A stretch of 64,000 nt of DNA from Klebsormidium nitens. Taxonomy: Eukaryota; Plantae; Klebsormidiophyceae. The first letter of the stretch is position 1; each line of letters starts with the position of its first letter. Shown in pieces: positions 1 through 64,000 of this stretch. Under the pieces are notes generated by a model. That model saw only the letters and a list, made by a program, of their open reading frames with translations. It searched no databases and was not told where the DNA came from. The position numbers and the translations under genes are program-made. The stretch covers positions 1 to 64,000 of the forward strand of contig DF237187.1 of assembly GCA_000708835.1 (NCBI GenBank). The letters are read 5' to 3'.

Positions 1-1365
1 CTGGAATCTTGAAGGATGTCCTGAGGGACTTGTCCAACAAGAAAACAGAAGTTGTCTTGAGCAGAAAGACAGCAATTTTTCTGAGCTGCGCCATCGCTTG
101 AGAACGCCTGCTTTCATGGTTTCCGCACATGTTAGCTGATCGTGTGTAGTTATCCTGCCAGCTCCCTGCATATAGCTGGCCAACCATCACACCCGCTTTT
201 TCGGTCAAGAAGCACCTTCGGGTTGAGAACGTTGACCTGCTGTAATCTGGTTGAACTCTCGATGTAGGTATTTGCGAGCACAACACTGTCCCGGGCAAAG
301 AGCTCTGACTGTTCGTCGGCGGAGATGGGTAGCAGCTGCGAAGACGTGTCCTTCGGCAGACGACGAGTTTACTTCTTGCTGTAGCTTCTCTTCTGGATCA
401 CAAGCTAAAGGCGTACACAAGTTGTTATGATGCCCTGACGAGATTGGGAGCACTTGAGTTCGTTGAAGCATCTTCAGCCAACTTTTTCTGCCTCGAAATT
501 GACCAAAGCTCTGGGCAATGTTTCGTACTTTGCCGTTCGCTCGAGCTTTTCGTTTGAACCGACGGTTTCTAGTATCATGAAGAGGATACTCGACAATATC
601 CGTCGACGATGTGTTGCAATTATTGTTTGGAAAGACAATATGCGTATAAACATGAGTCTTCCTGCATGAGTTCTAATATAAGCTTGGTTTCCGAGCCTCC
701 TATCCGGGCAGATGCGATGCAGACTGATGTCGAAAGAGGCGAGCTAGTCTATTAACGAGGCGCCAGCCATGGGACCGCCCTTGACCAGTGCTTGACATGG
801 TTCGAAAATGCGAATCTTGATTCTAGATCTGGCAGGCCAGCTTCATGAATGTACTAAATCGAGGAAACAAGGCTAGCTATCATTACAAAGGACGCGATGC
901 TGCGAGCTTCTTTGAGAATTGCATGGCGGCTGAAGTATCTTGTACGCTTACAAGGTGCGCCGAAGGTTTCTGGATTTGCCTTTGAGTGACGTTCTAGTTA
1001 GACGGTTGCTGACTCCATGAGAAGCCATCTGCACGTTGTGATATTGATCGAACGAAATCTGCTTCATTTGGTAATTGGAACGGCGTCTGGACCTTGAAAG
1101 TACGGTAGTTAGCGCAGAGGCATGAATGACGCCACGTGTACGGTGGTCGGAGGATGGAAGTGAAACATCAAAACCGTCGATTTTCCAGGTTGTAATAAAG
1201 TTCACACCTGGAAAATCGACGGTACAGTATGCTTGGTCGCACACTGCCTTGCATATGATCGACGGTTCTTGTAGTCCGATCGACACACTCAGATTTTAGA
1301 ATCTCCGAGCTTTGCGGGGAGTCCAAGCACAGAGTCTTCCAGAAAGCAGACCCACTGTCACTCAC
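1..1365 (-). other. Possible spliced gene of unknown function running off the window start (structure unresolved)
   Basis: Several stop-free minus-strand stretches (about 205-620, 948-1286, 1168-1365) with donor-like sites, e.g. CAG|GTGTGA near 1205. No recognisable motif, and the exon chain could not be fixed. Confidence 0.25.
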
Positions 1366-1888
1366 ATCACTTCCAACACCTTCCGGTTTTGCCTTCTCGA
1401 CCTCCTACCTTAACCTGTACGTTGATTACGGTATTTTATGGCGCTGTAACCTTGTGTTAATTTAAAACACCTTCGTTGAACGGAAGCCCGGGCGTAAATG
1501 CCCCGGGTGCTGGGGAAGGTTACCGGCTATAGCGGGATCCATAAAGTTATCCACAACTGAGAGCTGGAGATTTTGGTGGCTGAGGATGCTGCCAAGTCAT
1601 CACGACGCGAATCCTGTGCCCTACGTTTTCTTGGCTCAGCAAGACAGACAAGATCGACGGTCGTACGGTCGTCTTTCTCAATCCAGATTCCAATCTGCAC
1701 AACTTCCTTCTCCAGACTTCAAGAATCAAGCTGCGCTGTGCATTTGTGGGTTGCCTTTCGTTATAGGAGGAGAGCTAAGAGGTGGATTGTTGAGAACGAC
1801 GTTCATTTGAAGAAGGCAGAGACGCAGGCTGTACGAATAACGAACGAAGGCATACAGCCCTTGTTCGAGGTATCGGTTTTCAGGAACC

Positions 1889-4800
1889 ATGGCCTCCGCT
1901 TCAACATGCCTGAGGACGACAGCCCTGTCTCAGGTAGGCCACATCTCCGCTTCAAGGCCATCCAAGTCGGCGCTGAGTGCTGCTTTATGTTGGACGAGTG
2001 CTGCTTTCTGACAACAGTTAATAGCAAGATGCAATGCCTGTCAGCTTTGCAGCTTTGACCACTTCATTGCAGTTGGGAACATAGAAAATGAGGGTATGGA
2101 TATAGAATGCCGCATTGTGTGACCAGCTCAAAAATACGGTTCCTTTCTTCCTTACTGTGCTCGAATTTGAAGTGCTTCTGGACTCCAATAGATTCTGGAA
2201 AAGCATTATTAGTTCTGTCAATTATTCCTACCCGTGTAAGAATACGGTGGGATTATGTAGCGAGAGAGAATCACCAACTCGCACACTTAGTGTTTAGAGT
2301 TCGTTGTTGCAAGATGAGCAGGCCTACACAGCAATCTTGAGACAGCATGCTAGCGCCCCTGGAAAGTGAAGATAATTGTATCCGAGAGGCACATTGTGTC
2401 TAAAATTTGTCATCTGAAAACTGTTTTAAAGCAATGGCATGCTGTAGCTCTTGGTGATACCATACTCCTAGTCTTCTTCGCATCCTGTTGGATATTGCAG
2501 ATTAAGAATCACAGCAGAGAGCAACCATGGTAGCCTGCAAATTTAGAGAATGGGTCAGTGAAGTGAACACCTTTGGAACTCAGCAACGAAGCAGCCTCAT
2601 GGCATTGCTTACCGTAGATCCCAGGCTAGGGACAGCATCTCTTGGCGTCCGTATAGAAGGATGTGCCTTCTTGGCTGCTCCGAAGAGCAAGTCTGACTAT
2701 GTCTCTTCACTTGCAGGGCTTGGCTGCTGGTATGGGTGCTGAGAGGGAATGCACTGTGCAGAGGTAAGGAACGTGTGTCCTGCATGGAGGGTACCTGAAC
2801 TTTTTCTGTCAATCTGTTATGCCAAACTATTACCTTGACAGTAGTGCGCCTCTTTCCATCAAAGGCTGATGAAGGTCATCGTTGCCAGGAGGAACTTTCT
2901 GCAAGTGTGTCGAATGTGGTGCACATGCGGCAGCAAAAGATTGGAAGGAAAACTTCACACCAGGATCGCCTCATCTTGTCCTGCATTGGATCTGCAAAGA
3001 CATTGTTCTTAGAGCATGTTCCACGCTGCTGTGCAGGTCTGCATTCTTTGGCTCCCGGTCAGCCACCAATAATGCTCTTCGGCAAAAGGTGTCTGAAGGG
3101 CGCGCTCGCGTGACCTGCGAATCACAGAGGCCCTCGAGGAGCAGGTGGGCCTCTCTCAAGGAAGAGCCCAAGACACAAAAGCCCAAGACGGACAGATGGG
3201 GGGGCCTCGGCACCGACCAGTCAGACGATCAGCAGGACATCACCAGGGGCCGCGGGATGGTTGACTCTGTTTTCCAGGGCGCGAGCGGCCTCGGCGGAAC
3301 ACAGAATGCCATCATGAGCAGCCATGACTATATCAGCACCGCGCAGAAAACGTAAGGGACAGTCCCTACAGATGTGCATGCTGTGGCCCGCCTGAGAGCA
3401 ATGCTATGGTTTTTGCTTCCCGGTACTTGCGGATCCACTTCACCCTTCAAAACCATGATTTACAATCATTCTCCTCAATGCTCCATCTGCTCAAAATCTG
3501 ATTAAGACGTTGAAGACGTTTAAGCTGCAAAACAGGGATATGTGTGTGTTGTCAGCGAAGCAAGTGTACGATGCTCCGCTGTGTTTAGAGAAGCCAACTG
3601 GAGAATGAACGCTTATTACATCATCGACATCACTCTGCCGTGCAGTTTGAGCAACATCAGCGCTGAGGGTTACTACATCTCCCCCACCTTCATGGACAAG
3701 CTGGTGATCCACATCACAAAGAACTTCCTCAAGCTCCCCAACATCAAGGTGAGCACTGCAGCTGCGCTGCAAGCTTCACGCTTTTAGCATGATCGTTAGC
3801 TTGTCATCCACATTCAAGGAGGGGAATGTACATCGCAGTGCGCCAAGCCTGAGCACCCCTTCCATAGTCGAAGTTAGGGTTTCTTTGCATGAATGAAAAA
3901 CTGCCTGTGTTTTATGAAAGCATGCTGTCACAGTTTTTGCACCACTCACTCGTGCCAGTGTTGAAATTCATTGTGCTCTTCATAAGTGCAAGAGGCGCTC
4001 CATGAGTCCGGTTCTCAATTCCCAATTCTGCTGCTCTCCCTCGTGGCAGGTTCCTCTCATTCTCGGAGTGTGGGGTGGTAAGGGTCAGGGCAAGTCCTTC
4101 CAGGCTGAGCTGGTCTTCTCCATGTTGGGAATCAAGTAAGTGGATCAGCACAATTTCACGCTTGTGCTGAAGCAGTGATGCCTTGGTTGCATATTTCTGG
4201 CTAGAGACTGCCTTCATTTCTGACGTAATGTTGAAGCTGCTCTGAATGCATTTGAGGCAGAACGCTTCGCCAGCGAGTTCCTGATGCAGATTGTTTCACA
4301 GTTTGATGAGACTTGCACTTTCTGTAAGAAGAACTGCTCCGCTGATGTATCTGCTCTCAATGTAGAGGAGTTTCTGGTGGTAAAACTCTTAAGTTTTGAA
4401 TTAGGCGGGCTCATGTTGCTGCTCCACCCTGTTTTGCAGCCCCATTGTCATGTCTGCTGGAGAGCTGGAGTCTGGAAATGCCGGAGAGCCCGCCAAGCTT
4501 ATCAGGCAAAGGTACCGCGAGGCCTCTGACATCATCAAAAAGGGCAAGATGTGCGCCCTCTTCATCAACGATCTTGATGCGGGTAAGTTCTGTCCCGATT
4601 GTTTGAAGGACACTGAGGTTGCTGCATCTAAGCAAAGTGGCAAATGAGTCGGATCTTTCATTTCAAAGCCATTTCTGCATTCTCAAAACGTTCGAAAAGG
4701 TTGTCAACAGGCAGTCATACTTATTACAGCTATCGGCATTGCACTTATTCGTCTAAGCTTGAAACTCCGATCGAAGCGTTTGGATTCAGGCTGCTGTTGT

Positions 4801-7252
4801 CCGCCAGTAAGCCAGACTTTCCCAGCCCTTTCTTGTCCTCTTCCTTGTGGACATCTGAACAATGTGCCCTTCTAGTTCTGTTTCTATTGCAGCAGTGCAG
4901 CTCGCCCCTGCTACCAATTTGTGAACAGCAGGCGGCTCCATCGCAAATCAGTAACCCCAGAGGAATGCAGGAGACCTGACCCAACTTTTCAAATAGAGCT
5001 GACTGTTGTTTCTGAATTCAGGTGCGGGTCGCATGGGTGGCACCACCCAGTACACCGTCAACAACCAGATGGTGAACGCCACCCTCATGAACATTGCTGA
5101 TAACCCCACCAACGTCCAGCTGCCGGGTGTCTACAACAAGGAGGAGAACCCCCGCGTGCCCGTCATTGTGACTGGTGAGTGGTGCAAAATCCACACCCTG
5201 GGATCGCTCTAGCTCGCCTACCACTGGGTCCCTCCTTTACCATTTGTGCTGCTTGGCTGCTTCATATCGTTTGGAGGGGTTGCAAGCTTAGCCACTCCTA
5301 ATTTGGCAGCTTTTGCTCTGGCTTCTTACTTTGACAAGTTCGGATAGAGCATCCACTAAGCAATTCCTTAGGGACAAGGTATATTGCTTGAAGAGGGTTC
5401 TTGTTGTTTGTAACCAAGATGGGCTGGCATTCGCTGAACGACGCTCCAGTTCAGTTCCGCCGCCAGCACTGGTCAAAGATCACATTTTTCTGCCACATCA
5501 ACTAATGCAGTAAGCCTTGCAGCCTTCTCTATCGGGTCATTCGATACACACCCGTGCTTTTACTCCTCCCAAAGAGGCTTTCCTCCAATGCCATTGTCTT
5601 TGCGCCTCATGCCGTACCTCCCCTTGCAGGTAACGATTTCTCCACCCTGTATGCCCCCCTCATCCGTGATGGCCGTATGGAGAAGTTCTACTGGGCCCCC
5701 ACCCGTGAGGACCGGATCGGTGTGTGCACCGGTATCTTCAAGGAGGACAAGATCAACCTTGGCGACATCCAGACCCTGGTCGATGCCTTCCCTGGCCAGT
5801 CCATCGACTTCTTCGGCGCCCTGCGGTCTCGCGTTTACGACGACCTCGTCCGTGACTGGGTCAAGAACGTGAGCACTCGAGCTCTTTTCAACATCTCACT
5901 TGAGTGGCTCACAAGTGCCATACTTGTGTGCTAGTCATGGTTCCTGGTTGCTTGGGAGGATAAGCCGCTGAGGAAGAAAGTGGTGCAAAGTGCTGCTTGC
6001 CCGACCTCATCATTGTGCCTGACCTCGTGCAATTCTTTGCCAACAATATATACCAGCGCTTCTGCAAAACCGAAAATGCTGCTGTTCCTTCTTTCATCTC
6101 TGCTGGCTTCCGGCTCAAATCTGCACTCGCTGCTGTTCATTTATTCTCTCTTGTGGCTCAATTCTGCACTTGTTTTCATTTCATACGTGCCGGCCTCCCG
6201 CTCAAAATTGCCCTCGTTTCTGGCTCAACCGTGCTGGTTTCCCGCTCGTATTTGAACCTTCTCGGTACTGCTGAAGTAGTTCCGGCAGGGTGCGTCTCCA
6301 AGCAGGTGGTCAATTCAGCCTCAAGGGCCGAACAAAACTTCCCACCAGGACAAGTCGTTGCATCTGACCTCTGGACATTCTCCACTGCAGGTCGGCTACA
6401 CGAACCTAGGAAAGTCGCTGGTCAACTCCAAGAACGGCCCGCCCACGTTCGAGCAGCCCCGGATGACCCTCGATATCCTGCTTGCGTACGGCAACAAGCT
6501 GGTCGAGGAGCAGGAGAACGTCAAGCGGGTGCAGTTCGCCGAGGAGTACCTCTCCGGCGCTGCCCTGGGTGATGCCAATGCCGACGCCATCGCATCTGGC
6601 AGCTTCTACGGTGCGCCTCCTTGATCTGGTTGATTTTGAAAGTTCTAGTCCTAATGGAGATTGCCCCACTGAAGTCAACAGGAGGGTCGCTTGTCGTTTG
6701 CTCGTAAGAAGTGCCGGCAGCGAAACCCGTTCCTGACGAGCACGTCATGTTCACGGTGCGCAACTCTGTGGTTCAGTGGGTGTAGACTTGGTTCAATTTG
6801 TAATCGCCCTGAAGATTGGGGGTAAAAGTGCTACTAGGCCGAAAAGCTGCCCTTTGTTGGTGGCGCTTTTATTCTTCTTAACTGCTCCAAGGCTTGTTTC
6901 AACAAGCCAGGTCTCAAACCAGTCTGTCATGCGTTCCGTTTCCTCATCAACGGGGGCCAAGCAATGAACCTACGAGGCTGGGGGCAGCGATGCAACCGGT
7001 ATTAGCTCTAGCCCTTAAGTAGTTGGGGTTTTATTTAGGCTAACTTGGAATGAAAACGACGTTGAAGGATGCAGCCAGATCGAACTCTCTTCTAATGTTG
7101 GCGTCCGGGTTTTTGCAGCTGGAAAGGCAGCACAGCAGAACCCTCCTAAGGTGAAGGAGGGGTGCACGGACCCTATTAGCACGAACTTCGACCCCACAGC
7201 CAGGAGCGATGATGGCTCGTGTGAGTACGACTTTAACACCTGGCCCGCATAA
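1889..7252 (+). CDS. RCA: Rubisco activase (chloroplast AAA+), redox-type alpha isoform; 5' transit-peptide exons uncertain
   Basis: Phase-consistent exons 3037-3351, 3646-3748, 4050-4135, 4440-4582, 5022-5174, 5630-5868, 6391-6610, 7119-7252. Motifs: [29 protein letters not shown], Walker [68 protein letters not shown], and C-terminal [18 protein letters not shown]. Candidate first exon 1889-1933 (acc[21 protein letters not shown]|GT); how it joins the 3037 exon is unresolved. Confidence 0.95.
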
Positions 7253-8290
7253 GCCAGGTGATTCACTTGTTATCCCGTTGGTTTGGCGTCAGTTTCGGGA
7301 ACGGTACTGGTGTTGTAACGTTAGGTAGGGGAGTCGGTAACTACCCTGGCTGCAGTGCTGTTTTGCAGAGATCCCTCATAGGTTTCATCAGCTTTCTGGC
7401 GCTTCAGGAAACTTACGAGATTCTTTCTCAAGAGACATTCTGATGAAGGATCGTGGTATGGTGTTTTGGTATGATACGGAGTTCCAAACCTTGACTTTGA
7501 TGTCTCTGAAAGACTGGTTCTTTTGAAGAGAACCCTCATCCTCCAATGCGTGCATTCATGTACACATGGCCAAGGTTCTTGGTCAGGCTGATGTAAAACG
7601 TCTAGCTGTGGCAATGAAAGTTGCAAATCACCGCACATGTACCAGAACAACTTTAAAAGACAAAATTGGTGGTAAGTTTCCGATCGAACCCTCTTCTAAT
7701 ATCGCATTGGGGTTCTCTGCAGCTAAAAAGGCAGCGAAGCAGAATTCGACTTCAAAGCGCTCTGCAAAGGCAGTTCAGCCGAAGCCTGCTCCGGTGCCTG
7801 AGCAGAAGAAGGCTCCTGTGTCTGAGCCGGAGCCTGCTTCGTTCTTTGCGTCGGAGCCTGCTTCGTTCTTTGCATCGGAGCCTGCTCCGTCGTTCTTTGA
7901 GTCGGCGCCTGCTCCGGCTGCTTCGTTCTTTGAGGCGGCGCCTGCTCCGGCGGAGCCTCAGGGATGCACAGACCCTAAGGCCTCTAACTACGATCCCTTC
8001 GCCTCGAACGATGATGGCACTTGTGAGTACGACATGTCTACCTGGCCAGCATAAGCCAAAGCTTGAGTTGTTGTTGCGTTCGTTTGGTAACGATTCAAGT
8101 GTTTTAACATTACGGTAGGCAGGTTGGTGACTACCCTTGCTGCAATTCTGTTTTGAGGAATCTCTCCATTAGATTACCAGCTTTCCAGCGCTTCAGGACT
8201 ACCCGATGATCATGAGAACTATTGTCAATAGACATTTCGAAGGATGAAGATCGTCGTATGGTATACGTACGGGTTGCCAATCGTGAATGT
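7081..8290 (+). repeat. Degenerate tandem duplication of the RCA last intron end, terminal exon and 3' UTR (units about 7081-7520 and 7685-8290)
   Basis: Shared blocks: cgaac(t/c)ctcttctaat before both acceptors; acctggcc(c/a)gcataagcca at both stops; UTR blocks ggtagg..gt.ggt.actaccct.gctgca.t.ctgtttt and cagcttt...gcgcttcagga; atgaag(g)atcgt.gtatgg. Confidence 0.9.
7723..8054 (+). CDS. RCA: Second, alternative terminal exon of Rubisco activase (long Pro/Ala-rich SFF-repeat extension plus two-Cys motif)
   Basis: Acceptor TCTCTGCAG|CT at 7722/7723 has the same phase as the 7119 exon. Open to TAA at 8052-8054, encoding AKKAAKQNS...EPASFFAS..x4..QGCTDPKASNYDPFASNDDGTCEYDMSTWPA. Confidence 0.75.
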
Positions 8291-9374
8291 TAAGTGCACG
8301 CATACGTGTCATGACACTTCTTGAAGAAAACACTCATTGCTTGCATGCCTAATGGAAAGTATCGCGTGCTTTCATGTTAGTACATCTCGCCAATCCTGGC
8401 CGGCCAGGCTGGCACATGTGACACGTCTATTTATGCCACGGCATGCACGACTCGAAAATTGCAGATCACTGTCCCGGTCCATACGTGTTGCAATCGTAAT
8501 GCTGATTTAAAGTTCATTCACTGGCTATGCAGCAGGTTTAGTGTTGACCTCGAGCGAGAGTCTCTCGCCAATTACTGCCGCGTCTGATCGAGTGACCTCT
8601 AGGGCCTGATGCTGCACTACATGTGCCGGTTGTATGGAAAATGAATGGTGGTGCTCGACTGGATCGGATACGGTTATAAACGAGTGGCCTCTCTGGATCA
8701 CTGGCCCATGCCTTTGAATGATGGCACTTCCGACGCGATCAACCATGGTTTTGAGAATACCGGTACAACAACTCGGTCACAAGCACTGTAACATATAATC
8801 GAATGCAAGTCGAGTTCATGGACGTTAGTACGTCTATATACATGTACCTAATCAAAGTCATCAAGACCGAGTCCACTTCAAAGCGGCGGCCATGCAAATT
8901 TCAGATGTTTCGGTCACTGATAAGCACGCATGCCAAACAAGTGCGACGGGCCCAGCCACTGCGCATCCAAACGTAGTACTACTAGATAGACGGTAAGTAC
9001 ATGGCCGCGATTTAGAAGCACACTCACAATCCTGCGCATATCATGCATGTCATAAATACGCTCAAGAGTGGGAAGGCCCGGTCCCGTGCCGCGTATCCCG
9101 GCTTGGGGGCTAGTTTCACATGTGCACGTGTCTGCATAGGTACCACCTATGCAGTCATGATACTTAACCATAACCCGGTTAGCTTACTGAGGCCAATGCT
9201 CCGCAAAAGTTCAGAGGACACTTGAGTCACGGCGGACTTGATTGCAAGCCTTCACTTGACACTTTGTCGGGCAGCAGTTGACTCACGCACACATATGATG
9301 TCATCAGAAGCTTTGACCCGTTGACCCAACCGACCGGATCGGTCGATCTTTGTGGTCTTCAAAGCAGTAGGTCA

Positions 9375-12300
9375 TCATTCAACTGCTGTGTCTTGATAGC
9401 CCCAGAAAGGAAGCTCCCCCTTGAAGATTGTTTCAATATTCTCCGCCAGCGCAAGCCGAAACAGATCCCGCGCTTGGAGGCGCCGGCCAAGCAGAGCCAG
9501 TCTACTGGACGGCGGCCCTTGCAGCTCTGCGGATAGCAGGTAGTCGTACAGCAGCTCCTGGAAACCAACGTCCGACAAATTTGATCACTTCCGTTATTGC
9601 TTTTTCGCTAAAAATGTATGGTCTGACTCGATCCTTCAGTTATTCCTTCGAAACAAGAAACGGCACACGTTTCCCTGGAGTGCCGGATTGTTCAGGCAGG
9701 ATTGAAGGCACAGGTCGAGTAGACGGACTCGGAGTCTCCGATTACTATAAAAAAGAAAACCACTCAAGAATCGAAGCGTAGCTGGTAAGGTCCTCAAAAG
9801 GTGACCCGTGACATCTCAGCTGCACAGCCGTTGCCACAAGCGTGAAAAGCACTCAGGAGCAAAGGCCTCTCAAACTGTTGCACTGAATATCAAGACTCGC
9901 GGGTGGCGCCAGCAGAGCCGTTGCCGGCATGTGCGAAAGCTGGGCACTTGCGGAAAACGCCGGTCTCAGTGTATGCACAGATCAGCAACTCTCGTCGGAT
10001 CGCACAGTAGCGTCCTGGCTTCCCAAAGCCCTAACTTGGCCCCTGTAAATCTCGTCCCCATCGCGGTGTAATCGTCGGCTGTGCAACGAAACCATCTCGA
10101 GAAACCAACCTGCACGTCCTCGGCGGTGCCTTCCTCTCGGAATCCGTGCTGGAACACGAGCTGCCAGTCGCACGCCTGGAAGTGCTGCGCGAGCGTTGCC
10201 AGCGGAAAGTCCGCGAGCCGCCGGAACGCGGCGCGGCGGACTTTCTCGTCGTTATCCCGGAGCTTTAGGAAGCAGAGGTAGAGCAACTCTGCACGCCGAG
10301 CTTTGAAGAGTTAGAGTTTTGCCAGAAATCCAAGGGTTTCGGGTCACGCAACAGCTTGATCTTGAGAGAAGCTTTTATCGGGATACGCGAGGGCGAGTTT
10401 AGCCTGTGGCCGTCCGGAAAACGGGAGTCAAACCAGGCAACACAAGGACGAAGTCCAAACGCGGACCCTCCTTTAAGACCGAGAGCTTTTTAGCGGAGAG
10501 GAATGTCTCGTTCTCAGAAGAACGCTTTCAAGGGGCGGCTGCCGAGGGTACTGGCATAACTGATATCAATTCTGCAGAGTTCTGAGGGACCTTTGAGAGC
10601 GGTCTCAGAACCTGCTCAACGTAAAACGGACCAATCTCAAAAGCGCCCCGTTGTCCCTTTCAAAGTGCCGGACAGAAGAGACTGGTCATAGCACATCCGT
10701 CCGCTGGGCAAAGGCTCAACGACTCCATAATCAAATCTCCGGATGGAATTTGTTATCGGAAGAGATTCACCTTGTTCTGCAACACAATCGCTGTCGGGTT
10801 GAAGCTTGGAGATCAGCTGGGCTGCGGACCGCCGCACTCGGACGCTCGGATCAAACAAGGCGCTCTGCATCAGGTTCTGGATCGCTGACTCGGACCAAGC
10901 GGGCTTCGCTTCGCCTTCCGCTGAGTCGCACCAGCGCGCGTGTACCCTCGAGAGGACTAGGGACAAGAAAGAGTAAGGGAAAAAATGTCACTTGCTCAAA
11001 GCTGAATTTAATGCTTAGGGACTTTGGGTGACACTTCAACCATTCTCCCTCATTTTTTGGGACCAAAGTATCGTAAAAAGCAGCAGCCGCGGTTGTGCGT
11101 GATGTTAGAAGGACGAGCAAATCGATTTTAGAAGGCTGGAAGTCGACTATTCATGCCGAGAAATCCCCTCGACCTTACGAAGTTTAGACTTTGGCGTAGA
11201 CCCGATTCTCCTTCCATATCCAGGGAGGACAATCGCATAAGTGCGTTGCCAGCGTAAATGGCGCTGATCAGCAGGCTGCAACAAAAGCAGATCTCAAGAA
11301 GCGAGACGATGCAACGGGCAGTTCTGGACTTTCTCGATACTGCTACTCGCAATCGGACAGTACTCAAGTCCGCTCTCAGCTCTTCTAACAGCTTGCCAAC
11401 CGAGAGGACGAGATAGCCAAGGACTCCGAACGAACATATTGCTAAGAAGACTGAAGAACTGCTTTGAAAGGGAGCATCAAAAGAGAAAGAGTATCTAGCG
11501 AATCCTTCAAAGGACTTGCAAAGAGGAACGAACCTGCGAGGCACTCCACTCGCATGTTGACGTTGTCTGCGCACTCCTCGACGAGCTTGGCCGCGCACGT
11601 CGAGATGATGATCGCAGCGTTTCGCCGATATGCTGCCCCGAAAATCTGAAATGCAAGGACCAAAGCTGCAAAGGACAAAGACAGAGAAGGCTGTCGCACG
11701 GTTGCCTTACACATTCTTTCGCCGGAGAGCAATCAAACTTGACAGAACATGCGATAGCCTGATGGATATTGGAAGGACTCAGGGTTTCAGCTACCTGAAA
11801 GCAGTAGAGCCCGATGCTGTCCGGATCTTTTCCGAAAACAAGAGATTCGACGCAAGGCTAGTGCTTTGCGAACACGATGTGTCTCTGGCGCTCCGCACCT
11901 CCTTTTGTCCGTTCTCCGCACTCGGGAAGAGCAATCAGGGAGTCCAGGAACTGGGGGGCTAGAGACGGTCGGGAAAAGAGCAGTAGCACTCGTTTCAACG
12001 CGGAATCATTTAGTGATTCCATCCCATGCTCCCGGCAGGTTAGAAACACTCGGCGGAGACAAGAAGAGAAGCAGGCCTTCCACTGCGGCTGCGATCGAAA
12101 AGCGTCGCACGGATCTGCCTTCGGTCAACATTGTGAATGATACTCGCCAGGTGCGTCAGGCAGATCTACCGGAGTCTGAGAACGACCGCGGCTGACTATG
12201 GCTGGACAAATCGACCGTATACCCTCATCTTTATTCGTTCTTGCGGGGGCAAGATGAACGAGTCGATGATCGTAGTGGCCACATAGTAAAATTGCTAGCA

Positions 12301-14228
12301 AGCAATGTGGAAATAGGTCTTCTGGAAGAAGGAGGAAGCCTTGGTTCGTACATGGTTGCCTTCTCGTGCTTCTTTCAGCAGCTGTAGCGCGTTCCGGTAG
12401 ACTGGATCGACCAGCGGAACGGCGGAAGAGAAGTTGGGCAGCTGTAAGAGCTGGAAACGGAGGGGGGGTCAGGTTTCGAGGTCAGGACCCGTCCAAGCAC
12501 CTGCTACGTTGAGAAAGGATCTAGATCGACAGCTTACTTCGCAGACCGCTGCGGCAGCGTCACCAGTGAAAGTTGTCTTTGCTTGATACGCCGAACACCG
12601 TCTTCGACTCAATACTGTAACTCTACTTCTCCAACTACATGAGAATAGCTTTTGCATAAGGACAGGGCTGCAAGAGTGATGCATCAGGATCCTCACCTCG
12701 AGGGTCGTTTGGAAGCAGCCAAGAACAAGCCCATCTGGGTCTATGCAATCTGCGGCACAGGTTGCGGGAAGTAAATTTGTGGAAACCGTGAGCAGAAGCT
12801 TCTTAGCAACTTCTTGATGTTCATAGCCGATGCCGATGAATACACACGGTCAACTTACGGATCTGGAACTAAGTGGGTACCCGGCAATGCATTCAATCAG
12901 TTGAAGGTAGCAAATAATTCTGGAAAGGAGCACTAGCATCTTAGCAGGGACGGCAGATAACAGACCTGAAACGGCCTCCAGCACGTAGTTATAATGCTCT
13001 GACGCAGGATCAGCGCCGAGGACAAGGCGAAGAAGAAAGACCAGTCGCACGGCAGCCTTGGTGTGAGCATCGTCTTTTGGCAAAGGAAACTTCCTGATCT
13101 GACGCTGCATGAGATCCAGCACTCCTGCCACGGAAGACAATCTCGGGTAAGCAGATACTATTGTTGAGATAAGGTGCAGAGGGCATTCGGAAGGCAGGAG
13201 AAGTCATCCAAAATTTGGTGGTCAAAGCGATTACAGGGGAGTCCTTGTGAGAAAGCTTTGATGTGATGATATAAGTTCGAGCCAAAGGTCAACGGACAGT
13301 CGTAGAGATCATGCTTTGAAAAGTGAGGCCTCAATAGCTTTTGAAGTTGTCTGCTCAACCTGGTAGAAAACGCCTCTGATGCAAGAGCTGCCGAACGGCG
13401 TGTTCCATGCTGGACCCTGGCTGCAGGACCGCTTCGACGCAGCTCTCCCAGAAGCTGCGAAATGGAAGGTCGGGACTGCAAAAGATACAGATGATGTGAG
13501 CCTAAGTGCCTGGGAGCAGAATGAAGTGTTGACTGTGCATCAGCTTCGCCGACTATAGACTGATTAGAAGAGCTGGCCAGTACAATCAGATACATATGCA
13601 CGATGGTCGATGCAGAAATTCCAGCAAACGAGGTCCTTACCATTGTACGAGAAACATGAGGATTGTGTTCTGGAAGAGCTCAGTTGGCACAGCCCGATTT
13701 GGCGCCCTGTACATGCACCATGAGACCTGTGACTCAACACGTCAACTCATTGCTTTCTTCTTGAGTAGCATTTTCCAACTTCAAGAGTTTAGTGTTTCAG
13801 ACCGGATAGAGTTGCGAATCTGGAATCCTGGAAGTGAAAGCTGCCAGTGCGAATGGAAGAGGTGCACATGAAAGAAAGATTTCTCGCCAGATGTGCAACA
13901 GCAGAAAATGAAACAAATATAGAAAGCATTTCAAATATGCTAGTTGTGCTTGCACACATACAGGGCCTCGGAATTGAATGCGTTCTATTTCCCCACACCG
14001 GGGAAGTTGTGAGGCCTACCTTTTCTGTGCATCTAGCAGATCAACGACTCTTTTCTGCACCTCACTCCAGATTTCGAGCAACAAACCATTGGACACGATG
14101 TGCGGCTTCAGCTCCTCTCCAAAGGAAAGCAGAAGCTCGAAAAGACAGCTTGGATCCTCCCTACTTGAAGCTTCAGCCTTCGCTTTATCAAAGTCCTGTG
14201 CAATGGTGGAATCAATTGCGGACGTCAT
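9375..14228 (-). CDS. Multi-exon uncharacterised helical protein with HEAT-like repeats (exon chain only partly resolved)
   Basis: Minus-strand exon-like blocks with splice signals at about 14020-14228 (MTSAIDSTIAQDFD...LLDAQK|GT), 12850-13140, 12700-12830, 11100-11640, 10770-10920 (SALFDPSVRVRRSAAQLISKL), 10110-10270 (LRDNDEKVRRAAFRRLA), and last exon 9375-9557 (ELLYDYLL...DTAVE*). D-x-x-x-x-V-R-x-x-A patterns are typical of HEAT repeats. Confidence 0.5.
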
Positions 14229-14997
14229 GATGATAATCGACTGCAGATGATCTTCTCCCTCCGAGGTCGAGCTCAGAGAACCACGAGCGCCTCGATCAAA
14301 CGGGCAATTCTCAGAGAACCCCACAAGACTCTAAACGTATTGCTAATGAATATTGTGCTAACCTGGAAACCTGGCACGAGGCGCGCCAGCGCTGTTCTTT
14401 TGATTAGCATGCCGTCATGAACACAGGTTTTGGGGAGGCAGCTGGCGCTTGTACCAACTTCCTTGGAAATTAAGAAGTCACGCATTCACTCACACAAATT
14501 GCATGCCTCCAGCTTGGACAATATCTATGGCTGCCTCATCTGCCAGCAAGAAAGGTGCTCTTCACTGATTGTCCTTCTCGACCGTCGATGACCGGATTTC
14601 GTAGATCGACAGGCTCTTGGCAAGCAAAGCCGATGCTCAGCGCATGCGATAGCCGTCGATGAAAAGAGCGACCGTCGGCGTAGGCAATCAGCTCAGTAGG
14701 TGAGGCTCCCGGCTAGCTGTAAGTCAGCGGCAGTACATAAAAACCCCGCACCTAGTTAGCAATTCAAGTCACTGCAGCTAGAAATGACTGCTGCAGCCAA
14801 CTACTGTAGTCTGTAGACAATGTGCATTCGGAGCAAGAAGCCATCTGGGAGTGATCATGTCAAAGTGGTGTTGACGGCTTTCACGTTGACGGCTTTCACG
14901 GTAGAGAAGATAGGGGCACCACCAAAGACCACCAGAAGAATAAGTCAAGGCTCAGCTTCCTGCCTGTCCGGCCCCATTGTCTACGGCCTGAAGAGCC

Positions 14998-17900
14998 ATG
15001 GATTCCGGTGAGTGCAGCATGAAGGTCAATCAAAGAATGATAAGTGTTGTATTTGACGGCTTTCATTTTGAGCTTTCACATGGAAGTTTCTAATACCCTT
15101 CACCGAGCTGCCTTTTGAAACGTTTCTCGTGCATGTAACGATGGCGGTGCCGCGATATGCGAGCGGTTCTAAAGTGCTGAATCAATTGTCCAGACTTTCT
15201 GAGCGTCTGTATATGTAGATTGCTCAGCATTCTGGTTGATTGCTTGCAACTGCTGTGAACAAGCACGAGTTCAATCTAGAAGGATGCCACTTGGGATCTA
15301 ATCATCAAATACTCAGACACGGCCATGGCGTTTTGAATTACTCTGTATTGCATTGCTGTACGTCAAGCTCCTCTTGTCGTGTTCAATCCTTGGAAAAGCT
15401 TCAACAGCTCGATGAAAAAGCTTCTGGTTCCAAGAACCTGTCGTGATGCTTCGTAACCTCGGGTTCAGTCAGGGGGCAGAAGTGCATGCCTGAGTGGTGC
15501 CCCTCCAGTACTTTTGCTAATGGTGGTCCTTTTCAACAGACATGGAGGACTATGGCTTTGAGTATTCAGATGAGGAGCAAGAGGAGCAAGATGTTGATAT
15601 TGAGAACCAGTACTACAACTCAAAAGGTGGGTGGCACTCTCATGGAGTATCGTGCATCGTTGGGACTGTTCCATCGACGCGTTTCCATGTGTACCCAACT
15701 GGTTTCACAAGCGCTCTTTGCAGATTGCCCTGAGCTGCATCCATATGTTTTCTGGCAATTAAGATGACTGTCTCTTCCTGATTAGAGCCTCAACCGGCCG
15801 CATCAGCAGATCAAAGGCCCTCTTATCAAAGGAGTTGCCTGCACAGGTCTGGTGGAGGGCGATCCCAAGGCTGCTCTAAGAGGTTTTGAAGAGGTGGTCA
15901 GAATGGAAGGCGAAAAGGGGGAGTGGTAAGCTTGGACTTGGTCACTATCCTACCATCAGTCTGCTTCAGGGGTCGCGGCACCAGAGATCTTATAGGATCA
16001 TTCACAGGTGCATTGTTGCTGGACTTCCTGCTCACGCAAACATCTAACTTTCAGGCTTGTACTTATCTATTCTGAGACTCAATTCTGATTCATTTTGCAA
16101 CCTGTTCAAGGGATGTATGGCATACCCCGGAGAAAGCGATTTGGGCTACCTACTGGGAGGTGCTCCAGCAAGACGCTTTGATTGCAGCACTCCTCAAAAT
16201 GAAAGCCCACTCTTTGTGAAACGTGGTGGCTATGAAGCTTGCAAGCTGACAAAAGAGAAAGCAGTCCGGATGCTGCACCACTCCTTAATCCATGCCCTCT
16301 ATTATTGCGTTCAGGGGCTTCAAGGCTCTTAAGCAGACTGTCAAGCTACACTACAAGCTCGGCAACCACAAGGAGATGATGGAGGCCTATCGAGAGATGC
16401 TCACGTACATCAAGTCTGCGGTGACCCGAAACTACAGCGAGAAGTGCATCAACAAGATCCTGGACTTTGTGTCGAGCAGCCAGAACCTGGAGCTGCTGCA
16501 AGAGTTCTATCAGACCACTCTGCAGGCGTTGGAGGAGGCCAAGAACGAGGTAACGAACATTCCCTGTGTCAACAGGTACTCATCGGCTTCCTTTCGGCAA
16601 GGCATGGCGATCCATGCAACAGCAGAGGTTGACGGCCCTGGTCAATTCAGAAGGGTTGCCTACTGCTGATCACCTCATTTTCCTGGTGGATTCGCAAAAA
16701 GAATCCTGCAGGCCACCTGTGGCCTCTTTCTTTGTTGTCTTTTGCATTACGTTGCGGCCCCCAATGTAGTGGGCCCCCTATGCTTGCAGGGTGCGCCTAG
16801 TTACTGACAGGTGGTGGGGCTGTATTCGGCTTGCTATTGACCACGAGTGCTCCGCTCTGCAGAGGTTGTGGTTCAAGACAAATTTGAAGCTATGTAAACT
16901 GTGGTTCGACCTTGGGGAATACACGCGAATGAACAAGGTAAGGATGCAAGCACACACCAACGTTCTTCGCTGGTTGTCTATAGTTCTTAGAACCGACTCT
17001 GTTGCAACCATGCTCGAAAAATGCTCTCCGTCGAAAGGAAGGGGCAGCTATCATTTCCTTCGCATCTTCGTCCAACGATTGTTAAGCAGCAGATCAATCG
17101 GCATAAGACTGCCAATGCGTGTGGTTGGCTGTTGGTCGAGGATCTATCGTCCTTGTTGGTAGACATGGAGCATATTGGTCAAACATCGGTCTTCCTGCAG
17201 ATTCTGAAAGAGTTGCACAAGTCGTGTCAACGAGAAGACGGTACGGACGACCAGAAGAAGGGCACGCAGCTGCTCGAAGTGTATGCCATTGAGATTCAGA
17301 TGTACACAGAGACGAAGAACAACAAGAAGTTGAAGGTGAGGCCGCTGTAGTCGTCAGGCGATTCTGCGTAATTTTTGTTATGTTTGCAAAGACAGAACAT
17401 AATAAAGCTGAGCCACGGGTAGCAAGCAGTTGCCACGTCGAATGCGGGTCGTTTTCTTTCTGTGGCAGGGCTCTGTTTTCGATGTTGCTGGGTAGCCTCA
17501 AGCAGATTGGGGACCTGGTCCTCGGCGACCGTTGAATGATGGTCTCGCCTGTCCCATTCTGTTAGACACAAAGCCATTGTTCCTACTTCGCGAGATCCAC
17601 AAGAACAGAAACAAAAATCCGGCTTGGTCAGCACTGAAGTTTTCTCTCTTTGACGACCTTGCTGCCTCATAAAAATGGTGCAGCTTGGATATGAGTTTGC
17701 TACAAGTTAAGGCTCCAGCGAGGCTTGTGTTCCGTGTCCTACATCTTGCTCGTCTTGTCCTTACAACTTCTGCTCCGCAGTCTTATTCTTTCGCCGTCGG
17801 CTTCGCCCTTCAAAAGATAACACCTAGACAGCGCTGTCCATCAATCCGCCTGCTGTCATCTCCTGCTTGTGGAATACGAGGCTACTCGACCCTCCTACAA

Positions 17901-20900
17901 TGATTCCAGTCGCGTCCTTTTGACCTCGATCCCAACCCGTTCTTCCTGCCCGCAACTGTGCCAGAAAGCCCTATTCGTCAAAACGCGTGTTCTCAAGCTC
18001 TTCCAGACCATACTCTGTCCCCCTAAACAATGCCCTCTTGTTATCCTGACGCAATCGCAATCTCTGTCACCAACTACACAGAAAAGCGCTGTTCATCGAG
18101 TCGCCTCTTGTCGTTCTGCTTTTCGACCTCAACTTATGCCATTATTCCCACAAAAGTGTTTCTCTTTTCGACCACAACTTCTGCCATTATCCCCATAAAA
18201 GTGTTCGTGTTTCTCACTTCGCTCCCAACCCGCTATTCCTGCCAGCAACTGTACCAGAAAGCGCTGTCCATCAAGTCGGCCATCCCGCACCCGCGCATCA
18301 TGGGCATCATCCGCGAGTGCGGCGGCAAGATGCACATGGCGGAGCGCCAGTGGGCCGAGGCCGCCACCGACTTCTTCGAGGCGTTCAAGAACTACGACGA
18401 GGCTGGGACACACCGCCGGATACAGTGCCTCAAGTGAGCGTCCCTTCGCACCGAGCTGCATTCGTTGTGCTGCGTTCTTGGGCTCTTTTTGCTCAGCACA
18501 CACTTCCGTATCCCTGATTCCGTGTCTCTAAGCCCGGGAGACAGAAGAGGAGGACCGGTTATCAATCCTAGATCGGGCCCTTCGTAATATTATGGAGTTA
18601 TGGGGCGTCCCTCATGCTTGGATGTCCGGGCTGCAGTCAAACGCCCGGATACAGAAGTCGCTTTTCGCTTTTCGATGCACTGTGCCCTAACAAACTGACG
18701 CGGGATTTCCTGGATCACAGAGACTCTTTCAGTGTCCAGCGCCGTAGTGCATTTGTTGACATAAAAAGTTCAGCCAAAGAAATGTCCAGCCATGGATGCG
18801 GCATCTAGTTGTTGACACTCGCAGTTGAGTCGTCCTTTTCGTGGACGCTCGAAACAAACGTGTTTCCTCCATGTCAGGTACCTGGTGCTTGCGAACATGC
18901 TAATGGAGTCGGAAGTGAATCCGTTTGATGCGCAAGAAGCGAAACCGTGAGTCTCATCCTGCTTCGCACGCACTCTCCGTTCCAGCTTTGCACAGCCCAG
19001 ATCATCCTTTTTTGGAGCGACCGTCAACGAGTCAGCCTGGTGCGAGGAGTCTGGGAATACATCAACGCACTTTGCCGTGCCCATCGACAGCTTACTGTCG
19101 CGTGCTTCAGGACAAAGGTCTCATTCGGACTGCGATGTTTGCACTGAAACCTTATTCTGGATCTTCCGCCTTTTTATTGCGCTGTTTCAAAATTTTCGCA
19201 ACCCATTTTCATAAGCAGCAGGGATTCTACGACTTTTTGTGCTTCCTTTCGTACGAAGGCCGTTTCCATTACCCGCTGCAGGTACAAGAACGACCCGGAA
19301 ATCCTCGCCATGACCAATCTAGTTGCAGCATACCAACGAAACGACATCCTAGACTTCGAAAAGATACTGAAGGTGGGGCCGCTCGTCCTGGAAGCCCTTC
19401 ATTTTGGCAGAAAGGTTGACGATGAGGCAGGCCAGATTCAAGGCAAAGAGAAAAGCACGACTTTCAGGCACGTTCTGTTGGTGTTCGGCATTGCGAGGCC
19501 CCAACTCGTGAGACGACTGAGCGTTGTAAATCTCCTCGCCAAGATAATGTTTCCTTTTGCCGCTCTCAGGCGCGGCCGAAAACGCATGCCCTGATTAAAA
19601 CGTCATCTGGATCTTGCTGGACTGCACAACTCATTGCTATGCAAAATCTGGAGACCGCGAGATCCTAATTTCCGCCCCGGGAATTCTGCTGAGATTTTGC
19701 GCTGGGTATGCAGAACAACCGGAAGACCATCATGGACGACCCGTTCATTCGGAACTACATCGAAGACCTGCTCAAAAACATCCGCACGCAAGTCCTCCTC
19801 AAGCTCATCAAGCCCTACACGCGGATCAGGATCCCCTTCGTCTCCAAGGTGGGTTTGCTGCCTTGATCTCAGTTGGTTCGTTCGTTCGTTGCTGTTTTCG
19901 CGTGCCGGTTGGTCGAAACAAAGCAACAGAACCGTATCGACGGGAAACAGATGAGGCAAGGCAAGGCAAGGCGTCATTCCCATCGAGCGTGGGAAGGAGA
20001 CGTCTGATCTTCGCTCGTAGCAGTCTGCGTGGTCACACCCTGCTTCGGGTTTTAAAGTCTGAATTGTCGAGGGTTCATTGCTGATAACTTAAGGCATGCT
20101 TTCTGCTCGCATTCAGCCTTCTTTCCTTTTTCACAATCTTCTGTGGATGCGTGCCCAAAGATCAGTCACCACCTACTTCATGTGTCGGTAACCAGGAACT
20201 CAGAAGCGGTGCAGGATTCGAGCTCCGGTGTCCCATCGCAAACCTACACTGTTCCTCTGGCAGCGGTCCTACTCCCTTTTAGGCATGCTTGACGATTCTC
20301 CTCCACACTGCATTTGGACAAGCATAAGTAGGCGTTCTACAGCGTCGTCGTAATAGCTCAAAGCCTGCATCAATTTTCGAGGTTGGGGTTTGCCCGGCTG
20401 GTTCGAAACAAACCAATGAAACGTGCCTTGGGCTGACGTCCCATAGTTTCCGCCCGTAACTAGAATGAAACCGCCAAACTTGCGCTGTTGGCCGTCCCCG
20501 TCGGCCCGTACATTGATTTTCATTCCAGGAACGGGAGTGGATCCTCACATTCAGTTAGGTGCCTGCAGGAGTTGAACATCCCCGAAGTGGACGTAGAGCA
20601 GCTGCTTGTGTCGCTCATATTGGACAACCGAGTACACGGCCACATCGACCAGGTCAACCAACTGCTCGAACTGGGGGATAGGTACGGCTTTCACCCTTCG
20701 ACGAGAGTTTTGTCGACTCCTTCCCGCTCGTTGGTACTGAGGAAGACGGGTGGTTTACGTTTGGCTGTGGATCTTGCAGCTACGAGGGACGGAGCTGTGA
20801 CATCTCAGGCCAGCGAGTGGTGGTGTGATGATCATGATGAGGCCTGTAAGAGGACCACAAATGTTGCTGAGCATGCTTGTTCTATATCCACGAAACTCTC

Positions 20901-21054
20901 AAATGCCCAGCTTTCAGTTGCTTCTGGAAGGTTCACCTTTCCGCGTTCCGTGCGCTGCTGCAGGACGAAAGGCGTGAAGCGATACACAGCGGTTGACAAG
21001 TGGACGGCGCAACTAAAGTCCTTACACAATACAGTCGTCAACAAGCTTGGTTAG
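14998..21054 (+). CDS. CSN2: COP9 signalosome subunit 2 (PCI domain), 12 exons, 435 aa
   Basis: Exons 14998-15007, 15540-15626, 15847-15925, 16315-16549, 16863-16937, 17201-17335, 18246-18433, 18878-18946, 19282-19372, 19714-19848, 20569-20681, 20964-21054 (1308 nt, all GT-AG, phases consistent). Sequence [33 protein letters not shown]...WGFKALKQ...[10 protein letters not shown]...[19 protein letters not shown]...[17 protein letters not shown] matches plant CSN2/FUS12 as I know it. Confidence 0.97.
18119..18208. repeat. 45-bp tandem near-duplication in CSN2 intron 6
   Basis: cttttcgacctcaacttatgccattattcccacaaaagtgtttct followed by cttttcgaccacaacttctgccattatccccataaaagtgttcgt. Confidence 0.9.
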
Positions 21055-23241
21055 CAAGACCCAATAGTTCTTGACATGGTGACCGCACGAGTTTCAGCAC
21101 AATGCTTCGTACCCGGCTCCGACAACATCAAGCATTCTCTTGTTTCCCTGTCTAAAAAATTGAGATTGAAAGCCATGCCCATAAGTTGGTGAGATATGCC
21201 GGCCGTCGATTCATGTCTCCATATATCGAGTATGAAGCAGTGATAGTAAGTTGAGTCTGTTGAAATGCATATGGTCGACGTGCCAGGCGGTATCAACTTC
21301 CACAATTTTCTAGCTAGACGGATCTTGGCCCGACCCTCTTTAGACGGTGGGCATCCTTACTGCATGCATGCCTGGCTATGACCGGATGCCACTGATCGAG
21401 CGTGATGCAGTTGTGATCACAATGCATGTTTGCAGTATACGTACCTTCGATGCGTTCGGCCGGGCGCCGGACGGATTGAGCAATCATGTACGTTCTTAGG
21501 CACTATACACATGAGCGAATGCGAGCGCAGCCTAGGCCGGCCCGACGGCGGAAGTCGGGCAGCTGCATCCTTGCATGTGGACTTCAACATATGAATCATT
21601 AGGGGGCTCTTACAGAGTCTTCAGGACCCATCCCGGCGATCTGATTGGTCGAGTGACGTAAGCTTAACGCCGTCACCAAGGTCTCAGACTCCGCATGTCA
21701 TTGCAGCTGAGTTGGTGTTAATGATAAGGACAGAGGCAGACTGTGATGTGGTGTCAAGGCTCCGCACTGAGCCGCAGTTTGAATTGGTTGGCACTTCCCC
21801 CGGGTTTTCGGTGATAATAACGCTATGCTCACAGGCAGCACTGTGAGTGGTCGCACCGATTTATTATTTGTGTCAATGTCCCAGCACCTAGCAGCGTGTC
21901 TATGAAAAGTGACACTAATAGTAAGAGCAACGTTCGAGCAGACCTGGAGGCCTGTTTGCCGAGCTAGCTCGCACCGATATTGCAACTTGAACTGGTGTCA
22001 AGCAGTCAAGTTGAGCGTGCCAGCACGTACGTTGAGGTCGTTTGCACCAGTTTCGACAGTTTGGTGACCGATTGGAAGTGTCAGTAGATGCGGGAATGTG
22101 CTTCGCTAATTATCTCTACGTTAACACTAGAAAGCTTCCGGGGGCCCAAGAGCCCCCGGCACGCCTAGTTCGGTCGATCGGAATCTAGGTACCGCGAGTA
22201 TATGCACGTACGTACGTAGACACGCAGTAATTCGAGGAACCCATGCATGTGCGGGCCGATCGCTATAGCTTTCAATGATGTTTGATCAAATCCGCACCGT
22301 CATGAGTCCATGTCAGTGCAAGGACGGTCACTGCATGCAGCTAGAAAACGCATGCCAGTGCGGGCTAGCTTGCATCCTCCATATGCATGAGTGGTAAAAT
22401 GACGGCCAAGCACCTCATGCGGAGTCTGGCAACCAGGCTTGCCGGGCTGTTTCGCTCTTTCACCGAGTCAGGTTGAAGCTCATTGACAAATACTAGTAGC
22501 ACGTATTTGCAGGAGCTTGCCAAGAATGAAGGCCCGCTGTTCAAGAAAGAGGCATGCAGTCCGTCCCCCTCCAAGTTTTGAGCAACTAATCTCTTTCGGT
22601 GAACTCTCAACACACGAGCAGCTACAGTGATTACTACCTAGTTCGTTTGCAGGACACATGAATTTCTACGGCTCGTTTACACCTAGCAGGGTAAAGGCTT
22701 TAGAAACAATCGCGGTCTCTGAAGCGTAAAGAAAGCTCTCGATCTCCCGTGCCCATTGCTAACACTTTCTTGTCGAAGGCACCTCCTGCGCACACACAGG
22801 GGACGTGTCAGCAGAAGACCAAGACAGTCAATGAGCTTTGGACAAAGCCAGTGACGATCAAGCGGACTTTCGGAGGTTTCAGCTGCTTTCTGCGCCGGTC
22901 CTGTCGTCTCCCTCAAGAAAGATCAAAGACTCCAGACAACACACGAAAAGGCGCAAAGAATGACCGGGAAGAGACGACTAGTCGGCTGAAAAGCTAGATA
23001 GCCACCACAAGCACACGTCCACAACGCGTGCGCGGCCAATTCCATGCATGGCAACGGCTCTTTCCACATGGGGATGTGGCCGGCGGAAACAAACGGAGAC
23101 CTTTTCCTCCCTGCTCACCGTTCTGCTCGCTTGTCAGGGTAGCATGCTGATGCTGATGCATTGTGGACGTCTCAGCATCACTTCTGTGTCGCGTTACTGA
23201 CGTGTTGCTGATGCGTTGCAGACGTGTTGGCGACGCCCGCC

Positions 23242-26200
23242 CTAGGACCGCGGCTCTACCACCTGGCGGAAGGTGATGCTGACACGTCGCTCGCCCGCCA
23301 GGTCCGCGTTCTTGATGGAGTGCGTGAAGTTGTAGCGGCTGTCCTGAGTTTGCACCTGGCCAGGTTAATAACGTGGCTTAGTCTTTCGCCTGGGGTGCTT
23401 AACCTGGGGTGCTTAACCTGACAACTGCCGACGTGTCACCCAAAAAGCGACCCATCCGGCCTCCTGAATGGGCCCGCGTTGGTCGCCCCGCCAGTTGTAA
23501 CGGACATCCTTTTGTTCGCCCTGCAACACGTTGCGGTGATACACTTCGGCCATCGAACTAGGGGCGTCTGGGCTGATGCGTCAAGAATTGTAAACAACTC
23601 CATTGTTTGTTGGCAGAGAACGCACCGTTCAACACTGCCCTATGCTTTTCTCGAGACCTTTGAGCTTTCCCCACTTCACAAACTAGGGGGACCAAACCTC
23701 CAAGTACGATCTCCACAATGCTGCAAGACGGAAGGCCTTCAAAGCATGGCGCTCAGCTAGAATATCGGAGTGTATCGGAGTGTCATTAAAACAATATTAT
23801 CTGCTTCCGGAGCGTTCCTATGTCACAAAATGTCTCGCTCAACGTATCCGAGTTTCTTTTCCTCATTGAGCGACCATCCCTTCTTCATCGAGGAGGCTTC
23901 CAGCCCACCTGTAGATACCGCCTGCAAAGAAGCAAGTGTTTTCAAAGCACTTAATGGTTACGGCGAGTGTAGAAAAGTTGTTCAAGAGGAGGCTTGGTTG
24001 AAAACCCGTTCGCCAAATGAGAGAAATTTCAGCCCACCTGTAGGCACCGCCGGGGCAGGCGCACCCGGAACTTCTCGGGGCGGCCCCTCTCCCGCTCGTA
24101 CGTCATGACGCAATCCGAGTGCAGGCTGATGCCCGCAATGATGGTGCCTGACAACTGCAGGTGATCGTTATGCTTTTGCCAGAGTGCTATGATTATCCAT
24201 TTTTAATTACTTCAACGCTGCCTGAACTGGTACCGATGCATCCGTCGTTCCTGCTACAGCCGCTGTCGTTCGTTTGTGGAAAAGTCTGGCGGTATGTGAT
24301 CCGAGGATGTTAGAGTCAGGAAAGAAACGACGGGTTCTTACTGTAGACGGGGAGATGACGAATTTACAGAGACAGATTGCGTGGACGAAGCGCATGAAAG
24401 TGAAAACCCCGCCCCCCTTTCCGCCCCCCCTTCATTCATACGCAGCTTGCAGGAAGCAACCTTATGGCAATCCCGCATCGAAATAAGCTTTGCAACCCAA
24501 ACGTATGCTACGGCAGCCAATAGCTTCCAGATCAGCTCCACTTCGCACAAATCAAGCAGAAGGGGTTGTCGTAGCGTTCTCATACCTGTCGATCGTCGAC
24601 GTGGGGTCGCAACCAGTGACCGTCTTCCCGTCGATAGTTGATGGCGTTACACTCATTCGGAACAAAGTTGGACAAGGGCGGCGCGACCGTCCGAATGCGG
24701 TCCAACACGGACTGGAGGAACGGGGGCATCGGACGCTTCGGCTTCAAAATGGTCCTGCAAAAAGTGGAAGCTCTTCGATGATCAGGGACCTGAGGCCGCA
24801 ATCCAAAGGAGAGGGAGAAGCGAGCTAGGGTCGCAAGGGGGACCTGGGCACTTGGATTTGGCGATGGGGAGTTGAAAAAACTTCGTCCGATTGAATAACA
24901 GTTTTCTCCTTCGGACGTTGCGAGCCGACTCCAAGGTCAACTGGGGATGCATGAGGCATTCAACGACAACGTAATTCAGTTCCGATGAGTCTAAGGTAAG
25001 CTGCCCATGAGGAGACAGAACCGGAGCAGGATAAGCCCACTTTTGCAACGAGGCAGACACCGGCGAGCCGCTATTAAAAAGGGGGGCCGCCTTCCTAGCC
25101 CCTCTTCTTGTCTAGGCTCCTGGATGAATACAACTTCGAACCTTTCTATTACTGGAGGCAAAGTGAAGACGAGGTTAGCGAAATGGTCAAAAGCCTTTCC
25201 ACAGACAGACAAGAGCGACGAAGAATCTCTCGTAGCTAAAGCGCACCTCCTCCGGAGGTCCGTCACGAAGCCGTACGCTTTGCCCTCGTTCAGGTCCCCG
25301 AACGCCCGTGACGTCACCCACGGGTTGCTGACGTCAGCGTCCAGCGAGGCGAGGATGTGCGCCTCCTCCTGCGAACAAAGAGCGACGTTTCCGCACATAA
25401 CTTTCTTCTGGTCAATGGAACTCATTTGCATTTTCGTAGTCTGTCTCTAGAGGTCCGTACGTTGTCTCTGAAGTCTAGCTACCGGTTTGTTTCATTTAAG
25501 AAGGTCTTTCATTCCGCTTCATACGCTGGCCTCGTAAGAGCCTGGATTGTATAAAGTGGGCTGCTTTGGCCATGTCCGCTTGCACAGTCCAGCGCAGCGA
25601 ATTGCCAAAAATCACAAAAGGAAACCCAATGTGAGCCGTCGAATCCTCGCAAGTGAATGAGAATCTTGGTGGGACTAGGAATCTAAGGTCACTACTGACC
25701 GATCGTGTAGATCTATCGGTTCAAGGTCTCTACCGAAGACCATACGCATTCCGATCGTCGCATCCCAAAAAGCTCAGGGAGCATTCGCAGCGCCTTTGGC
25801 AGGCTTGGAATGCAAGAAATGCCAACAGAACAGACAAACAAAAGTAACCCCGCTACGCCTCTTCACCTGCTCCGTCAGAAAGTTCTCCACGAGATAGTGC
25901 CCCTTCGGAGCGCTCGGTTGCCGCGCCTGGATCGCCGCCCAGGAGAGGCCGAACAGCGGCCGCTGCCCCCGTTCACGCACCATCCCGAGCAGGGTGTGAA
26001 CGGGCTCCCTCCTCACAGGGCTAGGAGTGCGAACAGGCTCCTGGCCAGGGATGTGAACAAGCTCGTTGCTGTTGATGTGAACAGGCTCCCAACTGTTGGC
26101 CTGAACAGGTTCTTGTGTCACCTCCCGCTGACCCCTGCCGTTTTCGGGTGCCGTTGACACAACCGAAACGGCCCCGTACCTTGTGCCAGTCTGAACTTCC

Positions 26201-27945
26201 CCGAGAGTGTCAGGGCCCCCGATCTCGTTTGCAGTGCCTTGGCCTGTGTGAATACCCCCTGAGGCCCCCTGCTTTCCAAGCCTTTCTCTCCACGGCTCTT
26301 CACACTGGCGCTCTGAAGCTCCATAAGCAGCAGCGGCACTGTCAGTGTGAAAAGGGTCCCGTCCGTCAACATTTGCACCAGGGAGCCACTCATTCAGCGT
26401 CGGCATGACTTCGAACTCTCCTATGCTTTCTCTCAGCCTGGTTTCTCTAGCCCCGCACTGCTTCCCTCCCTTCATTCCGTCCCCCAATCCATACACACCC
26501 GCGCCGTTTGCTTCTGCCCCCTCTAGTTGGGCGCCTTGTTCCCGTCCAACCCGGCCCGTTTCACCGAAATTTGCGCTCGTGTTGAATGCCTCTTCATGAT
26601 AGGCCCCTCTGCAGTGTGCATCATCAGAAACCCCGGCGTCGAACCTGCATTCCGTCATTCTGCAGACTCCGGTGCTGATGTCAGCAGCGTCAGGAGCAGG
26701 CTTGTTCTGGTCAAAGTTCTGCTGGTTTGAAGTCCGGGCGGTTGCAGGGGTTGGGGCGATTGCAGCTTCGGGTATGGTTGCTGGGTTTGTGGCGCGTTGC
26801 ACGCAATCGAGGTCCAAATGGTGGTTCATTCTTGTGAGCGGTATTTGCACCTGCGATAACAAACAGTTTCCATAAGGGTGAAGTACATAATACTGGGAAG
26901 CCTTCGCGGAGCTCTGACACAAGAGGATACTTTTGAGCCGTTTGCTGCTGTTCAGGCTGTCCGTAAGTTTATGACACTTTGGAATTTCGTTGCCCTCCCT
27001 TCTTTGGATGCACGGTGGCTCCGCCATTAGAAGGAAAGGCAATGAATCGAACAGAAGGCAGACAGAATCCTTTTTGATGTAAGCACAGAGTCCTCTTCCA
27101 GGTTTGCACCCCAGCCAATTGAGCCTGATCACCCTATGGGTGCCGATTAGAATGATACCTGGTCCCCCTCAAAGGACACGAAAGTCAAGCATAACTCTGC
27201 AAAGAAGCAGCGGATCAACCAACAGCAATGGAAGCAGCGCCGCAAATAGATCGTTCGCACCAGTCTCTCTTTTCTGCATTACAGGTGCCGGTTCGGAAAC
27301 AGGGAGAAAGTTACAGATTTGGCGGAATGTTCTGCACTAGAGTCAGTCACCCGTCACAAACTTGACCGAGCTGCAAGCAAAAGCGAGCTTGTGGCTTACT
27401 GTGCAGAGTGGACATTGAGCATATGCGCTCCCATTCACCGCCCTCCCCAACGCTGCCCTTGCGGCCCTCGCCCTCTCCCCATCTTGCTCAACGCTACGCT
27501 CTCGCTGGTGCGCCACCTTACGCCGCTTGATGAACGCCTCAAGGGAGCCTTTGCTGGACGTCAACTGTCTGGGTTGTTCGCAGATGTCGATAGGGTCGTC
27601 AAAGTCAGCTTGCACCTCTTCAATCAGACTGGCGATGCCTGGCTGAAGAGAAGTTGATACCTGCTGCGCGACTGTCCCGCTTTGCAGAGGCGCTTCAACT
27701 CGCCAGCCCTCACTTGTCTTCAGATTTCGAGTCTCCACCTCTCCTCCTCTCTGCAGTTCCCAAAGTTTGCTCTGTTCCCCCCCGCCATTGCTTTTACTTT
27801 GCCCCTCAACATTCCCGCTGTTAAGTATAGCAAGTTCTGTGCTTGGCTGTCCTGACTTCCGCGATGCTTTCAATGCAGGCTGCAAGAATGCTGTGAGGCG
27901 GGGCTGCACTGTCGGCCTCGCGCGTTTCCTGTCAGGCCTCCTCAT
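23242..27945 (-). CDS. AlkB-family 2OG-Fe(II) dioxygenase with N-terminal PIP-like box and UBZ4 (Rad18-type) zinc finger, 6 exons, 683 aa
   Basis: Exons 27400-27945, 25867-26850, 25247-25368, 24586-24754, 24038-24154, 23242-23355 (phases consistent). Catalytic domain ENFLTEQEEAHILASLD...PNECNAINY...PHVDDRQLSGTIIAGISLHSDCVM...LPRRCLQ...SRYNFTHSI...RRVSITFR (HxD...H...RxxxxxR). CPLCT|VQIPLTRMNHHLDLDC spans exons 1-2. QPRLTAFL lies near the N-terminus. Confidence 0.88.
25975..26115 (-). repeat. Degenerate coding repeat (EPV-x motif) within AlkB-like exon 2
   Basis: QEPVQANSWEPVHINSNELVHIPGQEPVRTPSPVRREPVHTLLG; DNA shows repeated gtgaac(a/g)ggctc motifs on the + strand. Confidence 0.7.
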
Positions 27946-28665
27946 GCTTTCACAACCTCTCCAGCCAACCCAGCTTGGAAGCGGCCGGCTACGAAAACAG
28001 CTCACAGTCCACGAAGAAAACCGTTGATGGAAGCACAAATTCTGCCCGAATTGACTTGAAAACCGAAGATTCTGCTCGAGGCAAGCAGGTCAACTTCAAA
28101 GCGCCATGCCACCTTGAGCTTAACAACGCCACCACGAATGTGCAAAGCAGCCAAAGATGGCTGGTGCTGGTCAAAGTTGAAGCCAGCTGGTTTCAAGTGG
28201 TTAAGAACCAAGGCCATTGATCAACACCACATTGCCGGTTGCGTTCCTGGTAGTAGTTCGGGATACAACTTCTAGGGCGGGCCAGTGCAAGAGTACGTGC
28301 CGTTTGTCTCTGCTCACATCTGTCCTCTGGGACAGTGTCAATTGACCGGGGGGCAGCCATTTGAATTTGGAAAATGCAGTCTAAGCTGCACACGCAGGCT
28401 GGGCTGAACTCAAGAAGCATTCGGACCAAGGACCAAGGTCCAAAGTCTTCACATTTCTTCGTCGTCGTGGGGGGCCCCACATGGGCCATGACATTGATCA
28501 GCAGCACCACTGCCACCAGGGCAATCTGAGGATTTTTCACATGGAGGTGCAAAGTTTGGCGGTTCGAAGGCATCAAGTCCGATAAGATAAAACCACATAG
28601 GAGCATTCTTCAGAAGGAGTTCTATTTGACGTTTTGGAGATCTCCTTCTATCCTTGTAAGCCACT

Positions 28666-31600
28666 ATGACCCAGTATTCGGGCACGTCCGCCCTGCACAG
28701 TTGGCGTCCTGCATTCAAAAAACAGTTTGCTATCCCAGCGACTGTCTTTGTCGTTTTGCTTGCAACACTCATCATGGGGACGTGCCTCAGTCAAGGCACG
28801 CTTTTAGAAAACGGCTGGGGCCCGGGAAGGTGGCATTTAGCAGGGCGCAAGAACCTAACTTGGGAAGCAAGGCCGTCCGTGGAGCATGTGACGAAACCTC
28901 CTGTTGAATTCAACCTCGAGACGGATCAACGTACAGAGGAAGGTTCCGAGCCGGATCTCAAGCAAGGTTTAGTGCCAGGCTCAGAGCCAGGTTTAGAGCC
29001 AGGTTCAGAGCCAGGTTCAGAGCCAGGTTTAGAGTCAGACTCAGAGCTAGTTCCGGAGCCAGCTTTAGAACCAGAATTAGTGCTAGGACCCAAGCCTCCT
29101 TTGGACTTGACCTGTGAGCAGTGGCTCTTAGAAGCTGATGGTCCGGTGGTCCCTGGGGGGAGAAACTTCTCTGATGAACCGGTGATGATATACGAGGCAG
29201 ATCTGCCGCCGTGGTTTGCGGCTTCTGAGGAGGAGCTGAGGAGCTGTGACGTAGCGTGCAGGTAAGTTTGTATCTTTCAGCATTGTGGAACGTGGAAACT
29301 TTCGGGGGCGAAACAGTTGGCTACTCGCATAGCGTGGTTTGTGTGCAGAAGCTGGTGGGGTAGTGAAGGCCCCAATCATCGTGTATCATAAGAAGAGGAA
29401 ACATAGTCTCTTGCAAAGCTCCATGAATCTGCCCAGTCTTATCGAGAAGCTACGTGCTTTTGTTTTACCAGACATACAAAGCGATGTCTCATTTGGTTCA
29501 GAAGAGCAGCTTTGTGCTTGCCTAGATTTTGAGAGCTTTCAAGGATACTCGACATCCATCAAGCTGCCCTTTTCAACCAACTTTTTCCCTGTTTCCTACT
29601 GATGCCTTCAATCCCGACTTGTCATGCAAAGAGTTGCTCCTTTGGATCCACGCGCAACATGGTTCACTCTGATGGTCATAAGTCACAACTGAAGTAGAAA
29701 ACCAAGAGTATGTGAGAGAAAATCTGTGAGCTGGGAATGAACATTGAATACGCGCTTCTTGTCAAGCCCTGTAAGCCATCCGGTTCGGGCCCCTCCCACT
29801 CGAGCTTCCTTTTTCAAAGTAAACACTCTTTTGTCACGAATAACCTCTCAGACATCGTCAATACGTTTCCTTCGACATCCCCCCCTATTTTCTTAGAAGC
29901 TTTCAACTTGTTTTGAGCTGACGTTCGTCCCTTTCCAGGCCCATTCTGCCAAACTCCGAGGAAGCCAAAAACGTCACACGGTGGGACGCCATGACCTGGC
30001 AGTGGCCTTCCGGCGCCCCCGACCGCTCTCACGGTTTCCGCGTGCTCCGCAACATGGAAAGCGCCGCCTACTACCCAATGCTGGCCGTCTCCGAGGCCCG
30101 CAAGCAGGGGTATGACATCATCATGACGTCAGAGCTGGCGTCCGACATCCCCCTGCTGTACATCGGTGGCAGTTACTTCGAGCCAGGGTTGGGGTTCGAG
30201 GAGAAGGTTCCAGCGGTCGCGGCCGCGATCAGTAACTGCGGCGGGTTTTCTTCGAGGTTGGAGATTATTGCGAAGTTGAGAGAGTTCGGGGTGGAGGTGC
30301 ATCAATACGGGAGGTGCAACCGAACGCACGAGTTCCCCGGTAAGAAAGTTTTCGTGTGACGCCCTTCCAGAGGTTCGATTAAGAAGTGCAGATTGTACAG
30401 GTCGACAGGTGCGCAGTCTACAAGACTCATACAGACGACATTTAGTGATCAGATGCGGATTTCGCCAAGTAAGATGGTCAAAAGTGCGGAGCTTGTAGGA
30501 ACAAGGAACGAGTTTCATGCAGACTCAGATTCGAGCACTCCGATTTTACATGTGCGCACGGTGTCCATCGCTGGAGCAGTCTGACTTTGTCGAGGCACAT
30601 CAAACTCTTCTAATTAGAGTATTCGACTTGAGTATTCGACTTCTAAGTCTTTCCTTCTTTTTGCATCCGCTAACCATGAAGAAGGGTGCAAGACCGGTCG
30701 ACTCAGATTGGAAGCTTCCCCGCAGACGAACCGCCCCCCCCGGGTATGAACGAAGCAGACGCGCTGGCGCACCGATACCTCTTCTACTACGCTGCTGAGA
30801 ACAGCATCTACCCAGACTACGTCTCTGAGAAATTCTTCCGGGGGCTCCGAGTTGGCACCGTCCCCGTCTATCTGGGAACGGCCACAGCCGTCGATTTCGC
30901 GCCCGCCGAAAATGCGATTCTGTGGCTGAGTGGGATCGAGGACGTGCCACGTGTCGCTGAGGAGATCAAGCGACTGACGAACGACCGGGCCGCTTTTGAG
31001 GTGAGGCATCGCTTATGGAGAGCGGTTCTTAACCGAGGAAGGAAACGGATGGTTGACAAGTAGAGCTTGCTCGTGTATCGTGAGGGAGTTGTTAATCGAT
31101 GACAAGAATCGACTTTGGTAGTCGTACTCTAGCATTCGGTACTTTGGCGCTCTGGGTGCTGGACGGTCGAAAGCCGGTGATCTTCTTCACGAGGTCCTTC
31201 ACGAGCGGAGAGGTGCCGCAAATCTTACAACCTCAGAACTGCGGAAGGTGGGAAGATCAGACGGGTCGGACAGCTTTTGCTTGACCCGCTCCGCTGTCCG
31301 TGGCGCTGGTTGCTCAAGAAGGTAAGAGTTGCTGATTGCGGTTGACGGCGCGGCTGACCGTCTTTGAAGGGCTCTCGAACCCTGTTCACTCGGGTGAGTG
31401 TTTGAGGCGGTGCTGATTGTATTTAGGAGTGGCTTGAGAGATCTCTTATGTCTGCAGGAACGACTCGCGTGAAAGTCAAGCCTTTTAAGGCCTCACGAAT
31501 GGTGGTCAAGCGGGTGCGAAAATCGGATGTGCAAAGTGTAAGCAAAGTGGCTCGAAACAAATTCACTTTACTGTTATCTCTTTGATTATATATGATCATT

Positions 31601-32206
31601 CAAACATTGATCTATTTGCAGGAACGACTGGCGTGGAAGACCCGCGGTGCCTCCGACGCATTTCTGGCGCTTCTCAGCCTCAACGCGTTCGCTCGTTCGT
31701 GTGTCCTGTGCATACACATCGCAACGAAACTACAGGAAGAGGCGCTAGCAGCACCGACGTTGCCTGAGCTGGAAATCGGCACCACTGCTATAGGCCAAGC
31801 GGATACGAGCATGGAACCGGTTGATGGGACTCGGCCGTGCTCATGTGCCGAAGACGTAGGGTTCGAGGGGGGAAAGGAAAGCGGCTTGCAGACGGTTTAT
31901 CACTTGTACGTGCGTGAACTGAACGCTTTTCGGTATCTTGACGTATTTATTCGGTCCACTGACTTGAGTATCGCGGGGCTCGAGAAAGCCATATTGGCGC
32001 GGTTTCAGGCGACAGACTATGCGCCGGTGTTTGTAAGGTATGGGTTTCACAACTCTAGAGACGGATATAAGGTGTTTAAGGTATACCCAGCATTGACAAA
32101 CCAAAGACGTGTTTTGTTCGAGGATGGTGCCTTTGCCTCGGATGACGACTTTAGAAAACACTTGGACTCTGTTCCATGTCCACGGTTGGAAGTTATATTC
32201 GTTTAA
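28666..32206 (+). CDS. Glycoprotein core alpha-1,3-fucosyltransferase (GT10, plant FucTA/FUT11-12 type), 4 exons, 618 aa
   Basis: Exons 28666-29261, 29939-30339, 30726-31000, 31622-32206 (1857 nt). Type II TM anchor FAIPATVFVVLLATLIMG; LRNMESAAYYP...GYDIIMTSELASDIP; AAISNCG; GT10 motif YLFYYAAENSIYPDYVSEKFF; plant-type C-terminal domain RPCSC..TVYHLYVRE...KVYP...PCPRLEVIFV. Confidence 0.92.
28970..29075 (+). repeat. 12-bp coding minisatellite (PGSE/PGLE) in the fucosyltransferase stem region
   Basis: ccaggctcagag ccaggtttagag ccaggttcagag ccaggttcagag ccaggtttagag followed by degenerate units; encodes PGSEPGLEPGSEPGSEPGLESDSELVPEPALEPE. Confidence 0.9.
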
Positions 32207-33123
32207 ACGTACTGCGTGCTGTCCGCATAAACTCGACCATTGCCTTGCTGATATGTTTGCGGGAACGTTCAGCCACATCTGCAGAGTATCGTTGACAATC
32301 GGACATCAAGGTGCACTTAAAGCTGACTTGTATGTAGATGTGTTCAACCAATACTGACCACATGGAGGTTGGCTGGTCCTATATGAAGCAATCGGGGGTG
32401 TTGGCCATAGAACCAAGCGATGCATGTGGAGGCCGTCGAATCGTTATTTACATTGTCAGCATATGTATCGCGATCATGGTCCAGACATTGGATTGAATGC
32501 GTTAGTTGAGAGCTTCTGCATGACGAAGAATCTGATACCTTTAAATTACGTCGATCTCGACGTTTCTATCAAGTTTGACCTCTACTTTCGATTGTTGACC
32601 CGTCGAATGCGTTTGAGCTGGGGCCCGACATTGCCAATAGCATGGCCGCGCGTAGGATGGATGACGTGCATCCTACACCAACGTACCGTCCTACTATTAA
32701 GGCCCGCCAAGAACATTTCAGGGTTAGGAGAGAGACTACGTACTAAGACGTGGTATGTGCCATTGCATGCAGGAGCTGCTCAGCTTGCACAGGAGCTCCG
32801 CCCGAGTGCTCCACAATGCCCGCCCGGTGGATTCCGGGCAATCGATTCCGTTCCGTCTGATCCGCGTGCCGTAGTTGCTGTGCCGGAATGTGCAGCACCG
32901 TCAATGTTTCAACCACGCCAAGTTAAGTTTTGTGGCCCTGGGCAGTGTTGCTACACAGCAGCATTTGATCCTGTTAATGTTCAGTTATCAGCAGAGGCGC
33001 TTGCCTGAGCTCTGTGAGGGTTTTGCTAATGCCATTCATGGTGCTTTCATAGAGCCTGCTCGTATCTTGTGCTGACATGCGGGGCGGTGATTTGCGGTCG
33101 TAACATGGTTATGGTCGGAACCA

Positions 33124-34784
33124 ATGGCGTCTAGCAGAGTTTGGGAAGTCCTGAGTGAGAGCGTGAGGCGTCTGAAACGGAGGGAGAACATTGCGGCGTG
33201 GGGGGTGGCAGGAACGGCCGCTTACTTTCTTTGGGTGCGCCCAGAGCAGAAGAAGGAAGAGGCACGCAAGGTAAGATCGAAGGTCGGATGACACTGCGCA
33301 AAGTTTCCTGTGACCAGGGTCTGCTCTTACAAGGGGCTCCTCTACAGAAGCAGGTCTCGCCGTGCTCCGATGGTCACGCTTCAATGAATGATTCGTATTT
33401 GGCCAACTGAGCCTGAGAAACTGGTTTCTCATCATCAACTCTCTGGGGACTGGGGTGGTCGAATGGGGCATGGTTGGATAGCTGCTTCTAATGTCATCTG
33501 TGCTGTTTGCCTTTTTTGCATGTGGTTTAGTTGTGGAAGAATAGCTGTGGTCACAGATTTGGGAGAGCTGCAAGAGAACCAGATTGACCGCGAATGCTGT
33601 ATGACAGATTAGTCTGTCAGCTGATGCTTGAAGATCATCGATGGGGATTGTCCCAGAGACTGCGGAAGAGATTGGGGTGTCTGCTTTTGCTTTCGATGGA
33701 AGTTTGCTTCTTGCAAATCACAAAGCAGTAGACTCTCCATCAGTCGAAGCTCTTGAATCGTGGAAGCCTTTGTAAGTTGTAGATGCATCATACATGCTTG
33801 AGGATCAAAGTACTGAGGAGTATCGATTTGTCCTCATTTGTCCCCTTCTCCCGCGGTTGCCCCTGTTTTATACTTGGATTGGAATCGAATCTTACGCTCC
33901 ACTTGTTTTCCTCTTCTCAAGCCTCCAGCTTGTAAAATCTTCTTCTGCGAGAAACTGCAGGAACTCTGCGCTTCTTTCTTTAGCTCTCAAGCAGCAGAGG
34001 TCCTGCAGACTGACCACCACCACCTCATCGAGTCCTGACAGAGCTCCTATTGATTTTATAATTTCCTGGCATAGTCCCTTCCCTCATCCCCCTTCGCCAC
34101 AAGTTGACAGCCCAACCACCTCTAAACTAGCAACCTCAGCCACTAACCCTGAAAGTAATCCGGAAGAGTTGTCCACAGAGTTCCCTGGAGTCCACATTGT
34201 CTTTCCACCGGCAACCTTTTGGCGAACAGCAGACTCTGTTGCTGACTTTATGGATTAGTGATCCAATCCAATGGGGGCTTGATGATTTCAATCTGTCCAC
34301 ACTCTTCAGGCGGCGGAAGCTTTACGGCGGGAGAACGATCGGCATCGATATATAGAAAAGTCGAAGCCGAAAGCAGATCCGCAGGTACGTGCGCCGCACC
34401 TTTTCTTCGAAAAATCACGTGCGCTGCTTGAGAGGCCTTTAGATGTACAAGAGCATCCTTGCTTGGCTGTCCTTTTTGTATAAGGTGCCATCTCCGACAG
34501 CTGGTGTCATGGTTTGTCCAAAACCAGGCTGATGACCATGTAGCAAGTTCTGGTTACACCTGATTGATTGGTTCTCTGTATGGTTAAAAAGGGGAGGTTA
34601 GCTTTGGTCAACGGAGAATGTCAATACAATGTTATCTATGCTAAGCTACGAGAGCGCAGATCTTGAAACGCACATGTAGCTTAAGGACAATCTTGTGATC
34701 TCCTTTCTGCAGGCGACTGGTTTGACTTACGGAAAGAAAGGGGAGGATGCTGCCTCCTCATTAGGAAGCAAGGGTTCGGATTGA
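33124..34784 (+). CDS. Small single-TM protein of unknown function, 3 exons, 97 aa (not shown correctly in the ORF track)
   Basis: Exons 33124-33270 (AAG|GTAAGA), 34310-34384 (TTCAG|...CAG|GTACGT), 34713-34784 (CTGCAG|...TGA), all phase 0: MASSRVWEVLSESVRRLKRRENIAAWGVAGTAAYFLWVRPEQKKEEARK|AAEALRRENDRHRYIEKSKPKADPQ|ATGLTYGKKGEDAASSLGSKGSD*. From memory it resembles a small uncharacterised land-plant family (AxWxVAGxxAYFLWxxP...YxEKxKPxxDPQxTGLxYG); not database-verified. Confidence 0.8.
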
Positions 34785-35207
34785 ATCATCCGCCTGTTCA
34801 GAAAAGTTGAGGTACGACGGGATTATTGTAGTGTACCATCCTGAGCACACGTAAGGCGCAAGGGGCATAACATAATCTTGCATAGCATCAGACAAAGCGA
34901 TTGCCTGTTGCTAGAGAGAACTTTTTGATTACCGTGATGGTTCCCGCCGTCAGCTCAAAGTAAAGTGCAAGCTAGATTGGTTGCAAGATCAGTTCAGAAT
35001 AAGAGTCTCTTAGTAAGCTGGTCGAGAAGTCACCCAAGGCCAATATCATTGATCGACCATTTGAAACACTTCGAGCACAAGTTGGCATAGCCAGGACCTT
35101 CAAAAGCTAGAACCGCAAAGATGGTAATGTCGAGTCGGACCACGAGCTATATTGCACTATAATGCCTATTGCACGGACGATGTTCAACATGTAGGAGCTA
35201 GTACAGC

Positions 35208-35276
35208 TGCACAGGCACTCAATCGTACAGGACGGTAGTGGCAGCCACTATACCGTCTTGTACAAGTGCCTGTGCA
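35208..35276. other. Near-perfect 69-bp inverted repeat (hairpin)
   Basis: tgcacaggcact...gtacaggacggt-agtggc a gccact-at-accgtcttgtac a agtgcctgtgca: three paired blocks of 12, 12 (one G-T) and 6 bp with small bulges. Confidence 0.85.
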
Positions 35277-36407
35277 AGTGCCTGCATGTCAGGGATCCAA
35301 CCGTCATGATATTTGCGGATATTAGTGCGATCCGTGACTGTTTGCCAGCGCTGTTTGCAATTTGTTAGTAATGAAGCGGCATGTGTTCGGTCAGAGCTAG
35401 GATTTCTTAATTGTAAGTCTCATGCGCATTGGGGTAGACGAATTGCGCAGGCCGGGCCCGCCCAAACAGCATCGCCGCGCGGCCGTAGCTTACTTAACTT
35501 CCATGACGTCCTGGCTGTCTATCTGGTCATTAGGCTCGAGCTCAAGATATATCTCTTTTGAATCATGGATGCACAATGATGCGCGTATTGTCGCGGCCGC
35601 AGCAGCTAATGATACAAAACGCAATCCCAAATCTTCAGCACAAACATTGCATGCAAATCGTTTTGTCTGCCGGCGGCTACGATAGCTCACCAATCGCTTG
35701 TAAGAAAATATATTTGCAGGTTGAGCGAGCCGGTTGAAAACCCGATATTGCACATGCATGAGGCGGCCATCATGATTGAACTTAGCACGCGTGACAAGCT
35801 GTGCGCGGCTGCAAGGCCCCAACGAAACCGTGGCCCGTTGCAAGGCTCAAATCAAGCAGCCTCAGACACGTGACAGTGAGCCCGGCGAGATCCTTGCAGA
35901 CTCACCGTACATGTACATTAAGTTAACGATCACGTAGACAACGGTTCAAAACGTAGGATGGGAACATAGTGCACAAGCCCACACGGGCTTAAATATCAAT
36001 ATCTTGCATAAGTCAACTGGCCGCTGAGAGCGGCGTCGCTCAACTTAATCAGATCTTGTCACCAGGCGAACTTCTCCTAGAGGTCCAAGAAGAAGGCATG
36101 GCGGCCCAATCCGTGACCATGGCATTTCAAAGAATCTACTGCTAGCCTAGTAGCCGTGTGCGGGCCCTAGCTCGACGGCCACTTTCTGAACGAAGATCGC
36201 GAGTTTATTGCTGTTTGCGCGCAACAGCACCCAACGGTTGTCTATGGCTACTCGACCCACTTGACCCTTTCGCCAGGCCCGGCGTACTTTACATCTATCA
36301 CTGCTTTTCCTACCTCTATATCCGTCTACTATTACCGGCCCTCAAAGTTCAATTTGACCAGGGGCTGCAATCGCAACCCACTGCATTCCGCATCGTGTCC
36401 TATTTGT

Positions 36408-39400
36408 TTATTGGTGGCCTCCGGTCGTAACATATGGTTGCATGTGGGGGGGGCCTCCCATGTGGTTGACCGGGACACCCATTGGCGGGCCCATGGGGCG
36501 CATGTGACCAGGATTCATCATCATATGGTGACCGTACATATTCTGGCCCGGGTGTAGATTTGGTGCGATGGGGGGGTGACCGCCGATGCCGCGCTGGGAA
36601 GGGCCGTGGCCCCCCTGGCCGTTGACACTCGTAATGTCGTGGATGCTATTTCGGCGCTTGTCCTTGCTAATGGAGTTGAGCCGGATGAAGTACTTTTGGG
36701 CGTGTGATGCAACCTGGGTGGGCGTTCGCGAGACAACGAAGTTGCGCGAAATGGATCGCCAGTCTCCTTTCCCGAACTTGGCGAGACCGAGCAAAAATAA
36801 CCTGCGCAGAAGCAACGCGAAAGTGAGGAGTCGTTTGCAGAGGTGCCCAGTACTTTGGGTCTGGCGTTACAGCATGTTCAGTTCCTTTCAGATTAAAAGG
36901 TAGGCTGACACTTGTAAGCACCCCTCAGAAAGGCGGCACAAGTGCCTCACTGTATTGAAGATGTAGAACGATTGATGTGCTTTCAGTGGCATGGTTTGAG
37001 CATTCTGAGACGTCAGGGTAGCCAACAGAGCACACAACAAACGGCACCACCTTAGTCGCTTCCAACCGCGCATCAAGCTCAGGGAAGTGCTTGTGACACC
37101 GATTTCCCTGCCGAGAATGCGCTATACGCCACTCTTGCTAAACGTGCTTAAGTGAACCCGCACAAATGAGTCTACCCCCGGCCTATCAGCGGGCTGCTCT
37201 CCCTGCTCTCAATCTGTTTGTTCCAGTCAGCAACGGATTTCGGATGCTTTCGAGAGGCTACCAACGCCCTTGTGCTTTTCAGGCGCTTCTAAACGACTTG
37301 CCTCCTCAGACAGCTTGACCTTAATCTTAAAGTCAACATCTTGAGAGGTGAATCCGCAATACTTGCCCCAGAAGCGCTATCTTCCGAACCTGCAATCTCT
37401 TCTTAGCCGGTACCTCACTTCTGGGACAGTCAACTCGGCTGCTGCCAGAAAGTTCTAAACAGGGAGCACGCACACACGTGTTATCTTCTGCGAAGTGGCT
37501 CTCGCCTGCTTCAAACAGGGCAGAGCAACCTGAAATTCAGTGGGCAAGAAACAGAAGATGCCCGTCCTCACCTGCGCTTCATTTCCAACCACTCACTACC
37601 CTCAAAACGTCAGCGTGGCACCTAGCTTGAAACTTAGAAAGGGTACAGACGATGATTTCTGCTTGCACGCTCCTCCTCACACAATCAACTCAGACATAAC
37701 TGCCTCAGTCATAGGCAACCCAGTCAAATGCCTCTGGATTTGCACCCCCTCACCTGTGCTCCATTTTACATTTGCATATTCCAAAGTAGAGCTCACTTTT
37801 CCGCATCAGACTTGAACCCTCAAATGGACCCCAACTCCAATCTGTTCTTCTCAGGACAGGTCAACTTCAACCCTCAATCAGTACTGTGGGAAACAACCCT
37901 GTATCTCACCACACCACCCCTCTGCTTTTTAGGCACTCACTTTCCAGTATGCAAAACCCCCTTCACGCGCTGTCATCCTGAGAACAGGCCTCTCGTCCTC
38001 TTTTTTTGATGATTCAATGTAAACCCTCCCTGGCGTGTTTTCCCCCTCATCATGAGCAGTGCCCTCATTCTTAGCACCGTCCATTTTTACATCCAACAAG
38101 TACAGCATAACTGAGATACAACTTGTTCCATACAGAAAGCGCCCGAAGCGGAGGCCCCCTCACCTGTGCTCGTCTTTCGACCATGCAACCTTCTTCCACC
38201 GCTGCTGATGGAAGCACTTCCCCTTAACTACTCATGCTTAGCGCAGGTCAGTCTCAGGTCGACAAAGAAAAAGAACCACTGAAGAAACATCTCCATCTTC
38301 AGAAAATGGGCATGAAGCGGAACCCCCCTCACCTGTGCTCTTCTTCTGACCATGCGATCCCCTTCCGCCGCTCCTGCTCTGACGACCGTTGCCCCACCTT
38401 TGGCCGCCGCGTCCCCCCCGGGCTCGCCGGCATTGCCATCTCCACCCCATTCCCAACATCGTCCCGCATCATCTCCTCCTCTGAAGCCGTCTGCTTATGC
38501 GGGTCCCCATAAGCTATGACCGGCACGCGCCCTGACTCAATTGCGCGCACGTCCTCCAGAAGCTGCTCATATTTGCGCTTGACTTCGTCAGGTGTCTTCC
38601 CAGGCACCTGGCCCGCGATATTGTTCCAGCGCGCCTCGTCCTCCTCGCCATACATGTTGAGCGCATTCTCAAAGAGCTTGTTTTCTGAGGGGGTCCAGCC
38701 TGCAGCGGGGGCATTGTAAACTTTGAGTACAAGCTTGACCTTCTGACTGCGACTTGGAAGCTTAGGAACTTCATTCAGGTGTTTATTTCCTCGAATGTGA
38801 GATACAGCTTGTCTGTTGGGCAAATCAATTGCGCGAATCTACATCCAAACACACGAAAGTCAAGGTTTTGCATTCCGCTCGTCATCCTTGAACAGCTGAT
38901 AACTCAACACTCCCTTCCGCTCTTTCCATCCATCTTCAAAGCACATGCCTCTTTCCTGCCCTCCTGGTCTGGTTTGGGAGGACACTGCAAATAGACGCAA
39001 TGAGTCTTGGGCAAATGCTTGACAAATCTCCTTTTCCTTCCTTCTGGAAGTGGATGATAGTTACGCTTTTACCACTGCCTGGAGCTCATGTATCCTGACC
39101 AGCAACATGAGTCCTCAGGAAAAAGGCACTTGCCCATGATAGTTTTTGGGCAACCAATAGCAATCATGAAGCTTCTGAAGAAAAAGAAAACAAACTATTC
39201 CCACAATTTCATCCGGATTTGCTCCCAGGAAGGGGCTAGAGGAAGGTAAAATGCTCTCAAGATTGGAAATTGGCGTCAAACAAGTTTAGGCTAAACACCG
39301 GCCTATGTTTGCAGTTTCAAGGCTGAACTGTGGCCTACGATCATGCTTTCCTTGCAAACCGGCACTTGGTGCAGTCTCTTCTTTCAAAAACACACACACA

Positions 39401-39931
39401 GATCCACCAAGCAGACTGCAATTGGCCACCGTTCGCGAAAGCAATCATGACATCCAAACATAAAGAGCACAGCCAAATCGGGTCCAACTTGTCTATTTTA
39501 CAATGAGGTGCTTGGAACCTCAAATGCATAGAAGCAAGGACACTCTTGGACTGAACAACATGAGGAGAGCGCAGGCATCACGAGCTTCATCCTGCGCACT
39601 CATGCGCCGATCCTTGCAGCCATGACTGCAACAGTGAGCGCCAGAGCAATCCAGATTCAGAAGCTACTACGCTGGCAAAGAACGCAGCATTACCTGACAG
39701 ATCGCCGGCATGTCCGCTAGAGACGCCGTCATCGCCAAACCGCATATGTATGGAGCCATTGTCAAAGAAGTGGGGCTCCGATCCAAGGTCCGAGCTGTCT
39801 AAACCCTGAGAGCTCGTTTCAGGGGACGTCATCAACTGTGGACTCGCTGCTTCGTTCTCCCACTTCACTGCTTTCACCTCCTTCTTCTCATTCTCCTCTG
39901 TCTGCATTCCAAGAGCTGGCTCCTGCTCCAT
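36408..39931 (-). CDS. R-R-type (DIVARICATA/SRM1-like) MYB transcription factor, 3 exons, 332 aa
   Basis: Exons 39694-39931, 38333-38699, 36408-36801 (999 nt, phases consistent). SANT1 [56 protein letters not shown]; SANT2 [14 protein letters not shown]|[38 protein letters not shown]; [11 protein letters not shown]; Met/Pro/His-rich tail. The first exon is less certain than exons 2-3. Confidence 0.92.
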
Positions 39932-42112
39932 TCTGAACGGCCGCCGAGAGGTCGCTGAGCAGTTTCCTAAATTGCTAGCATTGATGGTCCCTGTCACGGG
40001 CCAGATCGGATGCTCAAGGAACAGGTTATGTGAGTAGATAAGATTGGTGTGGGATTCCTGTCTTGTCTTGGCAATCGTAATTTGGATACGAAGGCTCAGA
40101 GATTGACTCCACAGGACAGCATTTTAGCTCCTGAGACAAAACTGCAAGCAGTCTTGACTGCGACCGGCAACTCGGCTAGCCAAAGCAGAGTCGCTCGGCA
40201 GCATTCAGTGCACTACTATCTCGGATTCCTGATCGTTCTCTGGTCAGTTTATGCAGCTGAGTGTCAGGATACCAGTCCCGAGCAGCAATGCCAGCTTCAG
40301 GGTGACATTCACAGCTGACAGCTGGTCAAGACTGAACCCCTCCTCTCAGTTCCCTCCGCTCGAACGCTTGACATGCAGACAGCCAAGAGCACGCCAGATT
40401 CGACAAGAACTGATGGCACGTCCTTCCTATCCGCCGCTTTGACAGTGGCTCATTTGGGCCCCACTACAAGGCCGTCCTAATGCGTAGGTGTACCCTCCTC
40501 CTGAGCTCAAGAACGGCAAGAGAGCTGACAGAGGGGTTTCAAAATGGCGCCATGCGGAATGATGAATCCAAGCTGCTCTGCACTCCTCCAGGCTCCACCC
40601 TGCGAGGCGAGTTGGAGATTAACAGGACTATATTACCTAATTACCTGGCCGATACGCTGATACTCTCCTTCTTACGGGAATTTATGCTGTGTAGCTCTGG
40701 CACCGTCCATCGACGGTGAGCTTACATTGAAGCATCTGCAACGAGCTTGTACCGTCCATTTCGGACATGACCGGGGATCCCGCGAACGGCCTTGTGACCA
40801 GTGATTTGAGCCGTTTGGCATGCCTGCAAATTGCAATCTCCGGGTCCCGGGATCCGCGCAAGCAGCGACTGCGACAGACGATACATGAATTTCCGAGCGA
40901 TGGCCGGGGCTCGGAGATCCTTAAAAGTCCGGGAGCCGGACTAATAATGGATGATAGAGCCAGTGGAACTCAGGAACACGCAGAACACGCGCGAGTCAAG
41001 GCGAGCCTGCATTCTTCATGCAAGAGTACCTAGCAATTGATCTCATCCTAAGTGAGAACTTACCATGCGGAACATGATAAGTCTATCTCTAAAAAGCTTA
41101 GGTTGTGTCGTCGTTAATTAGCCTTGCTTCAATTCACATAGGATTGCTTCTACGGCTCACAAAACTAACTACGAGGAACTTGTATACCCGTACCGGTAAA
41201 ATGGTCGGTTGTGAAATGAAACCATTGATGGACTTGGTGCTAGCTAGAGTCTGTAGAGCCTAGCTAGGTACCAGCGTGGAAGGGGCACGGATCCTTCAAG
41301 TTGAAAAGCCTACGTTTCCAGCATTAGTAAGCGAAACCGCGAATCCTTTGGGTATTAAAAAGTTGGAAGACCGTCGAGATGAACTCGCACTAAATGCCAA
41401 TCCTTTCAATATATACCTATTTGATATGTTCGCATGCGGCCTGGAGTTTTGGTCAAGAATGGGCATTGCAAACAAATTTCTTATAATCATGCAACGCATG
41501 CGGCCGGTAAGATTAGTGTCCCATCTTCCTAAGAAGAGTGACGTTAAGCATGATGGGCTCGAAGAGAGAATGATTGATCGAGACCAGTGAGCACTTTGAT
41601 GACGGCTCACTTTGTAAAACTACTTCAAGAGGTGACCCAAACGAATCGAGTAAAAAAATGCATTTGGTTGAGAAGCTCAGGAGTCGTGGCCACCATTTGT
41701 ACTATACTACGTACGTGGCCTTTCTGATCAGGCTCACCGTGACACTCCTCATTTCAAATTCACAGTAAATGGTAGGAACACGCCCAGACGCCCAAAGATG
41801 AACGAGGAAATCCGCAGAGCTACTGATCCTTGGATTGGAGCATGACGCGCGCCGGTACGGTCCCCTTTGCTAATCTGCTAAAGCACCGAAGAGATAACGT
41901 GCTCTTGAAAAAATGTGAGCATCGAGTCCTACTGTTTGTAATTATGTTGGGCCTGACATTGGGAGGTAACATGCGTGCGCACTGCTTTACCTTGAATTGC
42001 AATATATAGATATTTCATTGCGACTTTGTGCTATCAAACCTGACCGCTAAAGCGCATTAGATTCAAAGCTGAACTTCGCTGCCTTGTTACCTTATTCTGA
42101 TGGTCGGGATCT

Positions 42113-45100
42113 TCAAATGGGTGCCCGCTTCTCTGACTCGGGCCCTACTCTACCTCCTGATCGTTCATGCGTTTCTGATAAGTGAGGGGCACTCATAGAC
42201 TTTTTTGAAGACTTCAGTTCTCTTTTCTCCCTTTCAGCAACCTCCAAAGCCTCCTTTGCGTGCTTCGCATACGCTCCCCTTTCCGTGTAATCGACGCTAG
42301 GCGAAAGACTGTAGTCATCCAGATTCGTCGATTTGATGTGCTCTAGCAGCTTCTCCGGCTCTTCCGCCTTGTTTCCCTCAAATGCCGCTAACAAAGAGAG
42401 ATTGAAGTTGTGATGCAAGAAGGCTACGGGTATGTCATTCGGATCGTACTTCCACGGTTCTTCGATTTCCCGAGCTACCTGCAGAGCGTACAATATCGTT
42501 GAAAGTTCGAATTTGCTGTACCTGTCCCATTCCGGTACGTCAACGAGCCCTGTTGTCGGTTTATGGATATATCCGTTCACTGGCAAGACCTCAACAGAAG
42601 AGACGCCTCTCGAGATGCAGATTGACAGCACAAGGGGCCGGTCCAGAACCGGATACTAATCAACAGAAAAGTTGCAAGGGTTTTTTTCTCGTTCCTAACA
42701 GGGACCGATGAATCGGGTCATGAAATGTCCACCAAGCCCTCCCCTCGTGTACACGATTCACCTTAAGGAGCCCGAACTGCGAAAACAGATCATACTCACC
42801 TCGTTCAAGGTGAAACACGACCACACTGCCGCAAATGTGAAGAGGACAACCTGCATGTTCCAGAAATAGCAATCAGCAGAACAATATACAGATAAGACTC
42901 GTCAGAAGCAAGCACGCACGACCCTGTTGACAACCAAAGCTATACACGTCCCCAGACAATGAGCTCTCGCTCCCTGCTTCGAAAGTGATTCAGATCACCA
43001 TAACGTTGCCCTCTGCAGAAGCAACTCCGAGAACCCCGGAGATATCGAAGAAACTCACAATCCAGGTGTTGTTGAGCCAGGCGACCATCATCAATGGACA
43101 CATGAGGGCTTGGAACCACAGCATCATCGTCACAGTTTGCGCGTACGGGAAAGGGAATGGAGTGTCGTTGATCTTCATCGCCTGCTCAAACGCGTTCATT
43201 CCATCTGGAAAAGAAGGCAGAAGAACGGACGGATTCGTAAGCGAGGGAAGGGAAAACCAAGTAATATAACACGATAATGTTGCGGCGCTTCACCGTAGGA
43301 TTGGAGATGTGTAGTACGGCGAAGCAACCAGCTTGACCAAAAGATAGGCATCTTCTCTTGCCCACGTTACTTCGTCTCGATTCCAGGCGAACCCGGCAGC
43401 GCCGACTGCAGTTCCGTGTGTTGAATAGTGCATTAAAACATTCCTGCTTGCTTTCTACCAACTGTCTTAATAAGCATATATTGATCTTGCATAAAACTAG
43501 TTTCTGGCAAAGACAGAAAAGTCAGGCCACGTACCTTCCAGATTTTGGTGAATGCGTGTGACAATAGGTGCGGCTTCGTTTAGTCCCCCTGCTTGACGCC
43601 TGGCCGTCAGGTGCTGATGTATCCACATGAATACGCAGAAAGCTTTCGATTCGCTCTTCTCGAGGACCTTGATTTCCATTTTACTGAGGCCCCCCAGGAC
43701 TGGAAGAGGTAGATTCATCCAATAGTCCCGGAAGTGGTTCATGTGGTGCCTTAGAGCACAGAGATGGCTGCACAAATACGGTTTCGTTCAGGAAGTGGAG
43801 AGACATTTCCTGAGCCTCGGCATAACTCTCAGCTTTGAAGGTTCAACTTGACAAAGGCTGGTACCCGTTTTCTTGCAACGTACACAAGATGCTGCCAGAA
43901 TGGACAGTGGCAGCCGCCTTCTTCTTACTAAGCAACTGAGTAGTTTCAGGCAGACGTTGAAGACTTAGAGATACAACTATTTAAAGGCGGACGAACTTAC
44001 TTATATTTCTGCCAGTTTGGTAGCTCGGCAGGATCCCTAGGGGGAGGGAAGGGGGTCACATGAAAGCTACCTGGAAAAGCGGGGAAAACGAAAAGGTAAG
44101 AGAGGGCATGTACCTCGCTGCTGGTCGGGAGTGCCTGTCTGTAAGAACAGGCATACAATTCCAGGCCTTTTGAAACCGTGGAAAACCACCAATCCAGCAA
44201 GCCACTCGCCTCAACTTTCAAGGTGTCGTTGTTGCTTCTTGGAATCAATCTGCAGTCTCACCTCTGACCAGATTTTCCAGCATCGTGTCACCTCGCAATC
44301 CCTGGAAAACCATGAATAACACGTCAACAAGGATCTCAAGCAGAAAGGAGAGTTGAATGGCAGGAAAGCTTCCAATAGTGTCACTGTCCAGAGCAACCAT
44401 CAGGGGTCTGGATCACGATCTAACGGATCTATTCCAGAGATACAAGAGGAGCTTCAAAGAAAGCTTGAAGGGGACTGATCCAGCTTGTTATCAGTTGTCA
44501 ACCTGTCTGCCACCTAGCTAAAGTGTCTGGTATTTTGGAGAAGAGTTGCAACCGAAGCTCACTTGCATCGCAAGTCCGTGCATCAGAGACATGAGATGGA
44601 TAAACTCTGCTCTCCATTGGGGTCCAGTCGACACGGCTGAAGGTAATTCTGCCGCTTCGTCGAAAGCTATTGCTTCAGCAACAGCTCCAAGCCATCTGCT
44701 CCTGTGGCCATAGAGAAGGAGGCATATAAGCTGATCCAGAGAAGCAAATGTTAGGCCAACCGTACATCTGCAACAATCAGATGGTTTTGACTCTTGCAAG
44801 TCAAAAGCCGAAAGCATACTCCATACCATCAAAGCAGTTGAGGTTATTGTCCTAAATATTCTCAGCAGTGTGAGGAGATCTCAACAGCACAACTTTTGAT
44901 GGATTTCAGCACCTCAGCAAACATATGACGATTGCTGAGACTCGCTGTGTCCTGCTCTGCCACTCACGTCATGTCTTGTACGCGCGTCCTAGCTTCCCAG
45001 TATCTTGCATGGCTGAGGTTGATGCGGAAAACAAGAACAAATCCCACAACAGAGGCAAAGATTCCAACTGCGGAGAAAGAGCATAGTTAGATCGTAATTT

Positions 45101-45723
45101 TCTCTCCTTCCTCACCATGTTTCACAAGATGCATTGTTGCAGACGAGAGAAGTGCATATAAGCTTCATAGATTTCAGCAACCTGCCCCCTTCAAAGATCA
45201 CCATAGCCAGTGCTTGCGATCAATGCAGACAGGGGCTCTTTCGGCTCACATGGCAGCGGATGAAGAAACCACCCTCTCACTTCGTTCTTGGCAAAAAGAT
45301 CAAGGAAGATAGCCAGAAGGGCGCTGGGGAGAGCTAGAGGAAAGGCTCTTGGCAAAGGGCTTCCGCTGCAGCAACAGACACCACACTTGTTAAGCTGATT
45401 GCAGAAATTAGTTGAGCAGGAAGCAAATCTACTCCAAGGGATACTTGAGGACTGATCCTGATTGAAAACAACCAGCTTTGGAAGCCAGATGCCCAAAAGC
45501 ATGGCCAATGAGCTGCACTACGTTCAATGCACGTTTGCTGTAATCTTTCAAAAAAGTGCACCACCACCTTCAGGGTTTAACTTGGCACCAAGATTCATGA
45601 TGCGAGGAGAAGTTTGTTCTTTCTTTGAAGTGGTGGCAGTACCCCACCCTCTCTTGAAATTCAGACTTACTAGATTCTGAAGAGAAGGTTGATGCCACCC
45701 ACGCCTTTCTTGTAGACAATCAT
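42113..45723 (-). CDS. Bestrophin-family (RFP-TM) anion channel, 11 exons, 434 aa
   Basis: Exons 45671-45723, 45250-45365, 44968-45067, 44563-44701, 44262-44301, 44114-44138, 44001-44036, 43535-43767, 43059-43204, 42800-42850, 42113-42478 (1305 nt, phases consistent). Motifs GSPLPRA, GFVLVFRINLSHARYWEAR, INDTPFPFPYAQ, VAREIEEPWKYDPNDIP. Confidence 0.88.
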
Positions 45724-47166
45724 CCTGCACTTGGTCCTTTGCAGGAAAGGGCAGCTTTGTTATTCAGTTCCATTCATAAGCAGATCCTCCGACCATGTTT
45801 CATGTCAAGCTCATATATGAGCCGGCAGCTGCATTTCATATGAACCAACTTTGGTACTTGCTCAGAGCATAAGAGACTGCAGACCTCAGCTGCAAGTTGC
45901 TGACAACGCTGCGCCGTGACTGTCGCATCAATGGCCTTCACTTTGGTCATTGACCAACAATACTGCACAAGCGGAGACCTCATATACCTTGCACGCTCCA
46001 GGCTCCATGGCCAGGCCGCCGGCCCAGGCGTATAGCGCGCATTCGCAATATTGACCCTTTACGCTGAAGTCCACGCTGGCTGCCATGTGAACCAAGGGGC
46101 CAAATCGTGGCCGTTCATCGGAGACTGACAAGCTGCAGTGCGCGTACATATGCCATCATTTGCCAAGTGGCATCGTGTGGAGCAGGTGAGCAGCCATGTG
46201 GCGAGGATCTGTTGCCCTGCAAGGATCGTTAATAAACCGTAAGTTACCATCGTTAAGTAGGTATATATTATCACGCAGCCTTGTCGGCTCCAGAGTCCTC
46301 GCTCCTGAGTCGATCTCTCTGCAAATCAATGAACCACAATTTTACGCTCAAACTGTTCCACACGAGGCATGGTGTTATTGCACGATCCGACCGTTTTACC
46401 GGTACGGATAGGGGTTGTGTCGATGGTTCTCATCTTATGCTCCTACAGGTCCCCAAAAGAGCATAGGACTACCATAAGCAACTCGAGGCGTATACGCCGA
46501 ATTCTATCTCTAGAGGCAAGTTATCTCTAGAGGCATGCCGGCAAAACCGCCAGGGACAATCTATATTAGCAGCATGCCTCGTATCGTATTTAGGTCAGGA
46601 GCTCAATCGAGAATGCAATTAATCCAGCCTGCCAAGCATGTGTGCTCGCAAAAATTGCAATATTGGATGACGGTTGCGACCGCCGCGCGGCACCGTTGGT
46701 TGCAGCAAGTTCGTCATGCAGTTGACGGTCGCTTGACAAGGTAAGACATTGACAGAATCGTCTGAGATTGCATGCACCCGGTGCTACATGCTGTAACAAT
46801 ATGTACACTCGAAAGTTTCTTTGGTAATGAATATAATACAGGTACGACCCAGATGCATGCCCTCATCAAGAATACGCTTCGGAAGTGCTGGTACGCATAC
46901 CTGCATGATCTGGAGGAGCGGTTTAACCGGCAAGTGACTGCGGGTGACCAGCCTGCTGGGAGAAGATTTATGCTTGTACAGACTAGCACTAGAACACATT
47001 ATACCAAATAGGAAAATGCACCAAGGCCAGCCACCCGTGTTGGAAGAAGCTGGTGTCACCACAGATGGCGGAAAGTCCGTTGCATCCATAAACATAAACG
47101 GACGAACCGTCCGGACCTTTTATAATAAGCCAGCACAACGGAAATTGAGTGCCAAGACTAGGCACG

Positions 47167-50100
47167 TCATCTCCGTGCGAGTTTCGAGAGTTTTGAATGT
47201 ATACTACCACGGGCTTTGCTTCGATCACTATGCCCCAACGCTTTCTTGCGTGTTGGAACATCACCAGCTTTGAGCTCAAGCGTTGTGCGGCTCTTCTTGG
47301 CTGCACGGAGAGAGCAAGACGCTTCAGCATGGTTGCAACTTGTTAGAGCTGAGAAAACCCGATACAAAGTTTGAGCCGCGCTTTATTGTCGACTCGCAAA
47401 GAGCATACTCGGAAGGAACATGTGATGGACTCCTGCCTTCACATCGTGGTTTCCAACTCAAAGCTGGTTTCTACAGCGCCGTAGATATGCTGCAGGTACG
47501 ATCTTTGCAGATGCCTGCTTGTCTCAGTGGCGAGCGACATCGATTCAAGATTCACAAATGCAGCTCACCATTCTCTGCCTGGAGGTACTTCTCGTGAAGG
47601 CGTCGCTTCGTCTCCTCGAGCTTGTTGGCCGGTTCCATCAGCAAGTCCCCCATCTGCCAAACGATGTATTACCATCAGGAGACTTAAAGCGTGTACGACT
47701 GCTCGCCAATGAAGCAATCAGATGGCAGGACAAACGTGGGGCCTCAGGAAATCTGGCTCTTCCTTCGAAGACGAGCACTAGGGGCAAGAAATGCAAGAGC
47801 CTCCCTTTGAGAATTCAACAAGCAATCAAACAATATTCAAGGGGTTCTTGAAGTGGCTTTACGGAAGCACGAACGTATAACGCACGAAGCAGGATGCTCT
47901 GTAGCTGGGCAGGCTTCACAATTCTATGAGGATCCGTGACAAGGATTGTCCGCAGCCCGGAACGTTCCAGCCACAGCAGTCCACACCCGGGCCAAACAAG
48001 ATTCATATTTCTGATCATAAGACCTTAAAATGAGTGAGCTTGACGCGATATGAGGCAGCAATTAATGTTCCTGACCTCCTCAGAGTCGCTGTCGCTCAAA
48101 AAGCCGTCCTCCTCCTCGAGCCCCGTCTCCGGCTCGGACCCGGAGTTCGAACCAACCGGGGTTCTGCTCTTGCCGACGTCAGCAGCCGAGGTGGCCCGCC
48201 TAGCAGGCGCGCCGTCGGGCGTTCGCACCGACTGTTTTCTAGCCCTCGGAAGCGGGTCCAACTCGTCGAACAGGTCGTCATCCGACGCCGATTCGAGTCC
48301 CGGCGTTTTCTTTGGCTTTCCTACGGCTGGCTTTCGAGCTTCCGAGACCCCTCCCGCATGGAAGTGTCTCTCCCGCCCTTTCTCCCCGTTCGCGTGGTTC
48401 GCCTGGGACCCGACAACCGGTTGCTCGACCCCGCTCTGTTGTTTTGGTGGGGGGTCGCGCATCTCCGGGTTTCTTCGGGGGGGCGCCGTCGCCCGCTTTG
48501 CCGTATCGTTGAACTGCAGAAAGTTGTTCGCGCTGTGCGGCTTGGGAAGGGGCTTCTGGCCATCCGCCGAGTGCGACACGGGTCGCACGGGCGTCCGAAC
48601 CGGGCTGAGACTGGGACGGCCCAATTTCACGGGCAGCTCCGGCGTTCCACTGCGAGGCCGTTCGCCCGGCTTGCCCGGTTGCCTGCCACCCAACTGCGAG
48701 CCCGGTGCTCCTGTCGCTTGTACAACGCCTGGTGGCTTACTACTCGAAGCCCGGGCAGGGTTCGAACCGTGTCCCGAGCTCTGCACGGCTGCCTCGGGGG
48801 TCTTACTCCGGGCCCTGTCTTGGCCCAATCTCAAATCCCCGCTTGCTTTCGAAGAGCTCCCGGGCGGCTGAGCAGACGGAGCCCCTCGCTCCGACGCGCT
48901 CTTGACGTCCGCCTTCGCTCCGGTGCCCAAGCTTTCCGTCCTATGCCCATCAGGCCCGGACCCTTCTCCCACGCGCGCTTTCTTCGCTGGCCCTTCCCCC
49001 TCACCAAAAACATCAGTTTCTTTTAAACTGCGCGCCCGCTTCGGCGTGTCCCCCGACGCCACGACACCACTGCTTCGTTCCGACCTTTCTCCCGCACTCT
49101 CTTTCTTTTCTACTTCGGCGCTTACGAAGTCGCCCCTCCCCAAAGATTGACCCCTCAATCCACCGCCCCCCTCGGGAACGCCATTAAGCTTGGCTGCCTG
49201 TTGCCACTTCTCCGCAGCAGCCTTTTCCCGTGTTTCCTTGTCAGTAGACACTCCGCTCGGTTCGGAAGCAGCAGAGGCAGGGTTGGTCGCAGCTTCAAAA
49301 TCGCTGTCGCGAGAGGCAGGAGGCCGGGGGTCATATACCGGGCTAAGGAAGGCCAGCCTACTGTTCACCGGGGCAGAGCCGGGGGTTACGGTGGAAGAGA
49401 GCTTTTCCAAACCGGCCGCTGCAGCAGACAAACGTGCGTCAATTCTCGACCAGCAACGCTGTCCAACGCTTTGTGTAGTGTCTGAGTTGGTCAACTTGCA
49501 GGTCCAGCTGAGCTGGCTCCGCCAGACCACGGCCAGTTCTCACAATTAAGGGAGAGTTTCAAAAGGGGGTAGGAAGGAGAATGACAAGCAGGACAATCTT
49601 GTGAACAAACCGGCACTTGCTACCAGAAGAAAACTTGAGAGAGTGGAAGGACAGAAAACAATCGGAAGTCAAGGTGCATATTTAAGCGCCTGCTCCTATT
49701 ACGGCTGTCCCCTCGAGTGGAACCGATTAGACCATTCCGACAAGGTTCGTGCAGCAACGTAGTGTTTTGTTACAAGCGAATCTTCTTGACCGTCACCGCT
49801 TCTATGATCCGTGATGACAGCAACATTGCTGGGGTTGAGTTCGCACGCAGAGCAATCAAACAACTGAGACTTTCTGCTTAAAGCTAGCCAGGTTCGTTTA
49901 GGATAACATAAGCGCTCTTCAGCCAAGCGCAAAAGGACAAAGGGATTCAACAAAGGGGGTCCCGACAATTTCGCAAGAAGGACATGTTCAGTGCGACTGG
50001 CGAACTTACCGAGGTCCTCTGCAGTGAAGTCCTCTAGCAGCTGAGACAACTCAGCAGACGTATTTCTAGAAGCGAGAGTGGCCGCATCCAGAGGGGGGGC

Positions 50101-51749
50101 CTCGAGACCTCCCTCTATGGCAATGGAATCTGTCAAACGGACAAAATACGTGAGTACAAGCGTGTGTACAAGGAGAGGGCGCCTCCAAAAATAAATAGTC
50201 ACAAAATCTGCAGACGCCAAATCTCTCCGAGAGCAATTGGATCCATGGCTGAGAACGTTCGGCTAATCAGACGGTCTTAACAATGTATCAGCAAAAAAGA
50301 GACTTTCTTAACCTGACAATAGTAGTCAAGTATTTGAACCTGGTAAGATCGCAGGTCACTCTGGGATGTTTGAAAGCACTGAACTCAAAAGCGGTTTACT
50401 TCATGGCTGTAACTGGTGGAAACAGCCACGTTTGGACATGCTTACCTGTGGACGACTTCTTGCTTATTTCATTTGTGACAGCCTGGAAATCTTCCACAAG
50501 TTCTTTCCATGACCTGGGAGGACAAACGACCGCCCAAATTTCAGCGATCATGAGGTGGAGAAACCGGCTGTCTGCATTCTGTATCCCAATAATGTTGACT
50601 CGCCAAGTTCTTGCAATCTTGATTCAAACTCGGCAGATAAGATGATCGCAAACAAGGGCATGCCAAGAGAACTTACTTGACAAGGTGCTTAGCCTTGATT
50701 TGCACAGGTTTTGCCGGGTGTTTGCGGAGACTGCTGATTGTTTTCCCAATTTCAGTAGCCTACAAAATACAAGTGGCTGGTCAGGCAGGATCATGAGTGG
50801 AACTTTCAAAGCCAACCTGATTGAATTTGTGATGACAAACAGGCAAAGAGTCCATTAATAAGTACAAGGTCTGATCACCTGAATAGGTGACTCTTCCTCA
50901 GAACATGCAAAAAACCTTTCAAAACAAACTTCCTTCATTGACTTACTTTCAGCTCCTCCACAGTAATGTTCATCCTCTCCAGTGACGCCATCGCTTGCAA
51001 AATGGCCTCTTCTGACTGCACGACAGGTGGACAGCTCAATTTGCAACAGAACACATTTTGCAATCAGTGCCCCAACCTCATACTCCCCCAGCATCAAAAC
51101 AAACCCTGGAGTATGTGTGAACCAGGACTTACAAGTGCCGCACGACTGCAGCTAAAAAAAGTGTCTCAAACAAAGAAACAACCCTCACCTTGTTTGGAGC
51201 TGAAAGTTTCGACCTTGACAGCAGGATCTCCTGCATTCTTAGGCTGTCTTGTTCAATGGCAACCTGCAACTCTTCTTCATCAGCATAGCCAGTTCGTGAA
51301 GATACATCAACATCTCCTCTTCTAGCTGCCCCCAGAGAGGTCACCTTTTGGTGAGCTTTCTCCCCTCTTGGTGATGCAGTAGTCTGCACTGGTTGTTGAC
51401 TCCCGTTCACGACTGTGTCTGTCTCAGCTGCGTCACTTTGTAATGCCGAAGGGTTTATTCGCTTGGAAGGGGCCGTCGACGTGTCAACACCATCTACAAA
51501 CCCCTCCCTCTGGGCCAGTGCTTGTACACCTGCGCCCTCTTCAACACTAGTACAACCTGCTTCAGGAACAACGGCAACCGCGCTCAATCTGTACATCTGT
51601 TCAACAATGCCGTCTCGCCTCTTTCTCAGCTCGGACACCTCATCTTCCGCTGCAACTTCAATTGCTTTTGCAATGATGGCCCAGATGTCATGCCCGCTGG
51701 CCGCAAAGAAGCTCCGCCAGGCAAACTTGGGGGTTTTGTTCCTGGCCAT
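47167..51749 (-). CDS. TFIIS N-terminal-domain protein, plant MED26-like, 8 exons, about 820 aa
   Basis: Exons 51189-51749, 50947-51015, 50677-50759, 50446-50513, 50010-50129, 48076-49418, 47569-47653, 47167-47300 (phases consistent). N-terminal WRSFF...DIWAIIAKAIEVAA...RRDGIVE; TFIIS-N LERMNITVEELK|ATEIGKTISSLRKHP...KAKHLVKSWKELV; APPLD; C-terminal KLEETKRRLHEKYLQAENAKKSRT, the same layout as plant MED26a/b/c. Confidence 0.85.
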
Positions 51750-53722
51750 GTTCTCCGGAATGCAAGAAGAAAACTTTGCCAGCTGCACGAGCAGCCGTTT
51801 GATTGCTGCTCTCTCCTCCCTCGAATTGGCCTCTAGGAGATCATTCCAATGCTGCCTTGGCGCTGTTGCTGGAGCTCAGTGAAGATTCTGCTTTTCGTAA
51901 TGCCCACATACCGAACATGTGAACTGTCTTCTGCTGCATTCCAACCACTTGTAAACTTGCTTTATGGGGCTCCTCACCCTAGTTCGGAAGCGTTCTGTGG
52001 ATGCCTTGGCCACGTAAACGACATCGTACCGTTTATTGAAACTTTGATTGAATATCGAACGGTAGCAAAACTTACTTTGATCCACATGGCTACCAGGCAG
52101 GTACAGCCTAATTCAGATCAGTCAAACCAGAGATACAAACAACCCTAAAATCCAAGTCCCAGCCTGCACGGCTGCATTTCAGATTCTGCTTCTGCATTCT
52201 GCCTCCCTCCTTCATTCTGCTTAGCCGGCGCCATTGAGCCTTTTGCTTCCTTTGCTGGCTCTTGAGTGCGTTCCCACGAAGCTTTAAGACTGAAGGCAGG
52301 TATCTGCTCGCAAGCGACAAGCGGTAAAGATGGCGTCTTCTGTAGCGCACTTGGTACAAGGTGTTCCCTGGACGGGCCTTGCGCCCTCGCAAGCCCAGGC
52401 TGCAGAAAGCAGACTAAGCAGGGCAGCGGTGTGCTGTCGTAGTCAACATGCACAACCTACACGTATCAAAGGTGGGCCTGGTCTCCCTACTTGAGTCTGA
52501 GCTGATGGATGTTCAAAGCTACGAGCTGTCGGCGCAAGACCAGATTGCAAAGAATTTAGATCTATACGAGCACATGGTCACATATGAACCACAAGAATTT
52601 CTGGTAAGAGTGTGGGTTTACTTCTATGATGTCTTGACTGAAAGGCGCTGCCAAACTGAGATGGAGCCCTCGCAGCACCCGAATCACAGTCGAAGGGGAT
52701 GTTGATGAGAACCTGCCAGACCTTGGGCGCTTGATGGTCAGCTTGACTGATGAGCACTTTGCTGGTTTCGTGCTGAACGGTCTTACGAAGACCGTCCTTT
52801 CCACAGCGAAATGCTGGACATTTCTATGCACAGCGCTCTAGATGTGATAAGTAGAGAGATCCATCAGCACCTTCTATCAAAATGCATCACAAGATCACGC
52901 TGAAAGTTGTGTTAGGATTTGACTGACTAAGAGTCACCAAGACAGTGTCAACTAATCTGGAGACGGCGAAGCATTCCCATGAATTTGCTGCTTTTGGGAC
53001 TGGGAATACAGTAGACCTGTTCGCTGAAAAGTGAATCTTGAGAAGCGCTGTGATGTCGCCGAGATGCCTTCACCAGTGTTCTGAGTTACAAAGGTCCGGA
53101 AGTTATGCATATGCCTCCGTTCCTCAAACATATCTGCTCGCAAGTCTGCGTAAGTGGTAGGCAATACTTTCAGCATTACTTTGCTCCATCAGCGGTGCCG
53201 GAAAGCAGATTGGTTGGTCATTGCTTCTCCTGCCTCTGAGGGCAGATTTTTGGCTGCAAGTATAGCGAGTCTCATCCTTGATGTCATTTGTCTCAGCTTT
53301 CGTACATTCCCTTGGCGTTAAGTCTTTGTTTGCAACTTGCCGAAAGCAGAAGGTGAAAGGCCAAGGTGGCGGGTCCTTTGCGAAGAGTGGCGGACATTTC
53401 AATATGCACCGTGGCCCGCTTGGATCAGAAAACATCGCTCTATAAAGAGCAATGAACAAACGCATGTTCTGCCCTCACGACCACCATCAACTTAGAACAT
53501 TAGACGTTACACTGATCTGAGCTTCTGTAAGGCACTCCTGACCGCAGCGCTTACACATTTACTTCAAAAACTGAAAATACATGCTGCTCTTAGCCTTCGT
53601 AGCAAGCCCCTGACATTGACATTTACTCCCTCCCAGGCACAAGCTCCCTGACCTCCTCCTTCGCCACCCCCGCCCCCTCCCTCCTCCCCCCCTCTTTCAT
53701 CGGGTCCGCCGCCGTCTTCGCC

Positions 53723-54861
53723 ATGCCCTCTTCCTCCACCTTCCAAGGCGCACGGAAGGGCGCCATCGCCATGGGCGCAGGGATCCAGTTCATCCGGGGG
53801 GTCAATGAGGCCGTTGTTCCGGACGTCAAGTTGACGCGGTCGAAAGACGGAAGCTCGGGGACGGCCCTGTTTGTGTTTGAGCAGCCGACCGTGTTTGAGT
53901 CGGCGTCGGAGTTGGGGGAGATCACGGGGTTGTATCTAGTGGACGACGAGGGCGTGTTGCAGGTGAGCCGTTTTGCGGACACTCGGAGCGCGTCAACTTT
54001 GTGATTGGAGCAAAGAAAGAGCTCTTTTGTCTGAGCTTGTCTTTTCCATTCCCCATGTAAAGCCTTTCTTAGCGGAAAGGCAGGCTTCCGATTGCGTCAC
54101 CAGGAAATAACTCGGAGGAAGGGTGCTGTTCGCACATGAAGTCCAGAGGAATTATCCTGTGTGACAGAAGTGCACTCGCATTGCGGACTGAAGCTTGCGC
54201 AAACCCAATTGGTGCCAGTTTGAAGGTTGGAATTTTAACGATTTGCTTCTTCAGTCTCCAAGTATTAAGCCTCAATGGCCACTGAACCTTTCTGTGGAAG
54301 CGAAGCGGTGGTGGCGTTTGACCCAGCTTGCAGTCTCTTTACATACAAGATTCCCTGCATGACAATAGACATTCAGGAGAGTCCTTTTCTGCCCCCATTC
54401 ATTAGTCAAGCAGGGATGCTGGGAGGGGGTTGGCATTGCTAGCCCCTTTGGTGCGTCCGGTCTAGATATCCAAATACAGGGTCCAAGGTTTGCCTTTGTT
54501 CCTCATCAAGAATTACAGGCAGATTCTTTACAGCCAAAGATATCCAAGAATTTTTTTCGAACTTCGGTGTGAGCGACTTGGAAAGATGCCTTGTCGACAG
54601 AGCGACTTGGAAAGATGCCTTGTCGACAGAGCATTCAGAAGGCTGTAAGTCTACTCAAACTGAAAATTGATCCCCATTTGGTCCTTCATTCCGCTCGCTC
54701 CTTTGCAGTCCGTTGACGTGAGTGCGAAGTTCGTGAATGGAAAGCCGGCCAACATTGAGGCGAAGTATACAATGAGGAGCGGGAAGGACTGGGACAGGTT
54801 CATGAGGTTCATGGAAAGGTATGCTACAGAGAACAACTTAGGCTTTAAGAAAAGCTCGTAG
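53723..54861 (+). CDS. PSB28: Photosystem II reaction-centre assembly factor Psb28, 2 coding exons
   Basis: Exons 53723-53962 and 54709-54861: [35 protein letters not shown]...[15 protein letters not shown]|[20 protein letters not shown]...[19 protein letters not shown]. The frame is open upstream to an acceptor at 53636/53637 (Ser/Pro/Ala-rich, transit-peptide-like), so the true start may be further 5'. Confidence 0.93.
54571..54632. repeat. Perfect 29-bp tandem duplication in the PSB28 intron
   Basis: gagcgacttggaaagatgccttgtcgaca occurs at 54571-54599 and 54600-54628, followed by gagc. Confidence 0.97.
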
Positions 54862-56225
54862 AAATGAACGTCGGGCCCACAGTTTTGACACTGTCTTGGC
54901 TTACGAGATTTGCCGTCATTGAGTGACCCTGTACTAACCTTTGCTTTTGCTGGATTCAGCTCGTATTCGTTCAAGTTGAGGCCATTCGGTTCGATGCATT
55001 TTTGCTCATGCACATGGTCAATATGGTAGGTCCAATAGACATGCCGTGCAGGAATGAAATGCACTGAGTGCATGCCAGTACGGTGGACCATGAACCGCCC
55101 AATGCAGTACTCATTAATATCATCTGTATTGCGTGTCGTATCATGGCTACGTCTTTGGACGTACCTACATGCATGATGTGATACTGAGACATACTTGGCG
55201 CTCCCATCATGGCATGCTTAAGTCTCGTGTCAAATCATTGGTGAGTCGACAGCACATGTGCCGGCTGGTGTACGTACGTGGCAGGATCATGCACGGCATG
55301 TCTGGTACGTGATTGAATATCTAGCTGCATATGAGTCGATCAGTGATTCATGAAATAGTTGTATTTTATATGAAGCACTTATTATATCGTGCTCAGTAAG
55401 CGACGATGCCGCGGCCTGGCGCCCGTCTACCAGCTCACTCCAGCATGTAACGGTATAACGGTTCAACAACGGTTGCCAGCTGATTATGATCCTCAGTTAT
55501 CCACTCAATCACGACGGTACGAGCTTACATAATGCAGCGGCAGACGATCGTTCTTTACTTTAAGCAACCGGTACGTCATCGAGAATCTAATTGCCATAGG
55601 ATGCACAAAGGATCGCGTTTTCCTCTACGTGGCCGTCGCGGAAGCATGTCGAAGTCGTCAAAATGCTGCCGCCGCAACGGACGAAAGATCATGGATGCAA
55701 TTCCGTCTCAACCACCTTATGTGATCGACCGCGCTTACACTGCAGGTTAATTTCCTACAAAGTCGATTTTCCCACGATGTCAGTCTTTCTACAAACCATG
55801 CCGACAACAATATTATCGAAACCGTCCAATCAAAGTCTCTGTTCCTAGGATGGCCTGAGAAGCTACGGCCTTGGAGATATAGTCAGCATTCATGGTTCCT
55901 GCCCGATCGTTATAAAATGTTATAAGAGACTCCCTCGCGCATCCAGCACACTATTCTCCTCGGGCTAGCAGTATATCATCCACCCAGACATACCTTACCC
56001 GGGCCCGGCGCCACAGCGCCAGTTTATCCCGTCAAGGAGGACAGCGGCCTGTTCTACCGGCACCAACACCGCGTGTCCCCTCGGGGTACTGTTGAGCATA
56101 AGCCACTCTGAAATCACCACTGGCAGAACCAATCACTTTGTACACATACTTTAGCATACATTACCGGGCATCCGCATCCACCTTAGAACCCAACCGGCGC
56201 CCGCAGCCGCCACGTGCCATCCAAT

Positions 56226-59200
56226 TCACGCCGCGCGGATGACGTGGCCGTTGGCCCTCTCTTGGGCGCCCACGTTCTTGCTGGGGCTCAGCACGTTCTT
56301 CCTCTCGGGGCTGGCCACGACCCCGTTCGCCTTTCCGTTCATCCCCCCCTTGCCGGAAAAGTTCACGAAGTACCCGTTCTCCTTGCTGTTCTCGTCGGTC
56401 TCGTTCACTGGGATCGTGAATTTGATCGGCTTCAGGGGGCTCGCCGCCAGGGGGCTGTTCTTCGTGGGCGTGCGGCTGTTGGAGAAGCGGCGCGTGCGCG
56501 CGAGCGCCTCGCGGCGCTCGGACGCGACGGTCAGCCGCGACTCGAGCTTCTGCGCCAGGTGCGAGCGCGCATTCTCGTCGTTGGCCTGCGGGAAGGCAGG
56601 GAGGAGCAGTCAGGACCGGAGAGAGACGGAGATCATGATTGGATGAGATACAGAAATGAGGTACACGGACGGCAAACTCCGCCCGAAATTTCGCCAAAAA
56701 AGAGAGGAAGGAAAGTGGCATAACAATTCGTGCGCAGTCCCGTCATCGGGTTGCGGGTCGCCCGCGTAATCGACCGGTAGGATTATGAGCAGGGATTCTG
56801 AGAGCGATGGTAAAGATGGACGAATCTCCGTGCGCGACTTCAGGTCTTCAGGTCGTTAGCCTGCCGGTAGTTGGATTAGTGGTCGTAGATTAGGAAGATC
56901 GAGAAGAGATGTATTGTTAAATGAGAAGGGGACCCTTGTCTTTTCTAGTTCAGACGTCGGTGATCGCGTTCAAAGGGCTTTCTTTTTCTTTCCCTTACGG
57001 GTTTCATGACATCTCAGGCATTTGACAAAGGCAACTTGAAGGAACGGACGAGCTTTCCGAACGAGCGACACAGAGACGTGTGCTAAGCTTTACGATCCCG
57101 GCGTGGAACCATCCCACTTCATAGGGGTTGCGCACGCGGCTTCTGCGGTCCCTCTCTGCACATTGGCGACCCACTCCCTGCTCACCTTTTGCGCGGCGAC
57201 CACGTTCCTGTGGCGCTTGATGACGGAGGCCGCCTTCTTCTTGGTCTCGCTGAGCACCTCGAGGCGCTTGGCCTCGGCGGCCTCCTGCGCCTGCTCAATC
57301 TTGGCGGCCAGGTCGAGCGCCTTCATCTGGGACGACGCCTCCACCACCTGCAGCCGGTCGCGCGGCGTGCTGGCCCCGCTGCTGCGGCGGGACTCCAGGA
57401 TGGCCTGGCGGAAATGGGATAGCGTATTTCATCAGCGATACCTTATTACATCAGGGATAAGGTGTGGAGTAGGAAACGGTTTTAGTCAGTAGGTAGATGA
57501 AAAAGCAGCTGGCCCCGCTGCTGCGGCGGGACTCCAGGATCGCCTGGCGGGAAGGGGATAGCGTATCGCATCAAGGGAGAAATGTTATTGCATCATGGAT
57601 AAAATTAGAAACGGTACGAGAGGTTTAGCGTACAGCTGGACCCACTGCTGCGGCGGGACTTGAGGATGGCCAGGCGGAAGGGGGGGCCAGCGTATTACAT
57701 CATGGGGATAGCTTATCAGGAATAAGGTATGCCGAGATTGGGAACGGGATGGTAAGTTGGTGGACGGAAATGTAGCTCGTCCCCTCCTGAGGCGACACTA
57801 CAAGATTCGCCGCGAGAGTGATAAGATGATGAATCAGGATCGGACTGTTAAGACAAACCTACTGGGAATGTTCTTCAATGGAACAGGCCTTCGCTACTGG
57901 TCCTCGTTTAGACGGCATGATTGAATTTTATAAGATCAATTAGTGCCACGCCAGAGGCACGCGACGTATGGATTTTGTGCGAGCTTGTCAATCTTGCGGT
58001 TTCAAAGCTCCGACGCCATTCCTTGGCTTATCTCTGCAGAGACTGTCGGCCCCCGCGCTCGAGCAGGGCGAACTTCGCAATCCGGGTTGCTTCTTGGTTT
58101 TTTCTCTCCTCACCACTCAAGGAAAAAACTCGATTTACCAAGCGTTCCGCTTAACACTGCTCGTGGAAGAATGCAAACCATCCGCCAATCCGCCCCAAGC
58201 ATTCACCCTCCTTAATTTGAAGTCAGTCAAACACACACTCTGTCTCACTCCCCCTCACCTGTCGCTGCGCCTCGGCGGCCTCCAGCTTGGCCTCGATGCT
58301 GTGCGCGAGCGCCTCCTTCTTCATCTTCTGCGCACTCAGCACCAGCTCGCACCGCTCCGACACGGCGCGCGCGCGCTGCTTGGTCGCCTCCAGCGCGTCC
58401 TCGCGGTTCGCCTCCGCGGCCTCCTGGTTCGCCTCCAGCCTGAGAACGGGTCAAGAATTGGGTTTGTGACTCACGATTCAAGGGTTGGATTGGTTCGTAG
58501 GAGTTCAAGGCATTGGTTAGTTGGTAACGCATTAAGGGCCGCGTTGTGACAGAGTATCCGGCTTGAAAGGTTACTGCTGGGGAGTTGTGATTTCGCCTCC
58601 AGCCTGAGAAAGAGTCCGGCTTGTTGGTAATCGCGACAGGTAAAGACTAACGTAGGAAAGAAACCTGAATGTAAGCATCCTCGCGGGTCATTTCTGGGGC
58701 TTCCTGAGTCGCCTCTAGCCCGGGAATAAGGGCCAGCTTAGCAACTAATACAAATGGTAGATTAGATTTGCGCTCCTGACAAGATATACGAGGCAGAGCC
58801 CCGTCCCGAGGACCAGAACCAAATCCTAAAAGAACAAACCCTCCTCCCCCCCGGTAGGTCATGTAGAGCCTCTCCTCCGGCTTTCGTGTACAGCCCTTAG
58901 AAAGAAACTGGTGCTCCCAAAGGAGAAAGCCATAAGAAGGCCCGGAAAACACAAACGAGTAACACTTCGACTCACCTGTAGGCCATGCAGAGCTTCTCCT
59001 CGCGCCTATCCCATAAGCAGCTTGGTGCTTCCTAAACGACGCTCATAAGAAGGTTAAGCCTGGTTTGAAGCAGAACCCAAATTCCCCGCCTCACTTGCAG
59101 GCCGTGAGAGCATCTCCTCGCGCTTCCTCCTGTACGCGGCTTGCAAGCAACCGGTGCCCCCTAAAACGAAACCCATAGCAAAATCGCCCCACTCCGAAAC

Positions 59201-62200
59201 CAGAACCAAAACCTGGAAACACAACGGCACACCCTTCCCTGTAGGCCATATAGAGCTTCTCCTTGTGCTCTCCTGAACGCCGCAGCTTGCAAGTAACCGG
59301 TGCTTTTTGAGAAGAAAGATAATACAAAACAGAACCAAACCCTCGAAACAAACACTCAAAGTACACCCTCCGCCTCACCTGTAGGCCATGTAGAGCTTCA
59401 CCTCGCGCTATCAAGTAAGCATCGTGGTGCTCCTTATAAGAAAGTCAAGAAAGAACACACCCCATTCCTCAAGCTGAACCGAAACCCTCCGCCCCACCTG
59501 TAGGCCATGTAGAGCTTCTCCTCGCGCTTGATCTGCGCGACGCGCTCCGCGCGCTCGACGACCTCGGTGGCGCGGCCGCGCACCTCGTCCAGGTAGAGCG
59601 AGCGCCGGATGTCCGCGATCTCCTGCTTCTGCTCCAGCCACACCGCCAGGTCGGCGGCGTGCTCCAGCTGGTTGGCCAGCACCATCTCGTGCCGCATCAC
59701 CGTCGCATGGGCCTTGGCGCTGGAAGGTAGCAAATGTTTCATAAGTCAGAACGAATTTGGCGGCCAGGTGAAATCGAAAGCGTGAAATCTGACCGCTTGT
59801 AGTGTCTACAGGTTGGTGATCCTTGCCATCTCGTGCCGCATCACCGTCGCATGCGCCTTCGCGCTGAAAAGGGGGAATGAGACGATGTTTCAGTCGGAAT
59901 CGAGGTTGCTTAATTTTGATCATATGTATTAGTGTGGAGGTTTACTCTGGTCGTCCGTAAGAGGGTTTGTTGGCCAGCACCATCTCGTGCCGCATTACCG
60001 TCGCGTGCGCCTTGGCGCTGGAAGGAAAAGACGGTTCACAAGTCAGTATGAAGCCTGGCGGCCAGGTTTACAGGTTGGACTGCTCTAAGTGAAATCGATG
60101 GCGTGAAATGGGACCGCTCGTAGTGTCTACAGATCGGTTGCCAGCATCATCTCGTGCCGCATCACCGTCGCATGCGCCTTGGCGCTGAAAGCGGGACCGG
60201 AATGCAATTTTTAGTCCAGAAACAAGAAAGGAAACACTGACTCAGCCTAGTTTCGGAAATGGATCGAGTGTTTGATCGAATTTCAGTCGGCCTGATGGTC
60301 TTGGAGTCTCCGTTCTGCTGAGCTTGGATAGTTGACATCGTCTCGTGCGGCATCATCGTCGCAGTTACGTCAACGCTGGAAGGGATAGGTGGCAAGGAAG
60401 TTCACTCGGAGGTGAGGTGTTTAAGACAACTTTTAGGGAGCAAGTTCTTCGGCTGCCACCAACTCCTGCTGCAGCACCGTCGCGTGCGCCTTGGCGCTGG
60501 CACAGGGAGCCAAAGGGATGTTTAGTCCAATTTAAGGGAAGGAAACAATGATTCAGCGCATTCTTGAAAGTGGATTGAGGGTTCGAGCCGGCGTGATGGC
60601 TCTAGAGGTTCCGTTCCGGTGAGCTTTGATAGTTGACATCGTCTCGTGCGGCATCATTCGTCGCAGTTACGTCAACGCTGGAAGGGGCAATTGGCAAGTA
60701 AATTCACTCGGAGGTGAGTTGTTTTGAGACAAATCTTAGAGAGCAGGTACTTTGGTGGACACCATCTCGTGCCGCATCACCGTTACGCCCGCCTTGGCGC
60801 TGGAACGGGGAGCGAAACGGTACTTAAGTCGGGTTGAGGTGGTTAAGTTTTACCGTTCGTGATTGAGGTGCTCTGAGTTGGCCGACCGTGAGAAGGTTTG
60901 TTGGTCCGCCTCATCTCGCAGCGCCGTCGCGTGCGCTTTGGTGCTGAAGAAAGGGCAACGAGATAATAGTAAGTGGGAGAGCGGAACAATTGTGATTAGC
61001 ACTCGCATCCTCACCGGACGATGGCGAGGTGGTGCTGCTGCGCGATGATGTGGTCGATGAGGTCCTCCTCGAGGAGCGCCGCGCGGATGAGCGCGCTCTC
61101 CTTGTTGTACTGCAGCACCGCGCGGTGGTTCGCCACCACCGCGTGCGCGCGGCCCTTGATGGCCGCCAGGTGGCCGGCGCGCCGGATCTTGTGCAGCAAC
61201 AGGTCCTGGAAACACGGGTTTGAGGTGTTGACCGTGGTGTTAAGCGGGTGGATCCTGAAAACACGGGGTTTTGGATAGTTGACCATGGTATTAAGGAGGT
61301 GGCCGGCGCGCCGGATTTTGTGCAGCAGAAGGTCCTAAAAACCGTGGGGTTTGGGAGGGAGTCAGCCAAAGTGCTAACTAGGCGCTGAAAAGTATGGTTT
61401 GGCGGGGTTAACCACTGTGCTGATCATGGTGCTAAGAGCGGTTTCGGGCGTTTCTCCGTACGCTTGTCTGCAAAATCTTGAGGACATAAGGTGTGCTCCA
61501 AAAAGGTCCTGGAAAGCATGGTCTGGGGAGTTAACCATGGTGTTAACCAGGGTGTTCATGTAGGCTGGTCTCGCAGGTGCTGGCTCGAGTGCCGGATCTG
61601 ATGCAGCAGAAGGTCCTGGAACCGCTGGGTTTGGGGATGTTAACCATGGTTCGAATACGGTGCTGAAATGGAACATAGTCTTTCTGCAGCTAGTCTTGCA
61701 ATGCTGGCTGAGTGCCGGGTATTGTGCAGCAAAAGGTCCTGCACCAAGCCGCATAGCTGTCGTAGACAAGCACGTCTTCTTTGGCAGCAATGTCTTGACC
61801 ATTACTTGGTCGAGAAGCGTACCGCACCCGACTGGAAAGCTGAGTGCACATGAGAGGCAAGCTGGTGTCTGACATGCCCCTAGCATCTGCAAGTCGCTCA
61901 AGTGCGAGTATCTCCATATACATTCGAAAAGACCTGGCGGGAATGTGCGTAACTTGGGCAGTTTATGACGGCAGAGAACATGCGCAGCCAAAGCGAACGG
62001 CCTGAGACAAGGAAGGTGGTGTGAAAGACCGTGTATGACTATATTTGTGAGATCGATCTCAATAACTCCCTACTTGACGCACTCTCTTTAAGTATTTCAG
62101 AAGTCGTGCAGCTCCATGACTTTTCGAAAATACCACGAGGTACAAGAGAAGGTCATTCTGATGTCCTCGCCTCTTCTTCCGAAGCAAAAGTTATGTTCCG

Positions 62201-62491
62201 ATGTATGCAACACGAATTTCGAATACTGAAAGGATGCAAGGAGAAAGTCAACAACCCAAAGCCGTGCTCTTTTTAATCAAGGAGCAAGTCAAAAGCCCTC
62301 AGGTCATTGATGGGAAACGAACGCAGGGGTCAAAAGGACTTTTCTCTCACCTGCTCGATGTACTCTCCAAGCGCCTCCCGGTAGTCCTTCTGCCTGTGCA
62401 GCACAATCTCGTGCTTGAGGACGGTGGCACGTGCCTTGGCCCGGACGTAGTCTAGGTTGCCCTCGCGATTCTTGGCTGCCCGCTCCTGAGA
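56226..62491 (-). CDS. Coiled-coil protein of tandem 47-aa pseudo-repeats; 5' end unresolved (probably extends beyond 62491)
   Basis: Phase-consistent exons 62351-62491, 61015-61205, 59498-59719, 58259-58439, 57186-57404, 56226-56585 (1314 nt, GT-AG). The 56.2-61.2 kb exons have strongly GC-ending codons. Further exon-like blocks at about 62780-62910 and 63220-63320. Confidence 0.82.
57370..57760 (-). repeat. Acceptor-junction echo array (2 extra copies, about 130 bp period)
   Basis: ctggccccgctgctgcggcgggactccaggat..cctggcgg at 57370 (true exon start), 57509 and 57636. Confidence 0.92.
58852..59530 (-). repeat. Donor-junction echo array (5 extra copies, about 120-145 bp period)
   Basis: (cacc)tgtaggccatgtagagcttctcctcgcgc at 59495 (true) and degenerate copies at about 59376, 59237, 59092, 58973 and 58852. 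Confidence 0.92.
59686..60950 (-). repeat. Acceptor-junction echo array (8 extra copies) filling the 59720-61014 intron
   Basis: catctcgtgccgcatcaccgtcgcatgcgccttggcgctg at the true exon start (59681-59722) and copies at about 59828, 59981, 60148, 60341, 60460, 60640, 60766 and 60912. Confidence 0.93.
61176..61745 (-). repeat. Acceptor-junction echo array (about 5 extra copies) in the 61206-62350 intron
   Basis: gccggat.ttgtgcagca.aaggtcctg(g)aa...ggg.tt.g....gtt.accatggt motif at the true junction and at about 61251, 61298, 61503, 61591 and 61713. Confidence 0.88.
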
Positions 62492-64000
62492 CTGCACGAA
62501 GGCACGTGGCGGTGTCAATGCTTTCAAATGCAACAGTCAGATCGTGCTAGATGGTACATTAAAGTTGGTGAGCAGCATCAGTCTTTGGCGTCTTTTGAAT
62601 CGTGGATTGTGATCTTTTGAGTTGCATGCTGCTGGAGATTACGTCCATATTGTTGGACCTGGCAAATTTTTGATAGCTTCTTTGTCGACAAGAGCTGCGA
62701 TGTGAAAGGCCACCGCCACGCTTTGGGTGGTAAGTCGCTGTTTGAAAGAAAGATGAGATTGGGCATACAAAAGCTGTTTCTTGCCTGCACCCTGTGCATG
62801 TCAGCTCCGGCAGGAGTCACAACAGACTCTAAGGCCACATTCAAACTCGTGGGGGGCAGTTCATCCGACAACGAACTAAAAAGCTTCTCTCTCTCACGAA
62901 GGGCTTCCATCTAAACAGGAGATGCTCATAATTTGAAAGCTCCACTAGCCAGTAGAAGAGGTGCAAGAGAGTGGAGGCAAGGATGGCATACCATACTTTC
63001 CATAGACACAAGGAAAGCCAAAGATCCAGCACAGAAGCTGCTCAAGTGGTTACCAAAATGCAAGCAAAGCCAGTAAATTGCTTCGAATATGACTCGTCTA
63101 TGACAACTATGATCGAAGAGTTGCGTGCCAATACTGGACTGCTTCCCTCCGTCGTTTTCTTTTTGCAATCCTCAGATCCAGCAACTGGTAATATGTCACA
63201 TTGCACTGTGTGTCTTACATACTTCCTTCTGTGGTTGTTAAATCGTGAGAGTAAATGATGAGCTTTTTCCACTTCTGACACATTCAAAGGTACATCAAAG
63301 CTCACACTAGATGCATTCAACATGTCTACTTTGTGCTTGACTGGGATATTTGTCTACAAAAGCAAACCTTGAGGACAGCTCCATGGCCTGCTTTCCAGAC
63401 ACAATTACTCGGGCAATCCTTATGAACTCACTCTTGCTGCTCCACACTTGAAATGCTGTGAAGTTACACTATAGTGCATATCTGCATCCCTCGTCATAGG
63501 GGCTCAAGTGCAGCGCTACATCTCTAGCCCTGCCTTCCTACATGACTTTTACCAAGTAAAAACAATTCAGCAAGTAGCAAACCTTGTTCAGCATAGGCTA
63601 TAGGAAGTAAGTCACACAAAGCTGCTGTCCGACTGATGTCGGAACCTGTCTTCTAAACATGCAATGGTTTAGCACAGAGGGCTCCCTCAACCCCCTCTTG
63701 GAGGTATGGACGACTGTGCTGCCAAAGTATCATTGAACAAAGGGTGTCAATGTAAGGCGCACACATAGTCCAGAGGCTTTTCTTCATGTGCGTCAAAAGT
63801 GCAAAATAACCTTGCCAGAGAACAAAGCCATGGAAAAACACGATTCTGCGCATCAGGTGTTTCTGTAATATGGACTTCGCAGACGTTTCTGAAATAAGAT
63901 TTGGGGCCAATTACCATCCTTCAGCAAAAATAGGTGGAACAACCTAGACGCTCAAGGTAATGCAGCCCTCACCTGGATGATACTTTCCATGATTGCGCTC

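Follow-up and report, generated by a model that had tools for sequence, protein, structure and literature searches.

The Rubisco activase (Rca) gene of Klebsormidium nitens carries a tandem duplication of its tail exon and, as we consider likely, splices both tail exons mostly in series, giving a long major form and a minor canonical alpha form. Rca is a helper enzyme for carbon fixation. We analyzed the gene in a window of 64,000 nucleotides (contig DF237187.1, positions 1 to 64,000), in which all features described here lie on the forward (+) strand. A first-pass annotation, made from the DNA letters of this window, had proposed that the two tail exons, here called exon A and exon B, are alternative terminal exons selected by one upstream donor, and that read-through of this donor yields a third, short form.

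A green-type Rubisco activase gene with nine common exons

The common part of the gene spans positions 1889–6610 and comprises nine coding exons (1889–1933, 2717–2763, 3037–3351, 3646–3748, 4050–4135, 4440–4582, 5022–5174, 5630–5868 and 6391–6610), to which the public protein model GAQ85488.1 maps exon for exon. These exons encode residues 1–450 and the first base of codon 451, and for the introns from position 3352 on GT..AG joints are seen in RNA contigs from four studies. The locus is a green-type Rubisco activase (AAA+) gene, as the first-pass annotation had recognized: Pfam model PF21228, for the AAA helical domain of Rubisco activase, is found in the translated segments 5632–5868 (7e-23) and 6391–6609 (7e-9), GAQ85488.1 (P0271) is 66–74% identical to land-plant and zygnematophyte Rca, the Walker A motif GGKGQGKS is invariant across the Rca proteins compared, and GenBank names the protein Rca. 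Identity amounts to 82% with L001/P0151 and 95% with K. subtile. L001 is a metatranscriptome relative with a stop-free full-length open reading frame (ORF), whose best named match is the K. subtile transcript P0155; this transcript falls into the same cluster as GAQ85488.1. Other organisms share 20–40% of 31-mers.

The last common intron (6611–7118, 508 nt) starts at the donor TAC G|GTGCGC (6610/6611), which is present as annotated. Splicing to position 7119 creates a junction codon for Ala (G+CT); the final Gly of the previously reported SGSFYG exists only in unspliced RNA. If retained, the intron continues the reading frame as G-A-P-P-stop, with the proposed read-through stop indeed found at 6622–6624.

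Tandem duplication of the terminal exon

The terminal coding exon, its acceptor and its 3′UTR are duplicated in tandem, with copy A starting at ~7078 and copy B at ~7682. The duplication claimed from the first reading is real homology at the DNA level, with 70–80% identity between the copies: positions 7078–7140 match 7682–7744 at 80% and 7158–7409 match 7960–8198 at 71%, with weaker similarity onward to ~7560/8350. Homology includes the intron tail with the acceptor (7078–7118 and 7682–7722) as well as the 3′UTR behind each stop, where 7253–7560 is homologous to the copy B 3′UTR; the latter had likewise been noticed before. Acceptor A (...TTTTTGCAG|CT at 7118/7119) and acceptor B (...TCTCTGCAG|CT at 7722/7723) are both of the type CAG|CT and both in phase 1, in agreement with the annotation. 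Copy B alone contains an extra insert of ~215 bp (7745–7959), which consists largely of 24- and 33-bp tandem repeats encoding SFF repeats. We propose that a tandem duplication of ~600 bp would have copied the last ~40 nt of the final intron together with the acceptor, the exon for the C-terminal extension (CTE) of alpha type with its two Cys, and the 3′UTR, and that the copied acceptor at 7723 would now compete for two 5′ splice sites in the first copy.

Tandem repeats carry a general assembly risk, and this is the only point in favor of reading the second copy as an assembly artefact or exon B as part of a separate downstream transcript. Copies that are only 70–80% identical make collapse or mis-expansion of reads impossible, RNA contigs from independent studies run contiguously over 7228–7749 and contain A-to-B splice junctions, and no transcript start between A and B is found among the contigs. 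We assign this explanation a negligible probability.

Serial splicing of exons A and B

Splicing was derived from assembled contigs (unitigs), not raw reads, of four runs from four different studies; the runs represent RNA, since their contigs also lack all upstream introns. Contig depths are rough values, the three paths downstream of exon A totalling only ~50–85% of the depth of joint 6610→7119. None of the contigs phases an isoform over its full length, and contigs drop rare variants, for example 6610→7723.

Joint 6610→7119 is present in four of four runs (depths 2779, 1129, 1585 and 957), as is the GT..AG joint 7220→7723 (1460, 628, 633 and 418). A second GT..AG joint into exon B, 7257→7723, has depths of 111, 254, 163 and 0, and unspliced RNA across A and B is represented by a contig over 7228–7749 (depths 72, 83 and 17) and, in run X11, by a contig over 7191–7734 (17.8). 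Based on junction-specific depths, the 7220 path accounts for 89, 65, 78 and 96% of the three paths out of exon A and is the dominant path (~65–96%). These joints confirm two expectations of the first-pass annotation: (i) RNA is made from both copies and each is spliced into Rca mRNA, and (ii) a single gene supplies more than one alpha-type tail (joints from 7220 and 7257). Exon A is a composite internal/terminal exon: either the internal donor is used and the ORF continues, or read-through leads to the exon's own stop.

The mode by which the two tails arise differs from the one originally proposed, in which exons A and B are mutually exclusive terminal exons on donor 6610 and intron retention provides a third, beta-like form. 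With both acceptors CAG|CT in phase 1, joining 6610 to 7723 would preserve the frame; retained-intron contigs covering 6581–7147 exist, and rare isoforms can escape contigs. However, joint 6610→7723, on reads of which the proposal had been made to depend, is absent from all four contig sets, in which a minor form could be missed, while 6610→7119 occurs in all four. Acceptor 7723 is demonstrably fed by two other donors, 7220|7221 and 7257|7258, the only ones joined to exon B in these contigs, and the public model GAQ85488.1 has exon A′ upstream of exon B. The retained-intron contigs reach depths of 16.8, 14.5, 4.7 and 3.6, corresponding to 0.3–1.3% of the spliced depth, and the retained-intron form is indistinguishable from pre-mRNA, which leaves the postulated short FYGAPP form at this level. 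The RNA contigs, in which a rare form could be missed, show no other donor that would lead to a beta end, and no spliced mRNA for a short beta form lacking the CTE occurs in the contigs of the four RNA sets. In the contig data, this gene makes no beta-type short form at an appreciable level. We consider the mutually exclusive use of exons A and B very unlikely and favor their serial splicing.

Downstream of acceptor B, RNA contigs cover 7723–8287 at high depth and stop at 8253–8287, with adapter sequence following 8262 in run X9 and depth dropping past ~8290. The copy B 3′UTR (8055–8290, the end point being approximate) forms the 3′ end for essentially all transcripts. Junction 7220→7723 is already contained in the public protein GAQ85488.1, and the arrangement was not unannotated; no description of it turned up in the literature searched on Klebsormidium Rca isoforms, proteomics and the module motif.

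A predicted long major and a predicted canonical minor protein product

Tail A (7119–7252) consists of 43 full codons and a stop. Donor 7220|7221 (T|GTGAGT) lies inside its second Cys codon (TGT GAG T) and fits this gene's own donor consensus. The internal form of exon A (7119–7220, 102 nt, phase 1 at both ends) encodes module A with the first cysteine, Cys466, and without the closing cysteine; the 7220→7723 splice changes Cys485 to Ser and leads in frame into exon B. The coding part of exon B (7723–8054; 109 full codons, stop at 8052–8054) begins with the junction codon for Ser485 (T+CT) and encodes, in this order, a stretch of basic residues, a spacer rich in Pro, Ala and Glu that contains four SFF repeats (DNA ~7777–7951) and a complete two-Cys module GCTDPKASNYDPFASNDDGTCEYDMSTWPA (Cys566, Cys585). 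The resulting predicted product of 594 aa is identical to GAQ85488.1.

When donor 7220|7221 is unused, the exon A extension (7221–7257) is kept, comprising the rest of the Cys485 codon, the residues EYDFNTWPA, the stop TAA at 7250–7252 and 5 nt that lead to the second exon A donor, CAG|GTGATT at 7257|7258. The 7257→7723 mRNA keeps the exon A stop and contains exon B only as 3′UTR. The predicted minor product is a 494-aa canonical alpha form ending in tail A. The intron for both exon A donors (7258–7722) consists of the former copy A 3′UTR and the duplicated intron tail with its acceptor.

Tail A (Cys466/Cys485) and tail B (Cys566/Cys585) each have two cysteines 19 positions apart in a CTE context and are both alpha-type. 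The earlier statement that both tails carry this cysteine pair holds for the DNA, but not for the major mRNA, where the splice removes the second Cys of tail A and both cysteines are kept in tail B only. The spacer is predicted to be disordered because AlphaFold pLDDT is <50 over most of residues 480–582.

In the mechanism that we propose, use of donor 7220|7221 would render exon A internal, replace Cys485 with Ser and continue in frame into exon B to yield the 594-aa major form. At its N-terminal side this form would have the AAA+ body, followed by module A′, which cannot close and leaves Cys466 orphaned, then by a putatively disordered spacer of ~77 residues with four SFF repeats and finally by the intact module B (Cys566/Cys585). 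Use of donor 7257|7258, or no splicing, would keep the exon A stop and yield the 494-aa canonical alpha form. Because of these two splice outcomes, each isoform would carry exactly one complete two-Cys module at its end. The K. subtile transcript P0155 terminates in a tail-A-type CTE, which points to the short form as the ancestral architecture. By analogy to land-plant alpha Rca, we infer that both isoforms are thioredoxin-regulated; the switch of the long form may sit on a tether that is ~100 residues longer, and the spacer itself may also be functional.

Alternatively, inclusion of exon B could be a tolerated by-product of a lineage-specific duplication that combined a cryptic donor in a Cys codon with a copied acceptor, the long protein being without added function or partly impaired and the minor tail-A form being the functional regulator. 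Donor 7221 owes its existence solely to the codons TGT GAG TAC for Cys-Glu-Tyr, the same GTGAGT hexamer at 8023 in exon B is unused, dN/dS between modules A and B is 0.45, a value not significant with only 30 codons, and the spacer is built from young-looking tandem repeats. The K. subtile reference transcript P0155 contains tail A only. Against a mere by-product, most of the mRNA in each of four independent studies encodes the long form, and exon B has preserved a 330-nt open frame and all module consensus residues even though the UTR has diverged by ~30%; module B keeps every CTE consensus position in comparison to 115 plant and algal Rca tails and 2110 bacterial modules. In a related alga (L001, P0151, P0152), a Pro/Ala-rich spacer of ~95 residues with aromatic repeats, lying at a different position, precedes the single CTE, which suggests selection for a tethered tail, and Selaginella retains four tail units. 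We consider the by-product explanation unlikely and retain the reading of a duplicated, serially spliced tail with a long major form.

Similarity of the tail to a widespread two-Cys mini-domain

The Rca modules A and B fit the consensus of a repeat of Bacteroidota, G-C-T-D-P-x-A-x-N-Y-[DN]-P-x-A-x-x-D-D-G-S-C-x-Y, at every conserved position, with up to 17/23 identity and with the 18 residues between the cysteines that characterize this mini-domain. A phmmer search with tail B gave 5935 matches at E<=1e-3, all located over query residues ~75–105, and BLASTP aligned tail A to protein P0142 with 70% identity across 23 residues. A profile built from bacterial sequences only scored module B with 41.8 bits and the truncated module A′ with 29.8 bits; in 128 Rca-family proteins the median score was 40 bits, corresponding to i-E ~1e-5 at Z=1.8e9. 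Pfam and NCBIfam contain no model that matched the module in the tails or the bacterial repeat proteins, yielding only sub-threshold PsaN signals.

At the structural level, a phmmer search of P0081 against the PDB returned no match, a profile search matched MPEG1 (PDB 6u2j, 6sb1), and Foldseek against the PDB pointed to the same segment of MPEG1, but no more than weakly (E 0.85). The predicted fold of a bacterial two-unit segment has a pLDDT of 96.4, and the modules in the AlphaFold model of GAQ85488.1 reach only ~62–70. The consensus common to the Rca CTE occurs in T9SS-secreted repeats of Bacteroidota/Flavobacteriales and in a single metazoan copy in MPEG1/perforin-2. The bacterial copies are extracellular, form arrays of up to 43–54 units and are presumably permanently oxidised, whereas Rca, a stromal AAA+ enzyme, has one or two copies at its C-terminus, where they serve in land plants as a reversible redox switch.

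From these similarities, the two-Cys tail of Rca appears to be one copy of a widespread mini-domain, whose function we infer, and the Rca CTE and the bacterial/MPEG1 module would share common descent. The mini-domain is undescribed in the searchable literature. This kinship with a large folded two-Cys family lacking a Pfam/NCBIfam model provides a hypothesis for the origin of the switch and for its mechanism, namely that the domain folds only when oxidised.

As a tentative extension, which we hold somewhat less probable than its converse, the redox tail of alpha Rca would have been captured from this disulfide-closed mini-domain, close to the base of the lineage that unites Klebsormidium with land plants, as a separate terminal exon in phase 1, in analogy to the GapB tail taken from CP12. 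It would then have been amplified in tandem at least twice independently, to two copies in K. nitens and to four in Selaginella, since it constitutes a self-contained exon. The K. nitens long isoform would present an intact switch on a disordered SFF tether, maybe coupling redox control to Rubisco/pyrenoid association.

Comparison with known systems

Thioredoxin f acts in Arabidopsis on the pair of CTE cysteines, which are spaced 19 residues apart, and thereby controls how sensitive Rca is to ADP (Zhang and Portis 1999; PMC9951593, PMC4436894). The alpha and beta forms of Rca in Arabidopsis and spinach result from a choice between alternative 5′ splice sites of the last intron (Werneke et al. 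1989; PMC9951593). As in these plants, one K. nitens gene gives rise to C-terminally differing isoforms via competing 5′ splice sites beside a two-Cys exon, the CTE occupies its own terminal exon after ...FY(G), and the extension is clearly orthologous. In contrast to Arabidopsis and spinach, both K. nitens products are alpha-type and a beta form does not rise above the pre-mRNA level; the alternative donors are found within the CTE exon or directly behind it and lead to a duplicated second CTE exon, and the first module loses one of its regulatory cysteines through the splice.

Reviews place the first appearance of the alpha-type tail, and of its alternative splicing, in charophytes; among the streptophyte lineages known to possess an alpha-type Rca tail, that of Klebsormidium diverged earliest. 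Instead of the well-known combination of a long form under regulation with a short form free of it, the K. nitens gene provides two tailed forms, the dominant one combining a disabled first switch, a long spacer predicted to be disordered and an intact second switch. It may therefore be that redox control over the activation of Rubisco began as 'alpha only', with tether length or the number of switch modules possibly being the variable.

A further likeness is found in the Selaginella moellendorffii Rca genes LOC9655422 and LOC9640310, in which tandem CTE units are spliced serially into one protein: the predicted RefSeq models (XP_024521386, XP_024521390, XP_024521393, XP_024521402 and others) contain four units, each on its own exon. 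Unlike in K. nitens, every unit has both cysteines, an SFF spacer is missing, and the models continue into a cyclophilin domain. Another difference from K. nitens is that each Selaginella unit closes with a duplicate of the ...(L/I)YG|gt donor found in the upstream exon; the duplicated unit therefore included the donor. Judged from these gene models, the four-unit array appears to be an independent precedent, which would make the tail exon an evolutionarily mobile cassette.

In the cyanobacterial Rca-like protein, a small-subunit-like domain serves recruitment to the Rubisco condensate. This domain is located at the C-terminus (Lechno-Yossef et al. 2020 via PMC9951593), and as in K. nitens an activase is thereby combined with an extra C-terminal module on a flexible linker. 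The two modules are unrelated and the likeness is functional only; comparing the K. nitens spacer and module to the cyanobacterial Rubisco-binding domain is speculative.

The redox C-terminal extension of GapB (chloroplast GAPDH) is derived from CP12 (Petersen et al. 2006; PMC3838966, PMC4436894). Like the Rca tail, it is a short, conditionally disordered two-Cys tail of the streptophyte era that places a Calvin-cycle enzyme under thioredoxin control and has a recognisable donor family. For GapB this family is the C-terminal half of CP12, for Rca the GCTDP...DDGSC.Y module; GapB originated by gene duplication and fusion, the K. nitens arrangement by terminal-exon duplication and serial splicing.

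Duplication of the terminal exon

The + strand carries, at 1889-8290, an intron-rich eukaryotic gene for Rubisco activase (Rca). Exon translations were searched singly, and those of single exons matched the Rca-specific Pfam domain PF21228 in a Pfam scan; the public Klebsormidium nitens protein GAQ85488.1 (P0271, 594 aa), which aligns to the window exon for exon and so identifies the window as K. nitens DNA, stood in for the spliced model. The last common donor (TAC G/GTGCGC, 6610/6611) is followed on the same strand by two CAG/CT acceptors in phase 1, at 7118/7119 for exon A and 7722/7723 for exon B, with stop codons at 7250-7252 (tail A) and 8052-8054 (tail B), and reading through the donor meets a stop at 6622-6624. 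Both tails contain two Cys 19 positions apart, in module A (7160-7228) and module B (7962-8030). In these details the first-pass annotation of 6391-8290 had read the sequence correctly throughout.

The terminal exon is duplicated. Segments 7078-7140 and 7682-7744, spanning the last ~40 nt of the intron and the exon start, are 80% identical; segments 7158-7409 and 7960-8198, spanning module and 3′UTR, are 71% identical, and the similarity extends to ~7560/8350 in a MAFFT alignment. Copy B contains an additional insert of ~215 bp (7745-7959), mostly 24- and 33-bp tandem repeats, that codes for a stretch rich in Pro, Ala and Glu in which an SFF motif occurs four times. Modules A and B differ by a dS of ~0.60 with dN/dS of ~0.45 over 30 shared codons, sites too few for significance.

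Two donors compete for one acceptor

Fourteen RNA runs from four studies and one organism contain 77-98% of the 31-mers. One run per study was placed on 3000-8600, and the RNA evidence consists of assembled contigs, which represent RNA because all upstream introns are skipped at GT..AG. Exon A is joined to the last common donor (6610 to 7119) in all four runs, at depths of 2779/1129/1585/957. Exons A and B had been proposed as alternative ends, each spliced directly to 6610; the 6610 to 7723 joint is absent from the assembled contigs of all four runs, which in these data is the outcome that the proposal had itself named as refuting. Acceptor 7723 is joined from donor 7220/7221 instead (depth 1460/628/633/418) and also from donor 7257/7258 (111/254/163/0). 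The proposal that one gene makes several alpha-type tails holds to the extent that more than one tail arises from the terminal exon and its copy; the two are, however, used serially and not as alternatives. The further short form expected from reading through donor 6610 finds no footing beyond pre-mRNA level, intron 6611-7118 being retained in contigs at depths of 16.8/14.5/4.7/3.6, or 0.3-1.3% of the spliced junction.

Donor 7221 (GTGAGT) is built from the module A codons Cys-Glu-Tyr (TGT GAG TAC) and agrees with the consensus of the gene's donors. Its use turns exon A into an internal exon of 102 nt (7119-7220), phase 1 at both ends. At the joint to 7723, T + CT forms a Ser codon in place of the second of the two regulatory Cys in module A, tail A loses its final nine residues, and exon B is read in frame; the product, 594 aa, is identical to GAQ85488.1 (...SDDGS-S-KKAAKQ...), so that the main junction is already part of public annotation. 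In this long form Cys466 is orphaned and Cys566/Cys585 lie in the terminal module. Donor 7258 (GTGATT) lies 5 nt downstream of the exon A stop. mRNAs spliced there code for the 494-aa canonical alpha form, with exon B as 3′UTR only; unspliced mRNAs, represented by contiguous contigs over 7228-7749 (depth 72/83/17) and, in run X11, over 7191-7734 (17.8), code for the same protein. By an established rule, a stop codon very near the downstream junction does not make a typical target of nonsense-mediated decay, and the 7258-spliced mRNA, its stop 5 nt from the junction, should not be one.

Two 5′ splice sites competing for one duplicated acceptor thus set whether the 494-aa or the 594-aa protein is made, and each protein ends with exactly one complete two-Cys module. 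Judged by the depths of unitigs specific to each junction, roughly 89, 65, 78 and 96% of the paths out of exon A lead to the long form in the respective studies; the values are rough since unitig depths are not exactly additive. Contiguous depth is high over exon B until about 8260-8290, whereas coverage of the former 3′UTR of copy A does not rise above that of the scarce unspliced contigs, so that transcripts hardly use the upstream poly(A) site. The GTGAGT hexamer also occurs in the Cys-Glu-Tyr codons of exon B (8023-8028), from which no joint was found in the RNA contigs of the four runs, presumably because no acceptor lies downstream.

Possible roles of the two tails

By analogy with land-plant work, the terminal module would form a thioredoxin-reducible disulfide that tunes ADP sensitivity. 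In the long form, the truncated module A′ cannot close and is probably part of a disordered linker of ~120 residues, pLDDT of the predicted structure being <50 across most of residues 480-582; Cys466 is free for mixed disulfides. In green algae Rca is a classical constituent of the pyrenoid matrix, and Klebsormidium has pyrenoids, which makes the SFF spacer a possible Rubisco or pyrenoid tether.

C-terminal extensions of related activases

With the full-length open reading frame L001:150-1907 as query, 120 Rca proteins were listed: 115 have one module of the alpha-type two-Cys C-terminal extension (CTE), four have none and one has four. The Klebsormidium subtile protein P0155 (491 aa, 95% identical to GAQ85488.1) ends in a tail-A-type CTE, which argues that the ancestral architecture is that of the short form. 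L001 (metatranscriptome contig Ga0315919_1003083), with proteins P0151 and P0152, derives from a Klebsormidium-like alga (87% identity in one exon), and its Rca has 586 aa and one CTE. All three contain a Pro/Ala-rich spacer of ~95 residues with aromatic repeats such as AKQAAPVAEKPRESSF; in L001 this spacer sits upstream of ...SYFAGFAAQQNPPPLKEGCTDP, before the ...SYFAG junction, a site different from that of the K. nitens SFF spacer, and an additional ...SDPDSFKDVPSFW follows the CTE module. The presence of both spacers may mean that selection in this group of algae has convergently favoured a tail on a tether.

Chlorophyte-like Rca loci from metagenomes (L003-L009) have no CTE at the end, in agreement with the literature. 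Two Logan/EukProt transcripts (P0160, P0161) carry an Arg/Ser- and RGG-rich tail of ~30 residues beyond the CTE (…RSRSRSPVRGLRGGRGRGRR), another lineage-specific C-terminal add-on. In the Mesotaenium endlicherianum model ME000219S03345 (P0252), ...QGTFH is joined straight to a 22-residue segment and the first Cys of the CTE is missing; either the splice site is mis-predicted or the tail has a single Cys.

Selaginella moellendorffii RefSeq models of 671-961 aa (P0156, P0273, P0276, P0279) contain four tandem complete CTE units, encoded at L023:3154-3911 (GL377568.1) by one exon per unit, each unit closing with a copy of the upstream ...YG/gt donor. Amplified CTE exons are therefore used in series in an independent case too, one that arose from a duplication unit different from that of K. 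nitens. The longer predicted models run on into a cyclophilin domain (PF00160), as a true fusion or a read-through gene model. Reviews, citing Nagarajan and Gill 2018, place the origin of the CTE and of its alternative splicing in charophytes; no paper describing the K. nitens arrangement was found in the searchable literature.

The two-Cys module beyond Rubisco activase

Tail B, as query of an exhaustive HMMER search, matched 5935 proteins at E<=1e-3. Among these, the best 150 are long proteins in which the match is confined to the two-Cys module and comprises as many as 54 stretches per protein; they contain 2110 units of ~23 residues, whose consensus is G-C-T-D-P-x-A-x-N-Y-[DN]-P-x-A-x-x-D-D-G-S-C-x-Y. 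The two Rca tails agree with it at all conserved positions, with identities up to 17/23. Among the same 150 (P0001-P0150), secreted proteins of Bacteroidota/Flavobacteriales carry arrays of as many as 43-54 units; genome matches come chiefly from Flavobacteriales and Bacteroidia MAGs, and T9SS sorting domains were found in two of five matched proteins (Pfam scan, confirmed with NCBIfam). No Pfam or NCBIfam model covered the unit in scans of the tails and bacterial repeat proteins, and in searchable papers the motif string was found as Rca peptides only.

A profile built from bacterial units only recovers the Rca tails at ~40 bits (i-E ~1e-5, database size 1.8 billion) and matches a single copy in structures of human/mouse MPEG1/perforin-2 (6u2j residues 331-353, 6sb1 residues 4-25). 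A bacterial two-unit segment was predicted at pLDDT 96.4, and the top Foldseek match in the PDB, a weak one, is the MPEG1 segment; among the ESM Atlas neighbours are clusters from Bacteroidota, haptophytes and Thermoplasmatota and clusters labelled as phage. The alpha-Rca tail looks like a disulfide mini-domain of wide occurrence that was captured as a single copy; common descent, based on similarity over 23 residues, is likely. Bacterial arrays P0081, P0117, P0142 and P0076 also give sub-threshold matches to PsaN (PF05479, profile positions ~72-112), and the module profile weakly matches PSI-N chains (PDB 2wsc_N, E 0.095); a degenerate copy of the two-Cys unit may be present in photosystem I subunit N.

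Follow-up and report, generated by a model that had tools for sequence, protein, structure and literature searches.

A duplicated terminal exon and a donor site on a cysteine codon give an abundant long Rubisco activase mRNA with an SFF-repeat insert in Klebsormidium nitens

Does a cluster of Ser-Phe-Phe (SFF) repeats near the C-terminus of Rubisco activase bring this enzyme into the pyrenoid, or does it serve the enzyme itself? The question is raised by a locus of the charophyte alga Klebsormidium nitens, in a stretch of 64,000 nucleotides (contig DF237187.1, positions 1 to 64,000 of the forward strand) that we refer to as the window. A preliminary description of this DNA likened the repeat-bearing tail to pyrenoid linkers such as EPYC1, and proposed that it could target activase to a pyrenoid matrix or help to scaffold one. 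Activase isoforms and the redox C-terminal extension (CTE) are central to the response of photosynthesis to light, and the alga has a different solution here: a duplicated terminal exon, a donor site on the codon of a regulatory cysteine and a complete CTE in both isoforms. The locus further offers a concrete system in which the effects of a long tether, or of a tail both aromatic and acidic, on how activase is regulated, assembled or partitioned into the pyrenoid could be tested cheaply, in a lineage that is nearer to the crops than Chlamydomonas. We have high confidence that the terminal exon is duplicated, that the Cys-codon donor is used, that the long mRNA is abundant and that its charge-diblock insert contains a young in-frame SFF minisatellite.

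The Rubisco activase gene lies on the + strand, from about 3037 to 8290 of the window, with additional 5' exons upstream of 3037 and thus beyond the mapped range. RNA contigs from four runs of four studies (X1, X5, X9 and X11) were aligned to positions 3000-8400. Across the four runs, all of them clearly RNA, nine GT..AG joints are found at high depth. Two common exons match the Rubisco activase AAA helical domain (Pfam: PF21228), at 5632-5868 with E 7e-23 and at 6391-6609 with E 7e-9, and both the Walker A motif GGKGQGKS (exon 4050-4135) and the Trp motif of the N-domain can be read directly in the common exons. The gene is a green-type Rubisco activase of the AAA+ type, expressed and correctly spliced. 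The features of the locus are collected in Table 1.

Table 1. Positions in the window of the activase exons, splice sites and tail segments discussed in the text.
Feature	Position	Strand	Details
Common coding exons	3037-3351, 3646-3748, 4050-4135, 4440-4582, 5022-5174, 5630-5868, 6391-6610	+	GT..AG joints, RNA contigs, four runs
Terminal exon A	7119-7252	+	44 residues; short hinge and redox CTE module; joint 6610->7119 in 4/4 runs
Exon A CTE module	7160-7249	+	alpha-type, C-x18-C
Alternative 5' splice site GTGAGT in exon A	7221-7226 (cut 7220/7221)	+	joint 7220->7723, GT..AG, no ambiguous letters
Exon A stop TAA	7250-7252	+	translation
Minor 3' UTR intron of the short isoform	7258-7722	+	joint 7254->7720 (cut +3) = 7257->7723; depth 111/254/163/0
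Terminal exon B	7723-8054	+	110 residues; stop 8052-8054; RNA contigs cover 7723-8287
Exon B insert, basic block	7725-7823	+	exon-B residues 1-33, net charge +8
Exon B insert, acidic Pro/Ala/Glu block	7824-7958	+	residues 34-78, net charge -7
Second, complete CTE module	7962-8051	+	C-x18-C, then EYDMSTWPA
Exon B 3' UTR	end at about 8262-8287	+	RNA contigs

Some introns are also covered by contigs of low depth (4555-4962, 6581-7147 and 7228-7749; depth 4-83 vs 400-2800 in the exons), which suggests retained-intron or pre-mRNA reads of a highly expressed gene. In the transit-peptide region (3038-3060) the sequence SAFFGSRS contains another Ser/Ala-Phe-Phe. As activase transit peptides typically look like this, the resemblance to SFF is probably a coincidence.

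The two terminal exons are clearly related. Units A and B can be aligned across the flank of the upstream intron, the start of the exon, the C-terminal module and, for several hundred bases, the 3' UTR, with 75-77% identity in the non-coding parts and 74% at the nucleotide level in the module. Between the two modules 21 of the 31 positions are identical (30 residues and the stop codon) and dN/dS is about 0.45; what module B retains are the residues that the module family as a whole conserves. Exon B is a tandem duplicate of exon A plus an insertion of about 70 residues. This insertion is located between the conserved start of the exon (KAAxQN) and the module, where A has six residues and B about 70. 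The ends of the two units can be compared as well. TGTAA, the polyadenylation signal of chlorophyte algae, is found at 7314-7318 in the 3' UTR of exon A, just before the RNA depth falls (about 7343), while the aligned place after exon B (about 8106-8114) reads TGTTTTAA and the exon B messages continue to about 8262-8287.

How are the two exons used? In the preliminary description they were taken to be simple alternatives, and this has to be revised: exon B is spliced onto an internal donor within exon A (7220->7723). The joint from the common part to exon A (6610->7119) is present at full gene depth in 4/4 runs, while a direct 6610->7723 joint is absent from the contigs of the four runs, so that mutually exclusive use of A and B was rejected; a form that skips exon A directly would be minor at most. 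The 7220->7723 joint has a depth of 1460/628/633/418 vs 2779/1129/1585/957 for the upstream joint (X1/X5/X9/X11), which amounts to roughly 40-55%. The abundance of the long mRNA has the same order as that of the short one; the claim goes no further than this because contig depths are a rough measure of abundance and contigs drop rare variants. An assembly artefact at this joint was rejected, as the two sides have no sequence in common, the joint has canonical ends and all four studies contain it. The preliminary description had made its proposal depend on the expression of the exon-B isoform, and exon B is indeed present in spliced, high-depth RNA contigs from all four studies.

The internal donor is made by the Cys-Glu codons TGT GAG T, exactly at the codon of the second regulatory Cys. 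Its use deletes this Cys and the 10 residues with which exon A ends, and the reading frame is kept, with phase 1 on both sides of the joint as worked out by hand. The identical TGT GAG T in exon B (8021-8027) gave no joint in the four RNA runs. In total, the RNA data contain three mRNA forms that correspond to two predicted proteins. The predicted short protein consists of the common part and the whole of exon A, and the predicted long protein of the common part, residues 1-34 of exon A, a junction Ser and the whole of exon B. The long tail would thus comprise about 145 residues: the stump of the first CTE with one orphan Cys, the +8 block, the -7 SFF block and the complete CTE of exon B. Since both isoforms end in a complete CTE, the insert, together with the orphan Cys, is the main difference made by the alternative splicing.

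The third mRNA form uses the minor intron, with a donor 6 nt past the stop codon of exon A and an acceptor in common with exon B; through this intron exon B with its SFF repeats becomes the 3' UTR of a short-isoform message. An ORF on the minus strand (7723-7875) was dismissed because all joints are GT..AG on the + strand.

Both modules have the C-x18-C spacing. Over 88% of its length, exon A has 76% identity with the terminal exons of two small products (P0151 and P0152) on AT-rich (36% GC) genomic contigs (L010-L012), presumably from land plants. These exons share the final motif of exon A, and the intron position at which they start is almost that of exon A. The contigs have one terminal exon each, with Cys-Leu at the place of the donor and no internal donor. 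We take the sequence of the two products to be the land-plant alpha isoform's C-terminal extension. By this likeness exon A is the redox CTE of the land-plant alpha isoform, and both copies are predicted to encode such a CTE. The same 18-residue spacing separates Cys451 and Cys470 of the Arabidopsis activase (PMC12596110). According to PMC4436894 and PMC12596110, the plant CTE contains a disulfide, regulated by thioredoxin-f, that raises the sensitivity to ADP, and the oxidised CTE of the alpha isoform inhibits by occupying the nucleotide-binding site. PMC9951593 and PMC12596110 cite Nagarajan and Gill 2018 for tracing the CTE and its alternative splicing to the charophytes.

The CTE module (GCTDP..N[YF]DP.A..DDGSC.Y) is part of a very large family of Cys-bounded repeats of about 25 residues. 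A HMMER search of a protein library with exon B returned 5,935 proteins at E<=0.001. The best 150 of these (P0001-P0150) are long proteins that share only the module, in 7-54 tandem copies, and among them there is no activase and no comparable SFF array. A metagenome scan added nine loci (L001-L009) on marine or other contigs, again with the module only. Some proteins with the Cys-bounded repeat end in a type IX secretion sorting domain (Pfam: PF18962). The repeat itself has no Pfam model, and it has a marginal match (E 0.058) in solved chains of MPEG1/perforin-2 (6u2j, residues 331-355).

Searches for relatives of the insert gave nothing. Neither terminal exon is matched by a Pfam family at E <= 1. 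In a word-indexed search of proteins of 60-190 residues, the whole of exon B found Pro/Ala-rich candidates, none of which scored, and exon-B residues 66-109 found no candidate. Neither exon B nor the 162-residue ORF had an exact record, and the PDB and the ESM Atlas contained nothing usable for the insert. These searches used single exons, with full-length activases of related algae outside their coverage, and within them no homologous SFF array was found. The literature searched describes neither an SFF-bearing isoform nor a pyrenoid linker of Klebsormidium.

The repeats themselves are as first reported. Translation of 7725-8054 gave an exact match to the peptide quoted in the preliminary description, with four SFF in a Pro/Ala/Glu-rich stretch, and the translation of exon A (7121-7252) contains none, in agreement with their reported absence from that exon. 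The four in-frame SFF are located at 7839-7847, 7863-7871, 7890-7898 and 7923-7931, i.e., exon-B residues 39, 47, 56 and 67, with spacings of 8, 9 and 11 residues. Their proposed origin in tandem DNA repeats is borne out by Tandem Repeats Finder, which finds 3.5 copies of a 24-nt period at 7828-7913, with matches of 88%, and by the SFF codons TCG TTC TTT, identical in 4/4 copies. The program also gives a 33-nt reading of the same array (7858-7951) and a more degenerate, older 24-nt periodicity directly upstream (7777-7838). The in-frame repeat units measure 24, 24, 27, 33 and 21 nt (7830-7958), each a whole number of codons.

Between the SFF units the likeness is 88-100%, between exons A and B only about 75%. 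Because the copies are nearly identical in DNA at this distance between the exons, the array appears young: the SFF layer is, by this comparison, much younger than the exon duplication, or it is being homogenised. Four SFF were obtained in 0/100,000 composition-preserving shuffles of the 45-residue block, but the copies are products of duplication and not independent events, so this test gauges tandem duplication and not selection. PVPE, the hinge that precedes the module in plants (P0151), is still legible in the oldest part of the insert. We suggest that the insert could have grown by repeated in-frame tandem duplication of this Pro-rich hinge, and that the SFF units would be its youngest layer.

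The acidic block (residues 34-78) has 10 Pro and 13 Ala and no Lys or Arg. Each SFF unit is bracketed by prolines, with at most 6-7 residues between prolines. An AlphaFold2 single-sequence model has a mean pLDDT of 57 and no secondary structure in the insert, which is consistent with disorder, although such a model is weak evidence.

Several features of this tail can be set against the known systems for gathering Rubisco. In EPYC1 and CsLinker helical stickers are about 52 and about 48 residues apart (PMC13655443). In SUPA1 of Ulva a Tyr and a pair of basic clusters lie in a segment that becomes folded when it binds acidic patches of Rubisco (bioRxiv 10.64898/2026.07.16.738900), and the sticker of the diatom protein PYCO1 is KWSPRGGS. 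Aromatic residues are essential in several of the known Rubisco stickers, as for Tyr170 of SUPA1 and the Trp of PYCO1. The SFF block resembles these stickers in being repeated, aromatic and likely disordered. However, with 8-11 residues between its SFF, in place of 52 or 48, it does not have the long spacers with which EPYC1 and CsLinker bridge holoenzymes, and its units are only four and are carried by an enzyme. Spacing is not decisive by itself: a pyrenoid protein of chlorarachniophytes has 5-residue repeats 2-23 residues apart and was proposed to be a sticker array, and thus short spacing alone is no bar to Rubisco binding. The known stickers of the green lineage are basic, and helical or folding on binding, while the SFF units are acidic (-7) and bracketed by prolines and have no predicted helix. 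The proline brackets would not allow a helix of the EPYC1, CsLinker or SUPA1 type.

Proteins of Chlamydomonas that bind Rubisco reportedly do so by the motif Trp-Arg/Lys-x-x-aliphatic (Meyer et al. 2020). The insert has no Trp and therefore lacks this motif. The architecture has parallels elsewhere. A cyanobacterial activase-like protein carries a C-terminal Rubisco-binding SSUL domain, which is reported to give multivalent Rubisco binding and to recruit the activase to the CO2-fixing compartment (Flecken et al. 2020). The likeness lies in an activase hexamer with a C-terminal appendage on a flexible linker; however, SSUL is a folded RbcS-like domain, while exon B has no Pfam domain. RbcS-STAR of hornworts is another C-terminal extension on a Rubisco-related protein of a streptophyte, without a separate linker, and drives condensation. 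It works by coiled-coil helices on RbcS, unlike the tail described here, which sits on activase and has no predicted helix. The system can also be compared with the alpha and beta activases of land plants, the same protein with the same CTE, in which an alternative donor near the C-terminus also gives two abundant isoforms. In land plants, however, the short form lacks the CTE, while in Klebsormidium nitens both forms end in a complete one, and the long form comes from a duplicated terminal exon that adds the stump of the first CTE and a charge-diblock insert of about 70 residues with its four SFF.

In Chlamydomonas, the N-domain of activase alone is enough for partitioning into the pyrenoid and into EPYC1-Rubisco condensates, and single substitutions in this domain abolish the partitioning (PMC13172511). 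The Chlamydomonas activase makes salt-sensitive multivalent contacts with Rubisco and with the basic EPYC1, and it raises the viscosity of the condensate (PMC13172511).

In our view the insert would serve as a disordered tether with segregated charges, which sets the redox lid at a good distance from the AAA+ ring. The four close SFF units could together make at most one weak, fuzzy acidic-aromatic sticker. Rather than cross-linking Rubisco holoenzymes in the manner of EPYC1-type linkers, they would more probably tune the regulation or self-association of activase, or interact with a basic partner. A mainly disordered tether, with one weak composite sticker at the most, that tunes activase regulation or assembly is a tentative reading, and we place it a little short of an even chance. 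The youth of the array does not exclude a function, and the abundance of an isoform set apart mainly by its insert points to a specific role of the insert, which speaks against a mere tether. What this may be can be looked for in two directions. The SFF cluster could be a signal for partitioning into the pyrenoid or for co-scaffolding, in which up to six tails per hexamer bind Rubisco or a basic linker, and so enrich the long isoform or stiffen the matrix. We consider this possible but rather unlikely. The mRNA of the long isoform is abundant in four studies, the motif is repeated and aromatic in a likely disordered tail, aromatic residues matter in the stickers of SUPA1 and PYCO1, and no pyrenoid linker is described for Klebsormidium in the literature searched; the Rubisco-binding appendage that cyanobacterial activase-like proteins are reported to carry, and the contacts of the Chlamydomonas activase with both Rubisco and EPYC1, point the same way. 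However, SFF units 8-11 residues apart cannot bridge separate holoenzymes, they are non-helical between their prolines, and their charge is opposite to that of all characterised green-lineage stickers. There is no other SFF cluster in the window and none among the best 150 library matches. Together with the youth of the array and the partitioning that the N-domain already provides in Chlamydomonas, the spacing, proline brackets and charge argue against a classical EPYC1-like linker. With their acidic charge, the SFF units would find a more plausible partner in a basic linker than in the acidic patches of Rubisco. In a more specific form, the array would be a new client or co-scaffold signal of the pyrenoid that binds a basic linker or Rubisco by cation-pi and electrostatic contacts, and splicing at the Cys codon would set how much activase and cross-linking enters the matrix; this we hold to be doubtful. 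On the whole, a pyrenoid function of the SFF tail seems unlikely.

The other direction leads back to the enzyme. The acidic-aromatic units might dock on activase itself, at the nucleotide pocket, the N-domain, the pore or their own basic block, and the docking and the orphan Cys would then alter ADP or redox sensitivity or the assembly of the hexamer. The oxidised plant CTE, which acts at the nucleotide-binding site, is a precedent for a tail of this kind. The +8 and -7 blocks are complementary, and the splice deletes the very Cys of copy A that is the second of the regulatory pair, and supplies a new, complete CTE. Yet the donor on the Cys codon may have arisen by chance from the codons TGT GAG T, which are present but unused in copy B, and we regard such autoregulation as quite improbable. 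Finally, the long mRNA could be a tolerated by-product of the exon duplication that gives hardly any stable protein or none, and the SFF array the result of neutral replication slippage. The long isoform is known as RNA, and its young array is without detectable homologues in the searches made. This explanation has to contend with the great abundance of the 7220->7723 joint in four independent studies, with a frame that is intact through five repeat units and with a downstream module kept at the positions conserved in its family; further, nonsense-mediated decay is not expected of a message with its stop codon in the last exon. A mere by-product therefore seems to us very unlikely. The tether that tunes activase is the reading we favour, and if the tail were only a young spacer, the locus would still be a tidy example of how exon duplication and the growth of a minisatellite lead to a new abundant isoform.

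Elsewhere in the window, the two longest ORFs are both on the - strand, at 48025-49530 (501 codons) and 25774-27132 (452 codons), and the former lies in a G+C-rich stretch (0.59).
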